Part shown: piece after piece, positions 1 to 64,000 of the stretch
Numbering within the stretch: position 1 is the first letter of the stretch
Layout: each line of letters opens with the position of its first letter
Source: Naegleria gruberi
Lineage: Eukaryota
Reading direction: 5' to 3' (one strand)
Length of the DNA stretch: 64,000 nt
Assembly: GCA_000004985.1 (NCBI GenBank)
Contig: GG738872.1
Position numbers and translations under genes: made by a program
Notes under the pieces: model-generated
Database searches by the model: none
Seen by the model: the letters and a program-made list of their open reading frames with translations, nothing else
Told to the model about the DNA's origin: nothing

Positions 1-436
1 AAAACATTCTGTACCTTACATCTTCAATCATTGAAATGGTTTTTCCATCTATAAAGGGATTCATATGAAAACTCTCATTAATTGATGGTATAAAATATTT
101 ATCCTTATTAGAGAATAATTGAAGTGCCAAGCAAAAGTTTGGGCTCATTTTCGATGCCCTTAAATTGAGGGAAATATTTCGTATCGATGTATCCTGAATA
201 AAATCATCAATACTCCACAGGAATCTTATCGGATCCGAATGATGCCTCACAAAACATTGTTCCTTTCCGTATACAGCATCTTGATAGGTAGCATTATTAA
301 TATTATCTGTCATACTGCTTTCTAATTGAGTAATATTAGCTAATAAAAATCCGCAATCATTGAGGTAGGGATAAAGTACTAGTAGTACGTTCAATAAAAT
401 CAGCCAACAAGTTTTAGGGTGCCTGTGAGATTTCAT
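1..436 (-). CDS. Partial CDS (3' part runs off the window) for a protein with an N-terminal signal peptide or signal anchor; function unknown.
   Basis: ATG at 436..434 (minus strand) opens a stop-free frame to position 1: MKSHRHPKTCWLILLNVLLVLYPYLNDCGFLLANITQLESS... The hydrophobic N-terminus looks like a signal anchor. It is absent from the ORF track, presumably because there is no stop inside the window. Confidence 0.3.
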   Translation of the reverse strand, partial: MKSHRHPKTCWLILLNVLLVLYPYLNDCGFLLANITQLESSMTDNINNATYQDAVYGKEQCFVRHHSDPIRFLWSIDDFIQDTSIRNISLNLRASKMSPNFCLALQLFSNKDKYFIPSINESFHMNPFIDGKTISMIEDVRYRMF

Positions 437-1402
437 GTGATGATATTTTTATTAAGCCTCGTCGTGTTCATGCTATAAAATTCTTACTTTCTGAGTGGTG
501 GAAGCACCGTTTGGGCTGTTGGTGGCTAAACTAGTGCGCAAGTAAGGATAAATAGCGCCTTAATATGGTTCATGAGTACACTTTTGTTCCTTGGATTTGA
601 ACTAGAGGTACTCTTAGAACAATGGTGAATATATGATAATGTCTTGAACTCATTCAAAAACAAACCATTTAATAATTTGTAATTTACATACTTGATGTAG
701 AACAAGGAAATGGTGTTACATGATGAAAATAATAAATTTAATTATTTGATGAACATCCTCGAATTAAAATGTTCCTAACCACTTCGCATTGTTATATTCT
801 TGATGATTGCTCACACCTCATAAAGGTTTCCAGACATGAATCCACAAAATGCTTCCCAGTGTTGCTGTTGAAAATCAACAAAGAGAAAGGCTGTACTTTT
901 GTTGCAGAATTTTTCTTGTTGCATATTTTTTAATATTTTTTAAAAAAATATTCAACAATAATCCCTGTATCATTACCATAGCTTAAAGATCAGGGTTTCA
1001 TGCAAACACCAACCTTTCACATCATCCCAACATTATCATCTATGTAGTAGTAATAATAGTAATTTTTATTTCTGGATTATCGTCATGAAATTTATTTTGC
1101 AAGATTGGAAACACTTTAATTTTTGCTGCTATTTCAAAATCTGCAACCTAAATTACATTCAATTACTAACACAATTACTAACAACCAGTTACATTGACTA
1201 ATGGATGAGTTGCTCGATATTACAAAACATGAACCAGGTTTGTGTCCAGAAACAAAAATCAGTTCATGCAAGAATTTAATTTCAATTGGCCACCACACGA
1301 ACTACTTTCTAAAAATATCAATCTTGCTTTAAAACAAGTATAAAAAACAAAGAAGAGGTTTGAATTCAAGAAAAACAATAAGAAAAAAAACAAGACAACA
1401 AA

Positions 1403-1861
1403 ATGCAATTATTTGTCAAGACACTCACTGGAAGAACTATCACTTTGGAAGTAGAATCTAATGATTCAATTGAAAATGTGAAAAGAAAAGTACAAGATAA
1501 GGAAGGAATTTCACCAGATCAACAAAGACTCATCTTTGCTGGAAAACAATTGGAAGATGGCAGAACTATTAATGATTACAACATTCAAAAGGATTCAACT
1601 CTTCATTTGGTGTTGAGATTAAGAGGAGGAATGCAACTTTTTGTAAAAACCTTAACTGGAAAGACCATTACAATTGAAATGGAATCGAATGATACTGTTG
1701 AGAATATGAAACAAAAGATATTTGATAAGGAAGGTATTCCTTCAGATCAACAACGATTGATTTATGCCGGTAAGCAATTGGAAGATGGAAGAACTATTGG
1801 CGATTACAATCTTCAAAAGGATTCAACTGTGCATTTAGTATTGAGATTGAGAGGTGGTTAA
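1403..1861 (+). CDS. Tandem di-ubiquitin with two non-identical, divergent ubiquitin repeats ending in GG followed by a stop.
   Basis: 152 aa as two 76-aa units: [76 protein letters not shown] and [77 protein letters not shown]6/K11/K27/K29/K33/K48/K63 and the LRLRGG tail are conserved. The repeats differ from canonical ubiquitin and from each other at both nucleotide and amino-acid level. A-rich leader: caacaaaATG. Confidence 0.85.
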
Positions 1862-2079
1862 ATAAGCAGAGTATCATAGATTCTCTCTATTATTATAAAT
1901 AAATCATTGAAATGTTCGATAAGAATTAATGAAACCAAAATTAACATCAAGCAATAACAAAGACCGTAATGGGATTGTAATGCATTCCTGGCAGGCTTTC
2001 CGTTGAAAATAATAATTGAAAATATTCACATGTGACAAATGATGATCTGTTTATGATTATTATTTTGAAAAAAAGGAAT

Positions 2080-2198
2080 GACTACGGCCATATCACGATG
2101 AATGCACCTCATCCCGTCCGATTTGAGAAGTTAAGCATCGTCGAGCCACATCAGTACTGAGGTTGGAGACAACTTGGGAACCTGTGGTTGCTGTAGTC
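2080..2198 (+). rRNA. 5S ribosomal RNA gene, a single dispersed copy.
   Basis: gactacggccatatcacgatgaatgcacctcatcccgtccgatttgagaagttaagcatcgtcgagccacatcagtactgaggttggagacaacttgggaacctgtggttgctgtagtc matches the eukaryotic 5S consensus blocks (GGCCATA-C, CCCGTCCGAT, GAAGTTAAGC, AGTACT, GGGAA-CC-G-G-TGCTGTAG). The 5' and 3' ends pair (gactacggc/gctgtagtc). It is followed by a T-run. Confidence 0.85.
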
Positions 2199-2202
2199 TT
2201 TT
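2199..2202 (+). terminator. Probable Pol III oligo-T terminator immediately after the 5S rRNA gene.
   Basis: tttt directly follows the 5S 3' end (...ctgtagtc|ttttaagtttt). Confidence 0.45.
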
Positions 2203-2476
2203 AAGTTTTCATTAGTTATCTACTGAAATGAGAAGAATCAATATCAACCTTATATTGGAGATGTATATCATTCTTCTCCATTACACAACTTCACAAAATT
2301 GTCAGTGATTTTAACTCGGCCTAAAATCCTGTAAATATATTAGGATTATATTGTAATTTTGTTGATCTTTAATGTGAAATTAATAAAGTACTGTTTTTAT
2401 ATTTTTGGAAAGTTGCTTAATTGGGAAAATTGTTTAGATGATTTCTTAATACGAAATGAAATAAACATTGAAAAAA

Positions 2477-3573
2477 ATGATTCGAGGCACAAAGAAGATT
2501 TTTAAACAAGCCAGTAACAAAATCAAATTCTGGTTTCAAGGAAAGACTGTGGACAATTATTTCACCCTGAAAAATCCTCATCATCATGATCAGATTAATG
2601 AAATCGAAAGATCAACTGAGGGAAATACCAAATATTGGCTCCAAATCACCTTGTACTATCTCTTGGAGTATTTAATTCCCTTTCTTTGTATAGCACTCCT
2701 ATTTTCAGTTCTATTTTCTGGAATTCCCACTTATTCAGTGCCTTACTTTCGATTGGATGATCCTGAATTGAGTTATCCGATTACTTTCGACTCGAGTGGT
2801 GGAATACATGATAGTTTGTCACTGTGGTTCGTTGCTGTGGTGTTTGTGTTTGCAATTCCAGTGTGTACATTTGTGCTTTTTCACTTGTTGTTTGTGAGGA
2901 ACTTTCCAGACTTTCATCACGCCATGCTTGGATATATTCAAACTATAGCTCTTGCTATGGCAATGGTGGCATTTGGATGGCTTTGCTACGGATCTTACAG
3001 ACCTACATTTTTACAGGAATGTCAACCAGACATGTCCAAAATTGAGTCAATAATCAAGTCATCTCTCCAAAAATTCTTAAATATTCGCAAGTATTTTAAA
3101 CCAAATCAGATTTGCAAAGATCCTTCCAGATTCACACTTGGTTCTCCTTTTGCCACTCCTAGTTTTCCCTCAGGGCAAATTGCCTCAGTAATGTCTGTTT
3201 GGGTCTACTTTCTATTATATTATGCAGCCAAAGTAAATGTAAGTTTCATTTTCAAAATATATAGAGCTTCATTCAATACAAGACATGGAACAGAAGAAGA
3301 GGGCAATTCTTCAAAGTCATCCTATTCTTCCTCCTATTTCTGGTGCCAGTTTGGGTGGGCGTGTCGAGAATTGTCACTAATAGACATACTGTAGCTCAGG
3401 TCATTGTTGGTGGTTTGATTGGTATTATTTCTGCACTATTAGTTTACAGATACAAGTATTGCTCACTGTTTGGTATTGATGCCAAAACTCCAAATTATTA
3501 TTTGTGGTATAGATTGTATCCTCAAAAGAATCCACAAGTAGAAACTTCCCTCCAACCAAATACCATTCCATAA
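2477..3573 (+). CDS. Lipid phosphate phosphatase of the PAP2 superfamily, multi-pass membrane protein; join(2477..3238,3265..3573) with a 26-nt intron.
   Basis: PAP2 motif C1 K(x6)RP-like (GSYRPTFLQEC); C2 as SFPSGQIASVMS, i.e. PSGQ where PSGH is canonical; C3 as SRIVTNRHTVAQVIVGGLIG (SR(x5)H(x3)D-like). Several TM helices. Intron gtaagtttcattttcaaaatatatag (3239..3264) joins the 2468..3394 and 3343..3573 ORFs in frame. The track's 'M' at 2468 is TTG; the first ATG is at 2477 (MIRGTKK...). Confidence 0.7.
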
Positions 3574-4596
3574 GATGATGAAATTCCAATAGAGAAGTTT
3601 GTTATGTTATTAATATCAATCATGTAGGTAATTGTTTTATTATTCAATTTCATTGGCTCCTCCCAACTAATGAACCTTCGGGTTGCAATTTGGGAATGAA
3701 TTTTAGAGCACCTATTGAAATGTCACGCATAAAACAACAACTTGTACATCATCAATATTGATAATAATTGAAAGTATGGTAGCAGTAGTATAAGTTTAAC
3801 GAGCAAGGAGATTGATATTACATATTGTTACATTGTCCTCAGCCTATTACAAAATCTAATTATTATTATTAAACAATTATCATTCATCATCAAATATTAA
3901 ATATTAAATATACAAAAATTATGAAACTCTACATTCTAATAGATAACACAACTTTGGAGTAGATATGCAACAATACATAATATACATATTAATATTAAAT
4001 AAACCTTGCTCTATCTTTGTCAGGTTCCGCCCTCACATTCACTACCATCTTTAACTTGATATTTGTCATCGTTACGATGATCATCCGCGTGCTCGGAATC
4101 CTTCTTCATGAACAATTCCATCACCAATTGAATAATCACAAACACGATGGCAATATAACAACTTAATCACGCCATTTTAAAGTTCTTTTTGATATTTTTT
4201 TTAAAGATATTTTGTTCAATATTTTACAAAAAATTATAAATTGGATGTTTAATACTACATTAAGGGAAATGCCAGTTGTCTATTGTTGAGAATGACCAAA
4301 GAATGAAGTCAACTGTGTAATGAGGTCAGTATGAAGAGAGGAATTGGAAACAGAGGGAAGTGAAAATTAATTGGATCTTTATTTACAAAAAGAAATGATT
4401 GTTTGATTTAGGAAGTTTTTCTGTTGATGTTCAACGTCAGCTGTCCTTCAAAAATTCACTTACCCTTCTTGTGTTTGTTGACATTTCAAAAAAAATTGCA
4501 AGTCATTTATCCTATTCACAACCTTCACCACCTTCCTCACTGAAAATCTAGTCATCATCATTATAACAACAAAATTTCACCTGCCAAACATCACAA

Positions 4597-5949
4597 ATGA
4601 CAAGTAGTATCCTCAATGATGTTCCCATCTCGGAAAGAAAACGTAAAAAAGCTTCCTGTGGCAAAATATGTTGCCGTCTCATGATCTGTCTCTTAATTTT
4701 TGCTTTAATTTTAATAGCTGTCATTGCTGCTATAATTTTAATTGCTTGGTTCACTTTGGGAAGTGTTTTATGGGACGTGGCTTTTGCTGTTGATATTAAA
4801 ACTGATTGTGATGAATTTAGAGGAAATTCACCATCCAATTTTACGATTAATTATCGTTGTCCATATTTTATTCAACCTACTTCACAGTGGACTGAAAAAT
4901 TGGCACCATATTTTGTGGATTCAGCAAATTTGGAAACTGTCGATTTTTATAGTAGAGATGCTTCGTGGATTGAAGGTGGAATTGGTAAGTTTGTTTTATT
5001 TCAATCACATAATGGAAAGATTACAATATTTTTTTCACACATTGTACAAAAAAGGAAAGGCACATATTGTTGCAACCTTGTACAAACAGGCAGTGATTAA
5101 TGAAACTTCTAAATTCATTGTAACAATTCATGGTTATAGAGTTTGTAGATATAGATATGAAACAATGTTAGCAAGTACAATGCTTTACAAAATGGGTTAC
5201 AATGTTTTACAAATTGATTTGAGAAATCATGGAGATTCTGGAGTTTTCTCTAAAATACCATATGTTACTTTTGGAAGTTTTGAACATTTGGATGCTTTGG
5301 GAGCTGTTGATTATCTTCAACAAAGATATCCATTTTTGGGAAATAATTCATTTGGATTATTTGGTACTTCAATGGTATGTTTACAAGATTGTTTACAAAA
5401 TATTTAAAAAATTTACAAAATAATGAAATATATAATTATTAGGGTGGTGCCACTTCACTTGTTGCATTTGCCAAGGATAAGAGATTTAAGGTTGCCTTTG
5501 TAGATAGTCCTCCATGTGATGTCTATCAAACAATTTATTACGGAGCTCAAGCTATTGCTGGTAATTCATTGGCAGATGTTGCTATGAATTCAATTAGGAG
5601 TGTGTTACCAGTTAAATCTCCATTAATGGGCTTCCCACCATTTTACAATGATGTAAAGGAATTATTGAATGGAGTTGACTTGTCGAATGGACGTAAAATA
5701 TTCTTCATGCATATTGAGGATGATATTGTAGTGCCAACTTTCAATTATTACACTTGTAGAAATGCTACAATGAAATCAATTACAGCCAATGGATATCCAG
5801 AAACTAATATGGAATCTTTCTTAGGAACTGTCGATTATCCATTCACTAATAGAACTAGAACTTATTGTAATAAGCATTTGGCTTATCAATTCTTGAATTT
5901 GGACTCGTTTTATAGCATGTTACAAAAGTTTTTCAAGGCCAATTTATAA
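4597..5949 (+). CDS. Alpha/beta-hydrolase-fold serine hydrolase (esterase/lipase-like) with an N-terminal TM anchor; join(4597..4984,5055..5374,5443..5949).
   Basis: N-terminal TM (CCRLMICLLIFALILIAVIAAIILIAW). HGYRVCRYRYETMLASTMLYKMGYNVLQIDLRNHGDSG is typical of alpha/beta hydrolases. The nucleophile elbow G-T-S-M-G-G (GxSxG) forms only after removing the 5375..5442 intron (gtatgt...attattag). The first intron, 4985..5054 (gtaagt...aaaaaag), was chosen by phase. The C-terminal exon gives GGATSLVAFAKDKRFKVAFVDSPPCD... Confidence 0.6.
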
Positions 5950-5983
5950 ATATGGTGCTGTTGTATATTAATTTTAACTGTGC

Positions 5984-7414
5984 TTAGTTATTGTACTCAT
6001 CGTAGAATACTGATTCTCTATTGACAAGATTTAAGGTAGCCTTTGGCTCTGTCGAAATCTCTTCCAGGCAGTAATCTTCCAATACATCTTCACTGAAATA
6101 GGAAAGAATTAATTCTTCACACAATTCATCACTTTCAAATTTTTGATCCCCAGAAATGAACAAATGTTGAACTGAGGAGTTTCTAAGGAAAGATGTGTTC
6201 TTGTTTTCCTGTAAATAGTCAATCATGTGTAATGGAGTGGTACTGTCAAGTACTAAATGGGTCAAGTGATTAACAGTTCTGAGATGTTGAAAACATTCAC
6301 CACGTATGCTCGACAAATCACCAGTAATATCCAAACATTCCAAATATTCGAGTTCTTTGAATATTCTTGAAATAATATTGTCTGAGAGGTGGGACTTTAC
6401 TTCCGTATTTGCTTCCGTATTTGCTGTTTGTTGTATGTCGATAATAAGAGTTTTGAGATTTTTCATTTTGAGAATATGCTCAATAATTTCTATATCCAAA
6501 TTGGTAGATTCCCTTATTTCTAGGTATTCAATTTGTTTAGGATAGAATGATAGGAACCAATTTCCAAAAATCAAATTGCATCTCTCCATGACAACTTTTT
6601 TCAATTTCTTTGATTTAAAAAGTGTTGATTTGATTGTTTTAGGATTTGAAGTATTGGTTGTAGAAAAATCACAATATGTTAATCCAGACAAGTAAACTTC
6701 TTCCAATTGTTGAAAATGAAAATCTGTTGGGACAACATATCCTTTTGCTGGACCGCACAGCATATTTTCTGAACTATTGACAGTTAATCTCTTTAGAGTT
6801 TTGTATGTTTTCTTTTTGATTGACTCTAATTCAAGTTCTAATATTCCTGTTTGTTTGAGTGTTAATTCTTCAATGACAGGGCACATTGATAATACTTTAG
6901 AAATAACATCTGCAGAGGACGAATCAACATGATTTGCTCTCAAAATTTTCAAGTTTGGCAATTTTCTAGTTTGCAATAAATACATGTAATCAGTTACCAT
7001 AGAATCATTACCATCAAAATCAATTATCAAATTATACCAATAATCACCAGTATTTTGGATAATCTTTTTGATTCTTTCCACATCTTTCACATCATACTTT
7101 AAATTAATATCAATCACTCTTTCAACACGTCTCTTCTTTCTTCCCAAATCAACAAATGGCCTCTTGAAATGACAATATGCAACATTTCTCCAAAGCAAAT
7201 AATCATTCGGATCTTGATCTTGATTCCCCTGATGATCATCAAATGGCAAAATAATTGAATGAAAATATTTACAAACTCTTGCCAAAGGAATCAACTCGAA
7301 TAATGTAACAAACGACAATATTGATGTAATATTCTCGATCGGGAGATTCAACAAATGTACATCATGAGATGATCTTTCTGATGATGAATTTTCCCCTTCA
7401 TGTGATGCCGCCAT
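5984..7414 (-). CDS. F-box / leucine-rich-repeat protein, 476 aa, single exon.
   Basis: N-terminal F-box LLNLPIENITSILSFVTLFELIPLARVCKYFHSII, then L-rich repeats (LKTLIIDIQ, LEYLECLDITGDL, LTHLVLDS...). ATG confirmed at 7414..7412. A short in-frame duplication (ttccgtatttgc x2) gives ANTEANTE. Confidence 0.65.
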   Translation of the reverse strand: MAASHEGENSSSERSSHDVHLLNLPIENITSILSFVTLFELIPLARVCKYFHSIILPFDDHQGNQDQDPNDYLLWRNVAYCHFKRPFVDLGRKKRRVERVIDINLKYDVKDVERIKKIIQNTGDYWYNLIIDFDGNDSMVTDYMYLLQTRKLPNLKILRANHVDSSSADVISKVLSMCPVIEELTLKQTGILELELESIKKKTYKTLKRLTVNSSENMLCGPAKGYVVPTDFHFQQLEEVYLSGLTYCDFSTTNTSNPKTIKSTLFKSKKLKKVVMERCNLIFGNWFLSFYPKQIEYLEIRESTNLDIEIIEHILKMKNLKTLIIDIQQTANTEANTEVKSHLSDNIISRIFKELEYLECLDITGDLSSIRGECFQHLRTVNHLTHLVLDSTTPLHMIDYLQENKNTSFLRNSSVQHLFISGDQKFESDELCEELILSYFSEDVLEDYCLEEISTEPKATLNLVNRESVFYDEYNN

Positions 7415-7598
7415 TTTTTTCTGTTTAAAAATCTCAATTTCTGCTATTTAGTGGAAATCAAAAAAGTGGATTTCTATCAGTAATTGTAAAGTATTGAGAC
7501 AACCTTGAACTGAACATTTGTAAATATGTTGTGTATTGAAATCTTATTGTAAAGTTGAAAAAGTTGCTGTGGTGCACTAAAGATTCTCATAAAAAAAA

Positions 7599-9351
7599 AT
7601 GCAAAAGCTCATTTCGACTTTTTTTCGATCATCTCCCGAATCAAGTGCCAGCTTTGACACTTCAGAAAAACCAAAACCAAGACTTCATAACCAAGGTGAT
7701 TCCAAGGCGATTGTATTCCTAGGAACAGGTGGTTCAGGAAAGTGTACGTAAAAAGTTTACAACAATTATTTATTCAACAATTTTTAATTTGTTTTGTAAA
7801 TGTTAAATAGCTGCAATTTTTGTACAAATGTTTATAGAGAAGGATGATTTGGAAAAGAGAAGAACCATTCTACATGAAACAATTTTGGAATATTTTGACA
7901 TGGTTTCAATTAATACTTCTTTTGGGAATGCTCAAGCTTGCACGAAAATGGATGAATTTTTCGAGGAATATTCTAGATCGGGACCAAAGACGCTATCGGC
8001 AAGCAAGTTTTGGACTCAGGATTTTGCAGATAATTTGTTCGAGTTGTTTTACGATTCTGGATTTCAAGATTTGATTCACCAAAACCGTTCGAAACTCTAT
8101 TTACACGAGAATATTGCCTATTTCATGAGGAAGAAGAATTTTGAGAGGATTAAACACTTGTCCAAACTCAACATTGAAGATTTATTGCGAATAATGATTA
8201 AAACCTCTGGCATCTCATCATTTTCTCCAATTAAAGGAATAACCCTGTGTGATACTGGTGGACAAAGAACTGAAAGAAAAAAATGGAATAAGATTATAAG
8301 TAATCATGGCAGCAATATTGTAGAATGTCTGGTTGTTTCATTGGCAGAGTTTGATGAGGTTTGCTATGAGGACGATGTCACTAACAGGTATGAGGAAAGC
8401 TTGACTTGTTTTAGGGAGGAATTTGTGAATACAAAAGACTTGACCATTCTCTTTACAAAATATGAAGTGTTGAAAAGGAAGGTTTCTGATGGTGTTCGAT
8501 TTTCGGATTATGTTTCAGAGTTTAGTGGAAATGATTCGAATGTAGAGGAAGTTAGAGATTTTATTATTGGAAAGTATGTGGAATTGGATACGGAGAAGAA
8601 GATTAGAAAGTTTATTGTGGTTAATTCTGCATTTGATCATTTGGAATTGCAACAGGTTTTTAATGAAATTACCGAAACTAATTCATTCGATTCATATTTT
8701 GATGAATATTTGAAGAAACTTGATTTGGAAAAGCAAACTGGTGGTGATGTTGGAGAAGGAATACATGAAAATATTGAGAAGTGGACAGCCAGACCATTAT
8801 TGGAAGATGAAATTCTACAAATTTCCAACTTTTTGGAACTTGATGACTTGCTTAATATGAACCAAGTTTGTAAAATGTGGAATCATGTGACTTATAGAGC
8901 ATCTCTGATATTGAGAAGACCAAATCTCGATTTGTTTATCAATTCAGGTTATGAATTTGTTAAGAGCTTGACTCTTCAATCGAGATTTGTACAGAAAAGA
9001 CACATTGAGGCTCTTACTCAACCAAAATTTGCACAATTGGAATATTTAGATTTGCGAAATAATTATCTATTGAGACAAGAAGATTTTGATAAGTTATTTG
9101 GAAAAACTGATTTTAAACATCTAAAAACGCTCTTGTTGGATTATGTTGCATTACAGGATTTGAAATTTCTTCAAAATTCTGCGTATTTGAGACTGCATGT
9201 TCTTTCTTTGAATGGAGTGAAAGGAATTAGCACAGAACAGGTTATTCAGCTCATCAAGTCTCCAAGCTGTCAAGAACTGAAGGAGGTCAACACTAAAAAT
9301 TGCCCAAACACTAATACAGAGATTCTCAAAAAAGAGTTGAAAGTTCCGTGA
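7599..9351 (+). CDS. Fusion protein of a degenerate heterotrimeric G-alpha-like domain with F-box and LRR domains; join(7599..7743,7811..9351), about 562 aa.
   Basis: Exon 1 (MQKLISTFF...AIVFLGTGGSGK) supplies a G-alpha P-loop. A 67-nt intron (gtacgt...ttaaatag, 7744..7810) joins in phase to SAIFVQMFIEKDD... (G-alpha GESGKSTxxKQM). Switch II is DTGGQRTERKKW (compare DVGGQRSERKKW). NKxD is degenerate (ILFTKYEV). The Arg finger is lost (LRIMIKTSGI where RTRVKTTGI is expected). TCAT is degenerate (NSAF). C-terminal F-box EILQISNFLELDDLLNMNQVCKMWNHV, then LRRs. Confidence 0.6.
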
Positions 9352-9446
9352 CAAGATTTACACCATGACATACAATTACCATAAATTTTAAAGGCACCTT
9401 ATTTACAAAATAAAATTAAATTAAATTTTAGCTTTTTTAAAACTGT

Positions 9447-9519
9447 TGCTGACGGACGGGATCGAACCGGCGACCAATGGCTTATTAGACCAACGCTCTA
9501 CCGACTGAGCTACGCCAGC
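9447..9519 (-). tRNA. tRNA-Ile with anticodon AAU.
   Basis: Reverse complement reads GCTGGCGTAGCTCAGTCGGTAGAGCGTTGGTCTAATAAGCCATTGGTCGCCGGTTCGATCCCGTCCGTCAGCA. Cloverleaf with a 7/7 acceptor stem, D-arm GCTC/GAGC, anticodon loop CTAATAA and T-loop TTCGATC. One C-U mismatch in the T stem and a U-U at 27:43, hence not full confidence. Confidence 0.7.
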
Positions 9520-10086
9520 TTCACATTGAATATTATGCTTAAATGCTCCGGCTTAAATACCACAATTTTGACAGCTCACACAAGTAAAATAGATTTTAAG
9601 ATTTAGTAAAACTTAAGTACAAGCTATAGCTTTGAAAATACATTTCAAAGGTCTGTATCTTTAGCGCTAAAGATCTTTCCCTTGTCCCTTCTTGCTCAGA
9701 CTTGTAGGAATCTAATTAAGGTGGGCTGTTAGTTGGTTGATTGGATTGTGAGTTTGATTTTGTTGTGATTGTTGAGACATTTTTGTTTGGGCAATTGATG
9801 TTGATAACATGTTCCACTACAACAGTTACACAACCAAAAGTAATTAAATATTCACCCAATCAAATAATTCCCTATTTTACAAATCTCTTCTGTTTCAATT
9901 TCCAATTGTTGCTTGGACACAACAATACAAATTTAATCACAAATTGTAAACTTGACACACGAACTGTATTCTTTTGCGTAAAAGGAACTTCCATCTCATT
10001 GAATAGTCATCGTCCTTTCATGTAAATTAGGCAGTGATCTACTATTCAAATTGCTAAAAAAAATAAAAAACAACATAACCATCAAG

Positions 10087-11991
10087 ATGGCGAAACTGTT
10101 GCAACAGCACAATCATTTCATTAGCTCATACGTGCTGATGGTCGCGATTTTATTTATTGTCGTTGTCTTGATGATGAGTGGCCAAGACATGAATCAGGTC
10201 GAGGCAAAAATACAACTTCAAACAACCTGTTGTTGTCCTGCACAATTTAATTCTACCATTGTATTGAGTGGTGGTGGTGAAAAAGATGTGCATGTTGTAA
10301 ATCCATCACACGATTTGATATTTAGCTATTCTACTTATGAAGCTCTTTCATTGCCAACTTATGAATGGAAATCCACTGATATTGATTTGAGTGGTTTGGC
10401 TTGTAATAGAAGTTTCCTTATAATTCCCAAGACTAAACTTATGCTATTTGAAAAACAATTAACTGTTCAATTGATCATTAGAGAAGGTTGCTCAAAGATC
10501 TCTAATCCTTCAATTTCCTTCACTTTGAATACACCTCCAAGTGTTGGAACCTTGTCAATTACTCCAAGCAGTGGTGTTGCTTTGGAAACTGTTTTCACCT
10601 TGACATGTAACGGTTCTTCAGTTTCTAATAATCCTCTTACCTACAGATTCTTTTACTTGGACGAATCCAATTCAGTATGGAAGCCACTAAACGAAAGAAA
10701 TCAAGATTCAACTCTCAGTTCCACTCTCCCTCTTGGATCCAATTCAAGCAGCACACAAGTTTTGAATATCAAGGTTATTGTTTATGATTCTGTACTTGTT
10801 TCCTCTGAAAAGCAAATGACTGTCATTGTCTACAAACCTTCCTCAATCAGCAATACTACACTGTCTGACATGTTACAAAAGGCCAGCTCCAAATCAGTTT
10901 CGTCCTCCTATATTTCATCCACTTTGGATGCAATTACATTTTTTATTGCATCATCCACCAATGTCCCTAGCAATATGAAACAAATTATGAGTGCAATCAA
11001 TGCAGTTGTCGTTTCCTATGTTGATACTCTTCAAAATATTGGTCAATTCACATCTGATAATGGTATTTCCACTGTTTCTGCCATCTCTTCAATCAGCTCA
11101 TGTGTGGAATATGTTCAAGATGCAGAAAGTACATCTTCTATCATTAAGAAATTGAGAAATTTGACAGAGGAAGCAGCAACTAGCAGTTCTTTCACCTTGG
11201 ATGATGATTATTTGTATCTCATACAAAAGACAGCAAACAAATTCCTTCTCCATGTAAAATCATCCAATGATTTAAAAGAAATTGAAAATATTTACCCATT
11301 AGTTGGTAAATCTTTCATGAAAAAGTCTGTTCCAGATATGCCAGCAATTACCTTTTCTAATACCATTCAAATATGTTATTGGAGAAAGGTATTGGTTTCA
11401 TCCTTGACAAGCATTGTTGGAGAATCCATTGATAATAACGGAAATAAGATTTCAATACAATCTGGATTAGCAACACACCCGTCAGTTTCACAATTGAACT
11501 ACATTACATTAGCTTTGAAAACTGAATCCCCTACCGACAGGTTAATCTTTGACTTTTCAATACTTGAATTTGATAATGTCTCATCAGATAAGAGCCTCAT
11601 ATCAGTATTCTTTGATACCACTTTTCCTTTCTACTATTGTTCCTATTGGGATAATGCATGGAATCAGACAGTGGCTGGAGGTGCTTGTAATATTAATTAC
11701 TCAGGAAAAAGTTCAATTGGCACCATCTCTGCATCAATTGAAAAGACTGGTCGATTTTCCATTATCCGTGATCCAGGAGAGGGAGGAGAGAGCTTTATCA
11801 GGAATAATTATGATTTGTTTGCCCTATTTGCATTGTTGATTATTCCAATTGTGTGCATAATTATTGTATTATTGGTGGCCATTTACTTGTTGAGAAAGAG
11901 AAAGATCAAAACCAACTTGGAAAATAATGATGTTGATATTGTGAATGTGCGTGAACCTAAACAAACACTTATCAGTAATCAACACTTTTAA
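10087..11991 (+). CDS. Ser/Thr-rich type I transmembrane glycoprotein (mucin-like): signal peptide, long extracellular region, one C-terminal TM helix and a short basic tail.
   Basis: The first ATG is at 10087 (track 'M' at 10051 is TTG): [32 protein letters not shown] is the signal. There are many N-x-S/T sites and S/T-rich stretches. C-terminal [28 protein letters not shown] followed by RKRKIKT. No convincing domain match. Confidence 0.5.
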
Positions 11992-12069
11992 AAATATAAA
12001 TCAAAATCATGTAATTAACAAATCCTTAATAAAAATAAACTGTTTTAGTAAAGATCTTAATTAAAAAAT

Positions 12070-12459
12070 ATGATATCACGAATTTCTATATCAAATCATA
12101 AGTTAACATCCCTCTCTCATTGTAAGGCCTCTCTCAACTGTTCAAGATTAACCTTTCCAGCCGTAATAGTATCAATTAGTACTGACCTATCAGAAAGAGT
12201 AATGATATCTGCCTTAGTTGCCGATCTCACTTTCAGTAAGGTGGAAGGAACCCTCTCCTTGCCAATTCCAACCACTGTCAAAGCTGAAGGAAAAGCTGTA
12301 ATTGACTATGATAATGTGGTCTATATGGTTGCAGCAGGCATTCTTGCAGTCTGGTTAACTTCAACTTTGGTGGGAACTTTTTTGATTGTCTTGGTCAGCT
12401 TGATTGGTGCTTTGTGTTGCTACAGAAAGAGAAAGAGACTCTCTCCTATGAACAGTTAA
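12070..12459 (+). CDS. Small predicted single-pass membrane protein, 129 aa; it may be a paralogous fragment or a downstream exon of the mucin-like gene.
   Basis: ATG at 12070. C-terminal TM AAGILAVWLTSTLVGTFLIVLVSLIGALCC followed by YRKRKRL. It shares the TM-plus-RKRK tail architecture with the gene ending at 11991. Confidence 0.3.
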   Translation: MISRISISNHKLTSLSHCKASLNCSRLTFPAVIVSISTDLSERVMISALVADLTFSKVEGTLSLPIPTTVKAEGKAVIDYDNVVYMVAAGILAVWLTSTLVGTFLIVLVSLIGALCCYRKRKRLSPMNS

Positions 12460-12460
12460 T

Positions 12461-13153
12461 TTATTTCAAATACATGCCATATTCTTCATCATATTCTGCA
12501 ATGTACTGATCTATTTCATCTTCTTCCTCATCTTCCAAATTTTCACCACTAGTTGTCTTTAGTAAGGTACTTGCTTTGGATTTTTCCAAACTGATGGATG
12601 GTTTTGAATTCTTCTTCTTTTTCTTTTTAATTTCCGCACCTTGGGATGTTTCATCAATAGGTTCTGTAGGATTTAAGTAAGAATCGATAATTGGGAAAAT
12701 TTCCTTAGAGGTGATCAGATCAATTCTCTTATTCTTATCCCAAAATACATGTTCATCTCTATAGATCAAACTCTGAATACGATGTTGAGGCAAATCTTCC
12801 TTCAATTCACTATTCTCATATTCACTGTAAGAGATGAACACATCTCCTTCAAAACGATCCTTATAGATCATGGCTAAATTTTGCATGACATCTGCCAATG
12901 ATTCATCCCAATTCAAACGATCAATCACCTCTTTGCATGTTTGAAAACGTTCCTTTTTCTGATTCATCAATTCTTCTTCCTCCTTTGAAAGTGGAGAAGA
13001 GCCACTACTTTTCTTGTAATATTCCATCATGGAAGGAGAGGAGGAGAGATGACTCGGAGAGGAAGAAATTACATCAGAATTTGCATTGGAAGATGATCTA
13101 GATCTTGACGATGAAGAAGAAGGTTGAATAAAACGAGGAATACTTTGGGACAT
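12461..13153 (-). CDS. Hypothetical protein, 230 aa, with a Ser-rich N-terminus and an acidic C-terminus.
   Basis: ATG at 13153..13151: MSQSIPRFIQPSSSSSRSRSSS... No recognisable domain. Convergent with the preceding gene; the stops are 2 bp apart. Confidence 0.45.
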   Translation of the reverse strand: MSQSIPRFIQPSSSSSRSRSSSNANSDVISSSPSHLSSSPSMMEYYKKSSGSSPLSKEEEELMNQKKERFQTCKEVIDRLNWDESLADVMQNLAMIYKDRFEGDVFISYSEYENSELKEDLPQHRIQSLIYRDEHVFWDKNKRIDLITSKEIFPIIDSYLNPTEPIDETSQGAEIKKKKKKNSKPSISLEKSKASTLLKTTSGENLEDEEEDEIDQYIAEYDEEYGMYLK

Positions 13154-13964
13154 TTTCTACTATTAACTTGTTGATATCGGAAGGATGAGAATTTTCTATA
13201 CAAAATACTAATACTAATAATAATACTATAAATTACAAAATATAATACACTCTAATGTTACAAAATATATTGATAACTAAAAAACAAAAAAAGTTCTTCT
13301 TTGAATATTGTACAAGAGATAAGTAGGAATTTAAAGCAAAACTAGAATGATGAAAAAATCAAGTCTATGCTTTTTTTTTGAATTTTTTATTTAAAATTAA
13401 AAATAACTTTTGTTTTTATGGATGATGTAAATCAATGAAGATCTTTCAAGGTTGTAAACGTTTGATCAAACTTGAATTTGATTCGTTGTGAGTGAAATTG
13501 AGGAAATGGAAAATTCATAACAAATATCTGATTTGCTTATTACATTTTTTGCATTATACAAAGTGAATGATTTGATTCCCTATCAATTATTAATTGGCTG
13601 AACTCATATCTTCTCCTTCAATCTCCTCTTCGAATTAATAACCTCAAAATTCCAATAAAGTATGAATTGACCGAGACATCATATTCAATAAAAGGTGATT
13701 CAATTTCCATACTAAATTTTCGCTTCATTTATAAAATAGGCAAAATTTTGCAAGCATTTATATTTTTACTGTCTAGATTTGTACCTGATTCGAACCATTT
13801 TAACTATTGACAAGAATACGAATCAAGTAATAACATACACCCATTGCTTGTATCAACCCATTTATCCCATTCTTCCTTAAATTCAACAACATCGAGCTGG
13901 AGACAGAGAGTATGATGATTCGAAACTGAAAATAGAGGATGCAATGAGGGAGGAGAATGCATCG

Positions 13965-14681
13965 TTATTGAAGATGGTGCTTTGTGTGGAAATGTTGTTC
14001 TTGTGGGTGAATTGGAGGTATTGGGGCATGTTGTTTCGTTAGGTTTAGTTTTGTTGTTGAAGAAACGTTATGGAAAGAGGTGAAAGAGTTAGTTTGGAAA
14101 GTTTCTAATAGATTAGCCTCATCTTGTTGAATAGAATTTGAGAAATTGGTGGGTGTATTGTTGGAAAGTCCACATTCAGAGGAAGTATTACATGCTCCAA
14201 CAATAGAATCATCATGATTCGAATAGCTATTAGAAAAATCAGGTGAATGTATTCTCATCTTTTTAGATTTACCAATCTTTGAATTATTGAAAGACAAGCA
14301 ATCAGGTGAGCATGCTGTATTAATAAATTCCAATGATGAAGAACAAGCAGAATGTTTCTTGACAGCTGCTTTACGTTTGACATTTTCCTTCACATCAGCT
14401 CTCTTTGCAAGAACAGATGCTCTCTTTGACGGATCTGATCCAACAAAAGCACCACTCTCTATATTTTCATCTCCACAAACTCTGTACACTGAAAATTGGC
14501 CATCATTTAAACTTGGCTTACATGTGTCATCATGTTGATGTGTGGCAGGTTGTGCAGATGATGAATTAACACTTAGCACAAAATAATTCTTCAACAGGTT
14601 TGGAATAACTAGCTGTCTTCTGATTCTAACCTTCTTGAGAGCACTGGTTGATGTCTTTTCATTTCTAACAACATTTGACAT
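13965..14681 (-). CDS. Hypothetical Ser-rich, low-complexity protein of 238 aa.
   Basis: ATG at 14681..14679. The sequence is dominated by S/N/T tracts with no domain signature. Coding status rests on ORF length alone. Confidence 0.35.
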   Translation of the reverse strand: MSNVVRNEKTSTSALKKVRIRRQLVIPNLLKNYFVLSVNSSSAQPATHQHDDTCKPSLNDGQFSVYRVCGDENIESGAFVGSDPSKRASVLAKRADVKENVKRKAAVKKHSACSSSLEFINTACSPDCLSFNNSKIGKSKKMRIHSPDFSNSYSNHDDSIVGACNTSSECGLSNNTPTNFSNSIQQDEANLLETFQTNSFTSFHNVSSTTKLNLTKQHAPIPPIHPQEQHFHTKHHLQ

Positions 14682-16075
14682 TTTCTCGTATTAATTGTTT
14701 GTTGTTTTTTTGATTTTTGGAAAGTAAATAAACAGCATCTCGTTTAAATGCCAAGATATTGACGCACAAACACACAGAAAAATCCGCCAGGTGTCAACGC
14801 CAGTTGTCGTTTCAACATATTTTCAAATGGTTTGTGTTGGCTGATGCTACGGATACTAAAACTTCTTTGGGTATCAAGCATCCTCAATACGCCTCAATTA
14901 ACTGTTTGGTCATGTAACACAAAAAAGGAAAGTATGAATGTCATGTTTGTTTTGTTGGGGGAACACTTGGGTTACAATTTAAGATGGAAAAAAGGTTAGA
15001 GGTGGTTTTCTGGTATTTGAGATGTGATGCTTTGCTCAATTGAGAATGTGCTTTGTAATTTCTAACAAGATCTATTGGAACTATCATTAAAATAACTTGA
15101 GGTATTCTTCAATGCTGTTGTGTATTGAAAACAGTAGAATGTTTGGATTGGCAGTAAATTGGTTGCAGTGTTGATGAGGAGGAATTAATGATCGGATCTC
15201 TTGTTGTGAATGGAAATAAAAAAATACTAATCCATACAACTAAACATCGTATTGACCGAGAGACAAACTCTTTTAAGGGTTTCAATAATATGAATGCTAA
15301 TCTAATTGTTAATGAAATCTCTTAGGAGAAGCCTAATTAATATTTTCTGAGCCAATCAACAACAGTTAAACAAAGCGAATTTCCAATAAAGAGTCTGAAC
15401 ATGTGGGATTAATCTCCCTCCTCACAATGAATCCTAATTGTACGAGTTTGTCCTCATCAATTTTAGTTCTTGATCCCAATCCTCAAATTTGGATTAATTG
15501 GTGCACATTTTAAATTATTGTATTCGAATCTTTCACAAGTTGTCAATGTGTTGATATTTGATAAGTAGAATTGTAATAAGGACAATTTTGCAATTGGTCA
15601 TGCATTCTTTTCTCAGATATTAAATGTGAAATCTTCTATTGTAAAAGGATGACAATATCATGTCAATACCCAACAATACCGTTTCATAAATGTAAAAATA
15701 TATAATTGTAAACCGCCCAAGTTGAGATGAGTCTTTTTCACATGATGATTCCTTTAACCGGATTCCAATATTCCATTCCAATCAGCAAAATAGCTTATTC
15801 CTCTTCCATTCCATTCATTGAATAAACACTTGAATGCTAATCTACAGTTCATCATTTACAATTAAGATTGAAATCTGTACAGTTCTGTAAAACTGTCTAA
15901 TAATTAAGGTAATGAGGAATAGTTTTTTAAATTGTATTGCAATTTGAATCACTGAACCCAGAACATCTTATTATTCTAAGGCTTACAACTTTGTTTCAGA
16001 ATGGTGCAGTGCAAACTTTGGCAATAACTTAACAGAAACCTCCCACCATGATTATAATAAGAGGAATGAACATTT

Positions 16076-16120
16076 AGTATTATTTAATAATTATTTGCAA
16101 TTTAATTATTAAATAATACT
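16076..16120. repeat. Perfect AT-only inverted repeat with 18-nt arms and a 9-nt spacer, inside the ORF-free region upstream of eIF2-gamma.
   Basis: agtattatttaataatta | tttgcaatt | taattattaaataatact. The arms are exact reverse complements. Confidence 0.6.
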
Positions 16121-16670
16121 AAATTAATTCACTATCGACAAGCAAAAAAGTTGCTGGTTAATAATAATATTTTCCATAGTACGGTGATGAATTGAACAAG
16201 TTATGTATCTTGTTTGAGAGTACAAAATGAAGTAAAAGAAAGCATTTGGAAATTTACCATGATAACACTGTTCGGTAATATTAAAAATTATTAATAAATT
16301 CAACCTCCAAATTGTGTTATTTTCATCATTTTCCTCCACATTCCAAGCGCAACTGGTAATTGAAAAAATCAGAGAAGTAATAATTGCCAAGGTTGCAAAT
16401 AACAAGCTTGTTCAATTTATTAATAATTTTTTAAAGCCTTTTAATACTGAGGGTCACAACATTGTAAATTTATTCTTCATTTTATTTTGTGCCTTGAAAA
16501 AAATATTCTCTCGTCGCGCAACAACAACTCACGTCGTCTTCTATTGAATTTGTGTTTTTCTTCTACTAGTAATTATTTAAAGCAGCAGAACAACAATAAC
16601 ATCATCAAACGAAGAACAATTTTTTTAAAAAACGAAGGAATATATAACAATATACAACAACAACAACAAG

Positions 16671-18266
16671 ATGGCTACTAATCTTTACGATCCTGTAATA
16701 GGAGACGAATTAAATTATAAAGGTGTGATGCTTCCACCACCATTCAGCGAAGCTAAAGTAAATTCAGAGGATGGCTTGTTGGAACAAAATCCACAAATCG
16801 ACCCAAAGAAACTTCATCCATTGACTCCAGAAGTTATTTCTCGTCAAGCTACTATTAACATTGGTACTATTGGACACGTCGCCCACGGTAAATCCACAGT
16901 CGTCAGAGCTATTTCTGGTGTTAAGACTATTCGTTTCAAGAATGAAATGGTTCGTAACATTACCATCAAGCTTGGTTATGCCAATGCCAAGATTTTCTTG
17001 TGTAGAGATCCTAAATGTCCAAGACCAGAATGTTATACATCACAAGGTTCTAACCATTGCGATCATTTCCCATGTGAAGTTGATGATTTCAAGGGTGAAT
17101 ATGAATTGGTTAGACACGTTTCTTTTGTCGATTGTCCAGGTCACGATATTCTCATGGCTACCATGTTGAACGGTGCCGCTGTCATGGATGCCGCTCTTTT
17201 ATTAATTGCTGGTAATGAACCATGTCCTCAACCACAAACATCAGAACATTTAGCTGCTGTAGAAATTATGAAATTGAAACATATTATTATTTTACAAAAT
17301 AAGATTGACTTGGTAAAGGAATCTGATGCTTTGAATCAATTTGATGAAATCAAACGTTTCGTTAAGGGAACTGTTGCTGATAATTCACCAATTATTCCAA
17401 TTTCTGCCCAATTGAAATACAATATTGACGTCGTTTGTGAACACATTGTGAAACGTATCCCAATTCCAATCCGTGATTTTACAAGCTCACCAAGATTGAT
17501 TGTCATTCGTAGTTTTGACGTTAACAAGCCAGGTGAAGCTGTTGAAAATCTTAAGGGTGGTGTTGCTGGTGGTTCTATTCTCAGAGGTGTTTTGAGGATT
17601 GGAGATGAAATTGAAGTTCGTCCAGGTATTGTGACTAAGGAAAAGGACGGTACTATCAAATGTAAACCAATTACAAGCAAAATTGTCAGTTTGTTCGCTG
17701 AAGAAAATGCTTTGCAATATGCTGTACCAGGTGGTTTGATTGGTGTTGGTACAAAGATTGATCCAACTCTTACTCGTGCCGATCGTTTGGTAGGTCAAGT
17801 TCTTGGTGAAGTTGGTAAATTACCAGAAGTTTACACTGAATTGGAAATTTCATACTTTTTACTTAGAAGACTTTTGGGTGTCAAGACTGACAATGAAAAG
17901 AAAGGAAAGATTCAAAAATTGCAAAAGGGTGAAGTCCTCATGATCAACATAGGTTCAACATCATCAGGTGGTAAAATCGTTGCTGTTAAGGCTGACTTGA
18001 CAAAGATTGTCCTTACTCAACCAGTTTGTACAGAAGTCGGTGAAAAGTTGGCTCTTTCCAGAAGAGTTGATAACCACTGGAGATTGATTGGTTGGGGTAG
18101 TATTGTCAGATTGAGCTCTGAACAAACAAAGCACGGTTTAGGTTTGGATATCAGTGGATCTGGTCTCAGAGAAAGTGGCTTGAATACTGAAGATATTAAC
18201 ACTGAAGTCGTCGAAGAAGAGCAAGCAGAAGATGAACAAGCCGACGAACAAGCTGATGAAGAGTAA
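16671..18266 (+). CDS. EIF2S3: Translation initiation factor eIF2 gamma subunit, 531 aa, single exon, with an acidic C-terminal extension.
   Basis: [14 protein letters not shown] (G1), DCPGH (G3) and NKID (G4). The zinc-knuckle region is [25 protein letters not shown]. Collinear with eIF2-gamma/GCD11 over the full length. Tail [17 protein letters not shown]. Leader caacaagATG. Confidence 0.9.
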
Positions 18267-18419
18267 ATTAATTACCTATTTTGTATCTATTAATCCTTAA
18301 AATAAAAAATATAAAAAAATTTTCTTTAAATTCTTTTGTTGTTTCCTTATTTTGGAGCAGACCGAACATTGACAGTATTGTAATCAAAATCCAACAATTG
18401 TTGTAGAAATTCAAAAAAT

Positions 18420-21400
18420 TTATTCATCATCTTCCATTGAATCAGAGTCTTCACCTTCTTCCTCTTCATCTTCGCCTTCATCATCTTCTGCTCCTTCTGT
18501 AATTTCATCACAAGACATGTCGCTCTTTGGAGCTGATACTGTTACACCCAATTCTGTGGCAAGATATTCCTTGAGTGAGGAGTAGGTCTTTAGATATCCA
18601 ATCTTTTCCAAATCATCTTTAATTGGATATTCATTTGAAATCTTTCCTGCATTATCACAAATGAACAAGGCACCTTCATTTTCAAGGAAGAGTGGCAACA
18701 AGTATTGCTTGATAACTCTCTTCACATCGCTCACTGTTACCTTTCCGATATCTTGGAGATTTTCGTAAAAGTTTCTTGGTCCATTAAACAAGGTGTTGGT
18801 TAAGAATCGAGAGTAGGCAGCTGAAATAATAGTCTCTGCATTATTCAATTTTTCAACAACTGTGGTTGCCTTGGCAGGTTCGAGTGCAGATTCATTAAGC
18901 TTCAAGACATTTTCACTTGGTTCTTCATCAGAGCAAACAGCTTCAATAATTGCCTTTGATTCAGCATAGGCCTTGGAAACATTTCCAACACGAGACAAAT
19001 ACAGGCCTACTGATCCCTTATCTACATTACTAATGATGGAGTAACCATAACACAATCCTTTACCTCTGAGTTTGACCCAGAATGGTCCTTCTTCGCCAGT
19101 CAAAAAGTTAATGGCAACACTTAGAGAATGTCTGTCATGATAATTCAAATAATCAGTAATACCCTTATGAACTTTCAAAAGGAATGCAGAATCAGTTGAT
19201 CCCATACCTAATAAAATACCTCTATTAACATGTTCGACATATTCAGTAGTTGATCTACATAATCCATTCATTGATTGGACTCGTGCAGTAGAATCGCAGA
19301 GAGNNNNNNNNNNNNNNNNNNNNNNNNNNNNNNNNNNNNNNNNNNNNNNNNNNNNNNNNNNNNNNNNNNNNNNNNNNNNNNNNNNNNNNNNNNNNNNNNN
19401 NNNNNNNNNNNNNNNNNNNNNNNNNNNNNNNNNNNNNNNNNNNNNNNNNNNNNNNNNNNNNNNNNNNNNNNNNNNNNNNNNNNNNNNNNNNNNNNNNNNN
19501 NNNNNNNNNNNNNNNNNNNNNNNNNNNNNNNNNNNNNNNNNNNNNNNNNNNNNNNNNNNNNNNNNNNNNNNNNNNNNNNNNNNNNNNNNNNNNNNNNNNN
19601 NNNNNNNNNNNNNNNNNNNNNNNNNNNNNNNNNNNNNNNNNNNNNNNNNNNNNNNNNNNNNNNNNNNNNNNNNNNNNNNNNNNNNNNNNNNNNNNNNNNN
19701 NNNNNNNNNNNNNNNNNNNNNNNNNNNNNNNNNNNNNNNNNNNNNNNNNNNNNNNNNNNNNNNNNNNNNNNNNNNNNNNNNNNNNNNNNNNNNNNNNNNN
19801 NNNNNNNNTTGTAAATTCTTACCTCCATCACCACTATCATTATCACCTCCACAAGTGTAAGAGTTAGAAACAGATTCTCTCATGAGACTCATAATGACAT
19901 TTTCCTTCTTGATATATTGACTTGGATCCTCACCAAGTTTCATATCACATGAAAAGTTGAGAGCCAAAAACAAAGGAATGTACATTTTAAGATCGAGTGG
20001 AACATTGCTCGAGTCCATTAAACAGAACATTTCCACAAATCTCGATGCAATAGAAGTAATTTGAAGGAAGAATGGAAGTGGTGAAATGTGATCCTTCAAC
20101 TTTTCAGCAAGCACCTTATCGTATGGTGTTTGAACAAATGAAGGATTATTATCATTTCTATAGGTGGCAATGTGAATCTCCTCAATGCTGTCCAAGGTTG
20201 GGATTGGGAATTTCTCCTTGAGGAATTTTTCATCGATTGGCTTGGTATTGGCCTCTTCAGCTTGTTTGAGACGAGTTTCTAATTCTTTCAATTTGGCTTC
20301 ACCGAGTCTTGTCTTTTGTTCCTCAATTCTCTTAGTATTTTCATCGGCCATATCCTTGGCTTTTTGAGCAGAAGGAGTAGCTCTCAAGACAACATTCTCA
20401 GTGGAGAGAATGTACTTTTCAATCAAGTCCTTCCAGAATTGTTCGTCCTTCTTGGCCAACTCTTCGGAAATGAGATCAACATCGAGAACTTGTCTACAAT
20501 CTTGATTATCAGTGCTGTACAAAAAGTCCTCAATCAAGACACTAGAGAAGGTTTCATGAGGAGAGGTTTCATATGAACGCAAGCTATCCAATCTGTCTCT
20601 ATTAATGACCAACTTGAAATATTCGAGGTCAATCTTTACATTTCTCATAAAATCATAAAACTTTTCCACAATGGTATCATATCTATCTGGTTCAACATTA
20701 ATAAAACAAATCTTGTGGGTATTTTCAAAGGTTCTATCAACAGAAGCATAGACATCTCCACACCAAACATCTCCACTCTCATTCTCTATAAATTCCTTTC
20801 TAATTGGAGCAATATCACCACTAGTGAGTGCACTCCAAACAATATCCAATGCATAGGATGTTGCAAAATCCTTCCAAGGTGTTGCTCTCCAACCAATGGT
20901 AACATAAAATCCAGAATCTTCCTCATCCGATGGATAAACAATGTCTTTAGAGATTGATGAAGTCAACTTTGGAAGTGATTGCTTCCAAATATTCAAATCC
21001 AATTGTGGATTAATAGTTGGTTCTCGGTTCAATACTTTTTGTTCAATAGAATCATTAACAGAGTCAATCAATTCTTCAACAGAAGTGTTACCCACAACAA
21101 TAACATTGAAATTTTGTGGACAATAGTATTCCTTGTGGAATTGCCTAACTTTTTCAATGGTCAATTCTCTCAAATTTGAAACTCTTCCACCAAAATTATA
21201 TTGATATCCTTCACTCTTATCAAACATTAATTCATTAAATACCATATAAATTAATTCATCAGGTGCATTCTCTCTTCCGAGCATTTCATTATATACAACA
21301 CCACTATTCTGACCAGATCCATCAATGTGATGAATTTCAGTGATGAAAGCATTATCACTCAATGTAGGATATAAAATATGATCCAAATAAACTGGTAATA

Positions 21401-21710
21401 ATCTGTAAAATCCTTCCTTTCCTGCTGTTGTCAATTCATAGGTTGTATTAGTATTTTGAGTATATGCATTTGTACCTTGAGCAAAGCATCTATTTGCAAC
21501 CTTATCCAAGATACCCTTGTATGGATATTCTTCACTTCCCATGAAAATTAAATGTTCCAAAACATGAGGAATACCATCATGATCGGCAGGTCTTGTTCTC
21601 ACTGTTAAATAGGCCTTCATAATTGGTGATTGAATTTTGGCCAATGTAATCAACATGCCCGTCTTGATGGATCTATACTTGTAAATGGTACCATAATTTA
21701 AATAATCGAA
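18420..21710 (-). CDS. M16-family zinc metalloprotease (inverted HxxEH, PreP/Cym1-like, over 1000 aa). The N-run 19305..19808 interrupts it and the 5' end lies in the N-run starting at 21711.
   Basis: FDYLNYGTIYKYRSIKTGMLITLAKIQSPIMKAYLTVRTRPADHDGIPHVLEHLIFMGSEEYPYKG. The frame is open from 21710 down to the stop at 18420 with no in-frame stop. Acidic C-terminal tail (EDDEGEDEEEEGEDSDSMEDDE). The in-frame X's are only the N-run. Confidence 0.8.
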   Translation of the reverse strand, partial: FDYLNYGTIYKYRSIKTGMLITLAKIQSPIMKAYLTVRTRPADHDGIPHVLEHLIFMGSEEYPYKGILDKVANRCFAQGTNAYTQNTNTTYELTTAGKEGFYRLLPVYLDHILYPTLSDNAFITEIHHIDGSGQNSGVVYNEMLGRENAPDELIYMVFNELMFDKSEGYQYNFGGRVSNLRELTIEKVRQFHKEYYCPQNFNVIVVGNTSVEELIDSVNDSIEQKVLNREPTINPQLDLNIWKQSLPKLTSSISKDIVYPSDEEDSGFYVTIGWRATPWKDFATSYALDIVWSALTSGDIAPIRKEFIENESGDVWCGDVYASVDRTFENTHKICFINVEPDRYDTIVEKFYDFMRNVKIDLEYFKLVINRDRLDSLRSYETSPHETFSSVLIEDFLYSTDNQDCRQVLDVDLISEELAKKDEQFWKDLIEKYILSTENVVLRATPSAQKAKDMADENTKRIEEQKTRLGEAKLKELETRLKQAEEANTKPIDEKFLKEKFPIPTLDSIEEIHIATYRNDNNPSFVQTPYDKVLAEKLKDHISPLPFFLQITSIASRFVEMFCLMDSSNVPLDLKMYIPLFLALNFSCDMKLGEDPSQYIKKENVIMSLMRESVSNSYTCGGDNDSGDGGKNLQXXXXXXXXXXXXXXXXXXXXXXXXXXXXXXXXXXXXXXXXXXXXXXXXXXXXXXXXXXXXXXXXXXXXXXXXXXXXXXXXXXXXXXXXXXXXXXXXXXXXXXXXXXXXXXXXXXXXXXXXXXXXXXXXXXXXXXXXXXXXXXXXXXXXXXXXXXXXXXXXXXXXXXXXXLCDSTARVQSMNGLCRSTTEYVEHVNRGILLGMGSTDSAFLLKVHKGITDYLNYHDRHSLSVAINFLTGEEGPFWVKLRGKGLCYGYSIISNVDKGSVGLYLSRVGNVSKAYAESKAIIEAVCSDEEPSENVLKLNESALEPAKATTVVEKLNNAETIISAAYSRFLTNTLFNGPRNFYENLQDIGKVTVSDVKRVIKQYLLPLFLENEGALFICDNAGKISNEYPIKDDLEKIGYLKTYSSLKEYLATELGVTVSAPKSDMSCDEITEGAEDDEGEDEEEEGEDSDSMEDDE
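19305..19808. other. Assembly gap or masked segment, 504 N, inside the M16 protease coding region.
   Basis: Run of n characters. Flanking sequence is in frame on both sides only because of the arbitrary N count. Confidence 0.95.
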
Positions 21711-22215
21711 NNNNNNNNNNNNNNNNNNNNNNNNNNNNNNNNNNNNNNNNNNNNNNNNNNNNNNNNNNNNNNNNNNNNNNNNNNNNNNNNNNNNNNNNNN
21801 NNNNNNNNNNNNNNNNNNNNNNNNNNNNNNNNNNNNNNNNNNNNNNNNNNNNNNNNNNNNNNNNNNNNNNNNNNNNNNNNNNNNNNNNNNNNNNNNNNNN
21901 NNNNNNNNNNNNNNNNNNNNNNNNNNNNNNNNNNNNNNNNNNNNNNNNNNNNNNNNNNNNNNNNNNNNNNNNNNNNNNNNNNNNNNNNNNNNNNNNNNNN
22001 NNNNNNNNNNNNNNNNNNNNNNNNNNNNNNNNNNNNNNNNNNNNNNNNNNNNNNNNNNNNNNNNNNNNNNNNNNNNNNNNNNNNNNNNNNNNNNNNNNNN
22101 NNNNNNNNNNNNNNNNNNNNNNNNNNNNNNNNNNNNNNNNNNNNNNNNNNNNNNNNNNNNNNNNNNNNNNNNNNNNNNNNNNNNNNNNNNNNNNNNNNNN
22201 NNNNNNNNNNNNNNN
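21711..22215. other. Assembly gap or masked segment, 505 N, hiding the 5' ends of the divergently oriented M16 protease and cathepsin C genes and their shared promoter.
   Basis: Run of n characters. Both flanking coding frames are still open at the gap edges. Confidence 0.95.
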
Positions 22216-23795
22216 TGGTCATTCCAAAAAACTAAACCAATCTATGATAATCAAGTTATTTACAATCAATGCAGCATTGATAAAGCCAATCTCCCACAGG
22301 AATCCCCAATTGAAACATTCAATGTTGCATTAAAAGTTCCAGATATTGCTCTTCTTAAGAAAAACAGTAAAGTTGTCCAAAAAGGAAAATGGACCTTAAT
22401 TTGGAATCAAGGAATGGAAATTCGTTTTTCAAATTTCAGATATTTTGCCTTTTTTAATTATACTATGAATGCAGAGGGAGTTTCTACTTCAAATTGTAGT
22501 AGAATTCTTATGGGTACTTATCACGATAATTCTGTGAACGCTGCCAAGTGGGGATGCTTTATTGGTGATAGGATTAAGGTGCCAAAAAGTGCTAAAAGAT
22601 TTTTGACAGATGTCAGTTTGAGTTCTGGAAATGTAGAGGGTAGATCTGAGAGAGATGATAGAAAATATGAAGATTATCAATATGTAGAAGAATTAAATAA
22701 GGTACAAAAGAGTTGGAAGGCATCAATCAATAATCAATTTAAAGGAATGACAATTGGTCAATTGAAAAGTATTTATCTCAAAAAACAAAAAAGAGTTTCT
22801 ATTGCATCCAGAGATTTTATCAACAATGAATTGAAAAAGAAAGCTACCACCCGTCATCCCTCATCTGGAGGTCAATTCATATTCAATGGTGAAATTGACA
22901 GATATGAATGGATTAGTGATGAGGAAATTTCAAAAATTCCTGAAGAATTTTCATGGGAAGATGTGAATGGTCAAGATTATTTGACCCCTGTGAGAAACCA
23001 GTACAGTTGTGGATCATGCTTTGCTTTCGGTGAGTTTCAGATTCTGTAAAACTAATATTCGAATATTATTTAATTAAGGCACCAGTGAAATGCTTGGAAT
23101 GAGAGTTAGAATTAAGAGCGGTCTTTCCAAAACCGACATATTCTCTCCACAAGCCATTGTCGATTGTAGTCCTTATTCTCAAGGGTAGGTTCAATCTTTC
23201 GAATTTCATTATTCTAAACATTTCTAATTTTGTTTTATCAAAAAACTATAGCTGCAGTGGAGGATGTGTCTATCTTGCCTCCAAATATGTACAAGATTAT
23301 GGACTCGTTCTCGATCAATGTCTCCCTTACAATGCCTCAATGAGAGTTGCCCAAACATGCACCATCAATCAACAAACTGCATGTACAAAATTGAGAGTTT
23401 CGAATTATTACAATGTTGGTGGTTATTATGGAGCTTCAAATGAATTGAACATTATGATGGATGTCTTGAAAAGAGGTCCAATTGTTGCTGGATTTATGGT
23501 TTACAATGACTTTTTCTATTACAAGAGTGGTATTTATACTCACATTCCAACAGAAAAATACGAAACTTCATCAACAGATAAGAAATTACCCAAATTTTAC
23601 TACATTAATCACACATTAATCATTTATGGATGGGGAATCGACAAGTCAACTGGTCAAAAATATTGGAATATTCAAAATTCTTGGGGATCTAAAGATTGGG
23701 GAATGAAAGGTCGTGGTCTTGTTGCTAGAGGTGATAACACTGGATTTATTGAAAGTGATGCTGAAGCTGCAATTCCAATCATTTCAAATCTTTGA
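22216..23795 (+). CDS. CTSC: Cathepsin C (dipeptidyl peptidase I) with exclusion domain, 5'-partial because it starts inside the N-run; join(22216..23029,23079..23184,23252..23795).
   Basis: Exclusion-domain match WTLIWNQGMEIRFSNFRYFAFFNYTMNAEGVSTSNCSRILMGTYHDNSVNAAKWGCFIGDRIKVP, compare human [58 protein letters not shown]. Papain active-site QYSCGSCFAFG. Introns: 49 nt (gtgagt..taattaag) and 67 nt (gtaggt..ctatag). C-terminal IYGWGIDKSTGQKYWNIQNSWGSKDWGMKGRGLVARGDNTGFIESDAEAAIP, compare cathepsin C RRGTDECAIESIAVAATP. The frame is open back to the gap edge at 22216. Confidence 0.8.
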
Positions 23796-23985
23796 AAATA
23801 AAGAAATCTTTGAAGAATTTTTTAGATTTTTCCAATTAAATTCTCATTTCTCACTCAAAATTGTAAATGAAAAAATTGTAAATTGCATTGTTAAATCTCA
23901 GTTGATAATTGAGAATCTCCATGATTCCAGTTCGCAGAACTTATAAAAAGTCAAAAGGATCTTTTATTAAAGGTAAGTAAAAAAA

Positions 23986-24462
23986 ATGTCAACGTTCAGT
24001 GAGCTGCCATCAGAGCTACAAATTGAAATATTTTCAAATCTATCGGTCATACATTTAGGAAAAATTCTATCCATCAACAAATCCACACATGATCAACTTT
24101 TGCAGTCGGAAGTCTTTTGGAAATCATTGATCAAAAATTATTCGAAACTTTCAGGAGATTCAAATCAATCCTGTGATGAATTATTCGACATTTCTGAGGT
24201 AAAGAATCAACTAATCGACATGATCCGATATAAAAATATGAAAACCCAATTTCTACGCAAGAAATGTATAGAATTCGAATACACGTTAAGAGAATTACTA
24301 GAAGTTCAAGCAGAATTACAAAGTGTACTCCAGTTCAGACCTGAAAAGAACGAATCTCAAAAAATCAATAGGGAAATTGAGAGCATCCAAGAAGAGGTTG
24401 CCAATACCAGAAAGAAAATGGATGCATTGGAAGAAAGTTTGGAGAAAATGACAATTGATTAA
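23986..24462 (+). CDS. Small F-box protein of 158 aa with a coiled-coil C-terminus.
   Basis: F-box LPSELQIEIFSNLSVIHLGKILSINKSTHDQLLQSEVFW. C-terminal heptad-like, E/K-rich region. ATG at 23986 in an aaaaaaATG context. Confidence 0.5.
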   Translation: MSTFSELPSELQIEIFSNLSVIHLGKILSINKSTHDQLLQSEVFWKSLIKNYSKLSGDSNQSCDELFDISEVKNQLIDMIRYKNMKTQFLRKKCIEFEYTLRELLEVQAELQSVLQFRPEKNESQKINREIESIQEEVANTRKKMDALEESLEKMTID

Positions 24463-24839
24463 AGCATTATTATTTTTCATTTCATAAATGCAATTTTCTC
24501 CTTCAGGTGAATAAATTATTATTCTGCAATTTTGCAGTTAGGTCAAGAGTTCAGAAATTTTGAGAAGGAAACAAATTCAAGTTCGAAATTAATTTCGTCA
24601 TTCTGTAATCACTTTAAATATTCTAAAATCAAGAGAGTTACTAGTTCACAATCCATTGTCCGAACTGGCCAATTCATGGCTAAATTAAAGAAACAACTGG
24701 CCTTAATAAATTTTTGCAGGAGTTGTAAACTCCGTATTGGGAGTTTCTAAAGAGGAGTTTCTGGTCAAAAAGAACAACTGTAAAACAATGAGTCAAAATA
24801 CAAGACCGTCATCATCATCATTAAATTATATATAACCCT

Positions 24840-26022
24840 ATGCATTGGAATATTGCTGGCTCTCCTTGCGGTGTGGAACTGCAAAGTTGAAGCAGCTCAA
24901 ATACGCCAATTTAACAACAATTTAGAAGGAAAACAGTTGCAAAACAAGCACTCCTATGAAAGTGCACATCCTGAATCAGATATTGCTTGGGAAAATTTAC
25001 CAGTTCATGATGAAAATTTCAACAATTTTATTAACAAACATACGAGAGGTTGGTGGCAAGCAGGAAATAACAAAGTTTTCACAGGAAGAAAACTCAAAGA
25101 CATCCTAAATAGAGGTTCACATTTAAGGAGAAGAAAAGGTCAACATGTAAAAAATAACTATTCAGTAGTCAACTCAAAGATTGTGAAAATTTCAAACTAT
25201 TCCATTCCTCCAGCTTATTCCTTATTGGAAGATCCAAAATTTTCCTCATGTAAACAATTATCACTCATTAGAGATGAACAACAATGTGGATGTTGGGCCT
25301 TTGTAGTTGCTGAAGTTGTTTCTGATAGATTTTGTGTTTCATCCAAGACGAAAGTGAATGAAGTGTTATCGCCTCAATACTTAATTTCATGCGATTCCAA
25401 CAATGGTGGTTGTAGTTATGGATATTTCGATACTGCCTTTCAATTTGTTGAAAATCAAGGCATTGGTAAGTTGAAAACTCACAAATTTTCTCATGAACTT
25501 GTTTCACAGTCACTGAAAATTGCTTTCCATTCGTTTCAGGTGAAGGGAACTACATTCCCCCTTGTCCAAAAAAGTGTCTCGCCTATAATCCTTTCACCCT
25601 CTTCAAGGTCAACAACTCCCGTGCCTTCCTTCCACAGGACATCCAAGGAATGCAATTGAGCATTATGAACGGAGGTTCTCTAGCTGCCTCTCTCGATATT
25701 TACAGAGATTTTGTGCAATACAGGGGTGGTGTGTATAGACATTTGGTGGGAAATTACATGTTTACTCATTCAGTGAGGATTGTTGGGTGGGGAATTACCT
25801 CTCCTCAACAGGGAAGCATTCCATATTGTATGTACTTTTAGGAATTTTATTAACTTTGTGTATTTTTTTAAAATTGAAAAATTGAAAATTTCTAATTTAG
25901 GGATTTGTGGAAATAATTGGACAGAAGAGTGGGGTATGCAAGGTTGGTTCTGGATCCTTAGAGGTTCCAATGAATGTAATATCGAACTAGATGTGTGGGA
26001 AACTACTCCAATAATCAATTAA
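24840..26022 (+). CDS. CTSB: Cathepsin B-like papain-family cysteine protease; join(24853..25465,25540..25827,25901..26022). The N-terminal start is uncertain.
   Basis: Active-site CGCWAFVVAEVVSDRFCV (compare CGSCWAFGAVEAISDRICI). An occluding-loop-like Cys-rich segment is present. Exon 2: GTGEGNYIPPCPKKC...VRIVGWGITSPQQGSIPY. Splicing joins ...PYW | ICGNNWTEEWGMQGWFWILRGSNECNIELDV (compare [26 protein letters not shown]). Introns are 74 nt (gtaagt..tttcag) and 73 nt (gtatgt..aatttag). The track 'M' at 24853 is TTG. The nearest ATG (24840) is one frame off, so there is either a 1-nt frameshift or a missing upstream exon. Confidence 0.75.
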
Positions 26023-26163
26023 TAAATATTATTAAAAATATTTATTAATAGATAACAAAATATTTAACAAAAATTTCTTTCGTCAGGAAACAACAGTTTT
26101 AGTTTGAATCTTTGATAAAAGAAAATTGTAAGTTTAATTTTTTTAATAATTTGCAATAAAAAA

Positions 26164-27438
26164 ATGTCTGTTATCGATGATGATAATTTCTTCTTGTTGG
26201 AAAATAGACTTGATCAGGCATCGATTATTTGTATTTTGGAATTTCTCAATAGGAATGAAATTAATAATTTAGCAAGTTTGATTTATCGATCCGATTCTAC
26301 AGAAATTGAAAAGGGATTTTATAATGAAACATATTTGGATTTAAAATTTGGAAATTGTTTGATGATTTATTGTTGGAAAGATGAGTTTTGGGAGGATTAT
26401 ATGAATGAGAAAATTATGAGGATTAACAAATTATTGAGAAAATCAATAACTCCGATTGAAATATTTAATGATGATGATTGGAATGATGGTGGGAATATTA
26501 GATTGAAATTTATTAAATATATGTGGAAGAGAATTGGTTCAGAGAATTGGAGGTTAATTCAGAAAACAAGACATGACAGAAAGTTATACATTCACTCACT
26601 TTCTGATAAATTATCAAAAATTGCCAAGTTAAACAAAAGGTTCAAAACTCCAGAATGTGAAGGATTGATTAGAGAGAGAATTGAACAAGCTTGTTTTATT
26701 GAAGAAGACTCTCTTTCAAAGTATTTGAAAGAGCCAATGATTGTGGATAATTTGAATGAATCCATACAGTATGAGAAATGGGTCAGTATGGGAATGAATG
26801 TTGGTAAAACAAGTTTATTCATGACAATTAGTGGAGTAGAATTCCCTTTTGAGTATACCCCTAAAGTTTTTGATGGATACAATGCAGCTGTGCTAGTTTC
26901 ATGTATCAACAAGAAAGGAGAAGAAAGAAAAGTTAGTTTTCACTTTGGATTTTGGGACACTGGTAAGTTAACAATTTGGAAAATAATACTATTAAGTTAA
27001 ATAGTTGGAAATGAAGAGTATGATAAATTAAGACCACTTGGTTATCCTGACACAACTATATTTACTCTAAATTATGCTATTAATGATTGGTCAAGTTTAA
27101 AACAATTGGCTGAACATCTACTGTGGGAATCTACTCTTTCCGAGCCAAATGCAACTTTTGTCGTTGTTTCAACAAAGAATGATCTAAAAGAAGAATGTTA
27201 TTGGAATAGTTTATTGGATCCATTATTAATGGAAGAAGCAATTTCTCCAGAAGATGGAATCATGTTTACAAAATCAATAGGAGCAATATCATTTATTGAA
27301 ACAAGTTCTAAAACAAAGAAAGGTATAGAATATCTACTCCAGAAACTTGTTTTACTTAGATTGATACATCTTCAACATTTGAAATCAATTGAAAAGCAAA
27401 AACAGGATGACACAAAAAGGAAATGTTCAGTTCAATAA
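26164..27438 (+). CDS. Atypical, predicted GTPase-deficient Rho-family small GTPase with a 200-aa N-terminal extension; join(26164..26962,27005..27438), about 411 aa.
   Basis: G1 MGMNVGKTS (compare GDGAVGKT; the Gly12-equivalent is Met). G3 WDTV|GNEEYDKLRPLGYPDTTIF across a 42-nt intron (compare [22 protein letters not shown]; the Gln61-equivalent is Asn). G4 STKND. Effector region FEYTPKVFDGYNAAV (compare Rho YVPTVFDNYSA). Confidence 0.65.
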
Positions 27439-27572
27439 CATTTTTATCAAAAATAATGGGCAAAAGACATGAGATAGAGATTATTAGGTTTTTAAATTTA
27501 ATACTTTAGAATATCTCCCAATCTGTATATATACTGCCTCCTAATGAAAAATAGTAGTTTAATTAGAGGAAT

Positions 27573-29275
27573 CTATTTAAAGTATGGAAGTAAATGATCT
27601 CTTGGAGTGAAAAATACTCTATATTTGGTGGGATCCATATAGTACATACTCTTTTCAACTGAAAATGGTGGAAATTCATTTCCGTTGGAATGAGTCAACT
27701 TGAAATGTCTAACTAATGCTATTAAGGCAAAGTAAATTTCATTAGTGGCAACTCTTTCTCCCTATTACAATTCACGATTATATAATATAATAATTGATTA
27801 ATATTACTATTATATAATTATTAAATACTTACCGGACATTTACGAGCTCCAGTTCCAAATGGGCCAAGGTAATCCTTTGGCTCGCTTATTTCAGATCCCT
27901 TGATGTGACGTTCTGGAAGAAATTCAATTCCACGTGGAACATATTTGGATTGAACTGATGGCACATCCAAGAATAAGACCTGGGTTCCCTTTTCTAATTT
28001 GTAAGCGCCAAGAATAGTGTCTTTGGTCAATAGACGAGAGTTTCTTACTGGAATAACACTGTCCACTCTCATGAGTTCATCAATGAACAATTTACATAAT
28101 TTCAATTGTTTCATATGTTCTGGGGTGACTTGCACTTGTCAATTCATCAGCAGTTGGTTCACCAAATACTTGAGCTGTCTCTTCATATAATTTCTGAGCC
28201 CACTCCTTTTCGTGAGCAATTCTATACAACAAAGTAGTCATCATACGAGCTGTAACATCGACACCACCAATCATGAATGCAGAGAGTACAGTAGTTGTTG
28301 CTTCAGAAAGAAAACCAGCCATCTTTGCTCTTTCTTCGACCAATTCTTTGAGTCTTGGAATTTTACCATCATAACGATCAGATAAAAGATCAACAAGCTT
28401 GAATCCACGTCCAAAGGAAATATCACTCAACTCTTCAAAATCCTTATAATCCTTTGTTTTGTAGCCGTACTTGTAAAGACCTGGTTGGTATTGAAGTTTG
28501 AGGATTAGATCAGTAGTATCAACAGCATCCTTAATATACTGTCTAACTGTGAATCCTAATTTTTCAATCAATTCCTTTTCAGTCACTTTAACACCCAAGA
28601 ATACTTTGATTACTGCACTAAAGGCGAATTGACTCATAATATCATACATTGGATCAGCAAAATAATATTGTTTTGAATTTTCATCAAATTTCAAGGTATT
28701 AACAAATGATTTCAATAATTCATTGTTCAATTCAGTCAATTGTGGCAAAATGACTTCGTTGAAATATTGTGGCTTGAGGGGAATATTCAAAACTTGACGA
28801 ATATCATTCCAATTCTCATGATTGAAATAGTCCATTGTAACCCTAATCATTCCCTTTTCAAGTTTGTAATGTCTTGATGCATGAAGAGTTAATCTTCCTT
28901 CTTCCCCTCTTGCTAACTCACGAACTGCCTTTGGATCTGACAAAATGACCATCTTGTTATTCAATAATTTAATCTTTACAAAATCCCCATATTGATTGGC
29001 CAATTCGGTGAAATAAGCATTTGGATTATTGGCATTCTTGAACAAATCTAAAGCTTGTCCTATGAATGGCAATCCCTTTGGGCCCGGCATTTCGTCAAAA
29101 CTCTTGAGAGGTTGTGTTGGACTTAACGGACGTTCTTGTGAAGATTAGGACATTGTGCCGTGCTACCTGAATGTGTTTCAACTTGCAAGGTGATATTCGA
29201 AAGAGAGAAGGAACGTTGCGTCAGTTTTGCTAATTGCTTGTTGAGAGAAAGTGTTTGAGTAGTTCTTCTTAGCAT
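27573..29275 (-). CDS. Cytochrome P450 with a presequence-like N-terminus (possibly mitochondrial-type); join(29275..29167,29134..27833,27761..27573). An apparent 1-nt frameshift lies near 28100-28120.
   Basis: MPGPKGLPFIGQ near the N-terminus. I-helix GGVDVTA. ExxR as ELMR. PERF-like FLPERH. The heme loop FGTGARKCPG forms only after splicing ccg|gtaagt...ttgtaatag|gga (70-nt intron, 27832..27763), which adds ERVATNEIYFALIALVRHFKL... The N-terminal and C-terminal halves sit in two overlapping ORFs (28092..29090 and 27821..28135) that differ by one frame. The proposed first exon MLRRTTQTLSLNKQLAKLTQRSFSLS... plus a 32-nt intron is tentative. Confidence 0.7.
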
Positions 29276-29677
29276 GTTTCTTTTGTTTTTTTTGAAAGTG
29301 TAATTATCAACAGTCATTATTCAACATGGTTGTATCAACTTTCTAATTCCAATAAATATTTCATCTATCACAAGTACTCCTCTTTTAAGGTTCACTAGTC
29401 CTCAAAAGAATGTGTTCATTGTTGACCATGGTCTTCATCCTTGGCCAGAAGTGAAGCCAAATCCCTTCCAGAATTTTCATATCACCTTCACCATCCTTAT
29501 CTTCACTCCAGTAGTATCCTCCAGTGGTTTGGTAAGCAGATTGTTTCTTGTTGAGGGACTTTGAGCAACTTCGGTGGTACTCTTCTTTGTCTTTAATAAA
29601 TCAATAATTTCTGACACTTGTTCATCATCTTCAACATCAATGTCTTCTGTTTCCATAATTTGCAAAAAACAGAAAAA

Positions 29678-30373
29678 ATGATCAACAACCAGCATTCATC
29701 ATCTCTGTCTTCTACTCAAATTAGTAGAACACTCCAAACAATGCAACAACAACAATACACTCCCACACTAAACTCCCTGCATTCGTACCATCCACTGGGA
29801 CCTCCAACAATCTCAATGTCATCATCCGTACCTCCATCAATGTCCATATCATCTTCATCATCATCTACCAATAACAAGGAATCCTTTGATAATTTTAATA
29901 ATGTCGATCCGCAAGCAAAAAAAGCCTTTGATCACGCCAATAATATTATTGAAAATTCCAATCAGGATAAAACATTTTCTGTCTTTTCCATTCCACCACG
30001 TGAGGCTCTCTCCTATTATTTGGGTGTTGAAGAACATTATCAAAGGGAACAAATTAAACCAGTATGTCCTTTGTGTATGAGACAAGTACACTTCTCTGCA
30101 TTATCTAAACATGTAGTTTCATGTGCAGAGTATAGAAATTCATTATTGGCCATGGAAGAATCACCTCCAATTAAATCGACTACTACTTCACCATTCATGC
30201 CACCTCCATCATTATATTCATCATCAATGGATTATAATAATAGTAATTCATTATACCCTTTATTAGGTAAAAGAACGAAATTAGATAGTGATAATCTTTT
30301 AGGTGGTAGTAATAATATGACTAGTAATAATTCATTATTGATGAATAGTGGTTTGCCTCAGTACAATTTCTAA
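29678..30373 (+). CDS. Ser/Gln-rich protein with a single UBZ4/Rad18-type C2HC zinc finger.
   Basis: The first ATG is at 29678 (track start 29618 is TTG). KPVCPLCMRQVHFSALSKHVVSC fits C-x2-C-x9-H-x5-C as in UBZ4 ubiquitin-binding zinc fingers. The rest is low complexity. Confidence 0.4.
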   Translation: MINNQHSSSLSSTQISRTLQTMQQQQYTPTLNSLHSYHPLGPPTISMSSSVPPSMSISSSSSSTNNKESFDNFNNVDPQAKKAFDHANNIIENSNQDKTFSVFSIPPREALSYYLGVEEHYQREQIKPVCPLCMRQVHFSALSKHVVSCAEYRNSLLAMEESPPIKSTTTSPFMPPPSLYSSSMDYNNSNSLYPLLGKRTKLDSDNLLGGSNNMTSNNSLLMNSGLPQYNF

Positions 30374-30738
30374 TGAGTTGAAAGCTCACTCAATGAGACT
30401 GGATTTATTATTATTTGGTAATTATTGAAATGATCCAGATCACTTGAAAATGCTTGCCAAGGAAAGTTTTGGATTCATGTCAACAATCAAGGATGCTGAT
30501 ACATTATGCTCTACCAAATTATAAAAGAAATGTGAAAATTAATTAAAAATTTATTAAAAAATATTAAAACAAAATTGCAAAATTGTTGTGTTACGGAAAA
30601 ACATGTTGCTTCTAACTCAAAGCAAGAACCACACATTCCATTCATGGTCAACGGCTAACTGTAAAAACTAGGCTTGGCCACTTCCAATACCAAACATATT
30701 CACAATGTTATCATCATACAATAACAAAGTAAAAAATA

Positions 30739-32184
30739 ATGAAGGCACCACTTCTTCATCTTGTGCTCATCATCAATGTTGTATTACTGGCGGTGAATGT
30801 CATGTGGATGATACAACAAGGTGCTACTCCCGAACAAGATCAGCCTCATCATCAAGTGCTACTCAATAATAATAATACCGAACATATTCATTATGATAAT
30901 AATACTACATCAATACAAATACAGGAAATATCACCAATTCAAAATAATCATACAATGGAGAGGGTCCAAGAATCACAAGAACAACAAGTATTGGACAATC
31001 AATTTGATGAGCAATGTCTGTTTCACATGTTGATATTGACTGTACCTAGGCTGGAAATTGAAGGATCCAGATATCACTATCTAAAATCAACGCTTAATGG
31101 CTTGTATTCACAATTGGGAAATACCATCTTTATGCCGTGTGTAACTGTGTTCAATCCAAATCCAATATGGAGAAGTGAGCTTGAGGAGGCTATTCCTGAG
31201 CAAGTTAGGGGATGGAAACGGTTTAGAATATTGGAAAATCAGTATAGGAGTGATATTTTCCAATCTCCTTCAATGAGTCAAAAGAAAAAGAATCAATCCA
31301 ACAACTTTTTTGACATGATGAAGACCTTTTTGAATGTGTCCACACTCGAGAGGAATGTAGTTTTTATGGAGGATGATTTTGTAATGTGTGAGGATGTATC
31401 ATCTCACTTTATTCACGTTCTCAATAAGGCCTCAGATCCAGAACTCTTTTCAGGAGTGAGATTCTCTTTTGGACTCAATGGAGTGCTCGTTCAAAGGAGA
31501 GACCTTCCGCAAATGATTTACATGTGTGAAGAGTATGCTTTTAAGGATTTCCCAATTGACAATCTTTTGGAAGAATTTTTAAATAAGAAAACAAAGATGG
31601 GAAAGGACTATTTCAAAAATAGAGAATTCTTTACCTACAGATATCAATTGATGGAACATATTGGAAAAATATCTTCAGTTGGTAATGATAGAGATCAGGA
31701 AATGATGGATTTGACTTTCCCTCATTGCTATGAAACTCAAATCTACTCTCAAATCATGAATCAGTACAAATTATACTGTGCTCACTCACTGTTTTCTCCA
31801 TGTGATCGACCAAAAAAGCTTCAATTTTCACACGATGTATTTGAATTTCCACTCAAACCGCCTACTTTAAAAATTACTCTCTCAGAGCTCAATAAGGTCG
31901 AAAGTGTATTGTGTGAAGAAGGAGAGGATTGTGACACTTGTTGCAAAAAGAGAGCTAAAACTTGTGATGTTTCATTCTTCCCCTACATTAACCATTGCAG
32001 AGAAATACAGAAACATTCAAAAGAGAGATGTAATTGTAAGATCGATGATGAATTTTTCAGTTCCATAGCACCAAGTATGGACACTAACAAAGATTGCTAT
32101 GTTGGATATAGACCAAGTAGATTCTCATGTTCTAACAAGAAATCAAAGAGTAATCACCGTAGATTATGTCCATGCAAATCTTGA
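30739..32184 (+). CDS. Type II membrane protein (N-terminal signal anchor, lumenal domain, Cys-rich C-terminus), possibly a Golgi glycosyltransferase-like enzyme.
   Basis: MKAPLLHLVLIINVVLLAVNVMWMIQQG is a signal anchor. Acidic DxD-like FMEDDFVMCED. C-terminal cluster of about 14 Cys (CEEGEDCDTCCKKRAKTCD...CNCKIDDE...CPCKS). No confident family assignment. Confidence 0.4.
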   Translation: MKAPLLHLVLIINVVLLAVNVMWMIQQGATPEQDQPHHQVLLNNNNTEHIHYDNNTTSIQIQEISPIQNNHTMERVQESQEQQVLDNQFDEQCLFHMLILTVPRLEIEGSRYHYLKSTLNGLYSQLGNTIFMPCVTVFNPNPIWRSELEEAIPEQVRGWKRFRILENQYRSDIFQSPSMSQKKKNQSNNFFDMMKTFLNVSTLERNVVFMEDDFVMCEDVSSHFIHVLNKASDPELFSGVRFSFGLNGVLVQRRDLPQMIYMCEEYAFKDFPIDNLLEEFLNKKTKMGKDYFKNREFFTYRYQLMEHIGKISSVGNDRDQEMMDLTFPHCYETQIYSQIMNQYKLYCAHSLFSPCDRPKKLQFSHDVFEFPLKPPTLKITLSELNKVESVLCEEGEDCDTCCKKRAKTCDVSFFPYINHCREIQKHSKERCNCKIDDEFFSSIAPSMDTNKDCYVGYRPSRFSCSNKKSKSNHRRLCPCKS

Positions 32185-32374
32185 TCTTCCATCAGATGTC
32201 CAACTTCAATTCTCTATTCATTTGAAGAGTTTTAATCATTGTAATGAGCTTTGATGTGGAAATAAAACTCATTTTTGATCCTTTAAGGAAATAATTGAGC
32301 AATTACGAGTTCAATTAATGTCTGATTTACTATGAGAGTTCTCAATTGAAGATTACATTCTAAATGAATGGGAA

Positions 32375-32445
32375 GCGTCGATGGTTTAGTGGTAGAATAC
32401 GGCGTTGCCATCGCCGTGACCCGGGTTCAATTCCCGGTCGACGCA
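32375..32445 (+). tRNA. tRNA-Gly with anticodon GCC.
   Basis: GCGTCGATGGTTTAGTGGTAGAATACGGCGTTGCCATCGCCGTGACCCGGGTTCAATTCCCGGTCGACGCA. Perfect acceptor stem (GCGTCGA/TCGACGC), anticodon loop TTGCCAT, T-arm CCGGG-TTCAATT-CCCGG. A T-run follows downstream. Confidence 0.85.
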
Positions 32446-32633
32446 ATCAAAAATCAATTATTTTTATAATTTTTAATATTTGGCTTATCAATTTTTTATA
32501 AAAGCAAATGTACACGAAGTTTCATCTATTTCTCAAAAATCATCTATTCAATTCATTAAATTCACTGAGATAATAGGCTCTGATTGGACCTCATTTTTCA
32601 CACCCAAAATAGCTAAAAAATAGTTTAAAAAAA

Positions 32634-33707
32634 ATGTCGAAACTTATCACATTGTTTCTGCTGGCTACATTGTTCACCTCATGTCATGCACAAATACCCG
32701 TGACAACCATTCAACTTGACATTGAACCGTACACACTTTCGGAATGGACAAGTGACAGACAAGGAGTTGCCAATCAATTCTTGGATTTGATAGATAAATT
32801 ATTAGCTTTGAAACCACCTCTTCCTCTTCGTTTTGCAATTCCTCGTTGGTTTGATGGAATTTCAATCACCCGTAATGGTGTTACTAAATATTTAAGTCAA
32901 TTCGTCCAAGACAGAGCTCACTTAATGATTATGGATTATGTTAACACAGCACAGAGGTATGTTAAACAATATTTCATTTGAAAATTCTCATAAATTCAAT
33001 ATAGAGCCATCAATGATGCCCAAGATGAAATCAAATATGGATCCATTTCTGGAACTAAATCTGTAATTGGATTAGAAACAATGCAATTACCAAGTGAACC
33101 GACCTCAACTTATTATGGAAAGAATGCAAGTGATTTGGAGAGTGATTTGCAATTGATTGATAGTGCATTTTCATTGAATAGATCTTCATTTGAGGCGCTA
33201 TGTGTACATGATTGGAAAAATTGGAAAGTTTTTACTGCAAATTTTACAAAACCAATTGGTCAATTAAGGAGGGATTTGTATGTTTGGGATAATAGTGTAA
33301 TTCTTGTAGAGGAGGTGAGGAAGATATTTATGGATGATCTTAAAATATTGAATGGTAAATTGAGGAGAGTTTATTTGGAAGCAGAATATTTAATGGTCAA
33401 CTCTAAATATTGGAATATTACAAAAAGTACAATTCAGGAGTGGAATTCAAAGTTTGGAGTAGAAGTGGAGCTTCTTTCAGGAGATTCCAATTGGGCATTA
33501 ACTACAAATCATGCTAGACCTATTGCATTTGTTAATGCTAGCATTGCTTTCTATCAGAGTTATCCTAAAGTGATTCCAACAAGTTCAATATTTACACAAA
33601 ATTCAACCAAATTTGCCAGAGAATCCAATGCAAATATTTCTTTTTCAATCATTGGATCATTTTTGACCATATTCCTCTTCCTCATTCAATATTTAATTAA
33701 CTTTTAA
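32634..33707 (+). CDS. Secreted protein with a signal peptide and a C-terminal hydrophobic, GPI-anchor-like tail; join(32634..32956,33005..33707).
   Basis: Signal MSKLITLFLLATLFTSCHA|Q. A 48-nt intron (gtatgt...caatatag) joins ...VNTAQ-R-AINDAQDEIKYGSISG... in frame. The C-terminus SIIGSFLTIFLFLIQYLINF is hydrophobic. Several N-glycosylation sites. Function unknown. Confidence 0.5.
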
Positions 33708-33720
33708 TAATTTAAATAAT

Positions 33721-36700
33721 TTATTGTGGAGGCTCAACATCTCCACTTCTAATAAAGTACTTGAGTTCCAACTCTATCAAGTGTTCATCACTCATTAGTG
33801 GACAAGAAATTGCTGTTGAACCATTGTTTGAATTATAAACTTCTAAAGCATGAGTTAGATTGGCACATCCAAGACGAGTGTCCAATTTTGAGGATGTGTA
33901 CAATCTGTCATATTGGGCAGGGAACAAATTCAAGATACCAAAGATTGTATTTTCATTGGTCATGTTTGGATACTTGTGAGCATTGCCCATTTCCTTCATT
34001 AAGATTTCAACAAATTGGCCATATGGAATTTCATTTACCTTGAATCCCATCTTTTTCATAACTTGGACAATGGCATGGACACTTCTTGTAGCCATAGGAT
34101 TATTTCTATTGGTGTTAATAACGTTGAAAATATTATTAACTGTCTTATCTTGAGCAAATAGAGAAGGATAGAGTTGATTTGAATTGACCACAGCTACAAT
34201 ACTCTGGGCACAAAAATCAACAGGAAGCATGTGAATACTGTCAGTAGAATTTTCTGGTGCAACACCCAAGTGAATCATACCACACATTAATCTGCTGATC
34301 CATTCTCTGACACTGGAGAAACCATTCTTTGAATGACCAACAACTAGTCCAGGTCTATAGATGGCAATTGATTTAATATTCTTCTCTTCCATGGCTAATC
34401 TGAGAATGTGTTCACTGATAAACTTGGTTTGTGGATAACCACCATTCAATAATTGGAAGTTTTCAACAGTGAGTGGAACGAAATCTTCATTTACAACGGT
34501 GTTATACTTGGCCATGTTGTGAGGTACTACACTGATGGAGGAGACAAAGTGAAGAGTCTTGAGCTTGTTTCCAGAAGTTGCAAGCTTGAGACATTCAACA
34601 ACACTTTGTACATTGACAGTTCTCAATTGATCATAATTCATAATAAAATTAACATTAGCTCCGCAGTGAATAATTGAGTCCAACTCTGTTGACAAGGTGC
34701 TGATCATTTGATTATCCAATCCGAATTGTGGCAAGCCAAAATCTCCACATAAAACTCTAGTTCTCGTTTCAAATCCGTTTTGAACGGCATTGATAACATT
34801 AGAGTCCAAACCTTGAGTGTATTGGACAATATTATCTAACACTCTTCTTCTACCTTCCTCTTCGGAGCTAGCTCTAACAAGGCAATAAACAATCGATTCA
34901 GGATAAAGTAGCAATTGTTCACATAGCAAACCACTTCCAATAAAACCTGTAACACCTGTCAATAAAATCTTCTTTGGTGTTTCATGCAAACAAGAGGTAT
35001 TCATGGTGGCAGTGTCAATAGATGGTACTTGAGAGAGCAAGCTTCTAACTTCCTCTTCCAAGGCATTATTGGAGGCAAATCTTGCAGATTTTTCAGACAT
35101 TGCTTGATTTGGATTTTGCATGGCATGGTCAATAATTTCCAACATTTTCTCTGCTGGATTATCATGATTCTTTACAGAGAGTAACTTGTCAGCTCCAACA
35201 ACAATACCAAACTTTTGCATCAAGATGTTCGATAGACGAACAGTACTCAAAGAATCAATAACACCTCCACTTTGGAACAAGTTTTGAATAATAGTCTTCA
35301 ATTGTTCCTTATTTTCAACAGTTTCGAGTTGAGTGATGTCACCTTCCTTTTCCACTTGAGTATAGAGTTTGTCGAGAGCTTCCTTGTAGGCCTTATTGAG
35401 GGCTGGTCTACAAATCTTGTACGAGCTGGTCAATTTACCATTGTCTGGTGTGAATTTTTCCAAATCAATTATAAATGCCTTTGGAGATTCATAGGACTCT
35501 AATTTTCCTTCTCTTGCTGCAGTAATAATTTCCTTTTGAATGATTTGATAAGCGACACTTCCTCTCGAGAGATCCATCGCGTCTGGTACTGGTAAGTTTT
35601 GTTCTTTCAAAACAGTGGCAACTTGCTCTTGCAAAATTGGAACGTTCTTTGGAACAATGACAGCAACCATGAATGATCTGAATGAATTTCCATACAAGAA
35701 CATTTGATCAATGAAATGAGATTTGGAAATGAAGAGATTTTCCAAATTTTCAGGAGCTACAAATTCACCTTGAGCTAACTTGAAAATATTCTTTCTTCTA
35801 TCAATAACTTTAACCTTGTAGGTACTCTTTGAAATCTCACCAATATCACCTGTATGATAGAATCCTTCGCTATCAATTAGTTCACTGGTCTTTTGAGCAT
35901 CTCTATAATAGCCAGGAATACAATCTTCACTCTTTACACAAATTTCACCTCTAGCATTTGGCTGATCGGTAATGTAATAGGAGAGTTCTGGAACATTTTC
36001 CAACTTGATGGTGACACCGTCAACTAGGAGCATGTGAGATGGAAGATTTTCATTGTCCTTCTTGGTCTTGTCTGTAATATACACTTGCTCCAATTCTCCT
36101 CTATCAATCCAACCAATGGATCCACACTCAGTTGAGGCATACCCATTGAAAACAGGTACCTTGAAGCAGTCACGAAGGAATTTAATTACTTCAGGGGAGG
36201 TTGCAGCGCCACCTGTTACAATTGAAGTTATTCTTCCTCCTAAAATATTTTTGAAATTATTCAAAATTAAAAATTCAGAGACTGGCTCACTACTACTAGC
36301 ATTTCTCTTCAATCTACTTTGATATTCAGCGAGGAGAGTATTGTAGAATCTTGGTGTAGTGGAAAGTGTTACAGGTTGAATCAATTGGAAATCTTCCAAA
36401 ATTTTATCCATTTCACCACAATAAATACCAACTCGGCCACCATTAATAGCACAAATTGTTGTGTTGGATCTGTCAGTAACGTGAGAGAGTGGTGAGAAGG
36501 AAACACACACAAGGGGATGATTTTGGTAGAGTTCATGTTGAAGTTGTTTGTTGTAGTGTCTATCTGTAATGATGGCCCCTTTTGGTTCGGTAGATGTGGA
36601 GCCAGAAGTATAGACAATTGTGCACATATCCTCGACATTTCTATTAGTCTTGATGGCAACTCTGAGCTCATCGGAAAATGTTGGATATTCATTAATAGTT

Positions 36701-38301
36701 GACATTTCCACATAGTTCATATCTTTCAATTCTACGGAGAGCTCTTTGGCCAACACTCTAGCCTTGAAATCAAGTTCAATATCATTTTCACTAATATAAT
36801 TTAAGAGGACAAAATCTTCATCTGAAGCATTCCAATCACACAAGTCTGCTAGTGAAGTGTTCATGTTAATATTGGTATCTGGATATCTGTTCTTCAATAA
36901 ATAATAATATCTCAAAAAGTCACTGGAATCCTTGGTATAATTGGTGAGTTTTTTGAGTCCTTCCAAATGAGATCTTCTTCTATTTTTGACAAGGTCTTGA
37001 ACATTATTTTCTTGTACAGATTGGAGGTATGATGGCACTTCCTCTTCCTCAACAATCAGGGCATCCATTTGTATAATGGCCTTCACAGATGGTAAGAGAC
37101 CTCTCTTGATGAGTTTTAAAAATTTGACAGTCAATTCTCTGCTACAAACAATGAGTGGAACTTGTGAATTATTTACCACTTGAATAATTTCGTGGGACAT
37201 CATTTTCATATCCTCCTTTGATTCTATATTTACAATATCTTCAGAGAGGCATTCAACTTTAGCTTTTGGAAGTGGAATGGTAACCATAGCTTGAGTCAAT
37301 CCAGCCCAATCAGCAACAAACCAATCAGGTCTGTTAATTGAACAAATGCCAACGAATCCTCTGTTGATTTCTTTTTGATTTTCTCTGTGTTGAGTCAAGA
37401 GCTTTTCATTATTGAAACAAATTCTCAACCCATTACCGAATCTCAATACTCTTTCGTGGAGTTGAGCATATGTAAACCAACGATACTTGTTCTCATATTG
37501 ATCCTTGGCAATTTTTCTTCTATAACCCAAACAAGGTCTATCAGCATAGGCCAATAGAGCATTATTGAGAGTTTCAGCAACGTAGGAACCTTTGGTGAGC
37601 CAATGCAAATGAGCAGGATGTTTCGAATTTTTCACCAAGAAAACATCATGAATAGGAATTGGTTTACGCTGGGCAATAGTTTCTCTTGCTTTAATCTTCC
37701 ACTCCTCCACACTCTTCTTCTCCCATTCCTCCATTGAAATATTAAAATCCTCAAATTTATCACTCTCCAAACAGTGCATCTTTGGTACATTGGTTTTGAG
37801 TTTTGCCTTTGAAATCATACAAACATCCTCATGTCTATCTCTATAGTATCCTTCATAAATATAAAATCTGACACCAATCTTCTTCTGATACTCTTCTCCA
37901 TTCTCACTCAGAGCCACTTGCAAATCGAGTGGCACAGAAGGATCAAATTTCTGTGGTTCAAATCGAAGAGCAGCCAAGAAGGCAGTCGGAACAAAACCAA
38001 TATGCTTCTCATTACGTGGAATATCATGATCATAGACTCGACATCCATTTCGATGAACATCACGAATATCCACTTTTTGAACCAATGCCCAACCCAAACC
38101 AGTTTCATACTCACGAAGGAGAATCATCAGATCACCAACTTTGAGTGATATCAAACCTTCAGAATTATTTGGCTCCACTTCATAGTCAGAAACCGAGATG
38201 GCATATTTAGGGAATTTGAACATTTTTTTTAAATTGTTAATCAATAGGTTGGATGTACTGGTGGATAAATAGTGCAGGTAACACACAAGGATCAAGTTCA
38301 T
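33721..38301 (-). CDS. Fatty-acyl-AMP ligase / acyl-CoA-synthetase-type adenylation domain, then a phosphopantetheine carrier domain, then a thioester reductase, with an SH3-like N-terminal domain; 1526 aa, single exon.
   Basis: AMP-binding motifs TSGSTSTEPKGAII, GYASTECG, YHTGDIG and DRRKNIFKLAQGEFVAPENLE (ACSL/FAAL-like). Carrier motif LFQSGGVIDSLSTVRL (GGxDSL). Reductase Rossmann LLTGVTGFIGSGLL and YRPGLVVGHSKNG (Y/K). The N-terminal GDLMILLREYETGLGWALVQ...HIGFVPTAFL is SH3-like. ATG at 38301. Confidence 0.8.
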   Translation of the reverse strand: MNLILVCYLHYLSTSTSNLLINNLKKMFKFPKYAISVSDYEVEPNNSEGLISLKVGDLMILLREYETGLGWALVQKVDIRDVHRNGCRVYDHDIPRNEKHIGFVPTAFLAALRFEPQKFDPSVPLDLQVALSENGEEYQKKIGVRFYIYEGYYRDRHEDVCMISKAKLKTNVPKMHCLESDKFEDFNISMEEWEKKSVEEWKIKARETIAQRKPIPIHDVFLVKNSKHPAHLHWLTKGSYVAETLNNALLAYADRPCLGYRRKIAKDQYENKYRWFTYAQLHERVLRFGNGLRICFNNEKLLTQHRENQKEINRGFVGICSINRPDWFVADWAGLTQAMVTIPLPKAKVECLSEDIVNIESKEDMKMMSHEIIQVVNNSQVPLIVCSRELTVKFLKLIKRGLLPSVKAIIQMDALIVEEEEVPSYLQSVQENNVQDLVKNRRRSHLEGLKKLTNYTKDSSDFLRYYYLLKNRYPDTNINMNTSLADLCDWNASDEDFVLLNYISENDIELDFKARVLAKELSVELKDMNYVEMSTINEYPTFSDELRVAIKTNRNVEDMCTIVYTSGSTSTEPKGAIITDRHYNKQLQHELYQNHPLVCVSFSPLSHVTDRSNTTICAINGGRVGIYCGEMDKILEDFQLIQPVTLSTTPRFYNTLLAEYQSRLKRNASSSEPVSEFLILNNFKNILGGRITSIVTGGAATSPEVIKFLRDCFKVPVFNGYASTECGSIGWIDRGELEQVYITDKTKKDNENLPSHMLLVDGVTIKLENVPELSYYITDQPNARGEICVKSEDCIPGYYRDAQKTSELIDSEGFYHTGDIGEISKSTYKVKVIDRRKNIFKLAQGEFVAPENLENLFISKSHFIDQMFLYGNSFRSFMVAVIVPKNVPILQEQVATVLKEQNLPVPDAMDLSRGSVAYQIIQKEIITAAREGKLESYESPKAFIIDLEKFTPDNGKLTSSYKICRPALNKAYKEALDKLYTQVEKEGDITQLETVENKEQLKTIIQNLFQSGGVIDSLSTVRLSNILMQKFGIVVGADKLLSVKNHDNPAEKMLEIIDHAMQNPNQAMSEKSARFASNNALEEEVRSLLSQVPSIDTATMNTSCLHETPKKILLTGVTGFIGSGLLCEQLLLYPESIVYCLVRASSEEEGRRRVLDNIVQYTQGLDSNVINAVQNGFETRTRVLCGDFGLPQFGLDNQMISTLSTELDSIIHCGANVNFIMNYDQLRTVNVQSVVECLKLATSGNKLKTLHFVSSISVVPHNMAKYNTVVNEDFVPLTVENFQLLNGGYPQTKFISEHILRLAMEEKNIKSIAIYRPGLVVGHSKNGFSSVREWISRLMCGMIHLGVAPENSTDSIHMLPVDFCAQSIVAVVNSNQLYPSLFAQDKTVNNIFNVINTNRNNPMATRSVHAIVQVMKKMGFKVNEIPYGQFVEILMKEMGNAHKYPNMTNENTIFGILNLFPAQYDRLYTSSKLDTRLGCANLTHALEVYNSNNGSTAISCPLMSDEHLIELELKYFIRSGDVEPPQ

Positions 38302-38565
38302 AGTACAGAGCTGTTATCCTTTTTACAAAAATATTAATCAATATTAATAATATTAAACATGGTTATTTAATAATGTTAAAATTGTAAAGTAAAAAAAAAT
38401 GGGCAAAAAGCATCCGATTTCTTTTCGCCGCTTTTTTAGCTCTTAAATATATTTCAAAGGCATAAGAGAATCTTCAGCCACTACCATAATTCAAATCCAA
38501 AAAAAAGGAACAATAAGCCTTTTAAAACAACAACAACTATATTATTTAATTTATTAGAGAAGAAC

Positions 38566-38970
38566 ATGTTTACTTCCGAATTCATGACTAAATTTCAAAC
38601 ATTATGGAATCAAGATGAAACGATTCCATCCACTCTCAAATCCATCAATTTCTCGGCCAATGTTGGTTATGGAATTAAAAGAGAGGATCAACCAAAGACT
38701 GTTTTAATTATTAAGGAAGGAAGTGTGGTGGATGCCAAAGTTTATGAAGGAGAGGAATTGGATTGGGATATTAGATGTTCTGAGGATAATTGGAAACATT
38801 ATATGGTGAAGGGAATGGGAATGTCACAACTCGCTTCAGGATATGCTATGGGTTGGCTTAAATTTATTAAAGGAGATTACTTTAGCATGATTAAGAATCC
38901 AAGAATGATTGGACCATTCATTAAGAGTTTTGAATTGATGAGCAAGGTATATACAGAACTGAATCAATAA
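38566..38970 (+). CDS. Small SCP2-like sterol/lipid carrier protein of 134 aa.
   Basis: DWDIRCSEDNWKHYMVKGMGMSQLASGYAMGWLKFIKGDYFSMI resembles the SCP2 C-terminal region (compare [43 protein letters not shown]). It is head-to-head with the ligase-reductase gene across a 264-bp intergenic region. Confidence 0.5.
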   Translation: MFTSEFMTKFQTLWNQDETIPSTLKSINFSANVGYGIKREDQPKTVLIIKEGSVVDAKVYEGEELDWDIRCSEDNWKHYMVKGMGMSQLASGYAMGWLKFIKGDYFSMIKNPRMIGPFIKSFELMSKVYTELNQ

Positions 38971-39121
38971 ATGATTCAAAGTTACTTAAGGCCAGAGGGT
39001 TATATTAAACTATATGATCTAATAGTTTATGAACTAAATATGTTGACAAAATACTTGCTGAACGAATCACTCCTTCCAAATTTTGACCTGTCAACAATTC
39101 ATCTTTGAAAAAAAAACCAAC

Positions 39122-39791
39122 ATGTCTTCACAACATAGAATCACACTCGCAACCTTTCTAATTTTATGCTTGTTGTTGTCTGTTTGTTGCATTTATGTGA
39201 ATGCCACAGCTTCATCATGCAGAGCTCCAGAAACCTCGAAATCTAGCTCAAAACGAAGAGCTGTAGTATTGGAGAATGATAATCCATCTTCTGAACAGCA
39301 ATTAATTAGCAGCACAACTACCAATGTAAGTTGACTGGTCTTTTGTTATTCGAATATTTCAGAAACCTGCCGAAAGCTCTTCCTCGCAACCAACAACCAC
39401 AGCCACAACATCAAACTATCCAATATCACCAGAGGCAAAATACTACATTGACAAACAACCAACCACATTCCACATAACAGGTCCACTCGATCTCAAACTC
39501 TCCAAACGTTCAGAAACATTTCGTGGTTCTGACAAAATCAAATGTGTTGCCTGCAGAATGGATTGCATGAAGAAGGTCCATCCAGAAATTGGCTCCTTCT
39601 TCGAGTCATGCAGAGATCAATTCTACTATTATGGTTGTCAGAAGAAACAACCATGTTACGAGGCAGTGGATGGAGATTTTGTATTGGAGATGGCTATTGG
39701 AATTTGTTTGGAAAAGAATGGATGTATTATGAAGAAGGCATTCCTTTCTAATGGAAATGCTGATAGTAGTTCACAATCTGATGGGCAATAA
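39122..39791 (+). CDS. Small secreted cysteine-rich protein; join(39122..39325,39363..39791).
   Basis: The first ATG is at 39122 (track start is TTG): MSSQHRITLATFLILCLLLSVCCIYVNA is the signal peptide. A 37-nt intron (gtaagt...atatttcag). Mature region: Thr/Ser-rich linker, then KCVACRMDCMKKVHPEIGSFFESCRDQFYYYGCQKKQPCYEAVDGDFVLEMAIGICLEKNGC (8 Cys). Confidence 0.5.
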
Positions 39792-40542
39792 TAATATTTT
39801 GTAATATTTATTAATATTTATATTATTAACATAAAATGTTCATTAATAATTTCCTATTTGTAAAAGTGCAAACCACCTCTATAGTCAGTAACCACCAAAA
39901 TGAAATATTCTTCATTTCTAATGAAATTAATGGCATAAGCATTCTCCAATTCGAAAAATCCCATTCTCTTTTTCAAAATCATATCAAAGGCATAAATCTT
40001 GCCTTGTGAAAAATCTGAAACATAGAGAACTAGACCGAAGGAGGTGAGCTAAAAAATGTTTCATCACGGTAATTTCGCGCCAACCAAAAACCGCTGAAAG
40101 TTGTCTGTTCTGACCGTTAAATATTCAACAAAAAAAAACAACAAACAACAATTACTCATCATGAATTCATCATCACCCTGCTAAATAGGTATATTGGTTG
40201 GTATTCCCACCTTCAGCATGCTACCTTGAGAAGCCACCATGAGGAGAGTTCTCCCTTTGCTTCCTTCCTCACCAGCCATTACTACATTCACCTCGCCAAA
40301 ACATCATCTAGATAAGTGCCTGCCCATTTACTTGAAATTGTTGGTACATTAAAGCGAAGGTTCATGTACAAGAACCCAGAAGTACTTGTTTCTAGAAGAA
40401 CAAGTGGTAATTGATACTTTGAACACACTGTCTCACTCTTGGTCCAATAAACCTTCGGCTCGACTTTAACAAATTTTTGTTTTTTGAGTGACTTCTAAAT
40501 TTTTTATAAAAATATTTGTCAATCCTTCTCACCTCCCACGGT

Positions 40543-41439
40543 CTATAGAGAACTGAATGGATTTTCATCATAAAGCAACCTTTGGGCTGTTGTCAAATCA
40601 GAAATATCCAATGAAAACTCGACATGCCATTTGCCATCATTGTAATAACACACGTTCAATTCTGGCTCATTTGAAACAACAAGTTTACCATCACCTAACC
40701 AACAGCCGTCTCTAAGTAAATTCCCATTTGAAATCTCTATTGTAAAAGTGGAATCCTTTGTTCCATTTGACAGATCACCAAATAGGTTTCCATAATCACA
40801 ACAAAGTAGTAACTGTTTCTTTCCATCTCTTTCAACTAGGGCAGCAGAATTTGCTCCTCCAATGTAGATATTATCATCAGAGGTTTGATTCTGATCAATT
40901 ATCAACACTGGTTCGATATTATCCAAGCTCTCCTTCTCGTTCAGTTTTTGAACAATCTCACTCATGTTCAATTTAAGAATTCGCTTATCCTCACAAACAA
41001 TCAATGCATTATCAATTTGACCAGTTGCCTCATTCACAATTCCCTTGTTTTCAATCAATATTTGAGATGGAATATCCTTCAAAGGAAATCCTCCCAAATG
41101 TGCAAGATGTAATTCCTCAGCAATATCAATGCATTGATCACATTCAAAACATTCAATTCTCTTATTGCTACCATCAGAAATAACCAACACTCCATTCTTA
41201 TCATCGAAGGCAACACCACAAGGATAGACAGGATTATAGAGAAGACCATCCAACTTGATCGATTTGATCAATTGAAACTTTCCAGAAAATCCCTTACATG
41301 ATCTCTTCATCTTTTCCGATAATTTCTCATACAACCAATCTTTCCCATCACCTCGATGAATACCTTTCTTATTATCATTATGATCAGCTAAGTGGATTAC
41401 AACTTGTTCTGCTTCTGGTTCTTCTAATCTGTTGCTCAT
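40543..41439 (-). CDS. NHL-repeat / six-bladed beta-propeller-like protein, 298 aa.
   Basis: Repeated short motifs typical of NHL blades (GVAFDDKNGVLVISDGSNKRIECFE; ALIVCEDKRILKL; LLLCCDYGNLFGDL; DGKLVVSNEPELNVCYY). ATG at 41439. Confidence 0.45.
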   Translation of the reverse strand: MSNRLEEPEAEQVVIHLADHNDNKKGIHRGDGKDWLYEKLSEKMKRSCKGFSGKFQLIKSIKLDGLLYNPVYPCGVAFDDKNGVLVISDGSNKRIECFECDQCIDIAEELHLAHLGGFPLKDIPSQILIENKGIVNEATGQIDNALIVCEDKRILKLNMSEIVQKLNEKESLDNIEPVLIIDQNQTSDDNIYIGGANSAALVERDGKKQLLLCCDYGNLFGDLSNGTKDSTFTIEISNGNLLRDGCWLGDGKLVVSNEPELNVCYYNDGKWHVEFSLDISDLTTAQRLLYDENPFSSL

Positions 41440-41605
41440 TTTTTCTGGAAATCTTAATAACAGTTAAAACTGATTTTTTTAGAGGGTTACTTGAATGTTG
41501 AGATTTTACAATAGTTTAAGGAGTAATATTAATTAATATTTTTGTAAAGGGGTATTAAACTCGACTATTTGCTGGAAGTGATAACACTATTCAATATTAA
41601 AAAAA

Positions 41606-43135
41606 ATGCCTCCAACCAATATTCGAACTCTTTCATCATCCAACAATAATTCATCACCATCATCGTCTTCGGGTACACAAAAATCATTTCCCACCACAGG
41701 TGGAAGAACACTCAGAGTTTCATCCTCATCCTCATCTACTAATGAAGACAATAGTACTGATAGAATTGGAGCATCATCTTCATCATCAACAGATGTAAAA
41801 AAGGCACCTTTGAATAATAATAATAGTATAATTATTAAACGTGATGATGGTATGGAAAATATTCCGAGAGAATTTACTCCACAAAAGTTTATACCACCCC
41901 CAAGATTTGATACAAACAAAACTCGGAGTAATCCATCTTCATCATCAAGTAATAATTCTTCTAATAGACAACATGTTTGTTCGTCGTTGTGTTCTTGTCC
42001 AAAAACAAGTTCTAGTAATGGAAAGAAGAATTCATGTGATACACCAATTTTCAATCAACAAACAGTGAATAATTTTAGTGATGCAATTATATTGGCAGAA
42101 TTGAATTCACCAACACCTGATGTTCATGTGTTATTTACTCATTTTGATGGCAAGTATTTCAGAAATAAGTTGTCAACGTGCACAACTTTGAGATGGAGTT
42201 CTAAAATGACACTTTGTGCTGGAATTTGTTATAGTCAATATCAGAAATATACCATAACAAAAACATTTGGACCTAGAGTGTCTTCGAGTGGATATTATGA
42301 TCCTAATGATATACTGAAAAAACAAGAGCAAGTCACTCAGAAAATTTGTACAATATCCTTGAGTGAATGCCTTTTAAAGTTTAGACCACCAATTGATACC
42401 ATTTCGACATTGATACACGAAATGATTCATGCTTTTTTATTCATCGACTCGAATGTTGTCGATAGAGAGGGTCATGGTGAAAATTTTCAGTGGTGGATGA
42501 AATTTGTCAACACCAAAGAAAATGGAACAGGAATTCACATTACAATTTATCATACTTTTCATGCTGAAGTTGATTATTATCGTCAACATCATTGGAGATG
42601 CAAGAAATGTGCGATGTTAGTCAAGAGAGCTATGAATAGAGCTCCTAACAAACATGACGATTGGTTTGCAGATCATGAGAAGAAGTGTGGAGGAAGTTTT
42701 GTAAAAATTAAGGAACCTGAAAAGGTTGAAAAGAAAAAGAGTGGAAATTATAAGGGTATTGAAAAATCGAGGAAATTTATGGAAAACTTTCTCACGAAAA
42801 AGAATCCAACCATTAAGGGAATTGAGAGTGATTCTGATCTCACAAAAGTAGCAGCAAATCAGATATCTAACAGTTCAACTGATAAAAAGAATGAAAAGAA
42901 ACCTATCAATGATTTGATAATTATTGAGGAGGATAGACCTAAAGGTAATACTAATAAGAAGAAGGATAATCTGCCTATTACGATTGAGATATTGGATGAT
43001 GAAGATGAAGAAGTGGATTCTCCATCATATAAATCCGATGAAATATTCATCAATGACGATGATTACATACCCCCAGACAATGTAATTATCCTAACAAATG
43101 ATCAAGACATTCAAGATGATGTTATTATTCTTTAA
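41606..43135 (+). CDS. SprT/Spartan (Wss1)-like DNA-dependent metalloprotease, 509 aa, with a Ser-rich disordered N-terminus and an acidic C-terminal tail.
   Basis: HExxH in LIHEMIHAFLFIDSNVVDREGHGENFQWWMKFVN. The downstream zinc-binding region HITIYHTFHAEVDYYRQHHWRCKKCAMLVKRAMNRAPNKHDDWFADHEKKCGGSF is typical of the SprT-like domain. Acidic tail DDEDEEVDSP... Confidence 0.75.
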   Translation: MPPTNIRTLSSSNNNSSPSSSSGTQKSFPTTGGRTLRVSSSSSSTNEDNSTDRIGASSSSSTDVKKAPLNNNNSIIIKRDDGMENIPREFTPQKFIPPPRFDTNKTRSNPSSSSSNNSSNRQHVCSSLCSCPKTSSSNGKKNSCDTPIFNQQTVNNFSDAIILAELNSPTPDVHVLFTHFDGKYFRNKLSTCTTLRWSSKMTLCAGICYSQYQKYTITKTFGPRVSSSGYYDPNDILKKQEQVTQKICTISLSECLLKFRPPIDTISTLIHEMIHAFLFIDSNVVDREGHGENFQWWMKFVNTKENGTGIHITIYHTFHAEVDYYRQHHWRCKKCAMLVKRAMNRAPNKHDDWFADHEKKCGGSFVKIKEPEKVEKKKSGNYKGIEKSRKFMENFLTKKNPTIKGIESDSDLTKVAANQISNSSTDKKNEKKPINDLIIIEEDRPKGNTNKKKDNLPITIEILDDEDEEVDSPSYKSDEIFINDDDYIPPDNVIILTNDQDIQDDVIIL

Positions 43136-43992
43136 TTCAATTTACCAGCATATTTCAATGCAATGGCTATTATCAATCCACTACTAAGCAAAAAGAATAA
43201 ACCAAAGGTAATAACCCAAAAGAAAATCCATGCAATTCTCTTGAATTTTTCATTTTGTGATCTAAGTATAATCACGAGAGGAGCAGCCACCATGAGAGGT
43301 GGACAAATAATCCCTATACAAAAGGCTCCAATCCATAACCAAATCATATTCAGGTTTTTAGCTCTCTCATCAAAGCAATGGTGACAGATCATTGGATTTG
43401 AGGTTGCCATTTTGCTCATTGAGCACAATTCACAAACATCATTTTTGCATTTTTCACAAATCCAGGAAGCATCCATTTCTTGATGATATGTACATTTCTT
43501 TGGAGGTTGTGTTTCTGTTTTTCCTGTACTGTTTTTCAAGATACTTTTCACTTCGACAACACTACCTGCACTTTTCATGGAATCAATAGAACATAATCGA
43601 TCTAAAGAAACATCCTGTTGTTTGTACGGCTTATTCGAAACAACACTCTCATAATTCTTTTTATCTGAGGAAAGTGTTTCTATTTCCATATGAAAACCCT
43701 CATCATTTAAACTATCGTGTGACAATAACTTGGTTTTCAATTGTTTCTTTCCCATCTTTGTCAACTGTTTATCAGATAATGTATTCGGACTATTTACAAT
43801 ATTGCCTTCAAAATCAATTTTATGGGCTTCCAACTCTATTGGTGTTTTTACATTGATTTGAACTGTAAGATTGGGTTTGTGATGATGATGAAATCCGAGA
43901 GATCCATCACTCGGTGTATAGGGTGAGGCATCACTTGTATCCTTGGTTGGGGATCCTTGACCTGCAAGATTTGATAATTTGTTTGTTGACAT
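43132..43992 (-). CDS. Membrane protein with a Cys/His-rich zinc-finger-like segment followed by two C-terminal TM helices.
   Basis: The first ATG is at 43992 (track start is TTG). CTYHQEMDASWICEKCKNDVCELCSMSKMATSNPMICHHCFDERAK, then hydrophobic IWLWIGAFCIGIICPPLMVAAPLVIIL and IAWIFFWVITFGLFFLLSSGLIIAIAL. It overlaps the Spartan stop by 4 bp on the opposite strand. Confidence 0.4.
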   Translation of the reverse strand: MSTNKLSNLAGQGSPTKDTSDASPYTPSDGSLGFHHHHKPNLTVQINVKTPIELEAHKIDFEGNIVNSPNTLSDKQLTKMGKKQLKTKLLSHDSLNDEGFHMEIETLSSDKKNYESVVSNKPYKQQDVSLDRLCSIDSMKSAGSVVEVKSILKNSTGKTETQPPKKCTYHQEMDASWICEKCKNDVCELCSMSKMATSNPMICHHCFDERAKNLNMIWLWIGAFCIGIICPPLMVAAPLVIILRSQNEKFKRIAWIFFWVITFGLFFLLSSGLIIAIALKYAGKLN

Positions 43993-44210
43993 TTTTTTTA
44001 CTAATTTAATACTGTTGTGTTGTGGTGATTGTTCCAAAAAAGTAACTATTCTCTCTACATGAAGTTTTAATAATTTTTAACTATTTTCAATTGTGTGTCA
44101 AATTATTTACAATAAATTATTGACAAGACTTTTCTGTGCTTCAAGTTTACAAAGACTTTTATGTGTGCTTTACAAGATTCGAACATGTTCTTCCACCTCC
44201 ACTAAATAAA

Positions 44211-45167
44211 TTAATTTTTGGTTACAATTTCACTAAGGGAAACAATATCATATCCTCTCCATTTAAGGAATGGAACCAAATAGTTTAACAATTTGGCAGT
44301 CCAAGGTCTATCATGTAAAATTACAATAGCTTGATCATCATTCGTTGCAAAATATCCAAACGAAATGAATTTCAAAATATCATATAAATATGAAACCATT
44401 ACAATATTCACAAAATTCAACCACCAAACAGGTATTTGTGGATCGAATGAATAAATATTTCCCAAAACTATTCTATAGCCAAGTTGATCAACCAACTCTA
44501 TCATTTCATTAGTGAAAAATCCATGACCAGGTCTGTAAAATTTAGTCAGGACACTTTCTAGAGGTGTAACCCTCTTTGCATTCACTCTAGTCAACAACAA
44601 ATCATTCAATGTCGTTTCATTCTGCACAATTTCCTCTCTCAATTTTTCCCTACTCAACGAAGCATGCCTGCTATTTGTCATTCCATGATTAGCCAACTCA
44701 ATTAATCCATCATCAATCCACTCCACAAATTTACTGGTCAATTCCTCATCATGTTTCAAATTTCGAGTTGCATAACTTCCAATCATCATCAATGTAGCAC
44801 AGCAATCACCCAACTTTTCCATCACTGAACAAATCTCAGCAATACTCGTCTCTAATTTCAAGCCTTGTTTTTTCAAAGGCTTTGGAAGTGAATATTTCCA
44901 AGGAACATCATCAATTGTAATGGCAATTCTCTTTCGTTGTTGCTGGTAATTCCTTCTCTCATCATCGGCATCACCCATATTATTATTATTATTATTATTG
45001 TTATTTAATTTAATATTATTATTATTATTATTTTGATCCGATGATGATCGTAAATTTCCATGGAAAATTACTTTACCCGATCGATCCAACACGGAGAGCA
45101 ATCGAGAGCCAAATAACCAAATTATGAGCAAGAGGAGAAAAAATAAAGTCAACACAAATGCAATCAT
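44211..45167 (-). CDS. NodB-homology polysaccharide (chitin) deacetylase-like protein with an N-terminal TM anchor and a poly-Asn linker.
   Basis: NodB motifs: ITIDDVP (TFDDGP-like), HGMTNSRH (HxxxxH) and IVILHDRPWTAKLLNYLVPFLKWRGYDIVSLSEI. N-terminal TM MIAFVLTLFFLLLLIIWLFG. Poly-N tract NNNNNNIKLNNNNNNNNN, encoded by (aat)n at about 44980-45060. Confidence 0.6.
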   Translation of the reverse strand: MIAFVLTLFFLLLLIIWLFGSRLLSVLDRSGKVIFHGNLRSSSDQNNNNNNIKLNNNNNNNNNMGDADDERRNYQQQRKRIAITIDDVPWKYSLPKPLKKQGLKLETSIAEICSVMEKLGDCCATLMMIGSYATRNLKHDEELTSKFVEWIDDGLIELANHGMTNSRHASLSREKLREEIVQNETTLNDLLLTRVNAKRVTPLESVLTKFYRPGHGFFTNEMIELVDQLGYRIVLGNIYSFDPQIPVWWLNFVNIVMVSYLYDILKFISFGYFATNDDQAIVILHDRPWTAKLLNYLVPFLKWRGYDIVSLSEIVTKN

Positions 45168-45940
45168 TTTTTTAAATATTTAAATTATTAATAGTTTATG
45201 TTACGGTATTGAACTTGGAAGTTTAGTATCGAATATTGTAAAAATCTTGTAAAGGACTTCTATACTCTCACATGCAAAAACAATTATTTCCAATCGCAAC
45301 AAAATATTAGATGATTAAGAAAATGCCTCAACCACAATTCATTAGAAATTCAAGAAGACCCCAACGAATCCATACCTTTTCTTTTGGAAATTTGACCTGA
45401 TCACATTGGCGTACTGATTTTCAACTTGTTGTAATATTGAAACGTGGAAGCCTAGTAGTTCAAAGAACCAATCGCTTAATTTATGATGATATGGATTTTT
45501 AAAGAATGACTTTCAATACTGTATTGTATAATCAATAGTAACAATAGTAAGCGCAACGATTATTAACGAACATTTAAAGCTGCAGGATTAGCAGAGGAAT
45601 ACCCCTCACAGTTGGAAGAGAACATTTCAATTTTAACAAACTCCCCTGTTGAATATTAATATCATAAATTAACATAAAGTTGTTATAACAAACAAGTCAT
45701 TAATTCAGTATTTTTTCATTGGATTGAAACAAAATTGAGTGGATAGCCAACAGTGTTCTTCTTGGAGTTCTGTTTTTATTCGAAAGATCAATTGTATCCA
45801 CAAATTTTCATCTCGATTTTTTAATCATTATCGACAATTGAAAATTCTTCAAATATTGAAACTTCTCTCACAATAATTATTACTTCTCAATGTTGAGCCT
45901 TTCACTAAATTCCTTATTCGGAGTTACGCGATCGGAGTAA

Positions 45941-47906
45941 ATGTTGAAATTTAAAAAAAAAATGTCAACACCCTCACGATACGGCACCTCTGTTCAATCA
46001 TCAGATGAAGGTGGCCTCTCAGCAACCATTGATTCCTATCATGCCGATGATAGAATCAGTGTAGAAAGTGCTCCGAAGAGACAAAGCCACGAAAACAAAT
46101 CGAATAATCAGGCGCACACCTATGGATCATTTGTTGCGTATTGTTTTTGCGTGAATTATATTCTTGGAGTAGGAGTGTTGGGTAAGAATTTAAATAATTT
46201 AAAAAATTAATTTGCGAAAAATTGTTCCGTACGAAAACATTTTATTTTTGATTTTTTAAATGAAAAATTCGTGATGATGATTTTTTGTGGATTTTTTGTG
46301 GTTGAATGATGAATTTGATGATTTTTCATTGGATTTGCTGTTATTTGTGATATTTTGTGGATATTAATAGGTGTTCCTAATGGTTTTCAAAAGGGAGGAA
46401 CTATTATTGGACCAGTTTTCTTATTGATTGTGACGATATTTGCTGCATTGGTGTTGAATTGGATATTGGAAACTCTGTGTAGAGCAACACCTTTCTTTAA
46501 GGAACAAGAAGAAGAATCGAAACATCTTCAAGATGAGGACGTTTTGAGATTGGATGCCAGTAATAATTTAATTGAAATTGGTGAGGAGAAGGATTTGTTT
46601 CATTTTCCTGAACGTCGTTATGAAATGAATGAATTGTGTAGATTGTTTTTGGGAAGATTTGGCAAAATTATTTATGATATTGCATTGTGCTTTTACTTGT
46701 ATGGATCATTGTGGAGTTATTCAACTGTTTTTGCTGAAAGTATGGCTTCACACGTTCCATTGCCAATTAATGGATGGTACACTTGTAATGTGAATTCGGA
46801 TAATTCAGTTTCATGTGATATTTTGTATAAGATTTATGTTGGTATTTATGCACTTGTTGTCATTCCAATGACATGTCTCAATTTGACTGAACAAAAACCG
46901 GTTCGTAAGTAGTTGAATTATTATTACACATCTTTACGAAACCATTGTAAACTGTGTGAAATATTATTATTATCACTATAGAAATTATCTTGACCATTTT
47001 CAGATATGTTGCTTTGGCTTTAATGATTGTTGTTTCATTCGTTTCAATTTTTGTTGATCCATACTCTAGATATCCATCTAATCCTCACACTGCCATGGAA
47101 AGACATCCACCCTATGTTTCTAAAACAAGTTTAGCATCAGGTGATGGATTATTTGTCTTACTTCCAATTTGCATTTATGCTCAAATTTTGCATCACTCAG
47201 TTCCAGGGTTGAGTGAACCTGTGAGAAATAAGAAACACTTGCCAGCAATTTTCACCTCAACATTTATTACAACCTACTTGTTTTATACCTTATTGGGTGT
47301 CACACTTGCTGTATATTATGGTGAAAATATTCAAGCTCCTTGCTCTCTCAATTTTGGATACTACAGAGGTGGTAAGCCATTTGGTATGAGCACACCAATT
47401 TGGGCTGAATTTATTATCTATCTCATTATTTTATTCCCTGCTATTGATGTCTTGTCTGCATTCCCATTGGTAAGTTATTAGGAATCAATCTCTTTGTGTG
47501 GAATTATTAACAATTTACAAAGAATGCCATCACATTAGGTAACAACATTCATGCTGCATTCTTTACAGGAACTAAATATTTAGCAAGCAGAAAGATTCAA
47601 GTTTTCTTCAGATTGGTGGCTGCCATTCCACCAATTATTGGAGCTTTATTTGTTTCTGATTTGGAATTTATTTTGAAATATGTTGGATTGTTTGGATTTT
47701 TGATTACCTTTGTCATTCCACCACTCTTGTTCCTTGTTTCCAAATATAAGGCAAATAAGAGATTCAACAAGAGCGAAACACCATACACTAGGAAATTCAT
47801 CAGTTCTCCAATTTTGGCTGTTATCTGTATTGCATTTGGAGCTATTGCTATTGTCTATTGTATTGTCGCAAACATTGTTTACAGCGTTTTGGATAAGAGT
47901 GAATAA
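45941..47906 (+). CDS. Amino-acid transporter of the Aa_trans/AVT/SLC36-38 family; join(45941..46181,46371..46904,46982..47469,47523..47906).
   Basis: Signature SFVAYCFCVNYILGVGVLG|GVPNGFQKGGTIIGPVFLLIVTIFAALVLNW; 10 or more TM helices. Introns: 189 nt (gtaaga..attaatag), 77 nt (gtaagt..cactatag) and 53 nt (gtaagt..tttacaaag), chosen by phase continuity. An alternative start is ATG 45962. Confidence 0.6.
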
Positions 47907-47935
47907 TTATATCTTTGAAATAAATTAATATGTTT

Positions 47936-49186
47936 TTAATAAATTCTATTCTTGGGACGAACAAAGGCCGTAGGGATAACACAAACAGCAGCTACCACTG
48001 AAATACTTCCAAAGACTCCCAAAATACCACCTGCAACATAGTAGGCTTCGTATCGTGTCGAGATTGGTTCAATAATGTTAACCAAATCCTCCTTCTTATT
48101 AGTATAACACAAAACAATATCTCCAACTTTCATTGGAAAATAAATTCCTGTTTCTTCCATATTATAAGGTAAAAATGTTGTCAATTCCAAAATTGTTCCA
48201 TTATTCTCTGTAACATTTTTCAAACTTGGAAATTTCACATCAAAATAACAATAAGTTCCTCTATCCAAATATTTTCCTCTTTCAGCACAATCATTACTAA
48301 TATCAACAAGAGTACAATTATGTTCCCATGTCAGTGCATTTGGGTCATTCTTAAATGTAGGATCAGAATTAATTTGTCCAAACAAATAGGCACAAACTCC
48401 CAATTGAATTGCTGCCAGAATTGAGCAAACGACAATAGTCGGAACTACAAATGACAAAATAAAGAGCCAATGAGGTGTATCTCCTTTCATTAATTTCGAA
48501 ACAGGTTCCTCTGTAGTAGCACCACCATTAACACCACCACCTGTCGATCCACTATTAATTGTTTGTTGTGATGATAAATTATTGATGGCTCTATTTTCTG
48601 GAAGAGGTGGTAAAATAACCTCAGTAAATCCCTTCTCATTGGTATCTTGTTTTTGGAGAGGAAGTGATGGTTTCACTCTATCAGTTTTAACTTTACCATC
48701 ATCCTCATCACTAGAAGAAACTTCATCATCATCGTCATTATCGTCATCATTGGCTTCATCTTGGAATCTAACACCTCCCTTCTTCTTCTTTCTCTTTAAC
48801 TTGTTTTTAATTTTACTCTTTAATCCGCCGTTATTATTATTATTCACCAAATCATTCAGTGTTGGTTCATGAAGTCCAATTAAATTAGAGTTTGATGCTG
48901 AATTAATTGTTGAAGATGAATATTCATCAATCAAAACTGGTTCATTTCTATTGTAATTATTATTGGTGGTGGTGATGTTATTAGAATATAGAGTTGATGA
49001 AGAAGAATATGGATTATTATTAACTCCTCCGAAAGAAGAAGAAGAACCTAATGAATTGTTGGTTGCAAATATCACATCATTCGTAGGACCTTGTTGCTGA
49101 GAATTTGTTACTCCTCCTCCACCATTTGTTGTAGATGATGAAACAAAAACATCATCCCAATCATTATCCCCTCCTCCATGATTCAT
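47936..49186 (-). CDS. Hypothetical membrane protein, 416 aa: N/S/T-rich, low-complexity N-terminal half, then two TM helices flanking a Cys-containing extracytosolic loop.
   Basis: ATG at 49186. Polybasic KIKNKLKRKKKKGG; acidic DDDNDDDDEVSSSDEDD. TM helices HWLFILSFVVPTIVVCSILAAIQLGVCAYLF and YYVAGGILGVFGSISVVAAVCVIP. No domain match. Confidence 0.4.
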   Translation of the reverse strand: MNHGGGDNDWDDVFVSSSTTNGGGGVTNSQQQGPTNDVIFATNNSLGSSSSFGGVNNNPYSSSSTLYSNNITTTNNNYNRNEPVLIDEYSSSTINSASNSNLIGLHEPTLNDLVNNNNNGGLKSKIKNKLKRKKKKGGVRFQDEANDDDNDDDDEVSSSDEDDGKVKTDRVKPSLPLQKQDTNEKGFTEVILPPLPENRAINNLSSQQTINSGSTGGGVNGGATTEEPVSKLMKGDTPHWLFILSFVVPTIVVCSILAAIQLGVCAYLFGQINSDPTFKNDPNALTWEHNCTLVDISNDCAERGKYLDRGTYCYFDVKFPSLKNVTENNGTILELTTFLPYNMEETGIYFPMKVGDIVLCYTNKKEDLVNIIEPISTRYEAYYVAGGILGVFGSISVVAAVCVIPTAFVRPKNRIY

Positions 49187-49342
49187 TTCCCAAAGGTTGT
49201 TGTTGTTTTATTTTTTTTGTGGGAATTTGGGTAGTGCAACATATTTGGATCTGTGGATAAAAGTGGAATTTCAAAAAAATTAAATTTCAATTAAAATTTA
49301 TCGTCAAAATAGAAGGTTGTTAGATTGAATATGAGAAAGAGA

Positions 49343-52300
49343 CTAATCCTTCTTTTGTTTGGAATCTGTAATTTGTGGTTTGCTATTGCTCACATTTCCG
49401 ACATAGATTTGAGCAAATGAGAAGAGGAGAAGGAGGATGATAATCATGGCATTTCCGATGGCAAATCTACTGATACTGTTACCAATTTCAAGCCAGCTGC
49501 CAACATCAGAGACAAGGAAGAAAAAGTTAATTGTCATAATGTCACTCAAAGCTAGAACAATTAAGAGAGCAGCAAAATGAGGAGTTCCAGTAACTTTGAG
49601 AATGATTACAAAAATCATGGTAACAGCAATGAGTGGTATGGCAAGCTTGAAAATCAAAATTGCTGCCATAGTAAATGGACTAAATACAGAAATGAATCTA
49701 TAAACTGAACTCAATTCAAAACTGGCAATTGTGGCCAAGTTACCTGTTCCAAAGAATCCAACATTGAATAGGAAAATAAAGAAGATGGCAGTACTGAATT
49801 CTGATTTAGAAAGCCACCCAGGTGTGAATGACTCATCCTTCTTTCTCTTCTTCTTCTCTTGTCTCATCCAGAAAAGGAATGCAACTAGAATACCAGCATA
49901 GAATAATACTTCATAATTAACACTCAATAATACCAATGGAGTTGCAAAACCAGACAAGATGCTCTGAGCTCTCACTTGATAGGCATTTGAAGACAAGAAA
50001 GGAAGCAATAGGGAAATTAGAGATAGACCCCAGGCAGCAATTTGATTAGGTAATGGAAGACCACTTCTATTAGCAATGGAAACATCAGTACTGACTGTCA
50101 CAGCACAAGCTAGAGCTATAACTGTGAGCTGTCCAAAGAAGAGAACATCTTGGAAGAAGGATTTCTCTCTTGGTGGCTTGATAACTCTCCAAGTGATTTG
50201 GCAGGCACAGAACATGAGTGTACCAATAATAACAAGTGAAATATCATTTCCATAATCAGCAGGTAGTAATGTAAACAAGCTCATAATGATGCATGTTGTG
50301 AGCCATCCAAATCTGTATGAGAAATTCATTTCCAAAATAGTTGGAGCCACTCCAAGAATAATAAAACAAACTGAGAAGATATCCCTAGAAAAGTATCCAC
50401 AAACCATAACTTCAAGGACAACAATAATAATGAAGAGAGATTGACCATCCTTTTGGAATGAAAAGTACTTGCAAAAGAATTGATAAATCAATCTTACATG
50501 ATTCAAAATGTAGGAGAAGAAGAATATTGGGAAGATGGTGTACATGTGGTAGTGATATGGATCATTCTGTAAGAAAATATAACTACTCAAACTAATCAAT
50601 GTAGTAATAGCAATAAAACCAATGATAAACAAGTTATTATCACCCTTGACCTCATGACCAAGTTTCGTGTAATGTCTCAAACAAAATACCATCAAGTAAA
50701 ACATCCATCCAACATATCCCAAAAATATGATCGACATTAATTGTGGCCAATCGTAGGTCATGTAATAATTGAGACCCTTAATACCAATATTTAACAATTC
50801 TTGAATATCGTTCATTGCACCAGCATAGTCCTCAGCCATAATTTTCTTTGTGATGGCATTTGATTTTGCGTCCAGTACCTCCTTTGACATGTATTCTCTG
50901 AAGAATAATAGAGTCTTCTCCTTTTTAGCAGCTTGCTTTTGCAATAATTGCGCAACAATTTGCTTGGCATTAATGTGAAAATTAATAGCTCTGAATTTCT
51001 CATCACCTGCCAAATATGAAAGAGGAAGAGAACCAACATTATTCATTGGGAATGGGATTCCCAAAACAGCACTCATCAATACAGACATGTCAGCTTGTTT
51101 GATATCCTTTCTGAATTTTGGATTGACCATCCATGATTGTTTTACATATTTTTCCTCTGCAGTAGAACTTGGGAAAGATCCATCAGAAATGATATTTCCT
51201 TGACCTTCATAGAATGGTCGAATACCTTTACCCCAACTTACAAGTGGTGTTCTTGTGCATTCTGGATTACCATCACCGTGAGCACCTTTAGAGGACATAC
51301 CATGATCTGCTGTAAAGATGAAAGCTGTTTCATTGTCACCAAAAAATTCATTAACCAATTTGTGAACTCGTTCAACTCCTTCATCCACATAACGAATACT
51401 GTCATAGTAGCCCTTTCCCATCTTATAGGCATGTCCACTTGTATCAATTCCGAGTAAATGTAAGAAAATAATTGTCTTGTCTTGTTTGAGTTTGTTCTTG
51501 ACAGATTCATCGTGAGTGATTAAATTTTCAAACTTATCAAAAACCCATCTATCCAAAGATGATTTGTCATGCATTACAAAGTCTTCCATCTCTGGGGGAT
51601 AATTAAAAGTATCAATATGTTCTCCTTTAAATAAATGTACAACATCTGGTGATCCTATTTGAAGAACATAATTAGTTTGATTGAATGCACTATCAAATTC
51701 TATTGGATTTTCCTTCCATCCTGTTGTCACTGCACTGACATCTTCATAAAATCCTGCAATCATGGCCACATGACAAGGTCTTGATTCTGTTGGCACTCTA
51801 GTGTGAGAAATTCCAAAACTTGCCACTGATTCCATTTTAGATCTCAAGAATGGAGCTGAAACCTCTAAATCATCATTGAGAGAACTTTGTGAATCCAAAC
51901 TTCCTTCATAAATACTATGAGGCACTGAAGCCACTTGTCTCTTCTTTTTCTGAATGAGAAATTGATACTTTTCAGAATCCCCAACCATCTTGTCTTTATC
52001 ACGAATAATCTCAAATAATTTATCAGCTCGTAAACCATCTCCGACAATGAAAATCAATCGTTTTGCAAACGGTGATGATTGTCCACTATTCAGAGTAGAT
52101 GAAGAATTATTAGCATACTGATCAAAACTATATTGATTCATTCCATGAACAATTGGTGATTTAAAATAAATATCAAATATACTCATCATGTAAGCACAAT
52201 GAAATATAATACCAACAATAATCACCAATAAATACTTGTTCCTCTCAAATGTAGTTGTTGTTGTTGCTTTAGAAGGATCATTGTTAGAAGATGAAGATTT

Positions 52301-52429
52301 CTCCGTCGTACTAAGAGTTGTATTCTTGTTATCATCATCAGCATCATGTTTGTCATTATAATTATTACTATTATTTACATCATCGTGCTGCTCCGCACCA
52401 TGTAGCTTATCATGTTGGTGGCTGATCAT
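49343..52429 (-). CDS. PIGN: GPI ethanolamine-phosphate transferase 1 (PIG-N/Mcd4), 1028 aa, single exon.
   Basis: Alkaline-phosphatase-like catalytic region FLHLLGIDTSGHAYKMGKGYYDSIRYVDEGVERV...FIFTADHGMSSKGAHGDG (metal-binding T/S, H, DHG motifs). A C-terminal half with 12 or more TM helices follows, as in the PIG-N/MCD4 family. Confidence 0.85.
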   Translation of the reverse strand: MISHQHDKLHGAEQHDDVNNSNNYNDKHDADDDNKNTTLSTTEKSSSSNNDPSKATTTTTFERNKYLLVIIVGIIFHCAYMMSIFDIYFKSPIVHGMNQYSFDQYANNSSSTLNSGQSSPFAKRLIFIVGDGLRADKLFEIIRDKDKMVGDSEKYQFLIQKKKRQVASVPHSIYEGSLDSQSSLNDDLEVSAPFLRSKMESVASFGISHTRVPTESRPCHVAMIAGFYEDVSAVTTGWKENPIEFDSAFNQTNYVLQIGSPDVVHLFKGEHIDTFNYPPEMEDFVMHDKSSLDRWVFDKFENLITHDESVKNKLKQDKTIIFLHLLGIDTSGHAYKMGKGYYDSIRYVDEGVERVHKLVNEFFGDNETAFIFTADHGMSSKGAHGDGNPECTRTPLVSWGKGIRPFYEGQGNIISDGSFPSSTAEEKYVKQSWMVNPKFRKDIKQADMSVLMSAVLGIPFPMNNVGSLPLSYLAGDEKFRAINFHINAKQIVAQLLQKQAAKKEKTLLFFREYMSKEVLDAKSNAITKKIMAEDYAGAMNDIQELLNIGIKGLNYYMTYDWPQLMSIIFLGYVGWMFYLMVFCLRHYTKLGHEVKGDNNLFIIGFIAITTLISLSSYIFLQNDPYHYHMYTIFPIFFFSYILNHVRLIYQFFCKYFSFQKDGQSLFIIIVVLEVMVCGYFSRDIFSVCFIILGVAPTILEMNFSYRFGWLTTCIIMSLFTLLPADYGNDISLVIIGTLMFCACQITWRVIKPPREKSFFQDVLFFGQLTVIALACAVTVSTDVSIANRSGLPLPNQIAAWGLSLISLLLPFLSSNAYQVRAQSILSGFATPLVLLSVNYEVLFYAGILVAFLFWMRQEKKKRKKDESFTPGWLSKSEFSTAIFFIFLFNVGFFGTGNLATIASFELSSVYRFISVFSPFTMAAILIFKLAIPLIAVTMIFVIILKVTGTPHFAALLIVLALSDIMTINFFFLVSDVGSWLEIGNSISRFAIGNAMIIILLLLFSFAQIYVGNVSNSKPQITDSKQKKD

Positions 52430-52848
52430 TTTTCTTTGTTGATGAACCAGTCCTACTTTGCTTTGATGAACACGTGTTTAAGTGACTGGATTTTTCTTTA
52501 ATGTGGCTTGCAATTTGAGGTGATTAGGAAAATTGCAAAACTCTATTATCTGTTCCTATAACAAAATCGGTCTACGAGCTTTTTGGATAGAATGTTGTAA
52601 GGAATGGCTCTCATTGTCAATTCAAATTTTGACACGTTGCTTGTATTGGAAAAGAAATCAACTGTGTAGATCCTTCTGGAGTACCTGCGCTTAACAAGTC
52701 GTAGTTGAGCAGCTTGCTTTTTGTCATGCAAACAGAAGAGGTATTAAATGAATTAATAACAATCTATTTGACAAGAAACAAGCAAGTGAACAAGACAAAT
52801 AGTTTGGACTATTGACAATGAGAGCCATTAATAATATTTGGTTTAAAT

Positions 52849-53817
52849 TCAATTTTGTTTCATTTTTAGAACCATGCCAGACAATCGAACAATCAGTTCC
52901 AATGTTGAGGAATTGGACTCTAATGTTGAGAAATAACTCACTTCTCCCATAACCTTATCCAACCCCTCTTGTAATTGATATCTATGCAATAATGAATTTG
53001 TACTTTTGAAGAATTTTTGAGAAGTACATTTAAGCTTATCCCAATTTACCTTGTCATCCAACTTTTTCAAGATTGAAAGCCATTCACCTTCATCTTCTTT
53101 CTCCAACAGTGAAAATAAACAAAACCAAGGATCTTTGATTAAGGAAGTCAACTTTTCATCCTTTGTTAAATGGTTATAATCTATTTTAGATAGCCCCAAT
53201 GTTCTTGTAGCACATAACGAATCCCAATATTGAACAAAATCCTCACAATCTTCCTTTTTTTTCAGTGCCTCATAGAAAGAGTGTTGAGTTTTCAATTCGA
53301 AAGAACCTGGAAAGTCTTCTTGAAAGATAACCATGTTAAATAAATGATGATCCACCTCAGCACTATTTTTAAATCCAACTCGAACACTAAATGTCTTGAA
53401 CGTGTATTGGGTCATACCACTCTTGACAGGGTGATTGTAAATGAATTCATAGTTCATAAAATCACTATCTGAGATAGGTGTGGCTTTGCCAAATCTTGTA
53501 ACGAGCGAGTCATAGGTTGAATCAGCAAAAACGAATTTAATTTCAAACCTTTCCATTTCATTCCTATCCAAATATTCTTTTATACAGCGATGAAAGACCA
53601 TCTGGCATTTCCAATTTTCTTTCTCTTTCTTTTTGTTGTTTTTCGAAACAATGACATGAGCTATAGCATGGGGTGTTTCTGTGTGTGTGATTTTAAGAGC
53701 CACAAGAGAAAGGAGCTGATTGGGAGCTGCCTCGGATTTAAAAGAAGAGGACTCTTGTTCAAGTGGTAACTTCGAGTAAGTGTGTTCAGTCTGGTTGATG
53801 GCACTCTTTTTTCGCAT
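52849..53817 (-). CDS. Hypothetical protein, 322 aa, no recognisable domain.
   Basis: ATG at 53817. The sequence is complex rather than low-complexity (FVFADSTYDSLVTRFGKATPISDSDFMNYEFIYNHPVKSGMTQYTFKTFSVRVGFKN...). Confidence 0.4.
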   Translation of the reverse strand: MRKKSAINQTEHTYSKLPLEQESSSFKSEAAPNQLLSLVALKITHTETPHAIAHVIVSKNNKKKEKENWKCQMVFHRCIKEYLDRNEMERFEIKFVFADSTYDSLVTRFGKATPISDSDFMNYEFIYNHPVKSGMTQYTFKTFSVRVGFKNSAEVDHHLFNMVIFQEDFPGSFELKTQHSFYEALKKKEDCEDFVQYWDSLCATRTLGLSKIDYNHLTKDEKLTSLIKDPWFCLFSLLEKEDEGEWLSILKKLDDKVNWDKLKCTSQKFFKSTNSLLHRYQLQEGLDKVMGEVSYFSTLESNSSTLELIVRLSGMVLKMKQN

Positions 53818-54030
53818 TTTTTTAACTTAATAATTGTGGACTCGTCTCTAATGAATCTTGATTTAAGGTCCATAAATTCTGTAACATTTCCGAAACTTTT
53901 GTTGAGAATGAACCAATTTCTACAAGCAAACTAAATCAAGCTTGAATTAGAGTATCACTCAATTCTCAACAATCAGACTTTTAGGTTAGAAACATACACA
54001 TGATGATCGTTTACACTTTCCATCACATAA

Positions 54031-55662
54031 ATGTTATTAATAAAATTTTTTAATCAAAAAAAAATGTCTTTCAACGCTTCTTCATCATCACAACCTACAA
54101 AAAGTGTTAATGAAGGGTTGGATTCATCGGACAATATATTTTCCTATTTATTGACTTTAACACCAGATGAGTTGAATTTATTGTATGGTCACACTTGGAC
54201 ATGTAAAGCTGTGTTTAGATTCTTGCCGGATATTGCTAAACAATATGTGATGAGAATGTTGTTGTGTGGTAGTATTAATAGTCAACAAATTGCTATGGAT
54301 ATTCCTAAAAAACTTACTAACTTGTCTGGATATCTCGATTCCAATGGAGCAAAGAAAGGAAGAGAACAAGATCAAGAAGCAATTTTACAAGAAGTAAGAG
54401 ATGCTCACGAAAATGCCTTTTCACAACTTTTAAAATATAGAATCATTTCAAAAACATCAAATTCCGATTTTACACTCAATAGATATTTCCAAGATACATT
54501 TAGGAATTTAGTCACCAGTGTACCATCAGCACAAGCTCCAACAACAAGTCACTCCTCTAGTCACAAGAGGAAGGAACAAGAACCAGAAACAAGTATATCA
54601 GAAGAAAATATGGATGAATTGGAACCAAAAAAGAAAAAGAGAAAAAAGCACAAGACTAAGGAAATTGGAGCTGAATTCTTACAAGAATATTCTAAAAGAA
54701 AATGGGAAAATGTACTGTTATATCTAGTAGGAACAGCAGCTGAATCAGAGCAAACATTCTCAGGAAATGTTAATGAACTGCTCAAGTATTCACAATTAAT
54801 CAAAAAATCTGATACTGTAAGAATTACCAATGAAGGTTTCCAATTTTTACTTCAAGAAACCAAAGTTCAAGTTTGGAAACTTCTTAAACATTATCTTGAA
54901 ACATCTGGACAAAGAAATCAAGTCAAGAATGAAATTCTTAATTTTATTTTCGAATTGGGATTTTTGGATGTTGGAAAAGAGTATAGTAGTAAGGATCTGA
55001 CAAGTACTCAAAAGAGTTTACTCGTCGATTTTAATGATCTTGGTATAATTTATCTTCACAGAGATAAAAAGAAGAAGATTAAAGACAAGTACTTCTTCCC
55101 AACACCTCTCGCCAAAAGTTTGACCGTCTCAATGAGTACAAGTTATGATTTGATTTCATCATTTGGATCTCACAATAGTATCAATAATGGATATATTATT
55201 GTAGAGACCAACTATAGAGTTTATGCCTATACTAATTCTCCACTCCAAATTGCTCTCCTTTCCCTATTTATTTTCCCTGAATATCGTTTACCAAACATGG
55301 TTGTTGGATTAATTACAAGAAGTACAATCAGAGAAGCTTTGAAAAATGGTATCAGTGCGCACCAAATTCTTCAATTCTTAAGATTGAATGCTCACCCTCA
55401 AATGAGACTAAAGAAGCCTGTCATTCCTGATACTGTCTCTGATCAAATTCTCCTCTGGGAAAAGGAAAGAAACAGAGTTATCAAGACTACCAGTGTTGTA
55501 TACGATAAATTTACCAATGTAAGCGAATTGAATGCCACCGTTGACTATGCAAGAAGACAAGGAGCTCTTTTGTGGCACAGTGAAGAAAAGATGATGATGG
55601 TTTGCAAGAGAGAATTCCACGGACTGATGAAGGAATTTATTTCAAGTCAATATTCTAGATAA
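54031..55662 (+). CDS. GTF2H4: General transcription factor IIH subunit p52 (Tfb2/GTF2H4).
   Basis: N-terminal LLTLTPDELNLLYGHTWTCKAVFRFLPDIAKQYVMRMLLCGS and C-terminal ...ILLWEKERNRV...VSELNATVDYARRQGALLW are collinear with the p52/Tfb2 family. A more likely start is ATG 54064 (aaaaaaaATGtct). Confidence 0.75.
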   Translation: MLLIKFFNQKKMSFNASSSSQPTKSVNEGLDSSDNIFSYLLTLTPDELNLLYGHTWTCKAVFRFLPDIAKQYVMRMLLCGSINSQQIAMDIPKKLTNLSGYLDSNGAKKGREQDQEAILQEVRDAHENAFSQLLKYRIISKTSNSDFTLNRYFQDTFRNLVTSVPSAQAPTTSHSSSHKRKEQEPETSISEENMDELEPKKKKRKKHKTKEIGAEFLQEYSKRKWENVLLYLVGTAAESEQTFSGNVNELLKYSQLIKKSDTVRITNEGFQFLLQETKVQVWKLLKHYLETSGQRNQVKNEILNFIFELGFLDVGKEYSSKDLTSTQKSLLVDFNDLGIIYLHRDKKKKIKDKYFFPTPLAKSLTVSMSTSYDLISSFGSHNSINNGYIIVETNYRVYAYTNSPLQIALLSLFIFPEYRLPNMVVGLITRSTIREALKNGISAHQILQFLRLNAHPQMRLKKPVIPDTVSDQILLWEKERNRVIKTTSVVYDKFTNVSELNATVDYARRQGALLWHSEEKMMMVCKREFHGLMKEFISSQYSR

Positions 55663-55838
55663 TATACACATCTAAATAAAATAAATTAATTCAAATATCC
55701 TGGTACATGCTATCTTCTTCCTTCTGATATTAATTTAAATATTAATTTAAATAATTTAAATAATAAGATGTGATGAAAGTAGTTAGTTGAAAAAATTCAA
55801 ATATTCAAAATTGCAAAAGAATTGACTTCAAAAAAAAA

Positions 55839-56675
55839 ATGCAAACTGAACAAACAAACGTATGGGCTCAAGAAGATGCTCAAATGGAAACAACAACTGC
55901 TGAACCAGAATTTCAAGCAGCCAAGACTGGTAAATCACGACGAAAGCAATATCACCTCAAAAAGTCAATTTCTAAACCATATAATGATACCAAGATGAAT
56001 GAATCATCATCCGAACAACAAGACAATACCGAAGAACCATCAACATCAACAACAATTAAATCCATAAAACGTAACAAGACAATCCCACAAAATAGCAATT
56101 ACGTGAGTGTTCGTATTGCAGCTAATCGTTTCACAGCCCTCAAAACTGAATGGGAATCCATATATACTCCTATTGTTGAAAAACTTCATCTCCAAGTAAG
56201 AGTAAATACCAAACAACAAAAAGTAGAAATTAGAATACCAAACAATACTAAAAAGCAAGAAGATGAAGAAGAAAGTGAAGATAACGAAATGTTAAAGAAT
56301 TTAACCAAAGCTAGAGATTTTGTTCAAGCCTTTATGCTTGGTTTTTCAGTTGAAGATTCTCTTGCTTTGTTGCGATTGGATGATATCTATATTGAATCCT
56401 TTGATGTTAAAGATGTTAAACGTTCTTTACAAGGTGATCACTTGAGCAGAGCTATTGCTCGTATTGCTGGTAAAGGAGGTGCAGTCAAATTTACAATTGA
56501 GAATGCAACCAAGACTCGTATTGTTGTTGCCGATGCTCGTATTCATGTGATGGGTTCCTTTGCAAATATTCAATTGGCTAGAAGTGCAATTGTTGATCTT
56601 ATTCTTGGTAGTCCACCTGGTGTCGTGTACAATAAATTGAGAACTGTCAGTCAGAGACTGAAAGAACAATTTTAA
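55839..56675 (+). CDS. PNO1: KH-domain pre-rRNA processing protein PNO1 (Dim2).
   Basis: The C-terminal 170 aa are nearly collinear with PNO1: FTALKTEWESIYTPIVEKLHLQVRVNTKQQKVEIR...ARDFVQAFMLGFSVEDSLALLRLDDIYIESFDVKDV...GDHLSRAIARIAGKGGAVKFTIENATKTRIVVADARIHVMGSFANIQLARSAIVDLILGSPPGVVYNKLRTVSQRLKE. Confidence 0.85.
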   Translation: MQTEQTNVWAQEDAQMETTTAEPEFQAAKTGKSRRKQYHLKKSISKPYNDTKMNESSSEQQDNTEEPSTSTTIKSIKRNKTIPQNSNYVSVRIAANRFTALKTEWESIYTPIVEKLHLQVRVNTKQQKVEIRIPNNTKKQEDEEESEDNEMLKNLTKARDFVQAFMLGFSVEDSLALLRLDDIYIESFDVKDVKRSLQGDHLSRAIARIAGKGGAVKFTIENATKTRIVVADARIHVMGSFANIQLARSAIVDLILGSPPGVVYNKLRTVSQRLKEQF

Positions 56676-56882
56676 ATTGGATAATTAATAATAATATAAT
56701 AATTTTTGAAATTTTTGTTAATTTTAGATTTTATTGGAAATTGTAATTTTTCATTGCAATAATTTCAGTGATAACTTGCACATTTAACTGACTATGACCA
56801 TAACCATTCCTTCTTGTTCATGTTTGAGAGTATGAGTTTCAGAATTGAATTAGAAATTGGTACAAGTTGTTATTTACATTAA

Positions 56883-58903
56883 TTAAACTTTGCAATCATG
56901 ATAAGCAAATTCCATACGTAAATCAAATAATTCTTGTGAAAATTCTGTTTGAATTCCTGAATGTTTGGCTACTAAACGCCTTAATCCCTTATCGTTATAA
57001 ATTTTATCATCAAAATTAGCTAAATCACATCCTAATGTTGCAGCTTCTCTGGCAATCTCCTTACTACCACTAAAATTCATAAACAAATCCTCATCTCTAC
57101 TACGTTTCATTGCCTTAAGAACAAACTCTTTGTTTTTTAATACTCCTTCTGAACAGAAAAAAACCATTTGTTCGGTAATATGAATTTCGAGTAGATCTAA
57201 AAGAAAGTTCTCATCATTTTGTAAACGATGTGAAATGGCATTTCTTGTTAACTCAAATTCTATACGTTCTTTGTGTAATCTAAGAAGGAAAACACTGTCA
57301 TCCTTCAATCTATCTGATGCAAAACGCATATTACTAAAGTGTTGCTTTACTGCTAAGCAGACAAAACATTCTTCATCTATGAAAAATTAATAAATACAAA
57401 GATATTTGAAAACTAACCTTTGAATCTATCAGGAAAGTGCTTGAAAACTCTACCAGTTATGTTCAAACAATTCAAAGCAAATTCTCTGTCTTCGAATAAT
57501 TCTTTTGGAATGAATTTAGAGGTTTTCTTCTTTGCTTGGAGGGATTTAAGCACAAATGATTTGTCACAGCGAAGATTATCAGCAGCAAAATGAAATGCGT
57601 GATGGTTAATTGTAATTAGTGAGATCATGTATTCTTCGTCCTTTTTCCTTTGGTTCATAAAGTTGAAATCTTGAAGCCAAGACAAATCTATCAGTGGAAG
57701 TGATTTGTAAAAACGTGCGTGAAGGTTACAGAAATCTTCCCAATATTTTGTCATGAAACTACTGTCTTGCAATAATTCTTCAGATGCATGTTTTAAGAAA
57801 GTCGGATTAAATATGAAGAGGTCTATAATTCTTTTCTTGTCCGATCTTTCTTTTTTAACATTTCTTAGTACTTCTTTTTGAAGTGATGTCAATACAGCAA
57901 TATCTATTTCAATAAGCAGTAGAGATTTAGCACATTGTCCAGCCACTTGTTTAAGGAATGCGAGGTCATTTTTCATATCTTCTGGTACATGGTAAATTGC
58001 TGCAAAATTCTCCATGATAGCTCTCAACATAAATGCAGAATCATCTATCAATGGACAATCTCTCAAGTGATCTCCCTTTAGTTTCACCAATTTCAACATG
58101 AATGACTCATCTTCTAAGAGTCTGGAAGATAGATATTTAGACTCAAAATAACCATTTTTTTGATTCATTTTCAGAGCCAGCTCATACAAAAAGTCTTCAT
58201 CATCCAACAAGTCTGTTGATAGTATATTAATTGTGAGATTATGATCACATATGGATTTTAACATTATCTCCTTATCATCAGTGAAAAAACCTAAGTAAAA
58301 TAAGGATGGAATGTGCAGTTCTCCAATTATTCTTAATATTGTTTCAGTATCCTGCAATTCTCTAATACATTTCACCAGCAAATAGGGATAAATATTGATT
58401 AATATTGGATGTCTCAACAATGCAGAAACACCAAATTTACCAACTAATGCTCTCGCCTTCTGTTCATCGATATAATCTATCAAACAGTTTATAGTTGAGT
58501 TATCCTGATATTTCATAATAGAATACAGAACATCCAAATCTTGAAATAAATCCTCATGAATAGATTTCAATTCAGTTTCTAATAATCTGTGGCGGTTTTT
58601 GCGTTTGGCCAGATAATTACAAATGTATTCCTTATCCTTTGAAAACTCAATTGGAATGTGGGGATTGATCACATTCCTATTCTCTAGCCATTTAACTTTT
58701 CCCTTCGATTGTAGTACAAACTTATCCCGAAGCCTTTGCTGATTTTCATTAGTTGATTCGAATAAATCGGAGAGAATTAGTTTCACCCTATCGTGTTGAT
58801 TGGATTGTTGTTGGTTGTATGATTTAAGGCTTGTTGTCTCTTTGCTCTTTTTACTGGGAGGAGCCTTCTTCAGTGATGAATCTGTTAAATTCTTTCGTTT
58901 CAT
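56883..58903 (-). CDS. Repeat protein with DUF4116-like repeats; join(58903..57418,57376..56883) with a 41-nt intron, about 660 aa.
   Basis: Recurring unit of the form (D/E)xxF(V/M/A)L(K/R)xhxxxxxxhxxhxxxLKxD, e.g. DESFMLKLVKLKGDHLRDCPLIDDSAFMLRAIMENFAAIYHVPEDMKNDLAFLKQV, KSFVLKSLQAKKKTSKFIPKELFEDREFALNCLNITGRVFKHFPDRFKD and SVFLLRLHKE, NKEFVLKAMKRS. Donor aaag|gttagt, acceptor tttcatag|; splicing joins the 57413..58903 and 56883..57329 ORFs in frame. Confidence 0.5.
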
Positions 58904-59016
58904 TTTGTGGCTTTTTTTTCTTGTATTTTAAAGAACGAAGGCTTCATGCTAAGTTATTTCACTCTTATGCTTAAAATTAATATTCTTAATCGATGAATTT
59001 TCATCGTGAATAAGAT

Positions 59017-59088
59017 TCCCGTGTAGTCCAATGGCTAGGATACCTGGCTTTCACCCAGGAGGTCCGGGTTCAATTCCCGGCATGGGAG
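59017..59088 (+). tRNA. tRNA-Glu with anticodon UUC.
   Basis: TCCCGTGTAGTCCAATGGCTAGGATACCTGGCTTTCACCCAGGAGGTCCGGGTTCAATTCCCGGCATGGGAG. Acceptor 7/7 with one G-U; anticodon loop CTTTCAC; close to the eukaryotic tRNA-Glu-TTC consensus. Confidence 0.85.
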
Positions 59089-59287
59089 AATCATTTTGCT
59101 AATAGAAATTTCAAGGGATACTTTTTTGTCGTTCAAAACTGTCATTTGTTCATCAATTTTAAACAAGCACACAAGTACTCGGTAAGCTACCATCAAAAAA
59201 CGTGTTTTATTCCAAAGTGCAATTTCAGACTTTCACAAGTTCCAATCCCTGCTCCATCAAACACTTTACAATTAAAGTCTGAAAAAA

Positions 59288-60541
59288 ATGTCTCAATCAT
59301 TAGAATCATTGTCGCCGTCTTGTTTATCGGAGCATCAAAATACAACACCTATTGTTGGTGATAAAAATAGTAGTAGTAGAAAATTAACTCTGGAGGAAAT
59401 GATTGCTCAACAAGATTTTGAAATTGATAATAATATAAAGAATAATTCGGTTGATTACAAATTCTTCTTTGAAGAGGATGAAAAGGATAAGGTTGTAGGA
59501 AAGAATGAAGAGAAGGAGCAAGGACTCTTTGAAAATATGGAGTCTGATGATGAGGATGATGAAGATTATTTTGAATCTGAAGAGGAGAGAAAGTACTGGG
59601 AAAAACAAGCTAAAAAGATGAATCCTAATGGTGAATCATCTTCTAATAAGAGAGCACACGGTCATGCTACACTCTCTCGTAATAATTATGATGATTTGAA
59701 TTTGTATTCGGATGATATGGTCTTGTTAGCAAAGATTGAACAACGCAAATTCAATTGGTATTTAAAGAAAGGATTGGCTGAACAAATTAATGAGAATAGT
59801 ATTAAATTAATGTTCAGACCAAAAGGATACGGACATAAGGATGATGATTTTTATCTTTCCAAGATGGAAAATATTTGTGTTGCTTGTGGAGTTGATAAGG
59901 AGTTGACAAGACATCATATTATCTCATTTGAATATAGAAAACACATGCCAGAGTTTGTGAGATCTCACTCGTCACACGATGTTTGTCTTTTGTGTGCTCA
60001 TTGCCATGAGAAATATGAAACTGAAGCTTTTAAATTGAGAAAACAAATATCGGAAAAGTATGGATCGCCTCTTGGAGGAGTTGGAATGGTAAAGAATGTA
60101 GATTTTGCAAGTGCTAAGAAGGCAGCAAATGCTATTTTGAAATCCAAGGACAAAATGCCAGCCAATCGAGTGGAAGAGTTGGAATATGAACTCAGAATTT
60201 TCATCAAATCATGTGGAAAGTACTCTGATCCAACAGATGATGAGGATGATGATGAAAATGATCCAATACCTCAGGAAATTCTTGAAGATATTGCTTCACT
60301 TCAAGTTACTGACACTACATTATTCCAATCACACGGAGAAGGAGTTATCAAGGCAATGAAGGAGTCGTGTAAAAACGACGATGAATATCTGGACAAATTG
60401 GATGAATTCTGTATCATGTGGAGACAAAACTTTATTGATGTTTTGGCACCAACTCATATGAGTCCTCACTGGAAGGTAGATAAAAAGATTAGACGCTCAA
60501 TCAATGATGACCCAAACAGAATTCAACTAATTACTGAATAG
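59288..60541 (+). CDS. Acidic protein of 417 aa with an HNH-endonuclease-like zinc-finger motif.
   Basis: CVACGVDKELTRHHIISFEYRKHMPEFVRSHSSHDVCLLCAHCHEKYE fits C-x2-C...HH...H...C-x2-C-H (HNH/His-Me finger). Flanked by acidic tracts (SDDEDDEDYFESEEE; DDEDDDENDP). ATG at 59288 with an A-rich leader. Confidence 0.5.
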   Translation: MSQSLESLSPSCLSEHQNTTPIVGDKNSSSRKLTLEEMIAQQDFEIDNNIKNNSVDYKFFFEEDEKDKVVGKNEEKEQGLFENMESDDEDDEDYFESEEERKYWEKQAKKMNPNGESSSNKRAHGHATLSRNNYDDLNLYSDDMVLLAKIEQRKFNWYLKKGLAEQINENSIKLMFRPKGYGHKDDDFYLSKMENICVACGVDKELTRHHIISFEYRKHMPEFVRSHSSHDVCLLCAHCHEKYETEAFKLRKQISEKYGSPLGGVGMVKNVDFASAKKAANAILKSKDKMPANRVEELEYELRIFIKSCGKYSDPTDDEDDDENDPIPQEILEDIASLQVTDTTLFQSHGEGVIKAMKESCKNDDEYLDKLDEFCIMWRQNFIDVLAPTHMSPHWKVDKKIRRSINDDPNRIQLITE

Positions 60542-60615
60542 AGTAATCAAAATTAAATTCTTATTTCGAACAAATTACTTGCATTTTTGATTTAATTCTG
60601 AAAAAGGTTAATTAT

Positions 60616-63600
60616 TTACTTGCTATCTTCCATCATTGCTCTTGCAGCTTCACTTGACAATGTTGTGGAAGAAGAAGGGGCATCATACTTTACAAGGAAA
60701 TCATCGAGTGGAATGGAGCGTTGTCTAAGACTTTCAAATAATTCCTTATTTTGTTTAACGTTACTCTCACCACTATCGATGGCATTCATGTAGAAAGCAT
60801 GAGTTCCTGAGCATTTGGATGGTTCAATTGAGAGAATGGTTGAACCACATACTTTTCCATCAATGATAGAATAACTTCCAGGAACTGTTTGTTTAACTTC
60901 CTCAATACTATCCAAGAATGTTACCATAACTCTAATTCCACTATCTCTGTAATATTTCAATCCATAGATAATATCATTCTTTGATAGATTATTTTCCTCA
61001 ATCCATGCTCCAGAAATAATTTGTTGTGAAGTTACATTATCTTGGCTTTGATCGAATATTTCCTTGTGGAATACGAAAATACATTCCAGTGTAATATTTG
61101 GATTTCTCTTATTGACTCTCTTATTCATGTCTGCAACTTCAAGAACACTTTCTTGTGTAAAATATGGTGATTGAACACTATTGGCAACAGTCCATGAGTG
61201 AATTGGAATAATCATGTGATGACTCTTTTCAACATATTCTTGAATATCGTGTAATCTTAATCTCATACTATCATAAAAGTTGGCATGGACAACAATTTCA
61301 CCTTTAGAAAAGAAGGTTGTAATTTGGTTTTCATAGTGCATACTGATAGAGTGGAACTTTTGTAAAAGAAGACATTTACCACAATGACGAGCATGCTTGT
61401 CTTTTGGAGTGTTGATCATTTCGAGGAACTTTTTCTTGAATCCTTGTAAGAGTGGATCCAAACAAATTTGCAAAGTTTCAATATTTTCATGAATATCAAA
61501 TGAAAGGAGAGGATCAGTGAGACTCATATTCTTATCCTGATACAAGGTATTAGAAGGAGGAATGGTTTCACTCACAGTGTGATCAGTATTACAAAGAGGA
61601 TGACATTGTTTGGCTTCTGTACAGGTTGCAGCAGGAAGAGTTGATGGAGTCACATTGCCAAAATCGACACCTTCTGGGAATTTCTCTTTAATGTAGTCTT
61701 CAAATGGTGTAGAATGATTATAAACATAGACCCATTTGGAGTAGTACAAGTCAGCAACACTCTTTCTATTGAAAATAATGACAGATTTTGGATAATCATC
61801 TTCAAAGGAAAGGTAATGGCCAAGTCTAGAGTCTAGAATGGAAAAGTTGTGTGGAATTTCTTTTCTATCATCCAGATCCTTGTGATGAACAACTCTTACC
61901 TCAATTCCACATGAATGATGGTAATGCATAAGCTTGTAATATTCCTTTTCTTCAGATTCAGTCATATTTGGAATTCCAACAACGAAAATTCTTTTCACGA
62001 CAGCTCCTGGATTAATGTCCAATAGTTTTTTGTTTGCATCGGCAAGATGATATGGATTATGTAAAATCCATTCACCAGTCCATCTGTAGAGAGCAAGATA
62101 ACTATGACGAACAGTCTTGATAATTTCAGTCAAGTTCAATTTGTGATTGGTGTAAACATCTGAACGAAGTTCTATCTTTTCTTCATTAATCAATTTTTCA
62201 AATGTCTGCAGGTAGTAATTGGAAATTTGGAAGAATTTAACTTTCAATAGAGCCATCAACTATATTAGGGTTAATTGGACAAATTGTTACTAAACAAAAA
62301 CTTACAGATTCATGTTTGTGCATATCACCTAAATTCATGTTTTGGATATAATCCTCATAGAGTGAGAGGAGTGATACAATTCTTTCCAATTCAGAATTGT
62401 AACTGTGCTTTTCGTAGGACTTTGGAATAAATAAAAAGTTTCCTCCTCCAAGCTCAACTTCTCCAAATCTTGGAACTTGGACGCCACCTGTTTCCTTGTG
62501 AACTCTTGTTTGAAGTTGTTTTCCTAAATCACTAGCAGTGTAGAATGGAGTGAGAGTTAAATGACCTTTCACACTGGATCCCCATTTGAGAGTTGTTAAA
62601 AGATTTACCAACTCCTTACTAAAGACACCTGGTTTCATTCCATTACTCTTTTGAGAGGAGCAAATAATTTGGACGGCCTTGTTGGAGGAATAGTACTTCA
62701 TATCCTTGGATGGATGGCTATCATTGACTACTTTCATGAGTATACCATTATAGAAAGTGTCAAAAATAAAGAGGGTATGTTTGGCAGCCAATCTATGATG
62801 GAAATTGACAAAGGATTGGTGGGAAATGGCTGTATTAACAAGGTTATCTGGATCAGTATCATATAAGGCCAAATAATTTTCAGTGTAGCCGTTATTGTAT
62901 TGCTTGGAAAGAGAAACACCAGTAAAGAAAATGAGTATGGCATCATCGTTTTGCAAACTATCACTCTCTGCAAGGGAAACAAACAGCTGGTTGACTTTGC
63001 TCCATGTAGCTTCCTCATTTAACAATAATCTAACTTCAAAACCATAAATCTTTGAAAGAATGTTGGAAATATTCATGGCATCGTGAACAGATGAGGCTGA
63101 AGATTGATGCAAAAGTCCATTATGGTGATACTTATCGATGGCAATAACAATGGCCCATTCTCTTCTGTAAGGTGTTGATGATTCCTTTCTCTTCTTCTTC
63201 TTGTCCTTGGAAAGGGAGATGGCTGTTGGATTGAAAGTACTGCTAATACCGTTTGAGGAATTAGAAGAAGTGAGAGAGACAGGTCCACACTCACCATCAC
63301 AACAATCAACAAACTTTCTCTTCTTGGTAGATTCTCCAACCATAATATTTGAACTGCTATCATCCAAAAACTCAAACTTCAAGTCTTGTGGATTAGATAC
63401 TGAAAAGTTACTTGTTCTAATTTCAATTGGCACTTCTCCTTTGAAGTCAATTTGTGGAGCCATTACAAAAATGGCATTTTGGTTAATTTGTTTAATTTCC
63501 ACTTCCTTCTCGCCAAGGAAAACCTTAACTTCCTGTAGGTCGGTAATCAATCTACTATCAAAATTGCATTGAATAAATATGAGATATCCACCAGCATTAG

Positions 63601-64000
63601 AGCCAGATTTTGGAGAAACTATAAAACTACCATTGGAAGCAACTGCAACAGTTTGAGGTTTTTCAGTCGAGGAAGAAGAACCCAAAGAGGCGGTTGATGA
63701 TGACCTAGTTAATTTTTCTTTTGGTGTTTGACTTTGTACAACGATAGATGATACATTATTTGGTACAGGAGAGGAAGGAGGAGAGTTTTCTCCATTATTA
63801 GACAATTCGTCCATATCTTCCTCATCTTTGCCAATATCTTCGCCTCCTTTGGATTTTCTCTTACTCTTAGTATTCTTACCACAATTAATGGCAAATAATT
63901 TAGTGGAATCTACATAGTAAGTCAACCAATTGTCGTAACAAAGTTTGTAACGAAGTTGACAATTCTTCTTATTATTTGATACAATACCAGCCTTAATTGG
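60616..64000 (-). CDS. Large multidomain protein, 5'-partial at the window edge: IPT/TIG-like region, catalytically inactive caspase-fold (peptidase C14-like) domain, and a C-terminal internally duplicated domain of unknown type; join(>64000..62306,62259..60616).
   Basis: A 46-nt intron (gaatct|gtaagtttttgtttagtaacaatttgtccaattaaccctaatatag|ttgatggct) joins the 62237..63925 and 60616..62259 ORFs in phase (...HKHES|LMALLKVKFF...). Caspase-fold alignment: WAIVIAIDKYHHNG...ILIFFTGVSL (compare FHYSGHG) and HTLFIFDTFYNG (compare DSCHSG), so the catalytic His and Cys are both replaced. Two related C-terminal segments: YYKLMHYHHSCGIEVRVVHHKDLDDRKEIPHNFSILDSRLG and YGLKYYRDSGIRVMVTFLDSIEEVKQTVPGSYSIIDGKVCG. 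The frame is open beyond position 64000. Confidence 0.6.

What the first reader, a model, noticed from the sequence alone, without database searches (positions are those of the whole stretch)
7599..9351. Degenerate G-alpha domain fused to F-box and LRR domains in one protein
After splicing a 67-nt intron, the protein begins with a clear heterotrimeric G-alpha fold: P-loop GTGGSGKSAIFVQM, helical-domain-length insert, switch II DTGGQRTERKKW, and an acidic region matching the alpha-G region. However the switch-I arginine finger (RIMIKTSGI) and the NKxD guanine-specificity motif (FTKYEV) are lost. The protein then continues into a canonical F-box and leucine-rich repeats. A G-alpha-like module attached to an SCF substrate-adaptor architecture is unusual. 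It suggests a G-alpha-derived interaction or regulatory domain recruited to ubiquitin ligase targeting, or a nucleotide-state sensor with a non-standard cycle.
Basis: partly seen in the sequence, partly recalled or inferred. Interest (0 to 1): 0.7.

Follow-up and report, generated by a model that had tools for sequence, protein, structure and literature searches.

The report
G-alpha domain fused to F-box/LRR
This Naegleria gruberi gene encodes one protein that joins a G-protein alpha-subunit domain lacking two of its catalytic and specificity motifs to a ubiquitin-ligase adaptor module (F-box plus leucine-rich repeats), an architecture that public gene models have hidden and that recurs in at least three paralogues.

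Summary
The window is Naegleria gruberi, and the gene is NAEGRDRAFT_49587, annotated as a truncated 467-aa "predicted protein". Removing the 67-nt GT..AG intron (7744..7810) gives a 561-aa protein.

- **G-alpha domain.** Residues 34-338 match Pfam G-alpha end to end (E 5e-49). The best solved relative is N. fowleri Galpha7.
- **F-box/LRR module.** Residues ~377-561 fold with high confidence as an F-box plus about six LRRs. The closest solved structures are Skp2, FBXL2, FBXL17 and KDM2A/B bound to Skp1.
- **Intron.** There is no transcript evidence. The join rebuilds the Walker-A motif, a paralogue has an intron at the same codon and phase, and a strain variant changes GKS to GKT while keeping the splice site.
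- **Motifs.** The P-loop, the switch-I Thr and DxGGQ are kept. The Arg finger (R to M), its P-loop Glu partner, NKxD (to TKYE), the N-terminal lipidation site and a free C-terminal tail are lost.
- **Family.** The fusion also occurs in two further N. gruberi paralogues, whose models are truncated or mis-spliced, and in an environmental relative.

The most likely function is an SCF substrate receptor carrying a GTPase-crippled G-alpha switch or interaction domain. This function is inferred, not shown. It is a new variant of the known GTPase-plus-cullin-adaptor theme (RhoBTB, TRIM23, ARF-F-box). Interest is moderate.

The parts
7599..7743 (+). Exon 1: Met1 to the first base of the Ser49 codon. 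It encodes a Ser/Pro-rich N-terminus with no Gly2, strand beta1, and the P-loop up to GTGGSGK.
   Evidence: The ORF is and the splice model. It is 144/145 identical in strain contig L002, where the one change makes GKS into GKT.
7744..7810 (+). Intron of 67 nt, GTACGT...AAATAG, phase 1 inside the Walker-A Ser codon.
   Evidence: Paralogue contig L003 has an intron at the same codon and phase (GGA AAA A|GTAAGT..AAAAAG|GT TCA), and NCBI model P0007 uses it. In L002 the 5' splice site reads GTATGT. Only two 5'-splice-site-like hexamers occur in the whole gene.
7811..9351 (+). Exon 2: the rest of the G-alpha domain, the linker, the F-box, the LRRs and the stop codon (9349..9351).
   Evidence: It is an uninterrupted frame. 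The 507-aa ORF is and tblastn. It is 100% identical to P0001 = NAEGRDRAFT_49587.
7722..7812 (+). P-loop (G1) GTGGSGKS, aa 42-49, split by the intron. The usual Glu (GAGESGKS) is Gly here.
   Evidence: Bosch 2022 describes the P-loop Glu pairing with the Arg finger.
7849..8157 (+). All-helical domain inserted in the Ras-like domain (about aa 62-164).
   Evidence: The AF2 model has helices at exon-2 residues 13-115. Foldseek aligns about 310 columns to G-alpha structures.
8188..8214 (+). Switch I RIMIKTSGI (aa 175-183). The Arg finger is replaced by Met177. The Mg-binding Thr180 is kept.
   Evidence: 56/72 have R at this position and 67/72 have T. Family members have M, M and Y.
8251..8286 (+). 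G3/switch II DTGGQRTERKKW (aa 196-207), with the catalytic Gln200 kept. The C-terminal half of alpha2 is divergent (WNKIIS against WIHCFE) and carries a 3-residue insert.
8455..8466 (+). G4 motif TKYE in place of NKxD (aa 264-267).
   Evidence: Paralogue P0006 has TKFE, P0005 has NKMD and P0008 has SKHQ.
8623..8637 (+). G5 region NSAFD in place of TCATD (aa 320-324). The Ala is kept.
8680..8793 (+). Linker after alpha5 (aa ~339-376). It is poorly conserved, variable in length and partly disordered.
   Evidence: pLDDT is below 50 at exon-2 residues 308-326. The family alignment is gapped here.
8794..8919 (+). F-box (aa ~377-418): PLLEDEILQISNFLELDDLLNMNQVCKMWNHV.
   Evidence: Pfam F-box-like E 1.6e-4 to 5e-4, below the cut-off. 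F-box is hit in 4/4 family members. The model shows three helices, and the top Foldseek hits are F-box proteins bound to Skp1.
8920..9348 (+). About six leucine-rich repeats (aa ~419-561), of the FBXL/Skp2-like type.
   Evidence: The model has six beta strands spaced about 24-28 residues apart. LRR_4 is hit in 4/4 members, best E 7.6e-6. Foldseek finds Skp2 at 4e-5 and FBXL2 at 9e-5.

Best explanation
**Shown.** The locus is one two-exon gene of Naegleria gruberi. It encodes a 561-aa soluble protein made of three parts: a complete G-alpha fold (Ras-like plus helical domain), a flexible linker, and an FBXL-type F-box with about six LRRs. The fusion arose once, was then duplicated into at least three paralogues, and has been kept as an open reading frame.

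**Inferred.** The C-terminal module docks on Skp1-Cul1, so the protein acts as an SCF substrate receptor. The G-alpha domain still binds a nucleotide triphosphate, because the P-loop, the Mg-Thr, DxGGQ and the switch II/III ionic residues are intact. It lacks the Arg finger and that residue's P-loop Glu partner, and it carries TKYE instead of NKxD. I therefore expect fast exchange, very slow intrinsic hydrolysis and relaxed or weakened guanine recognition. It also lacks the lipidated N-terminus and helix alphaN, and its C-terminal tail is not free. It is therefore unlikely to act as a receptor-coupled heterotrimer subunit.

**Most likely mechanism.** The domain serves as a mostly "on" switch or docking surface. 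In that role it would either recruit G-alpha partners (RGS or 7TM-RGS proteins, effectors, possibly G-beta-gamma) to the ligase, or gate access to the F-box/LRR.
For: - **G-alpha identity.** Pfam E 5e-49, full length. PDB phmmer gives N. fowleri Galpha7 (6ne6) at 1.6e-32. Foldseek of the AF2 model (pLDDT 84.3) returns only G-alpha structures, with TM about 0.7 on the target.
- **F-box/LRR.** Pfam hits in all 4 family members. The top Foldseek matches are Skp2, FBXL2, KDM2A, FBXL17, KDM2B, TIR1, FBXL3 and FBXL5, most of them solved with Skp1.
- **Single polypeptide.** One open frame spans both modules. The same collinear architecture, at 36-39% identity across both modules, is found in P0006 (NAEGRDRAFT_73957), in P0005 (the full ORF of the NAEGRDRAFT_66027 gene) and in P0008. 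P0008 is 49% identical to P0005 across both modules.
- **Monophyly.** Family G-alpha domains score 1e-44 to 1e-69. The next G-alpha scores 1e-25.
- **Intron.** Same codon and phase in a paralogue. The strain variant changes Ser49 to Thr and keeps GT.
- **Motif status.**. Loss of the Arg finger is shared by all family members. TK[YF]E is shared by two paralogues that are only 38% identical, which argues for retention rather than random decay.
- **Background.** Naegleria has self-activating G-alpha subunits regulated by 7TM-RGS proteins, and the P-loop Glu pairs with the Arg finger (Bosch 2022, PMC9283941).
Against: - There is no transcript or protein evidence for the splice or for the full-length product.
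- Nucleotide binding, Skp1 binding and substrates are all untested.
- The F-box is below Pfam's cut-off in this protein.
- dN/dS against the only close variant is uninformative. It is 0.45 overall and 1.09 for the C-terminal part, from 8 substitutions.
- TKYE together with NSAF could abolish guanine binding altogether.
- No orthologue was found in N. fowleri, N. lovaniensis or Willaertia proteins. The family may therefore be young and lineage-restricted.
- The JGI model of one paralogue predicts an intron that would remove the F-box/LRR.
Confidence: 0.6

Rival explanations
1. Pseudo-GTPase scaffold. The G-alpha domain no longer binds any nucleotide. It is only a rigid protein-interaction or autoinhibitory domain on an SCF adaptor, like the GTPase domain of RhoBTB.
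For: The guanine-contact motifs are altered: NKxD to TKYE and TCAT to NSAF. The Arg finger and the P-loop Glu are lost. Family member P0008 has SKHQ and P0006 has C in place of the G5 Ala. A review notes degenerate G-alpha proteins in Naegleria with suspected loss of nucleotide-dependent activity (PMC8584482).
Against: Walker A, the Mg-Thr, DxGGQ and the switch II/III Arg/Glu residues are all retained. The strain variant substitutes only within the Walker-A tolerance, S to T. Paralogue P0005 keeps NKMD. T in the first G4 position is common among otherwise intact G-alpha proteins, 15 of 72.
Confidence: 0.25
2. Conventional signalling G-alpha with an added C-terminal LRR tail. The protein cycles and signals like other Naegleria G-alpha subunits, and the F-box-like helices are a structural cap of the LRR that does not engage Skp1.
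For: The G-alpha profile match is full length. The F-box is sub-threshold in Pfam. Its closest solved relative, Nf Galpha7, is an active self-activating GTPase.
Against: The Arg finger is missing throughout the family. There is no Gly2/Cys3 lipidation site, and the N-terminus is Ser/Pro-rich instead of a helix alphaN. The receptor-contacting C-terminus is buried in a linker. The three-helix-plus-LRR module matches Skp1-bound FBXL proteins best.
Confidence: 0.08
3. Annotation or assembly artefact, or a decaying gene. On this view there are two neighbouring genes, or a pseudogene read through as one ORF, and exon 1 does not belong to it.
For: The public model omits exon 1 and starts at Met95. 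There is no transcript evidence. C-terminal dN/dS is about 1, on very few changes.
Against: The same collinear ORF is open in four sequences that are 36-49% identical. An independent metagenome assembly reproduces exon 1, the intron and exon 2. The intron position is conserved in a paralogue. No other copy exists in the window.
Confidence: 0.04

Closest known systems
Heterotrimeric G-protein alpha subunits (Pfam PF00503). The nearest solved structure is Naegleria fowleri Galpha7, PDB 6NE6.
   Same: The Ras-like domain with an inserted helical domain is present in full. The P-loop, switch-I Thr, DxGGQ and switch II/III residues are kept. Identity to Nf Galpha7 is 27-37%.
   Different: Arg finger is Met. 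P-loop Glu is Gly. NKxD is TKYE. TCAT is NSAF. There is no N-terminal lipidation site or helix alphaN. The C-terminus continues into an extension of about 220 aa.
FBXL-class F-box proteins (Skp2, FBXL2, FBXL3, FBXL5, FBXL17, KDM2A/B, TIR1), which are SCF substrate receptors.
   Same: A three-helix F-box is followed directly by a curved LRR solenoid. These proteins are the best structural matches. The F-box hydrophobic pattern and the VCKxW motif are kept.
   Different: There are only about six repeats. In classical FBXL proteins the F-box lies near the N-terminus, whereas here a 340-aa G-alpha domain precedes it. The Pfam score is below the cut-off. Skp1 binding is untested.
GTPase-plus-ubiquitin-ligase fusions: RhoBTB (atypical Rho + BTB/Cul3 adaptor) and TRIM23/ARD1 (RING + ARF), both from my own knowledge; and lineage-specific ARF-F-box and ARF-BTB proteins of protists (Vargova et al. 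2021, PMC8358228).
   Same: A GTPase-fold domain, often catalytically atypical, sits in one chain with a cullin-RING adaptor or E3 domain. That paper describes recurrent recruitment of GTPases into ubiquitin circuits.
   Different: Those GTPases are small Ras-superfamily domains. Here it is a heterotrimeric-type G-alpha with its helical domain. No paper in the searchable library reports a G-alpha/F-box combination.
Plant extra-large G proteins (XLGs) and other atypical G-alpha proteins.
   Same: A G-alpha-like domain with degenerate catalytic motifs is fused to an extra region. The nucleotide cycle is non-canonical or doubtful (review PMC8584482).
   Different: The XLG extension is N-terminal and is not an F-box/LRR. 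The degenerate positions differ. The two are unrelated lineages.

Membership tests
G-alpha (PF00503) | Profile match above the curated threshold over the whole domain | tested here: met
   167.7 bits against a cut-off of 48.8, E 5e-49, profile positions 18-332 of 333.
G-alpha (PF00503) | Helical domain inserted between G1 and switch I, giving the overall G-alpha fold | tested here: met
   AF2 model with pLDDT 84.3. All top Foldseek hits are G-alpha structures, about 310 aligned columns, TM about 0.7 on the target.
G-alpha (PF00503) | G1 Walker A, GxxxxGK[ST] | tested here: met
   GTGGSGKS after splicing, and GKT in the strain variant. This depends on the inferred intron.
G-alpha (PF00503) | Switch-I catalytic Arg (the built-in Arg finger) | tested here: not met
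   Met177. 56 of 72 aligned G-alpha proteins have R. Family members have M, M and Y.
G-alpha (PF00503) | Switch-I Mg-binding Thr and G3 DxxGQ with the catalytic Gln | tested here: met
   T180 and D196-T-G-G-Q200.
G-alpha (PF00503) | G4 NKxD guanine-specificity motif | tested here: not met
   TKYE. 56 of 72 have N and 66 of 72 have D.
G-alpha (PF00503) | G5 TCA[TS] motif | tested here: inconclusive
   NSAF. Only the Ala (61 of 72) is kept, and the column is variable among protist G-alpha proteins.
G-alpha (functional heterotrimer subunit) | N-terminal Gly2/Cys lipidation and helix alphaN for G-beta-gamma binding; free C-terminal tail for the receptor | tested here: not met
   The protein starts MQKLIS. 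Residues 10-36 are Ser/Pro-rich. Helix alpha5 runs on into the linker and F-box. Helix alphaN was not modelled, because exon 1 could not be submitted.
G-alpha (functional) | GTP binding and hydrolysis | not testable with these tools
   Requires biochemistry.
F-box domain (PF00646 / PF12937) | Profile match above the curated threshold | tested here: inconclusive
   F-box-like 20.2-21.8 bits against 24.3, and F-box 10-14 bits against 20.5, for this protein. All 4 family members hit F-box, best E 6e-5.
F-box domain | Three-helix fold placed directly before the substrate-binding repeat domain | tested here: met
   AF2 (pLDDT 85.8, pTM 0.84) shows three helices followed by the LRR. The best PDB matches are Skp2 1fs2, FBXL2 6o60, KDM2A and FBXL17.
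SCF substrate receptor | Binds Skp1 and assembles with Cul1/Rbx1 | not testable with these tools
   No interaction data. The Skp1 and Cul1 genes of N. gruberi were not examined here.
Leucine-rich repeat | Tandem LxxLxL repeats forming a beta-strand/helix solenoid | tested here: met
   Six strands spaced about 24-28 residues apart. LRR_4 is hit in 4 of 4 members, best E 7.6e-6. LxxLxL matches are at aa 458, 486 and 510.

The most novel reading that the evidence does not exclude
The G-alpha domain is a working nucleotide switch. It exchanges fast, has crippled intrinsic hydrolysis, and is reset only by Naegleria 7TM-RGS proteins. Its GTP/GDP state directly gates substrate capture or Skp1 engagement by the attached F-box/LRR. 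That would be a one-polypeptide link from G-protein signalling to SCF-mediated degradation. The conserved TK[YF]E motif might also mean that it senses a nucleotide other than GTP.
Probability: 0.2. Interest if true: 0.8.

Novelty: new variant of a known kind. Interest (0 to 1): 0.55.

Why it matters
G-alpha domains almost never occur in multidomain proteins. Links between heterotrimeric G proteins and ubiquitin ligases are normally made in trans.

A G-alpha covalently joined to an SCF adaptor would be a natural experiment in coupling a nucleotide switch to targeted degradation. It would also extend the recurrent GTPase-plus-cullin-adaptor theme (RhoBTB, TRIM23, ARF-F-box) to the heterotrimeric class.

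There is a practical consequence too. Three N. gruberi gene models need correction: 49587 and 73957 are N-terminally truncated, and 66027 is 3'-mis-spliced. Because of these errors, plus a sub-threshold F-box, the architecture is invisible in domain databases.

The case is limited by its narrow distribution, which is the Naegleria gruberi clade plus one environmental relative, and by the lack of any functional data.

Tried and rejected
- **Word-indexed protein search.** The C-terminal module alone returned nothing, not even the protein itself. I treat this as a tool limitation, not as evidence. The full protein and the family profile returned only N. gruberi and metagenome members.
- **Spliced protein as a query.** The exhaustive search and the structure tool would not accept the spliced 561-aa protein. 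Exon 2 alone (512 aa) was used instead, so beta1, the P-loop and the N-terminus are not in the models.
- **Exact look-up of the spliced protein**, as a proxy for a transcript-derived product: absent.
- **Two JGI metagenome scans** (A4 and A2 profiles) and one IMG/VR scan (P0004): nothing.
- **AFDB50 fold search** for orthologues in other species: the library was unavailable.
- **Genomic locus of paralogue P0006:** not on record. Its P-loop exon is therefore unverified.
- **Anantharaman et al. 2011** (Gene 475:63), the most likely place for a prior description, is not held. Prior description there cannot be excluded.
- **Origin by duplication of the neighbouring F-box gene (5984..7414):** rejected, because the similarity is only marginal and confined to the LRR (E 0.033).
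- **dN/dS against the strain variant:** too few substitutions to be informative.
Full report
**What is there**

The window has 33% GC and comes from Naegleria gruberi. The exon-2 product is 100% identical to the "predicted protein" NAEGRDRAFT_49587 (XP_002676336.1, UniProt D2VHI5). That public model has 467 aa and starts at MDEFFEEY, so it lacks the P-loop.

It joins in frame to 561 aa. The exon-1 frame hits a stop 8 nt into the intron. The exon-2 frame opens 4 nt before the AG. No other copy of the gene lies in the window. The minus strand across the gene holds only short ORFs.

**The intron**

No transcript data were available, so the splice is inferred. Four independent observations support it.

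- The join rebuilds a Walker-A motif, GTGGSGK|S. It also extends the Pfam G-alpha match to profile position 18 of 333.
- Metagenome contig L003 carries the orthologue of paralogue NAEGRDRAFT_66027. It has an intron at exactly the same place and phase (GGA AAA A|GTAAGT...AAAAAG|GT TCA, phase 1 in the Walker-A Ser codon). The NCBI model P0007 (...GCGGSGKSSIMRAI...) uses that intron.
- Contig L002 is an independent ENA assembly of a near-identical strain. Across exon 1 and the intron it differs at only two positions. The last exon base changes T to A, turning Ser49 into Thr, which is the only other residue Walker A tolerates. The donor site changes from GTACGT to GTATGT.
- Only two 5'-splice-site-like hexamers exist in the whole gene. 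One of them is at 7744.

**The G-alpha domain**

- Pfam G-alpha: E 5e-49, 167.7 bits against a cut-off of 48.8, over aa 34-338.
- Best solved relative: N. fowleri Galpha7 (6ne6), E 1.6e-32.
- An AlphaFold2 model of exon 2, built from a 72-sequence alignment, has mean pLDDT 84.3. It shows the helical-domain insert.
- Foldseek against the PDB matches only G-alpha structures (6ne6 at 7.8e-14; TM about 0.7 on the targets).

| Feature | State in this protein | Comparison |
|---|---|---|
| P-loop | Kept, but the usual Glu is Gly (GTGGSGKS) | GAGESGKS in GNAI1 |
| Switch-I Arg finger | Lost, Met177 | R in 56/72 |
| Mg-binding Thr180 | Kept | T in 67/72 |
| DTGGQ with Gln200 | Kept | Q in 64/72 |
| ERKKW and the switch III/alpha3 Arg/Glu | Kept | Nearly invariant |
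| C-terminal half of alpha2 | Divergent, WNKIIS plus a 3-residue insert | WIHCFE |
| G4 | TKYE | N in 56/72, D in 66/72 |
| G5 | NSAF, Ala kept | TCAT |

The protein starts MQKLIS, with no Gly2/Cys3. Residues 10-36 are Ser/Pro-rich, so a lipid anchor and a helix alphaN are unlikely. This is read directly from the sequence, because that part could not be modelled.

**The C-terminal module**

Beyond helix alpha5 the model shows one further helix (exon-2 residues 291-308). A low-confidence linker follows, with pLDDT below 50 at exon-2 residues 308-326. After that comes a confident module with pLDDT 86-95.

I modelled aa 376-561 alone with the four family sequences. This gives pLDDT 85.8 and pTM 0.84, with three helices followed by six strand/helix repeats. 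Its best PDB matches are Skp2 (1fs2, 4e-5), FBXL2-SKP1, KDM2A-SKP1, FBXL17-SKP1, KDM2B, TIR1, FBXL3 and FBXL5.

At the sequence level the F-box is just under Pfam's threshold in this protein. It is nonetheless hit in 4 of 4 family members (best 6e-5), and so is LRR_4 (best 7.6e-6). A family profile weakly finds Skp2, the FBXL3 F-box and ribonuclease-inhibitor-type LRRs in the PDB.

**It is a family, not a one-off**

An exhaustive HMMER search of 1.84 billion representatives found 2271 G-alpha relatives. Only three others align past the G-alpha domain into the F-box/LRR.

- **P0006** is N. gruberi NAEGRDRAFT_73957. Its model is N-terminally truncated.
- **P0005** is a 498-aa ORF on ENA/Logan contigs. 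It is the same gene as N. gruberi NAEGRDRAFT_66027 (P0007).
- **P0008** is a fragment from JGI and ENA metagenomes.

They are 36-39% identical to the query across both modules, with conserved blocks in the F-box and LRRs such as RPNLDLF, LQSxF and LEYLDLSNNY. P0008 is 49% identical to P0005 across both modules.

Family G-alpha domains score 1e-44 to 1e-69 against the query, while the next G-alpha scores 1e-25. This points to one fusion event followed by duplication.

The NCBI model of 66027 lacks the F-box/LRR because it removes a predicted 116-nt GTGAGT..ATAG intron in the linker, which shifts the frame. The read-through frame stays open and is conserved. That intron could be an artefact, or it could mark an alternative isoform.

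Loss of the Arg finger is shared by all members (M, M, Y). G4 varies: TKYE, TKFE, NKMD and SKHQ.

No fused orthologue was seen among N. fowleri, N. lovaniensis or Willaertia proteins in the collections. Bosch et al. list 13 N. fowleri G-alpha subunits and do not mention an F-box. The search tools used here are imperfect, so the absence is only provisional.

**Selection**

The only close comparison is L002. It gives dN/dS of 0.45 overall, 0.29 for the G-alpha part and 1.09 for the C-terminal part, from 21 substitutions in total. That is too few to be informative. The stronger argument for constraint is that long frames stay open, with conserved motifs, across paralogues that are only 36-49% identical.

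**How it most likely works**

This section is inference. The FBXL-like module should bind Skp1 and make the protein an SCF substrate receptor.

The G-alpha domain keeps everything needed to hold a triphosphate and Mg and to move switch II. It has lost the catalytic Arg and the P-loop Glu that pairs with it; Bosch 2022 links this pair to control of exchange. Its guanine-recognition residues are altered.

From my own knowledge of Gαi1 R178 and Gαs R201 mutants, I expect very slow intrinsic hydrolysis. Given the self-activating behaviour of its nearest characterised relative, Nf Galpha7, I expect the default state to be GTP-bound. RGS proteins can still act on Arg-finger mutants (my recollection of Berman et al. 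1996), so control by Naegleria's many 7TM-RGS proteins is conceivable.

The domain lacks a lipid anchor, helix alphaN and a free C-terminal tail. It is therefore unlikely to be a receptor-coupled heterotrimer subunit. The domain would then either recruit G-alpha partners to the ligase or gate the F-box/LRR. The main rival is a nucleotide-free pseudo-GTPase scaffold, as in RhoBTB.

**Comparison with known systems and novelty**

Each part belongs to a well-known family. The combination belongs to a known theme, a GTPase domain joined to a cullin-RING adaptor or E3. Examples are RhoBTB and TRIM23, and the ARF-F-box and ARF-BTB fusions that Vargova et al. 2021 call recurrent.

I found no report of a heterotrimeric-type G-alpha joined to an F-box. 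The most relevant comparative paper, Anantharaman et al. 2011, could not be read.

A review states that N. gruberi has 44 G-alpha subunits, some with degenerate catalytic motifs. A degenerate Naegleria G-alpha is therefore not new in itself. The fusion, its recurrence in paralogues, and the mis-annotation that hides it are what is new.

My verdict is a new variant of a known kind, with interest of about 0.55.

Noticed in passing
window 5984..7414 (-): NAEGRDRAFT_49586 is an F-box (Pfam 1.2e-5) plus LRR protein. It is transcribed divergently from the G-alpha-F-box gene, and the two ATGs are only 184 bp apart. It is not a close relative of the C-terminal module (BLASTP E 0.033). Two F-box/LRR genes may therefore share a bidirectional promoter.
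   Followed up: partly
window 9447..9519 (-): A tRNA-Ile(AAT) gene lies 96 bp downstream of the stop codon, on the opposite strand.
   Followed up: no
window 10051..11991 (+): The next gene downstream encodes a REJ-domain protein (PF02010, E 5.9e-24) with a C-terminal hydrophobic segment. It is polycystin-1/receptor-for-egg-jelly-like.
   Followed up: no
L001 3001..3960 (protein P0004, JGI metagenome 3300073937, ~30% GC): This is a different G-alpha/F-box combination. The G-alpha fragment begins at switch I, and an F-box-like segment (E 9.2e-5) is inserted between NKQD (G4) and TNAT (G5). Only 174 bp separate it from the upstream gene, so it seems to have no P-loop or helical domain. The source organism is unknown, and there was no hit in IMG/VR.
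   Followed up: partly
L003 1590..1705 (paralogue NAEGRDRAFT_66027): The NCBI/JGI model (P0007) removes a 116-nt GTGAGT..ATAG segment in the linker. This shifts the frame and drops the F-box/LRR. The read-through frame is open and conserved. The segment is either a prediction artefact or an alternative isoform that would uncouple the G-alpha domain from the F-box.
   Followed up: partly
L002 versus window 7477..9446: The exons and the intron are 98-99% identical between the two strains. The flanks fall to 83-85%, starting about 55 bp upstream of the ATG and immediately after the stop. The intron is as conserved as the coding sequence (1 change in 67 nt), which is unexpected for neutral sequence.
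   Followed up: no
window 9340..9400 / protein P0157: In the strain variant an indel near the stop codon extends the protein by 15 residues (…KVQFRAKIYTMTYNYHKF). The extreme C-terminus is therefore not constrained.
   Followed up: no
window 16671..18266 (+), 18420..21656 (-), 22414..23795 (+): These are housekeeping neighbours: eIF2-gamma, an M16 insulinase-type peptidase, and a cathepsin-C-like papain protease that appears split across two ORFs, probably by an intron.
   Followed up: no

What the first reader, a model, noticed from the sequence alone, without database searches (positions are those of the whole stretch)
26164..27438. Rho-like GTPase predicted to be GTPase-dead, with a 200-aa N-terminal extension
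The GTPase core is Rho-like (FEYTPKVFDGYNA, RPLGYPDTTIF, TKND). The positions equivalent to Gly12 and Gln61 are Met and Asn (MGMNVGKT; WDTVGNEEY). These substitutions abolish intrinsic and GAP-stimulated hydrolysis in Rnd, RhoH and RhoBTB-type atypical Rho proteins. An uncharacterised 200-aa N-terminal domain precedes the core. The G3 motif is split by a 42-nt intron.
Basis: partly seen in the sequence, partly recalled or inferred. Interest (0 to 1): 0.5.

Follow-up and report, generated by a model that had tools for sequence, protein, structure and literature searches.

The report
Catalytically degenerate Naegleria Rho-like protein
This is an already annotated Naegleria gruberi gene for a Rho-family protein that has lost the residues needed to hydrolyse GTP. 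It belongs to a Naegleria-specific group of Rho proteins with long N-terminal, F-box-type extensions, so it is an interesting but not unprecedented "broken switch".

Summary
Exons 26164..26962 and 27005..27438 (+), joined across a 42-nt GT..AG intron, encode 410 aa. This is 100% identical to N. gruberi XP_002676342.1, annotated "rho family small GTPase".

The G domain (residues ~205-385) is Rho-type:
- All 60 listed PDB hits are Rho-family GTPases (best RhoA, 4.5e-25).
- The Rho insert is present.
- The C-terminus is polybasic plus CSVQ.

The Gln61 equivalent is Asn269, as in RhoH. No register places a Gly at position 12.

- The P-loop is one residue short (GMNVGKT, not GxxxxGKT).
- The switch I Thr35 equivalent is Lys234.
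- The C-terminus is a farnesyl-type CaaX box.

Six relatives share the architecture: an N. gruberi paralogue, an N. lovaniensis protein and four metagenome contigs. None keeps Gln61 or Gly12. All keep GKT, Asp57, xKxD and S[AS]K/M wherever that part of the sequence is available.

The N-terminal 205 aa has no Pfam or PDB match. It aligns weakly, collinearly and above shuffles with the N-terminal extensions of published N. gruberi F-box-Rac proteins.

Best reading: a hydrolysis-dead, probably still nucleotide-bound, prenylated Rho-like adaptor. It is a new member of a known kind, of modest interest.

The parts
26164..26962 (+). Exon 1 (codons 1-266 plus the first base of Val267). Covers the N-terminal extension, P-loop, switch I and 'WDT' of G3.
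   Evidence: Open frame from the first ATG after an in-frame stop. The product is identical to XP_002676342.1.
26963..27004 (+). 42-nt phase-1 intron (GTAAGT...ATAG) splitting the G3 motif DTxG
   Evidence: Introns sit at the same codon and phase in homologues L004 (40 nt) and L006 (43 nt). There are zero differences from the 97.6%-identical contig L003.
27005..27438 (+). Exon 2 (rest of Val267 to Gln410, plus TAA)
26191..26322 (+). Residues 10-53: F-box-like helix pair (NRLDQASIICILEFLNRNEINNLASL...)
   Evidence: hhalign against canonical F-boxes: probability 9.8%, P 0.0033, 0/300 shuffles reach the score. hhalign against N. gruberi F-box-Rac N-termini: probability 19%, 44 columns, score 28.1 against a shuffle maximum of 16.7. 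No Pfam hit.
26491..26535 (+). Residues 110-124: conserved mid-extension motif GNIRLKFIKYMWKRI (family pattern N[FYI]R..F..(K)..W)
   Evidence: R113, F116 and W121 are invariant in the family. The motif aligns with N[FY]R..L of the N. gruberi F-box-Rac extensions: score 17.8 against a shuffle maximum of 14.8.
26164..26775 (+). Whole N-terminal extension (residues 1-204), lineage-specific and predicted mostly helical at low confidence
   Evidence: Conserved in five homologues at 25-47% identity. No Pfam or PDB match. AlphaFold2 pLDDT 36-37.
26776..26811 (+). Beta1 plus P-loop, K205-T216: KWVSMGMNVGKT, one residue shorter than Rho KxVVVGDGAVGKT
   Evidence: MAFFT places a one-residue gap against all ten Rho/Ras references. 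The sequence is identical in the independent contig L003. The same spacing occurs in L006 (KWVSIESHVGKT).
26854..26880 (+). Switch I, Y231-Y239: YTPKVFDGY. Lys234 (26863..26865) replaces the invariant Thr35(Ras)/Thr37(RhoA).
   Evidence: Ungapped phmmer alignment to RhoA and MAFFT
26953..27021 (+). G3/switch II, W264-Y272: WDTVGNEEY, interrupted by the intron. Asn269 (27010..27012) is the Gln61 equivalent and Val267 the Ala59 equivalent.
27172..27183 (+). G4 motif T323-K-N-D326 (guanine specificity), intact
   Evidence: K and D are conserved in every family member.
27187..27234 (+). Rho insert region (about residues 328-343, KEECYWNSLLDPLLME) with the family-conserved W.S[LI][LF]
   Evidence: A 14-residue insertion relative to H-Ras, shared with RhoA, Rac1 and Cdc42. 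W333, S335 and L336 are invariant.
27304..27312 (+). G5 motif S367-S-K369 (SAK equivalent)
27415..27438 (+). Polybasic K404-R-K, then CaaX box C407-S-V-Q410, then stop
   Evidence: Read directly from the sequence. CxxQ is conserved in five of the six family C-termini: CTVQ, CDVQ, CQLQ, CSVQ.

Best explanation
This is a real, intact N. gruberi gene (XP_002676342.1) for a divergent Rho-family protein that no longer works as a GTP-hydrolysing switch.

Shown:
- It has a Rho-type G domain with the Rho insert.
- The catalytic Gln is replaced by Asn.
- No Gly sits at position 12, and the P-loop is one residue short.
- Switch I has Lys in place of Thr.
- The phosphate and guanine contacts are intact (GKT, Asp57, Gly60, TKND, SSK).
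- The C-terminus is a polybasic CSVQ.
- The same architecture and the same kind of degeneracy recur in six relatives.

Inferred:
- The protein still holds a guanine nucleotide but cannot hydrolyse it, either intrinsically or with a GAP.
- It is farnesylated and sits on a membrane.
- It acts as a constitutive adaptor whose output is set by abundance and location rather than by a GEF/GAP cycle.
- Its N-terminal ~205 aa is the partner-binding part, and is probably a decayed version of the F-box-containing extension seen in many other Naegleria Rac paralogues.
For: Identity and gene model.

Rho membership: Pfam Ras, 2.6e-19; best hit RhoA at 4.5e-25, all 60 listed hits Rho family; Rho insert present relative to H-Ras.

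Motif states.

Family-wide pattern, given as P-loop / switch I / switch II:
- Window gene: GMN-VGKT / PK / DTVGN
- XP_002669751: GATFVGKT / PT / DTAGG
- L006: ESH-VGKT / PT / DTASG
- L004: P-loop not covered / PT / DTVGS
- N. lovaniensis: GQSGIGKT / PS / DTCER
- L005: GAHGVGKT / QR / DMPID
Wherever the sequence is available, all keep GKT, WD, xKxD and S[AS]K/M.

Purifying selection, from comparison with the 97.6%-identical contig L003:
- 6 synonymous and 7 non-synonymous changes, pN/pS 0.27, binomial p 0.024.
- One in-frame 3-nt indel.
- Coding sequence 1.25% diverged against ~5% for the 3' flank.

Literature:
- Lack of Gly12 and changes in G3 make Rnd and RhoH GTPase-deficient and constitutively active (PMC13236570).
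- Naegleria has more than 80 Rho genes. [quoted passage not shown]

Link of the N-terminus to F-box-Rac extensions:
- Two collinear hhalign matches, each above all 150 shuffles.
- In the G-domain NJ tree the family is monophyletic in 199/200 bootstraps. It nests only among extended/F-box Racs in 143/200.
- Those extensions are true F-boxes: hhalign 93%, Pfam F-box in 4 of 7.
Against: - There is no biochemical or transcript evidence.
- The shortened P-loop and Lys234 could abolish Mg2+/nucleotide binding altogether.
- The calibrated hhalign probabilities for the N-terminus are low (9.8%, 19% and 1.7%), and Pfam finds no F-box even at E<=10.
- The key F-box 'LP' is 'LD', and the helix-3 Trp is missing.
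- Column shuffles destroy helical periodicity, so they overstate significance.
- The NJ grouping of fast-evolving sequences may be long-branch attraction.
- Both AlphaFold2 runs failed (pLDDT 36-37), so no fold evidence exists.
- The pN/pS estimate rests on only 13 substitutions.
Confidence: 0.6

Rival explanations
1. Nucleotide-free pseudoGTPase. The one-residue deletion in the P-loop and the loss of the Mg2+-coordinating switch I Thr prevent nucleotide binding, and the G domain is only a folded scaffold.
For: The P-loop is GxxxGKT rather than [AG]xxxxGK[ST], and Lys234 sits at the Thr35 site. L006 has the same short loop with no glycine in its first half (ESHVGKT).
Against: GKT, Asp57 and the K and D of NKxD and S[AS]K are kept in every family member down to ~30% identity, while the catalytic residues drift. 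That is the pattern expected if nucleotide contacts are still selected. Gly60 is also kept in the window protein.
Confidence: 0.25
2. Still a working GTPase with unconventional catalysis. Either Asn269 or a partner or GAP supplies the catalytic groups in trans, as RapGAP does for Rap, which lacks Gln61 (my own knowledge).
For: Asn is chemically close to Gln. G1 Lys/Thr, Asp57, Gly60, G4 and G5 are intact. Naegleria has very large RhoGAP/RhoGEF repertoires (PMC8305917).
Against: The residue at the position 61 equivalent differs in the relatives (N, G, G, S, R, D), and position 12 likewise. No alternative catalytic residue is therefore conserved. RhoH, with the same Q61N, is GTPase-deficient and GAP-insensitive (PMC13236570).
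Confidence: 0.08
3. A decaying paralogue in a birth-and-death gene family: a gene on its way to becoming a pseudogene, with no function of its own.
For: N. gruberi has more than 80 Rho genes, and the authors of PMC8296547 note disrupted copies in the related Rab-like expansions. Several metagenome homologues carry frameshifts or lack the CaaX box (L001, L004).
Against: The 410-codon frame is intact, with a conserved start, intron, CaaX box and stop. pN/pS is 0.27, and the indel against L003 is in frame. The architecture is kept in relatives only 30-50% identical. The gene is not flagged as a pseudogene in Table S8.
Confidence: 0.07

Closest known systems
N. gruberi paralogue XP_002669751.1 (corrected model in Table S8 of Herman et al. 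2021, PMC8296547) and N. lovaniensis C9374_000262 (XP_044552815.1)
   Same: They share the whole architecture: an N-terminal ~200-aa extension, a Rho-like domain with a ~10-aa beta2-beta3 insertion, a long C-terminal helix and CxxQ. Identity is 51% and ~30% respectively. Both also lack Gly12 and Gln61.
   Different: Both have a P-loop of canonical length (GATFVGKT, GQSGIGKT) and Thr or Ser at the switch I site. The window protein has the short loop and Lys.
N. gruberi F-box-Rac proteins (e.g. XP_002671699.1, XP_002676320.1, XP_002673500.1; PMC8296547, Additional files 4 and 10)
   Same: - Same organism and the same layout: a 130-200-aa N-terminal extension, a Rho domain and a CaaX box that often ends in Q.
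- 'ETS/ESS' in G5 instead of the usual 'ECS'.
- The N-termini align in register at the F-box and at an N[FY]R motif.
- The G domains group together in 143/200 bootstraps.
   Different: Their F-box is detectable (Pfam in 4 of 7; hhalign 93%), whereas the window family's is not. Most of them keep GDGxxGKT and DTAGQ.
RhoH and Rnd1-3 (animal GTPase-deficient atypical Rho proteins)
   Same: Non-Gly at position 12 and non-Gln at position 61. RhoH has the same Gln61-to-Asn change (on a RhoH sequence written from memory; PMC13236570). Rnd proteins are farnesylated (my own knowledge).
   Different: - They are not orthologues: identity is 24-27%, and the window protein groups with Naegleria-specific paralogues.
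- RhoH and Rnd keep a full-length P-loop and Thr35 and have no long N-terminal domain.
- They work the same way only by inference.
RhoBTB (Rho + BTB, Cul3 adaptor) and Rab40 (Rab + SOCS box, Cul5 adaptor)
   Same: A small-GTPase domain, atypical in RhoBTB, fused to a cullin-adaptor module. Both are mentioned in PMC13236570. Naegleria also has RhoBTB.
   Different: The window protein has no BTB or SOCS domain. Its extension is N-terminal and only weakly F-box-like. Skp1/Cul1 binding is untested.
F-box-Rho protein P0014 from marine metagenomes (TARA and others)
   Same: An N-terminal F-box, a Rho domain and a CALQ CaaX box, with a non-Gln (Pro) at position 61.
   Different: It has a short (~100 aa) extension with a clear Pfam F-box-like hit (2.2e-10), a canonical GDGAVGKT P-loop and Thr35. 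It comes from an unrelated lineage.

Membership tests
Rho family of the Ras superfamily | Ras-type G domain recognised by a profile | tested here: met
   Pfam PF00071 Ras, E 2.6e-19, residues 211-382
Rho family of the Ras superfamily | Closest relatives are Rho/Rac/Cdc42 rather than Ras/Rab/Arf/Ran | tested here: met
   All 60 listed PDB hits are RhoA, RhoB, Rac1, Cdc42 or TC10, best 4.5e-25. Identity is 32% to RhoA and Rac1 against 26% to H-Ras.
Rho family of the Ras superfamily | Rho insert between beta5 and alpha4 | tested here: met
   A 14-column insertion relative to H-Ras, shared with RhoA, Rac1 and Cdc42
Rho family of the Ras superfamily | C-terminal CaaX prenylation box preceded by basic residues | tested here: met
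   KRK-CSVQ at the C-terminus. Actual prenylation is not testable here.
Functional (switching) small GTPase | Walker A [AG]xxxxGK[ST] | tested here: not met
   The motif is M-GMNV-GKT. There are only three residues between the glycines, and MAFFT opens a one-residue gap.
Functional (switching) small GTPase | Switch I Thr35 (Mg2+ and gamma-phosphate sensor) | tested here: not met
   Lys234 in an ungapped alignment to RhoA YVPTVFENY
Functional (switching) small GTPase | Catalytic Gln61 and Gly12 | tested here: not met
   Asn269 at position 61, and Met211 or Asn212 at position 12
Functional (switching) small GTPase | DxxG, NKxD and SAK nucleotide contacts | tested here: met
   D265-T-V-G268, T323-K-N-D326 and S367-S-K369
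GTPase-deficient atypical Rho (Rnd/RhoH type) | Substitutions at positions 12 and 61 | tested here: met
   The criterion is taken from PMC13236570.
GTPase-deficient atypical Rho (Rnd/RhoH type) | Constitutively GTP-bound, with no intrinsic or GAP-stimulated hydrolysis | not testable with these tools
   Needs biochemistry
GTPase-deficient atypical Rho (Rnd/RhoH type) | Orthology to animal Rnd or RhoH | tested here: not met
   24-27% identity. The family is monophyletic and sits with Naegleria paralogues. The resemblance is convergent.
Naegleria F-box-Rac group (PMC8296547) | F-box detectable in the N-terminal extension | tested here: not met
   No Pfam F-box at E<=10 in four family members. The gene is listed without a domain in Table S8.
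Naegleria F-box-Rac group (PMC8296547) | N-terminal extension homologous to that of the group | tested here: inconclusive
   hhalign probability 19% (44 columns over the F-box) and 1.7% (N[FY]R motif). Both matches are in register and above all 150 shuffles.
Naegleria F-box-Rac group (PMC8296547) | G domain groups with the group's G domains | tested here: inconclusive
   In the NJ tree the family nests only among extended/F-box Racs in 143/200 bootstraps. Long-branch attraction is possible.
RhoBTB | Tandem BTB domains C-terminal to the Rho domain | tested here: not met
   No BTB hit. The protein ends 25 aa after the G domain.

The most novel reading that the evidence does not exclude
The N-terminal extension is a still-functional, highly diverged F-box. 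If so, the protein is a farnesyl-anchored SCF (Skp1-Cul1) substrate receptor whose substrate-binding or membrane-targeting module is a dead Rho domain. That would be a Cul1 counterpart of RhoBTB-Cul3 and Rab40-Cul5, fixed in an 'always on' state. Herman et al. 2021 already proposed GTPase-linked ubiquitination in Naegleria in general terms, which limits the novelty.
Probability: 0.25. Interest if true: 0.55.

Novelty: new member of a known kind. Interest (0 to 1): 0.3.

Why it matters
Loss of GTPase chemistry in Rho proteins is best known from animals (Rnd, RhoH, RhoBTB). This gene shows the same outcome arising independently in a heterolobosean. It lies inside a very large Naegleria-specific Rho expansion that repeatedly couples G domains to F-box-type extensions.

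The small family offers a natural series of progressively broken switches. Its members differ at position 12, position 61 and Thr35, and P-loop length also varies. Testing them could show which G-domain features are still needed once hydrolysis is abandoned.

This is not a new principle. The gene is already annotated and catalogued.

Tried and rejected
1. Structure route. AlphaFold2 on the single sequence and on a 7-sequence alignment gave mean pLDDT 36.4 and 37.1. I ran no fold search, because matches to such models would be meaningless.

2. Word-indexed protein searches. The whole protein, the N-terminal alignment and the family alignment returned only 1-4 proteins each. The exhaustive HMMER search was what revealed the family.

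3. JGI metagenome scans.
- The family alignment gave 107 pattern matches, none confirmed.
- The exact exon-exon junction gave 0 matches. The intron therefore has no transcript confirmation.

4. Direct F-box assignment.
- Pfam gave nothing at E<=10.
- A PDB profile search of the N-terminus gave only chance-level hits at E>=0.085, none of them an F-box protein.
- I therefore do not file the protein as an F-box protein.

5. The many Rho hits with ~100-aa N-terminal extensions were checked. They are mostly vertebrate RhoA models with spurious 5' extensions.

6. I dropped the idea that the short P-loop is a shared derived character of the window gene and L006. L006 is slightly closer to the paralogue XP_002669751 (57% against 51%).

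7. The pseudoGTPase review (PMC7544640) is not held. Statements about pseudoGTPase classes rest on my own knowledge.

8. No paper in the library cites the accession numbers in its main text.
Full report
**1. What is at the coordinates**

The window is AT-rich (about 27-37% GC) and eukaryotic.
- A + strand ORF starts at ATG 26164, the first ATG after in-frame stops. It runs to 27000 if unspliced.
- Removing 26963..27004 (42 nt, GTAAGT...ATAG) joins it in frame to 27005..27438. This gives 1233 nt and 410 codons ending in TAA.
- The product is 100% identical, end to end, to XP_002676342.1 / EFC43598.1 / D2VHJ4, "rho family small GTPase" of Naegleria gruberi NEG-M.
- The neighbours are a papain-family protease gene upstream and a cytochrome P450 gene downstream on the other strand. 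They say nothing about function.

**2. The intron**

No transcript data were reachable, and the exon junction has no match in the JGI collection. The comparative evidence is nevertheless good.
- Two homologues on metagenome contigs have short GT..AG introns after the first base of the codon that follows WDT. That is the same site and phase as here.
  - L004: WDT|VGSDEF, 40 nt.
  - L006: WDT|ASGEYY, 43 nt.
- The intron-less homologues from N. lovaniensis and L005 read straight through the junction.

**3. The G domain is Rho-type, and the register is right**
- Pfam Ras matches residues 211-382 (2.6e-19).
- Against PDB sequences, the 60 listed hits are all RhoA, RhoB, Rac1, Cdc42 or TC10. The best is RhoA at 4.5e-25.
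- A MAFFT alignment was made with RhoA, Rac1, Cdc42, RhoH, Rnd3 and H-Ras, all written from memory.
  - It shows the Rho insert, 14 columns that H-Ras lacks.
  - It also shows the Rho-typical YDKLRPLGYPDT.
- The phmmer alignment is ungapped through both switches.
  - WDTVGNEEY lies over WDTAGQEDY. Asn269 is therefore the Gln61 equivalent, the same change as in RhoH. Val267 replaces Ala59.
- YTPKVFDGY lies over YVPTVFENY.

**4. The P-loop is worse than reported**
- From the beta1 Lys to the GKT Thr, Rho proteins have 13 residues (KCVVVGDGAVGKT). The window protein has 12 (KWVSMGMNVGKT).
- MAFFT therefore opens a one-residue gap.
It is never Gly.
- The Walker A pattern [AG]xxxxGK[ST] is not met.
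- The 97.6%-identical independent contig L003 has the same codons, so this is not a sequencing error.

**5. A small family with the same architecture**

The exhaustive HMMER search gave 4261 hits at E<=1e-3 but only 6 below 1e-30. Following those hits to their DNA and to a published table gives six relatives.

| Member | Source | Extent | P-loop | Switch I | Switch II | C-terminus |
|---|---|---|---|---|---|---|
| XP_002669751.1 | N. gruberi paralogue, 51% identical; RefSeq model truncated, corrected model in Table S8 | full length | KWVSMGATFVGKT | YTPTVFD | WDTAGGEDY | CTVQ |
| C9374_000262 | N. lovaniensis | full length | GQSGIGKT | WSPSIVD | WDTCEREE | CDVQ |
| L005 | metagenome, 391-aa single ORF | full length | GAHGVGKT | YLQRTFD | WDMPIDSEY | CQLQ |
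| L006 | metagenome | partial | KWVSIESHVGKT | YVPTVFD | WDTASGEYY | CSVQ |
| L004 | metagenome | partial | not covered | YVPT | WDTVGSDEF | no CaaX found |
| L001 | metagenome | N-terminal part only | not covered | not covered | not covered | not covered |

- No member keeps Gln61 or Gly12.
- Gly60 is lost in three members, and Thr35 is lost in two.
- By contrast, GKT, the WD of G3, the K and D of G4 and the S[AS]K/M of G5 are kept wherever the sequence is available.
- So the nucleotide contacts are conserved while the catalytic and sensor residues drift. That is the main argument that the proteins still bind nucleotide but have given up hydrolysis.
- This is an inference, not a measurement.

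**6. The gene is under constraint**

These figures compare the window with L003.
- There are 13 substitutions in 1037 coding nt (6 synonymous, 7 non-synonymous).
- pN/pS is 0.27, with binomial p 0.024.
- There is one in-frame 3-nt indel.
- There are no changes in the intron, and about 5% divergence in the 3' flank.
- The numbers are small but point away from a pseudogene.
- The curated Table S8 flags pseudogenes and does not flag this gene.

**7. The C-terminus**

KRK-CSVQ is a polybasic CaaX box. CxxQ recurs in five of the six family C-termini. From established knowledge of prenyltransferase specificity, X = Q directs farnesylation, whereas most Rho proteins end in L and are geranylgeranylated. 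Membrane anchoring is therefore inferred.

**8. The N-terminal 205 residues**

Conservation and direct searches:
- The region is conserved across the family at 25-47% identity. L16, D17, I24, L25, F27, W71, D73, W76, R113, F116 and W121 are invariant.
- It has no Pfam hit at E<=10 and no meaningful PDB profile hit.
- AlphaFold2 failed twice.

Comparison with canonical F-boxes:
- Residues 16-38 (LDQASIICILEFLNRNEINNLAS) look like F-box helices 1-2.
- hhalign against a hand-made F-box alignment gave probability 9.8% and P 0.0033. None of 300 column shuffles reached the score.

The decisive context came from the literature (Herman et al. 2021, PMC8296547):
- N. gruberi has more than 80 Rho genes.
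- The authors suggest GTPase-dependent ubiquitination.
- Table S8 lists the window gene as "Rac" without a domain. It sits among Rac proteins with 130-200-aa N-terminal extensions.

Tests against those extensions:
- They are bona fide F-boxes: hhalign 93% and E 2.7e-7 against canonical F-boxes, and Pfam F-box in 4 of 7.
- The window family's N-terminus aligns with them in register over the whole F-box. This covers 44 columns at probability 19%, with score 28.1 against a shuffle mean of 10.6 and maximum of 16.7.
- It aligns again at a downstream N[FY]R..[FL] motif. The score is 17.8 against a shuffle mean of 9.1 and maximum of 14.8.
- In an NJ tree of G domains the window family is monophyletic in 199/200 bootstraps. 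It nests only among these extended Racs in 143/200.

I conclude that the extension is probably (about 0.6) a decayed relative of the Naegleria F-box-Rac extension. Whether it still binds Skp1 is unknown. Under the membership test it is not an F-box protein.

**9. Mechanism**

Most likely (0.6) this is a farnesylated, membrane-bound Rho-like protein that holds nucleotide but neither hydrolyses it nor responds to GAPs.
- It would act as a constitutive adaptor through its N-terminal helical extension.
- It would be controlled by synthesis, turnover and localisation, as is described for Rnd and RhoH (PMC13236570).

The rivals are:
- a nucleotide-free pseudoGTPase (0.25), favoured by the short P-loop and Lys234;
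- a GTPase with catalysis supplied in trans (0.08);
- a decaying paralogue (0.07).

**10. Comparison, novelty and score**

The protein works like RhoH and Rnd by inference, but it is not their orthologue. It is a Rho-family member by fold-level sequence criteria and fails the defining features of a functional switch. It is close to, but not demonstrably within, the Naegleria F-box-Rac group.

The gene is annotated and catalogued, and the general phenomenon has been published: atypical and multidomain Rho proteins in Naegleria, with F-box fusions. Three things appear to be undescribed in the searched library:
- the specific degeneracy of the window protein (short P-loop, T35K, Q61N);
- its recurrence across this small family;
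- the likely F-box ancestry of the extension.

This is a new member of a known kind, with interest 0.3.

Noticed in passing
window 24853..26022 (+): Papain-family (Peptidase_C1, cathepsin-B-like) gene immediately upstream. It has a ~73-nt GT..AG intron at about 25828..25900 that restores ...IPYW|ICGNNWTEEWG.
   Followed up: partly
window 27821..29090 (-): Cytochrome P450 gene, convergent with the Rho-like gene. It has at least two exons: Pfam p450 positions 2-314 and 313-412 fall on separate ORFs.
   Followed up: partly
L007 3001..3885 (also L008, L009; marine/TARA metagenome contigs): P0014 is a 294-aa protein with a clear Pfam F-box-like domain (2.2e-10), a canonical-P-loop Rho domain with Pro at the Gln61 position, and a CALQ CaaX box. 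F-box-Rho fusions therefore also exist outside Naegleria.
   Followed up: partly
L002 ~3950..4003 (N. lovaniensis PYSW02000009.1): The deposited model C9374_000262 starts at a Met inside the conserved N-terminal region. The F-box-like stretch 'NRTLDTGSLLHILQFFS' lies in frame just upstream, while the nearest upstream ATG is in another frame. The cause is either a frameshift or mis-annotation, or a shortened protein in that species.
   Followed up: partly
P0003 = XP_002669751.1 (N. gruberi, elsewhere in the genome): This RefSeq model (204 aa, named 'ras family') is a truncated version of a ~400-aa paralogue of the window gene. The full model is given in Table S8 of PMC8296547.
   Followed up: yes
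L001 ~455..470: The metagenome homologue of the N-terminal domain has a 1-nt frameshift after ...NERK. The conserved sequence continues in another frame (SFISSISNKITEMAKL). The cause is either an assembly error or a disrupted copy.
   Followed up: no
P0004, P0009, P0012 (hits): Proteins made of two to four tandem Rho domains: P0004 with 786 aa and 3 domains, P0009 with 1207 aa and 4, and P0012 from Anaeramoeba ignava with 436 aa and 2. Several of the domains have degenerate switch II motifs.
   Followed up: no
N. gruberi proteins in Table S8 of PMC8296547: Other extended N. gruberi Racs are also degenerate. XP_002677510 has GNSTCGKT / WDLPCRDGY. XP_002671259 has GLPGSGRT / WDLGCHPGF, with the P-loop Lys changed to Arg. 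XP_002671994 has no DxxG. Loss of GTPase motifs therefore seems recurrent in this expansion.
   Followed up: no
window 26468..26470: The only indel against the 97.6%-identical contig L003 within the coding region is an in-frame loss of one codon in the Asp run NDDDW (residues ~102-104).
   Followed up: yes

What the first reader, a model, noticed from the sequence alone, without database searches (positions are those of the whole stretch)
33721..38970. SH3-fronted acyl-AMP ligase / carrier / reductase megaenzyme, head-to-head with an SCP2-like lipid carrier
The 1526-aa intronless gene has the adenylation, thiolation and reductase order of carboxylic-acid reductases and Lys2. Its adenylation domain is ACSL/FAAL-like (DRRKNIFKLAQGEFVAPENLE) rather than NRPS-like. 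This points to fatty acid activation and reduction to a fatty aldehyde or alcohol on a carrier domain. Two features are atypical: an N-terminal extension of about 270 aa with an SH3-like barrel signature (ALVQKVD...GFVPTAFL), and the genomic pairing. It shares a 264-bp bidirectional promoter region with an SCP2-like lipid-binding protein, and a presequence-bearing P450 lies 4.4 kb away. Together this looks like a small lipid or secondary-metabolite module.
Basis: partly seen in the sequence, partly recalled or inferred. Interest (0 to 1): 0.65.

Follow-up and report, generated by a model that had tools for sequence, protein, structure and literature searches.

The report
Amoeba carboxylic-acid reductase with SH3 front
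This is a real Naegleria gruberi gene for a large enzyme built like bacterial carboxylic-acid reductases (activate an acid, tether it, reduce it to an aldehyde), and it carries an SH3 domain and a decayed zinc finger at its front; the neighbouring lipid-carrier gene and the nearby P450 look like chance neighbours, not a gene cluster.

Summary
The ORF at 33721..38301(-) is real and intronless. Orthologues start at Met27 (38223), which gives about 1500 aa. The window is Naegleria gruberi, whose public annotation holds this gene only as fragments.

- **Enzyme core.** The adenylation–carrier–thioester-reductase order is confirmed and the catalytic residues are intact. The closest solved structures and NCBIfam model are bacterial carboxylic acid reductases (CAR/FadD9), not Lys2. 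In a tree of 145 adenylation cores it falls in the reductase-bearing clade, apart from acyl-CoA synthetases (94% bootstrap). The "ACSL-like" motif is therefore normal for CARs.
- **N-terminus.** The SH3 guess holds. Relatives (an Amoebozoan and environmental eukaryotes) carry a plain SH3 plus a ZZ zinc finger at the same position. Naegleria and Willaertia have a ~25-aa SH3 loop insertion and have lost the ZZ cysteines. They also have a ~130-aa insertion in the adenylation domain and a one-residue P-loop insertion.
- **Neighbour.** The 134-aa gene does have an SCP2 fold (pLDDT 91).
- **Cluster idea.** Not supported. The pairing is absent in N. fowleri, N. lovaniensis and Willaertia, and several unrelated ORFs plus a tRNA gene separate the P450.

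Verdict: a new variant of a known enzyme kind. Substrate and product are untested.

The parts
33721..38223 (-). Coding sequence of the SH3-ZZ(relic)-A-T-R enzyme, from Met27 of the ORF to the stop codon (about 1500 aa)
   Evidence: ORF. Start placed at Met27 from the alignment to P0001-P0004 and the 100%-identical public fragment P0017.
38224..38301 (-). 26 in-frame upstream codons (MNLILVCY...), probably 5' leader rather than coding
   Evidence: No counterpart in any orthologue.
37972..38205 (-). SH3-like domain, residues 33-110 (ORF numbering)
   Evidence: Most of the 24 weak PDB profile hits are SH3 domains aligned in register. Relatives P0018, P0019 and P0020 hit Pfam SH3_9, SH3_1 and SH3_2 at the aligned position, E 1e-4 to 5e-3.
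38002..38070 (-). Insertion of about 23-25 residues in the SH3 distal loop (DIRDVHRNGCRVYDHDIPRNEK), specific to Naegleria and Willaertia
   Evidence: Alignment A6 shows a gap in P0018, P0019 and P0020. hhalign skips this stretch.
37702..37854 (-). Relic ZZ-type zinc finger, residues ~150-200; most Cys ligands replaced (C161..S164, H176-C177..S180, I188-S189)
   Evidence: Aligned columns are C-x2-C / HCL[DE]C / [LI]C-x2-C in P0018, P0019 and P0031. Pfam ZZ is above its cut-off in P0019, P0036, P0033 and P0049. The window protein gives no Pfam hit.
35347..37620 (-). Adenylation (acyl-AMP-forming) domain, residues ~228-985
   Evidence: Pfam AMP-binding. CAR alignments. Invariant T724, E725, D819, R835 and K962. 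Tree placement.
36667..37056 (-). Lineage-specific insertion of about 130 aa in the N-terminal half of the A domain (residues ~416-545)
   Evidence: It matches only the four heterolobosean orthologues. The spacing from the DRP motif to the P-loop is 310 aa here against 162-207 aa in relatives.
36577..36612 (-). P-loop (motif A3) YTSGSTSTEPKG, with a one-residue insertion and Gly-to-Ser change
   Evidence: Every other relative examined in which the motif was found has the canonical YTSG[ST]TGxxKG.
35758..35802 (-). Motif A8 / hinge DRRKNIFKLAQGEFV (residues 834-848)
   Evidence: It aligns to DRRNNVLKLSQGEFV in the 1174-aa CAR of PDB entry 5msc.
35107..35319 (-). Divergent carrier (thiolation) domain, residues ~995-1065; predicted phosphopantetheine site Ser1017 (codon 35251..35253)
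   Evidence: Pfam PP-binding reaches only 16.6 bits (cut-off 20.8). hhalign to the carrier regions of 71 relatives: probability 97.5%, E 7.6e-12, starting at GG..DSL. Asp1016-Ser1017 are invariant.
33724..34971 (-). Thioester reductase (SDR) domain, residues 1111-1526: GxxGxxG at 1116-1122, Ser1255, Tyr1289, Lys1293, Glu1333
   Evidence: Pfam NAD_binding_4 and TIGR01746. Residue mapping from the CAR alignment. Residue roles from PMC10168641.
38224..38565 (.). Divergent intergenic spacer between the enzyme gene and the SCP2-like gene (342 bp, AT-rich)
38566..38970 (+). SCP2-fold protein of 134 aa (public NAEGRDRAFT_68353); adjacent, but not shown to be functionally linked
   Evidence: AlphaFold pLDDT 91.4. 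The best Foldseek PDB hits are SCP2-fold proteins or domains; best 1wfr, E 2.7e-6, TM 0.64. No Pfam hit. Adjacency is not conserved.

Best explanation
The gene encodes a eukaryotic member of the carboxylic-acid-reductase (CAR/FadD9) type of adenylation-carrier-reductase enzymes.

Proposed mechanism:
1. The A domain uses ATP to make an acyl-adenylate from a free carboxylic acid, most likely a medium- or long-chain fatty acid.
2. The acyl group moves to the phosphopantetheine thiol on Ser1017 of the carrier domain.
3. The C-terminal SDR-type thioester reductase uses NAD(P)H to release it as an aldehyde, possibly reduced further to the alcohol.

Shown here: the domain order, the family placement and the intact catalytic residues. 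Inferred: the chemistry, the substrate class and the product.

The N-terminus is an SH3 domain followed by a ZZ zinc finger that has lost its zinc ligands in Naegleria and Willaertia. SH3-ZZ, or ZZ alone, precedes the same enzyme in Amoebozoa and other protists. It most likely tethers or regulates the enzyme through protein-protein contacts and takes no part in catalysis.

The SCP2-like gene next door is a genuine lipid-carrier-fold protein. Its head-to-head position is specific to this genome and is not evidence of a gene cluster.
For: - **Architecture and thresholds:** (AMP-binding, NAD_binding_4; TIGR01746 215 bits against 213; CAR NF041592 404 bits over residues 495-1373).
- **Solved structures:** the three best PDB matches are CARs (264, 258 and 252 bits, spanning A to R), followed by a 643-aa chain (6oz1, named 'Oxidoreductase') that aligns to the A-domain region at 195 bits. 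Luciferases and 4CLs score 44 bits or less.
- **Deep search:** of 1.84 billion representatives, the closest relatives are A-T-R proteins of 1050-1390 aa from Acrasis, Rhizamoeba, Balamuthia, Thecamonas, Dictyostelium and Protostelium, plus bacterial 'carboxylic acid reductase / FadD9'.
- **Tree:** in the NJ tree of 145 A cores, a 58-member clade with no reductase (including the fungal Faa2/ACSL proteins that were identified) separates from the A-T-R clade in 58 of 62 bootstraps. The five heterolobosean proteins are monophyletic in 62 of 62.
- **Catalytic residues:** T724, E725, D819, R835, K962, D1016 and S1017 are conserved in all six aligned proteins. The R-domain glycines G1116, G1119 and G1122 are also invariant. 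S1255, Y1289 and K1293 match the CAR residues, with roles taken from PMC10168641.
- **Carrier homology:**
- **SH3 and ZZ:**
- **Selection:** overall identity is 61% to N. fowleri and 53% to Willaertia, and the N-terminal module is 56% identical to N. fowleri. This indicates purifying selection on the whole protein.
Against: - No biochemical data exist for this protein or any eukaryotic relative (literature searches found nothing).
- It scores far below the NCBIfam CAR equivalog cut-off (404 against 1300).
- The P-loop has a one-residue insertion not seen in any other relative.
- The carrier domain is below the Pfam threshold and seems to lack the usual long loop before the serine.
- A 130-aa insertion of unknown effect sits in the A domain.
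- Substrate class is inferred only from family resemblance, and bacterial CARs also take aromatic acids.
- Naegleria already has FARAT, AGPS and PEDS1 for ether-lipid alcohols (bioRxiv 10.1101/2025.10.10.681575), so the physiological need for this route is unclear.
Confidence: 0.72

Rival explanations
1. Part of a small lipid or secondary-metabolite gene cluster. The A-T-R enzyme, the SCP2-like carrier (sharing a bidirectional promoter) and the P450 would act on one lipid substrate.
For: The head-to-head arrangement with a 342-bp spacer is real. The neighbour has a true SCP2 fold. A P450 lies 4.4 kb away. In N. lovaniensis an SCP2-like gene and a paralogue share one 784-kb contig.
Against: There is no SCP2-like gene or P450 within 10 kb of the orthologues in N. 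fowleri, Willaertia or N. lovaniensis. The N. lovaniensis pair is about 42 kb apart. Several unrelated ORFs (including a GT18-like one) and a tRNA-Gly separate the P450 from the enzyme. The surrounding genes are housekeeping or unrelated.
Confidence: 0.08
2. Alpha-aminoadipate reductase (Lys2) of lysine biosynthesis, or another NRPS-like amino or aryl acid reductase.
For: The A-T-R order is the same. TIGR03443 gives 167 bits. Some hits carrying NRPS C-domains share the R domain (P0006 and P0007).
Against: The TIGR03443 match covers only residues 878-1525 (T-R) and is far below the 1030-bit cut-off. The A domain aligns to CARs, not to NRPS A domains. The tree places it with CAR/FadD9.
Confidence: 0.03
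3. A four-electron fatty-alcohol-forming reductase. This is the same enzyme, but its physiological product would be the primary alcohol, for example for wax esters or as an acyl-CoA-independent source of ether-lipid alcohols.
For: After CARs, the R domain scores best against MxaA (132.7 bits), which from my own knowledge is an alcohol-forming reductase. CAR R domains intrinsically over-reduce aliphatic aldehydes such as octanal (PMC10168641). N. gruberi encodes the plasmalogen pathway.
Against: Nothing in the sequence distinguishes two-electron from four-electron reductases. Glu1333 occupies the position of the CAR Asp and of fungal Glu888, which contacts the NADPH amide. FARAT already supplies fatty alcohol in Naegleria.
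Confidence: 0.15
4. A catalytically impaired or non-enzymatic scaffold. The P-loop insertion, divergent carrier and decayed ZZ finger would be signs of functional decay.
For: The P-loop departs from the canonical YTSG[ST]TGxxKG seen in the relatives examined. PP-binding is below threshold. The ZZ ligands are lost.
Against: All other catalytic residues are invariant across five heterolobosean sequences from four species that diverged to 50-61% identity. The P-loop variant itself is conserved, and two paralogous lineages are retained.
Confidence: 0.05

Closest known systems
Bacterial type I carboxylic acid reductases / FadD9 (e.g. the Nocardia iowensis, Segniliparus rugosus and Mycobacterium marinum enzymes; PDB 5msc, 5mso, 5msp; NCBIfam NF041592). 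Species attributions of the PDB entries are from my own knowledge.
   Same: Same A-T-R order. It aligns continuously from motif A3 to the reductase core (residues 557-1351 against CAR 247-1018). It shares the DRRxN..KL[AS]QGEFV hinge, the A10 lysine, the DSL serine, the GxxGxxG motif and the S/T-Y-K residues. The A core falls in the same clade.
   Different: Only about 37-39% identity in the A core and 404 bits against the 1300-bit equivalog cut-off. It is eukaryotic and has an N-terminal SH3 plus relic ZZ module, a ~130-aa insertion before the P-loop, a one-residue P-loop insertion and a shortened carrier domain.
Uncharacterised ZZ-A-T-R and SH3-ZZ-A-T-R proteins of Amoebozoa and other protists (Rhizamoeba saxonica EP01130_P001682, Dictyostelium dimigraforme KAN0039369.1, Stenamoeba, Protostelium, Balamuthia KAL6055781.1, Thecamonas XP_013762481.1, Acrasis kona KAL0491093.1)
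   Same: These are the closest sequence relatives (40-48% identity in the A core). The ZZ finger sits in front of the A domain, and in the nearest ones (P0018, P0019, P0020) an SH3 sits in front of the ZZ.
   Different: They keep the zinc-binding cysteines, a plain SH3 distal loop, the canonical P-loop and a PP-binding domain above the Pfam threshold. None has a described function.
Eukaryotic long-chain acyl-CoA synthetases (ACSL / Faa)
   Same: A cores are 33-38% identical, with the same hinge and fatty-acyl-CoA-synthetase-type signature around TGDIG...DRxKN.FKL.QGE. The resemblance to the ACSL signature is partly from my own knowledge.
   Different: ACSLs have no carrier or reductase domain and form a separate clade (58 of 62 bootstraps). 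ACSLs hand the acyl group to CoA, not to a tethered phosphopantetheine.
Fungal Lys2 and fungal CARs (types II-IV, NRPS-like A domain)
   Same: A-T-R order and a thioester reductase with Ser/Tyr/Lys and a Glu contacting NADPH.
   Different: Their A domains are NRPS-like. Here only the T-R part matches the Lys2 model.
Myxococcus xanthus ElbD and FAR/FARAT fatty-alcohol suppliers of ether-lipid synthesis
   Same: They reduce an activated fatty acyl group. ElbD-like proteins combine a ligase, ACP, reductase and acyltransferase (P0008; Fig. 1 legend quoted).
   Different: No acyltransferase or 'Sterile' domain is present here. P0008 is only a distant hit (67 bits). Naegleria has a separate FARAT.

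Membership tests
Carboxylic acid reductase (CAR/FadD9 type A-T-R) | Adenylation, carrier and thioester reductase domains in that order on one polypeptide | tested here: met
Carboxylic acid reductase (CAR/FadD9 type A-T-R) | A domain belongs to the CAR/FadD9 lineage rather than to ACSL or NRPS lineages | tested here: met
   NJ tree of 145 A cores. The ACSL-type clade is separate in 58 of 62 bootstraps, and the window protein sits among reductase-bearing proteins next to bacterial CARs. This is NJ only, not maximum likelihood.
Carboxylic acid reductase (CAR/FadD9 type A-T-R) | Score at or above the NCBIfam NF041592 equivalog cut-off (1300 bits) | tested here: not met
   404 bits. It is a homologue, not an equivalog by NCBI's criterion.
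Carboxylic acid reductase (CAR/FadD9 type A-T-R) | Phosphopantetheine-attachment serine in a carrier domain | tested here: met
   Asp1016-Ser1017 are invariant and align to GGDSLS of a solved CAR. hhalign gives 97.5%. Pfam PP-binding is below its cut-off (16.6 against 20.8).
Carboxylic acid reductase (CAR/FadD9 type A-T-R) | Reductase with GxxGxxG and the Ser/Thr-Tyr-Lys catalytic residues | tested here: met
   G1116/G1119/G1122, S1255, Y1289 and K1293. Roles per PMC10168641.
Carboxylic acid reductase (CAR/FadD9 type A-T-R) | ATP- and NADPH-dependent reduction of a free acid to the aldehyde; activation by a PPTase | not testable with these tools
   Needs biochemistry. No PPTase gene was seen among the window ORFs scanned, and the rest of the genome was not searched.
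Alpha-aminoadipate reductase (Lys2, TIGR03443) | Full-length match above the 1030-bit cut-off, including an NRPS-type A domain | tested here: not met
   167 bits, covering residues 878-1525 only.
Long-chain acyl-CoA synthetase (ACSL) | Stand-alone A domain of about 650-700 aa within the ACSL clade | tested here: not met
   It carries T and R domains, and its A core lies outside the ACSL clade.
SH3 domain | Significant match to an SH3 profile with the ALYDY / W / G-[FY]-[VI]-P-x-x-[FY] elements in order | tested here: inconclusive
   The window protein gives no Pfam hit even at E 10 and the AlphaFold model failed (pLDDT 37). The weak PDB hits are mostly SH3 domains in register. Homologous segments of P0018, P0019 and P0020 hit SH3_9, SH3_1 and SH3_2 at E 1e-4 to 5e-3, all below the gathering scores. 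Taken together, likely an SH3.
ZZ-type zinc finger (PF00569) | The Cys/His zinc ligands and a profile match | tested here: not met
   The window protein keeps only C161, H176 and C177 of the ligand columns and gives no Pfam hit. Relatives are above the cut-off: P0019 25.4, P0036 29.1, P0033 28.7 and P0049 31.3 bits. Hence it is a relic.
SCP2 / sterol carrier protein 2 fold (the 134-aa neighbour) | Alpha/beta SCP2 fold | tested here: met
   pLDDT 91.4. The best Foldseek hits are SCP2-fold proteins or domains, E down to 2.7e-6 and TM 0.64-0.66. Pfam SCP2 models do not hit. Lipid binding was not tested.
Biosynthetic gene cluster | Co-localisation of the component genes conserved across related genomes | tested here: not met

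The most novel reading that the evidence does not exclude
SH3-ZZ-fused carboxylic acid reductases could be a previously undescribed family, specific to amoeboid eukaryotes, of scaffold-tethered fatty acid reductases. The SH3/ZZ head would dock the enzyme on a proline-rich or membrane- or cytoskeleton-associated partner, so that fatty aldehyde or alcohol is made locally from free fatty acid without passing through acyl-CoA. This would run parallel to the FARAT route. In Naegleria the module has been remodelled: a loop insertion in the SH3 and a zinc-free ZZ.
Probability: 0.15. Interest if true: 0.6.

Novelty: new variant of a known kind. Interest (0 to 1): 0.4.

Why it matters
CARs are valued biocatalysts and have been characterised from bacteria and fungi. 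A distinct protist lineage with signalling-type SH3 and ZZ domains fused to the enzyme is not described in the searchable literature. It would widen the known diversity of CARs and suggests that free fatty acid reduction in amoebae may be spatially organised. For Naegleria, whose energy metabolism favours lipids by my recollection of the literature, it points to an uncharacterised route from fatty acids to aldehydes or alcohols. The route is also present in the pathogen N. fowleri (FDP41_013167). On the practical side, the public N. gruberi annotation splits this gene into fragments and should be corrected. The result also removes a false lead, because there is no conserved gene cluster here.

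Tried and rejected
- **AlphaFold of the N-terminal 244 aa** with a 5-sequence alignment gave pLDDT 37 and was unusable, so no fold search was run on it.
- **Pfam at E up to 10** found no SH3 or ZZ in the window protein and no SCP2 in the neighbour.
- **The third word-index homologue search**, using the N-terminal alignment A6, returned only the self fragment P0017.
- **The look-up of encoding contigs** had no record for P0004 or P0011. The P0009 locus is a 2.7-kb metagenome contig with no useful context.
- **Literature searches** found nothing relevant for Naegleria plus CAR, amoebae plus CAR/FadD9, the locus tags, or ZZ-type plus thioester reductase.
- **PDB sequence searches** of the P450 piece and of the flanking ORFs of 208 and 251 aa gave no hits.
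- **Rejected: Lys2**.
- **Rejected: a recent ACSL plus T-R fusion**.
- **Rejected: a conserved cluster with SCP2 and the P450**.
- **Rejected: the 1526-aa start at 38301**.
Full report

A 1526-codon open frame runs from 38301 down to 33721 on the minus strand. It is the longest ORF in a gene-dense window of 33% G+C with three scattered tRNA genes.

Two public "predicted protein" fragments of Naegleria gruberi are 100% identical to parts of the ORF. They are EFC35433.1 (303 aa, on a 2.8-kb scaffold) and EFC43692.1 (350 aa, partial). The neighbouring 134-aa product groups with N. gruberi EFC43602.1, whose partial copy P0011 is 100% identical. The window is therefore N. gruberi, and the reference annotation holds this gene only in pieces.

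Full-length orthologues exist in N. fowleri (FDP41_013167, 61% identity) and Willaertia magna (53%). A second paralogous lineage is seen in N. lovaniensis and N. gruberi. Those two are 65% identical to each other and 50-53% identical to the window protein.

All orthologues begin at MF(K/N)F, which is Met27 of the ORF. The product is therefore about 1500 aa (33721..38223), and the spacer to the divergent neighbour is 342 bp, not 264 bp. Homology is continuous over 98% of the ORF, so the gene has no intron.

**2. What the enzyme is**

Pfam finds AMP-binding (E 4.6e-39) and NAD_binding_4 (E 6.6e-53). NCBIfam's thioester-reductase model TIGR01746 is just above its cut-off (215 against 213 bits).

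The best full-length model is carboxylic acid reductase NF041592, at 404 bits over residues 495-1373. That is well below the 1300-bit equivalog cut-off. The Lys2 model TIGR03443 scores 167 bits and covers only the carrier-reductase part.

The three best solved structures are bacterial CARs (252-264 bits), aligned without a break from motif A3 into the reductase core. Next comes a 643-aa chain (6oz1) aligned to the A-domain region at 195 bits. Luciferases and 4-coumarate ligases reach 44 bits at most.

*Carrier domain.* It is divergent. Pfam PP-binding scores 16.6 bits against a cut-off of 20.8. A profile of the five heterolobosean carrier regions aligns to the carrier regions of 71 relatives with probability 97.5% and E 7.6e-12. 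The alignment starts at GG(VI)DSLS. Asp1016-Ser1017 are invariant.

*Catalytic residues.* All of these are in place:
- Motif A5: T724-E725.
- Motif A7: D819.
- Motif A8: R835.
- Motif A10: K962.
- Reductase: G1116/G1119/G1122, S1255, Y1289 and K1293.
- Glu1333, at the position of the acidic residue that contacts the NADPH amide.

These come, with residue roles from PMC10168641.

**3. Where it sits in the family**

An index-free HMMER search of 1.84 billion representatives with residues 27-985 gave 1272 hits below 1e-30. I classified the top 150 with domain probes and looked up names for 30 of them.

The nearest relatives are eukaryotic A-T-R proteins:
- Acrasis kona.
- Two unnamed sequences: P0018 (JGI, on a 147-kb contig) and P0019 (from the Logan assemblies).
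- Rhizamoeba saxonica, Balamuthia mandrillaris, Cavostelium, Stenamoeba, Protostelium and Dictyostelium.
- The apusomonad Thecamonas.

Bacterial proteins labelled "carboxylic acid reductase" or "FadD9" are about 37-39% identical in the A core. Fungal Faa2/ACSL proteins are about 34-36% identical.

A neighbour-joining tree of 145 near-complete A cores (402 columns) splits a 58-member clade with no reductase domain from everything else. That clade includes the fungal Faa2/ACSL proteins I identified. The split appears in 58 of 62 bootstraps. Nearly every member of the other clade carries the reductase. The five heterolobosean proteins are monophyletic in 62 of 62 replicates. They group with P0018, Acrasis and P0019 in 45 of 62.

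It is, however, the normal state of the CAR/FadD9 lineage and not an oddity. The Lys2 alternative named as a refuter is excluded.

**4. The N-terminal extension**

The window protein itself gives no Pfam hit, and AlphaFold on a 5-sequence alignment failed with pLDDT 37. Three lines of evidence nevertheless support an SH3:
The alignment skips residues 78-100.
- A profile search of PDB sequences returns only weak hits (E 0.2-2). Most of the 24 are SH3 domains, and in the two alignments printed both halves match in register.
- The closest relatives P0018, P0019 and P0020 have an uninterrupted SH3 at the aligned position. They hit Pfam SH3_9, SH3_1 and SH3_2 at E 1e-4 to 5e-3.

Behind the SH3, those relatives carry a ZZ-type zinc finger: P0019 scores 25.4 bits against a cut-off of 21.4. 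ZZ alone precedes the A domain in Dictyostelium (29.1 bits), Stenamoeba (28.7) and P0049 (31.3).

In the alignment, the Naegleria and Willaertia proteins keep this segment, which is 56% identical between N. gruberi and N. fowleri. They have replaced most of the cysteine ligands: C-x2-C becomes C..S, HCLxC becomes HCLES, and LC-x2-C becomes ISMEE.

The extension is therefore SH3 (with a ~25-residue distal-loop insertion) plus a zinc-free ZZ relic.

Two further lineage-specific features are unexplained:
- About 130 extra residues lie between the start of the A domain and the P-loop. The spacing is 310 aa here against 162-207 aa in relatives.
- The P-loop reads YTSGSTSTEPKG, where the relatives in which the motif was found have the canonical YTSG[ST]TGxxKG.

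**5. The neighbours**

The 134-aa protein has no Pfam hit, but its model is confident (pLDDT 91.4, pTM 0.85). The best Foldseek PDB matches are SCP2-fold proteins or SCP2-like domains. They include Thermus TT1886 (E 2.7e-6, TM 0.64), UbiJ-SCP2, human SCP2 and MFE-2, and alkylsulfatase C-terminal domains. UniRef names the N. lovaniensis orthologue an SCP2 domain-containing protein. The "SCP2-like" call is confirmed.

The functional pairing is not supported:
- The upstream neighbour of the N. fowleri orthologue is a mitochondrial carrier.
- In Willaertia it is an unannotated 388-aa gene on the same strand.
- In N. lovaniensis it is a ubiquitin gene.
- tblastn finds no SCP2-like sequence within 10 kb in any of the three, and none has a P450 nearby.
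- The N. lovaniensis SCP2-like gene lies about 42 kb from the paralogue on the same contig.

In the window, the P450 is real but divergent and split by an intron. It is separated from the enzyme by several ORFs and a tRNA-Gly: two unknown ORFs of 251 and 115 aa, a GT18-like glycosyltransferase, and a 208-aa ORF.

The wider window encodes eIF2-gamma, Tfb2, PNO1, PIG-N, an M16 peptidase, cathepsins, a G-alpha, SprT and similar genes. This is ordinary chromosome, not a cluster.

**6. How it most likely works**

*Shown here:*
- Domain order.
- Family placement.
- Conserved catalytic residues.
- Purifying selection across four species and two paralogues.

*Inferred from the established CAR mechanism:*
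1. The A domain forms an acyl-AMP from a free carboxylic acid and ATP.
2. The acyl group is transferred to the phosphopantetheine on Ser1017.
3. The carrier swings to the SDR-type reductase.
4. NAD(P)H reduces the thioester and releases an aldehyde. Part of it may be reduced further to the alcohol, as CAR reductase domains do with octanal (PMC10168641).

A fatty acid substrate is plausible from the ACSL-like signature and the FadD9 relationship, but it is untested.

The SH3 and relic ZZ head is most simply a protein-interaction module for localisation or regulation.

Naegleria already encodes FARAT, AGPS and PEDS1 for plasmalogens (bioRxiv 10.1101/2025.10.10.681575). This enzyme is therefore not needed for the canonical fatty-alcohol supply, and its physiological role is open.

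**7. Novelty and score**

The kind of enzyme (CAR-type A-T-R) is well known, and the sequences are in public databases as hypothetical proteins. What I could not find described is a eukaryotic, mainly amoeboid, ZZ- or SH3-ZZ-fused CAR lineage, or its remodelled form in Naegleria (subscription journals are largely unsearched).

I rate it a new variant of a known kind, of moderate interest (0.4).

Noticed in passing
window 33721-38301 versus public N. gruberi proteins EFC35433.1 and EFC43692.1: The reference N. gruberi annotation holds this gene only as two 100%-identical fragments (303 aa on a 2.8-kb scaffold; 350 aa partial on a 413-kb scaffold). The full-length protein is missing from the protein databases searched.
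   Followed up: partly
window 36577-36612 (residues 564-575): The ATP-binding P-loop reads YTSGSTSTEPKG, with one extra residue and Ser in place of the usual Gly. This form is conserved in all five Naegleria/Willaertia proteins and absent from the other relatives examined. Its effect on adenylation is unknown.
   Followed up: partly
window 36667-37056 (residues ~416-545): A conserved insertion of about 130 aa in the N-terminal half of the A domain. It is found only in the heterolobosean core group and resembles nothing else.
   Followed up: partly
L003 14288-14458 (N. lovaniensis PYSW02000005.1): The N. lovaniensis gene model C9374_012428 (P0003, 1375 aa) looks truncated. tblastn homology to the C-terminus of the window protein continues beyond the annotated stop.
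   Followed up: no
P0042 (N. lovaniensis C9374_013423, 1374 aa): A third, more distant A-T-R paralogue exists in Naegleria, in a different clade of the A-core tree. Heterolobosea therefore carry several CAR-like genes.
   Followed up: no
window 27573-29275 (-): The P450 gene is split into at least two exons (28092-29090 and 27821-28135). It is divergent: Pfam p450 only, and the 332-aa exon finds no PDB chain at E<1e-5.
   Followed up: partly
window 33081-33707 (+): A convergent 208-aa ORF ends 13 bp before the stop codon of the big gene. It has a hydrophobic C-terminus and many N-x-S/T sites, and no Pfam or PDB match.
   Followed up: partly
window 22414-25659 (+): A run of papain-family (Peptidase_C1) ORFs. 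One has a cathepsin C exclusion domain, so this is probably a split cathepsin C gene plus a paralogue.
   Followed up: no
window 7828-9351 (+): The ORF combines a G-protein alpha subunit domain with a weak C-terminal F-box-like match.
   Followed up: no
window 9447-9519, 32375-32445, 59016-59089: Three dispersed tRNA genes: Ile-AAT, Gly-GCC and Glu-TTC.
   Followed up: no
P0008 (ENA metagenome, 1454 aa): A distant hit carries reductase-type, Sterile, AMP-binding, PP-binding and acyltransferase Pfam families on one chain. This resembles an ElbD/FARAT-type ether-lipid fusion enzyme.
   Followed up: no
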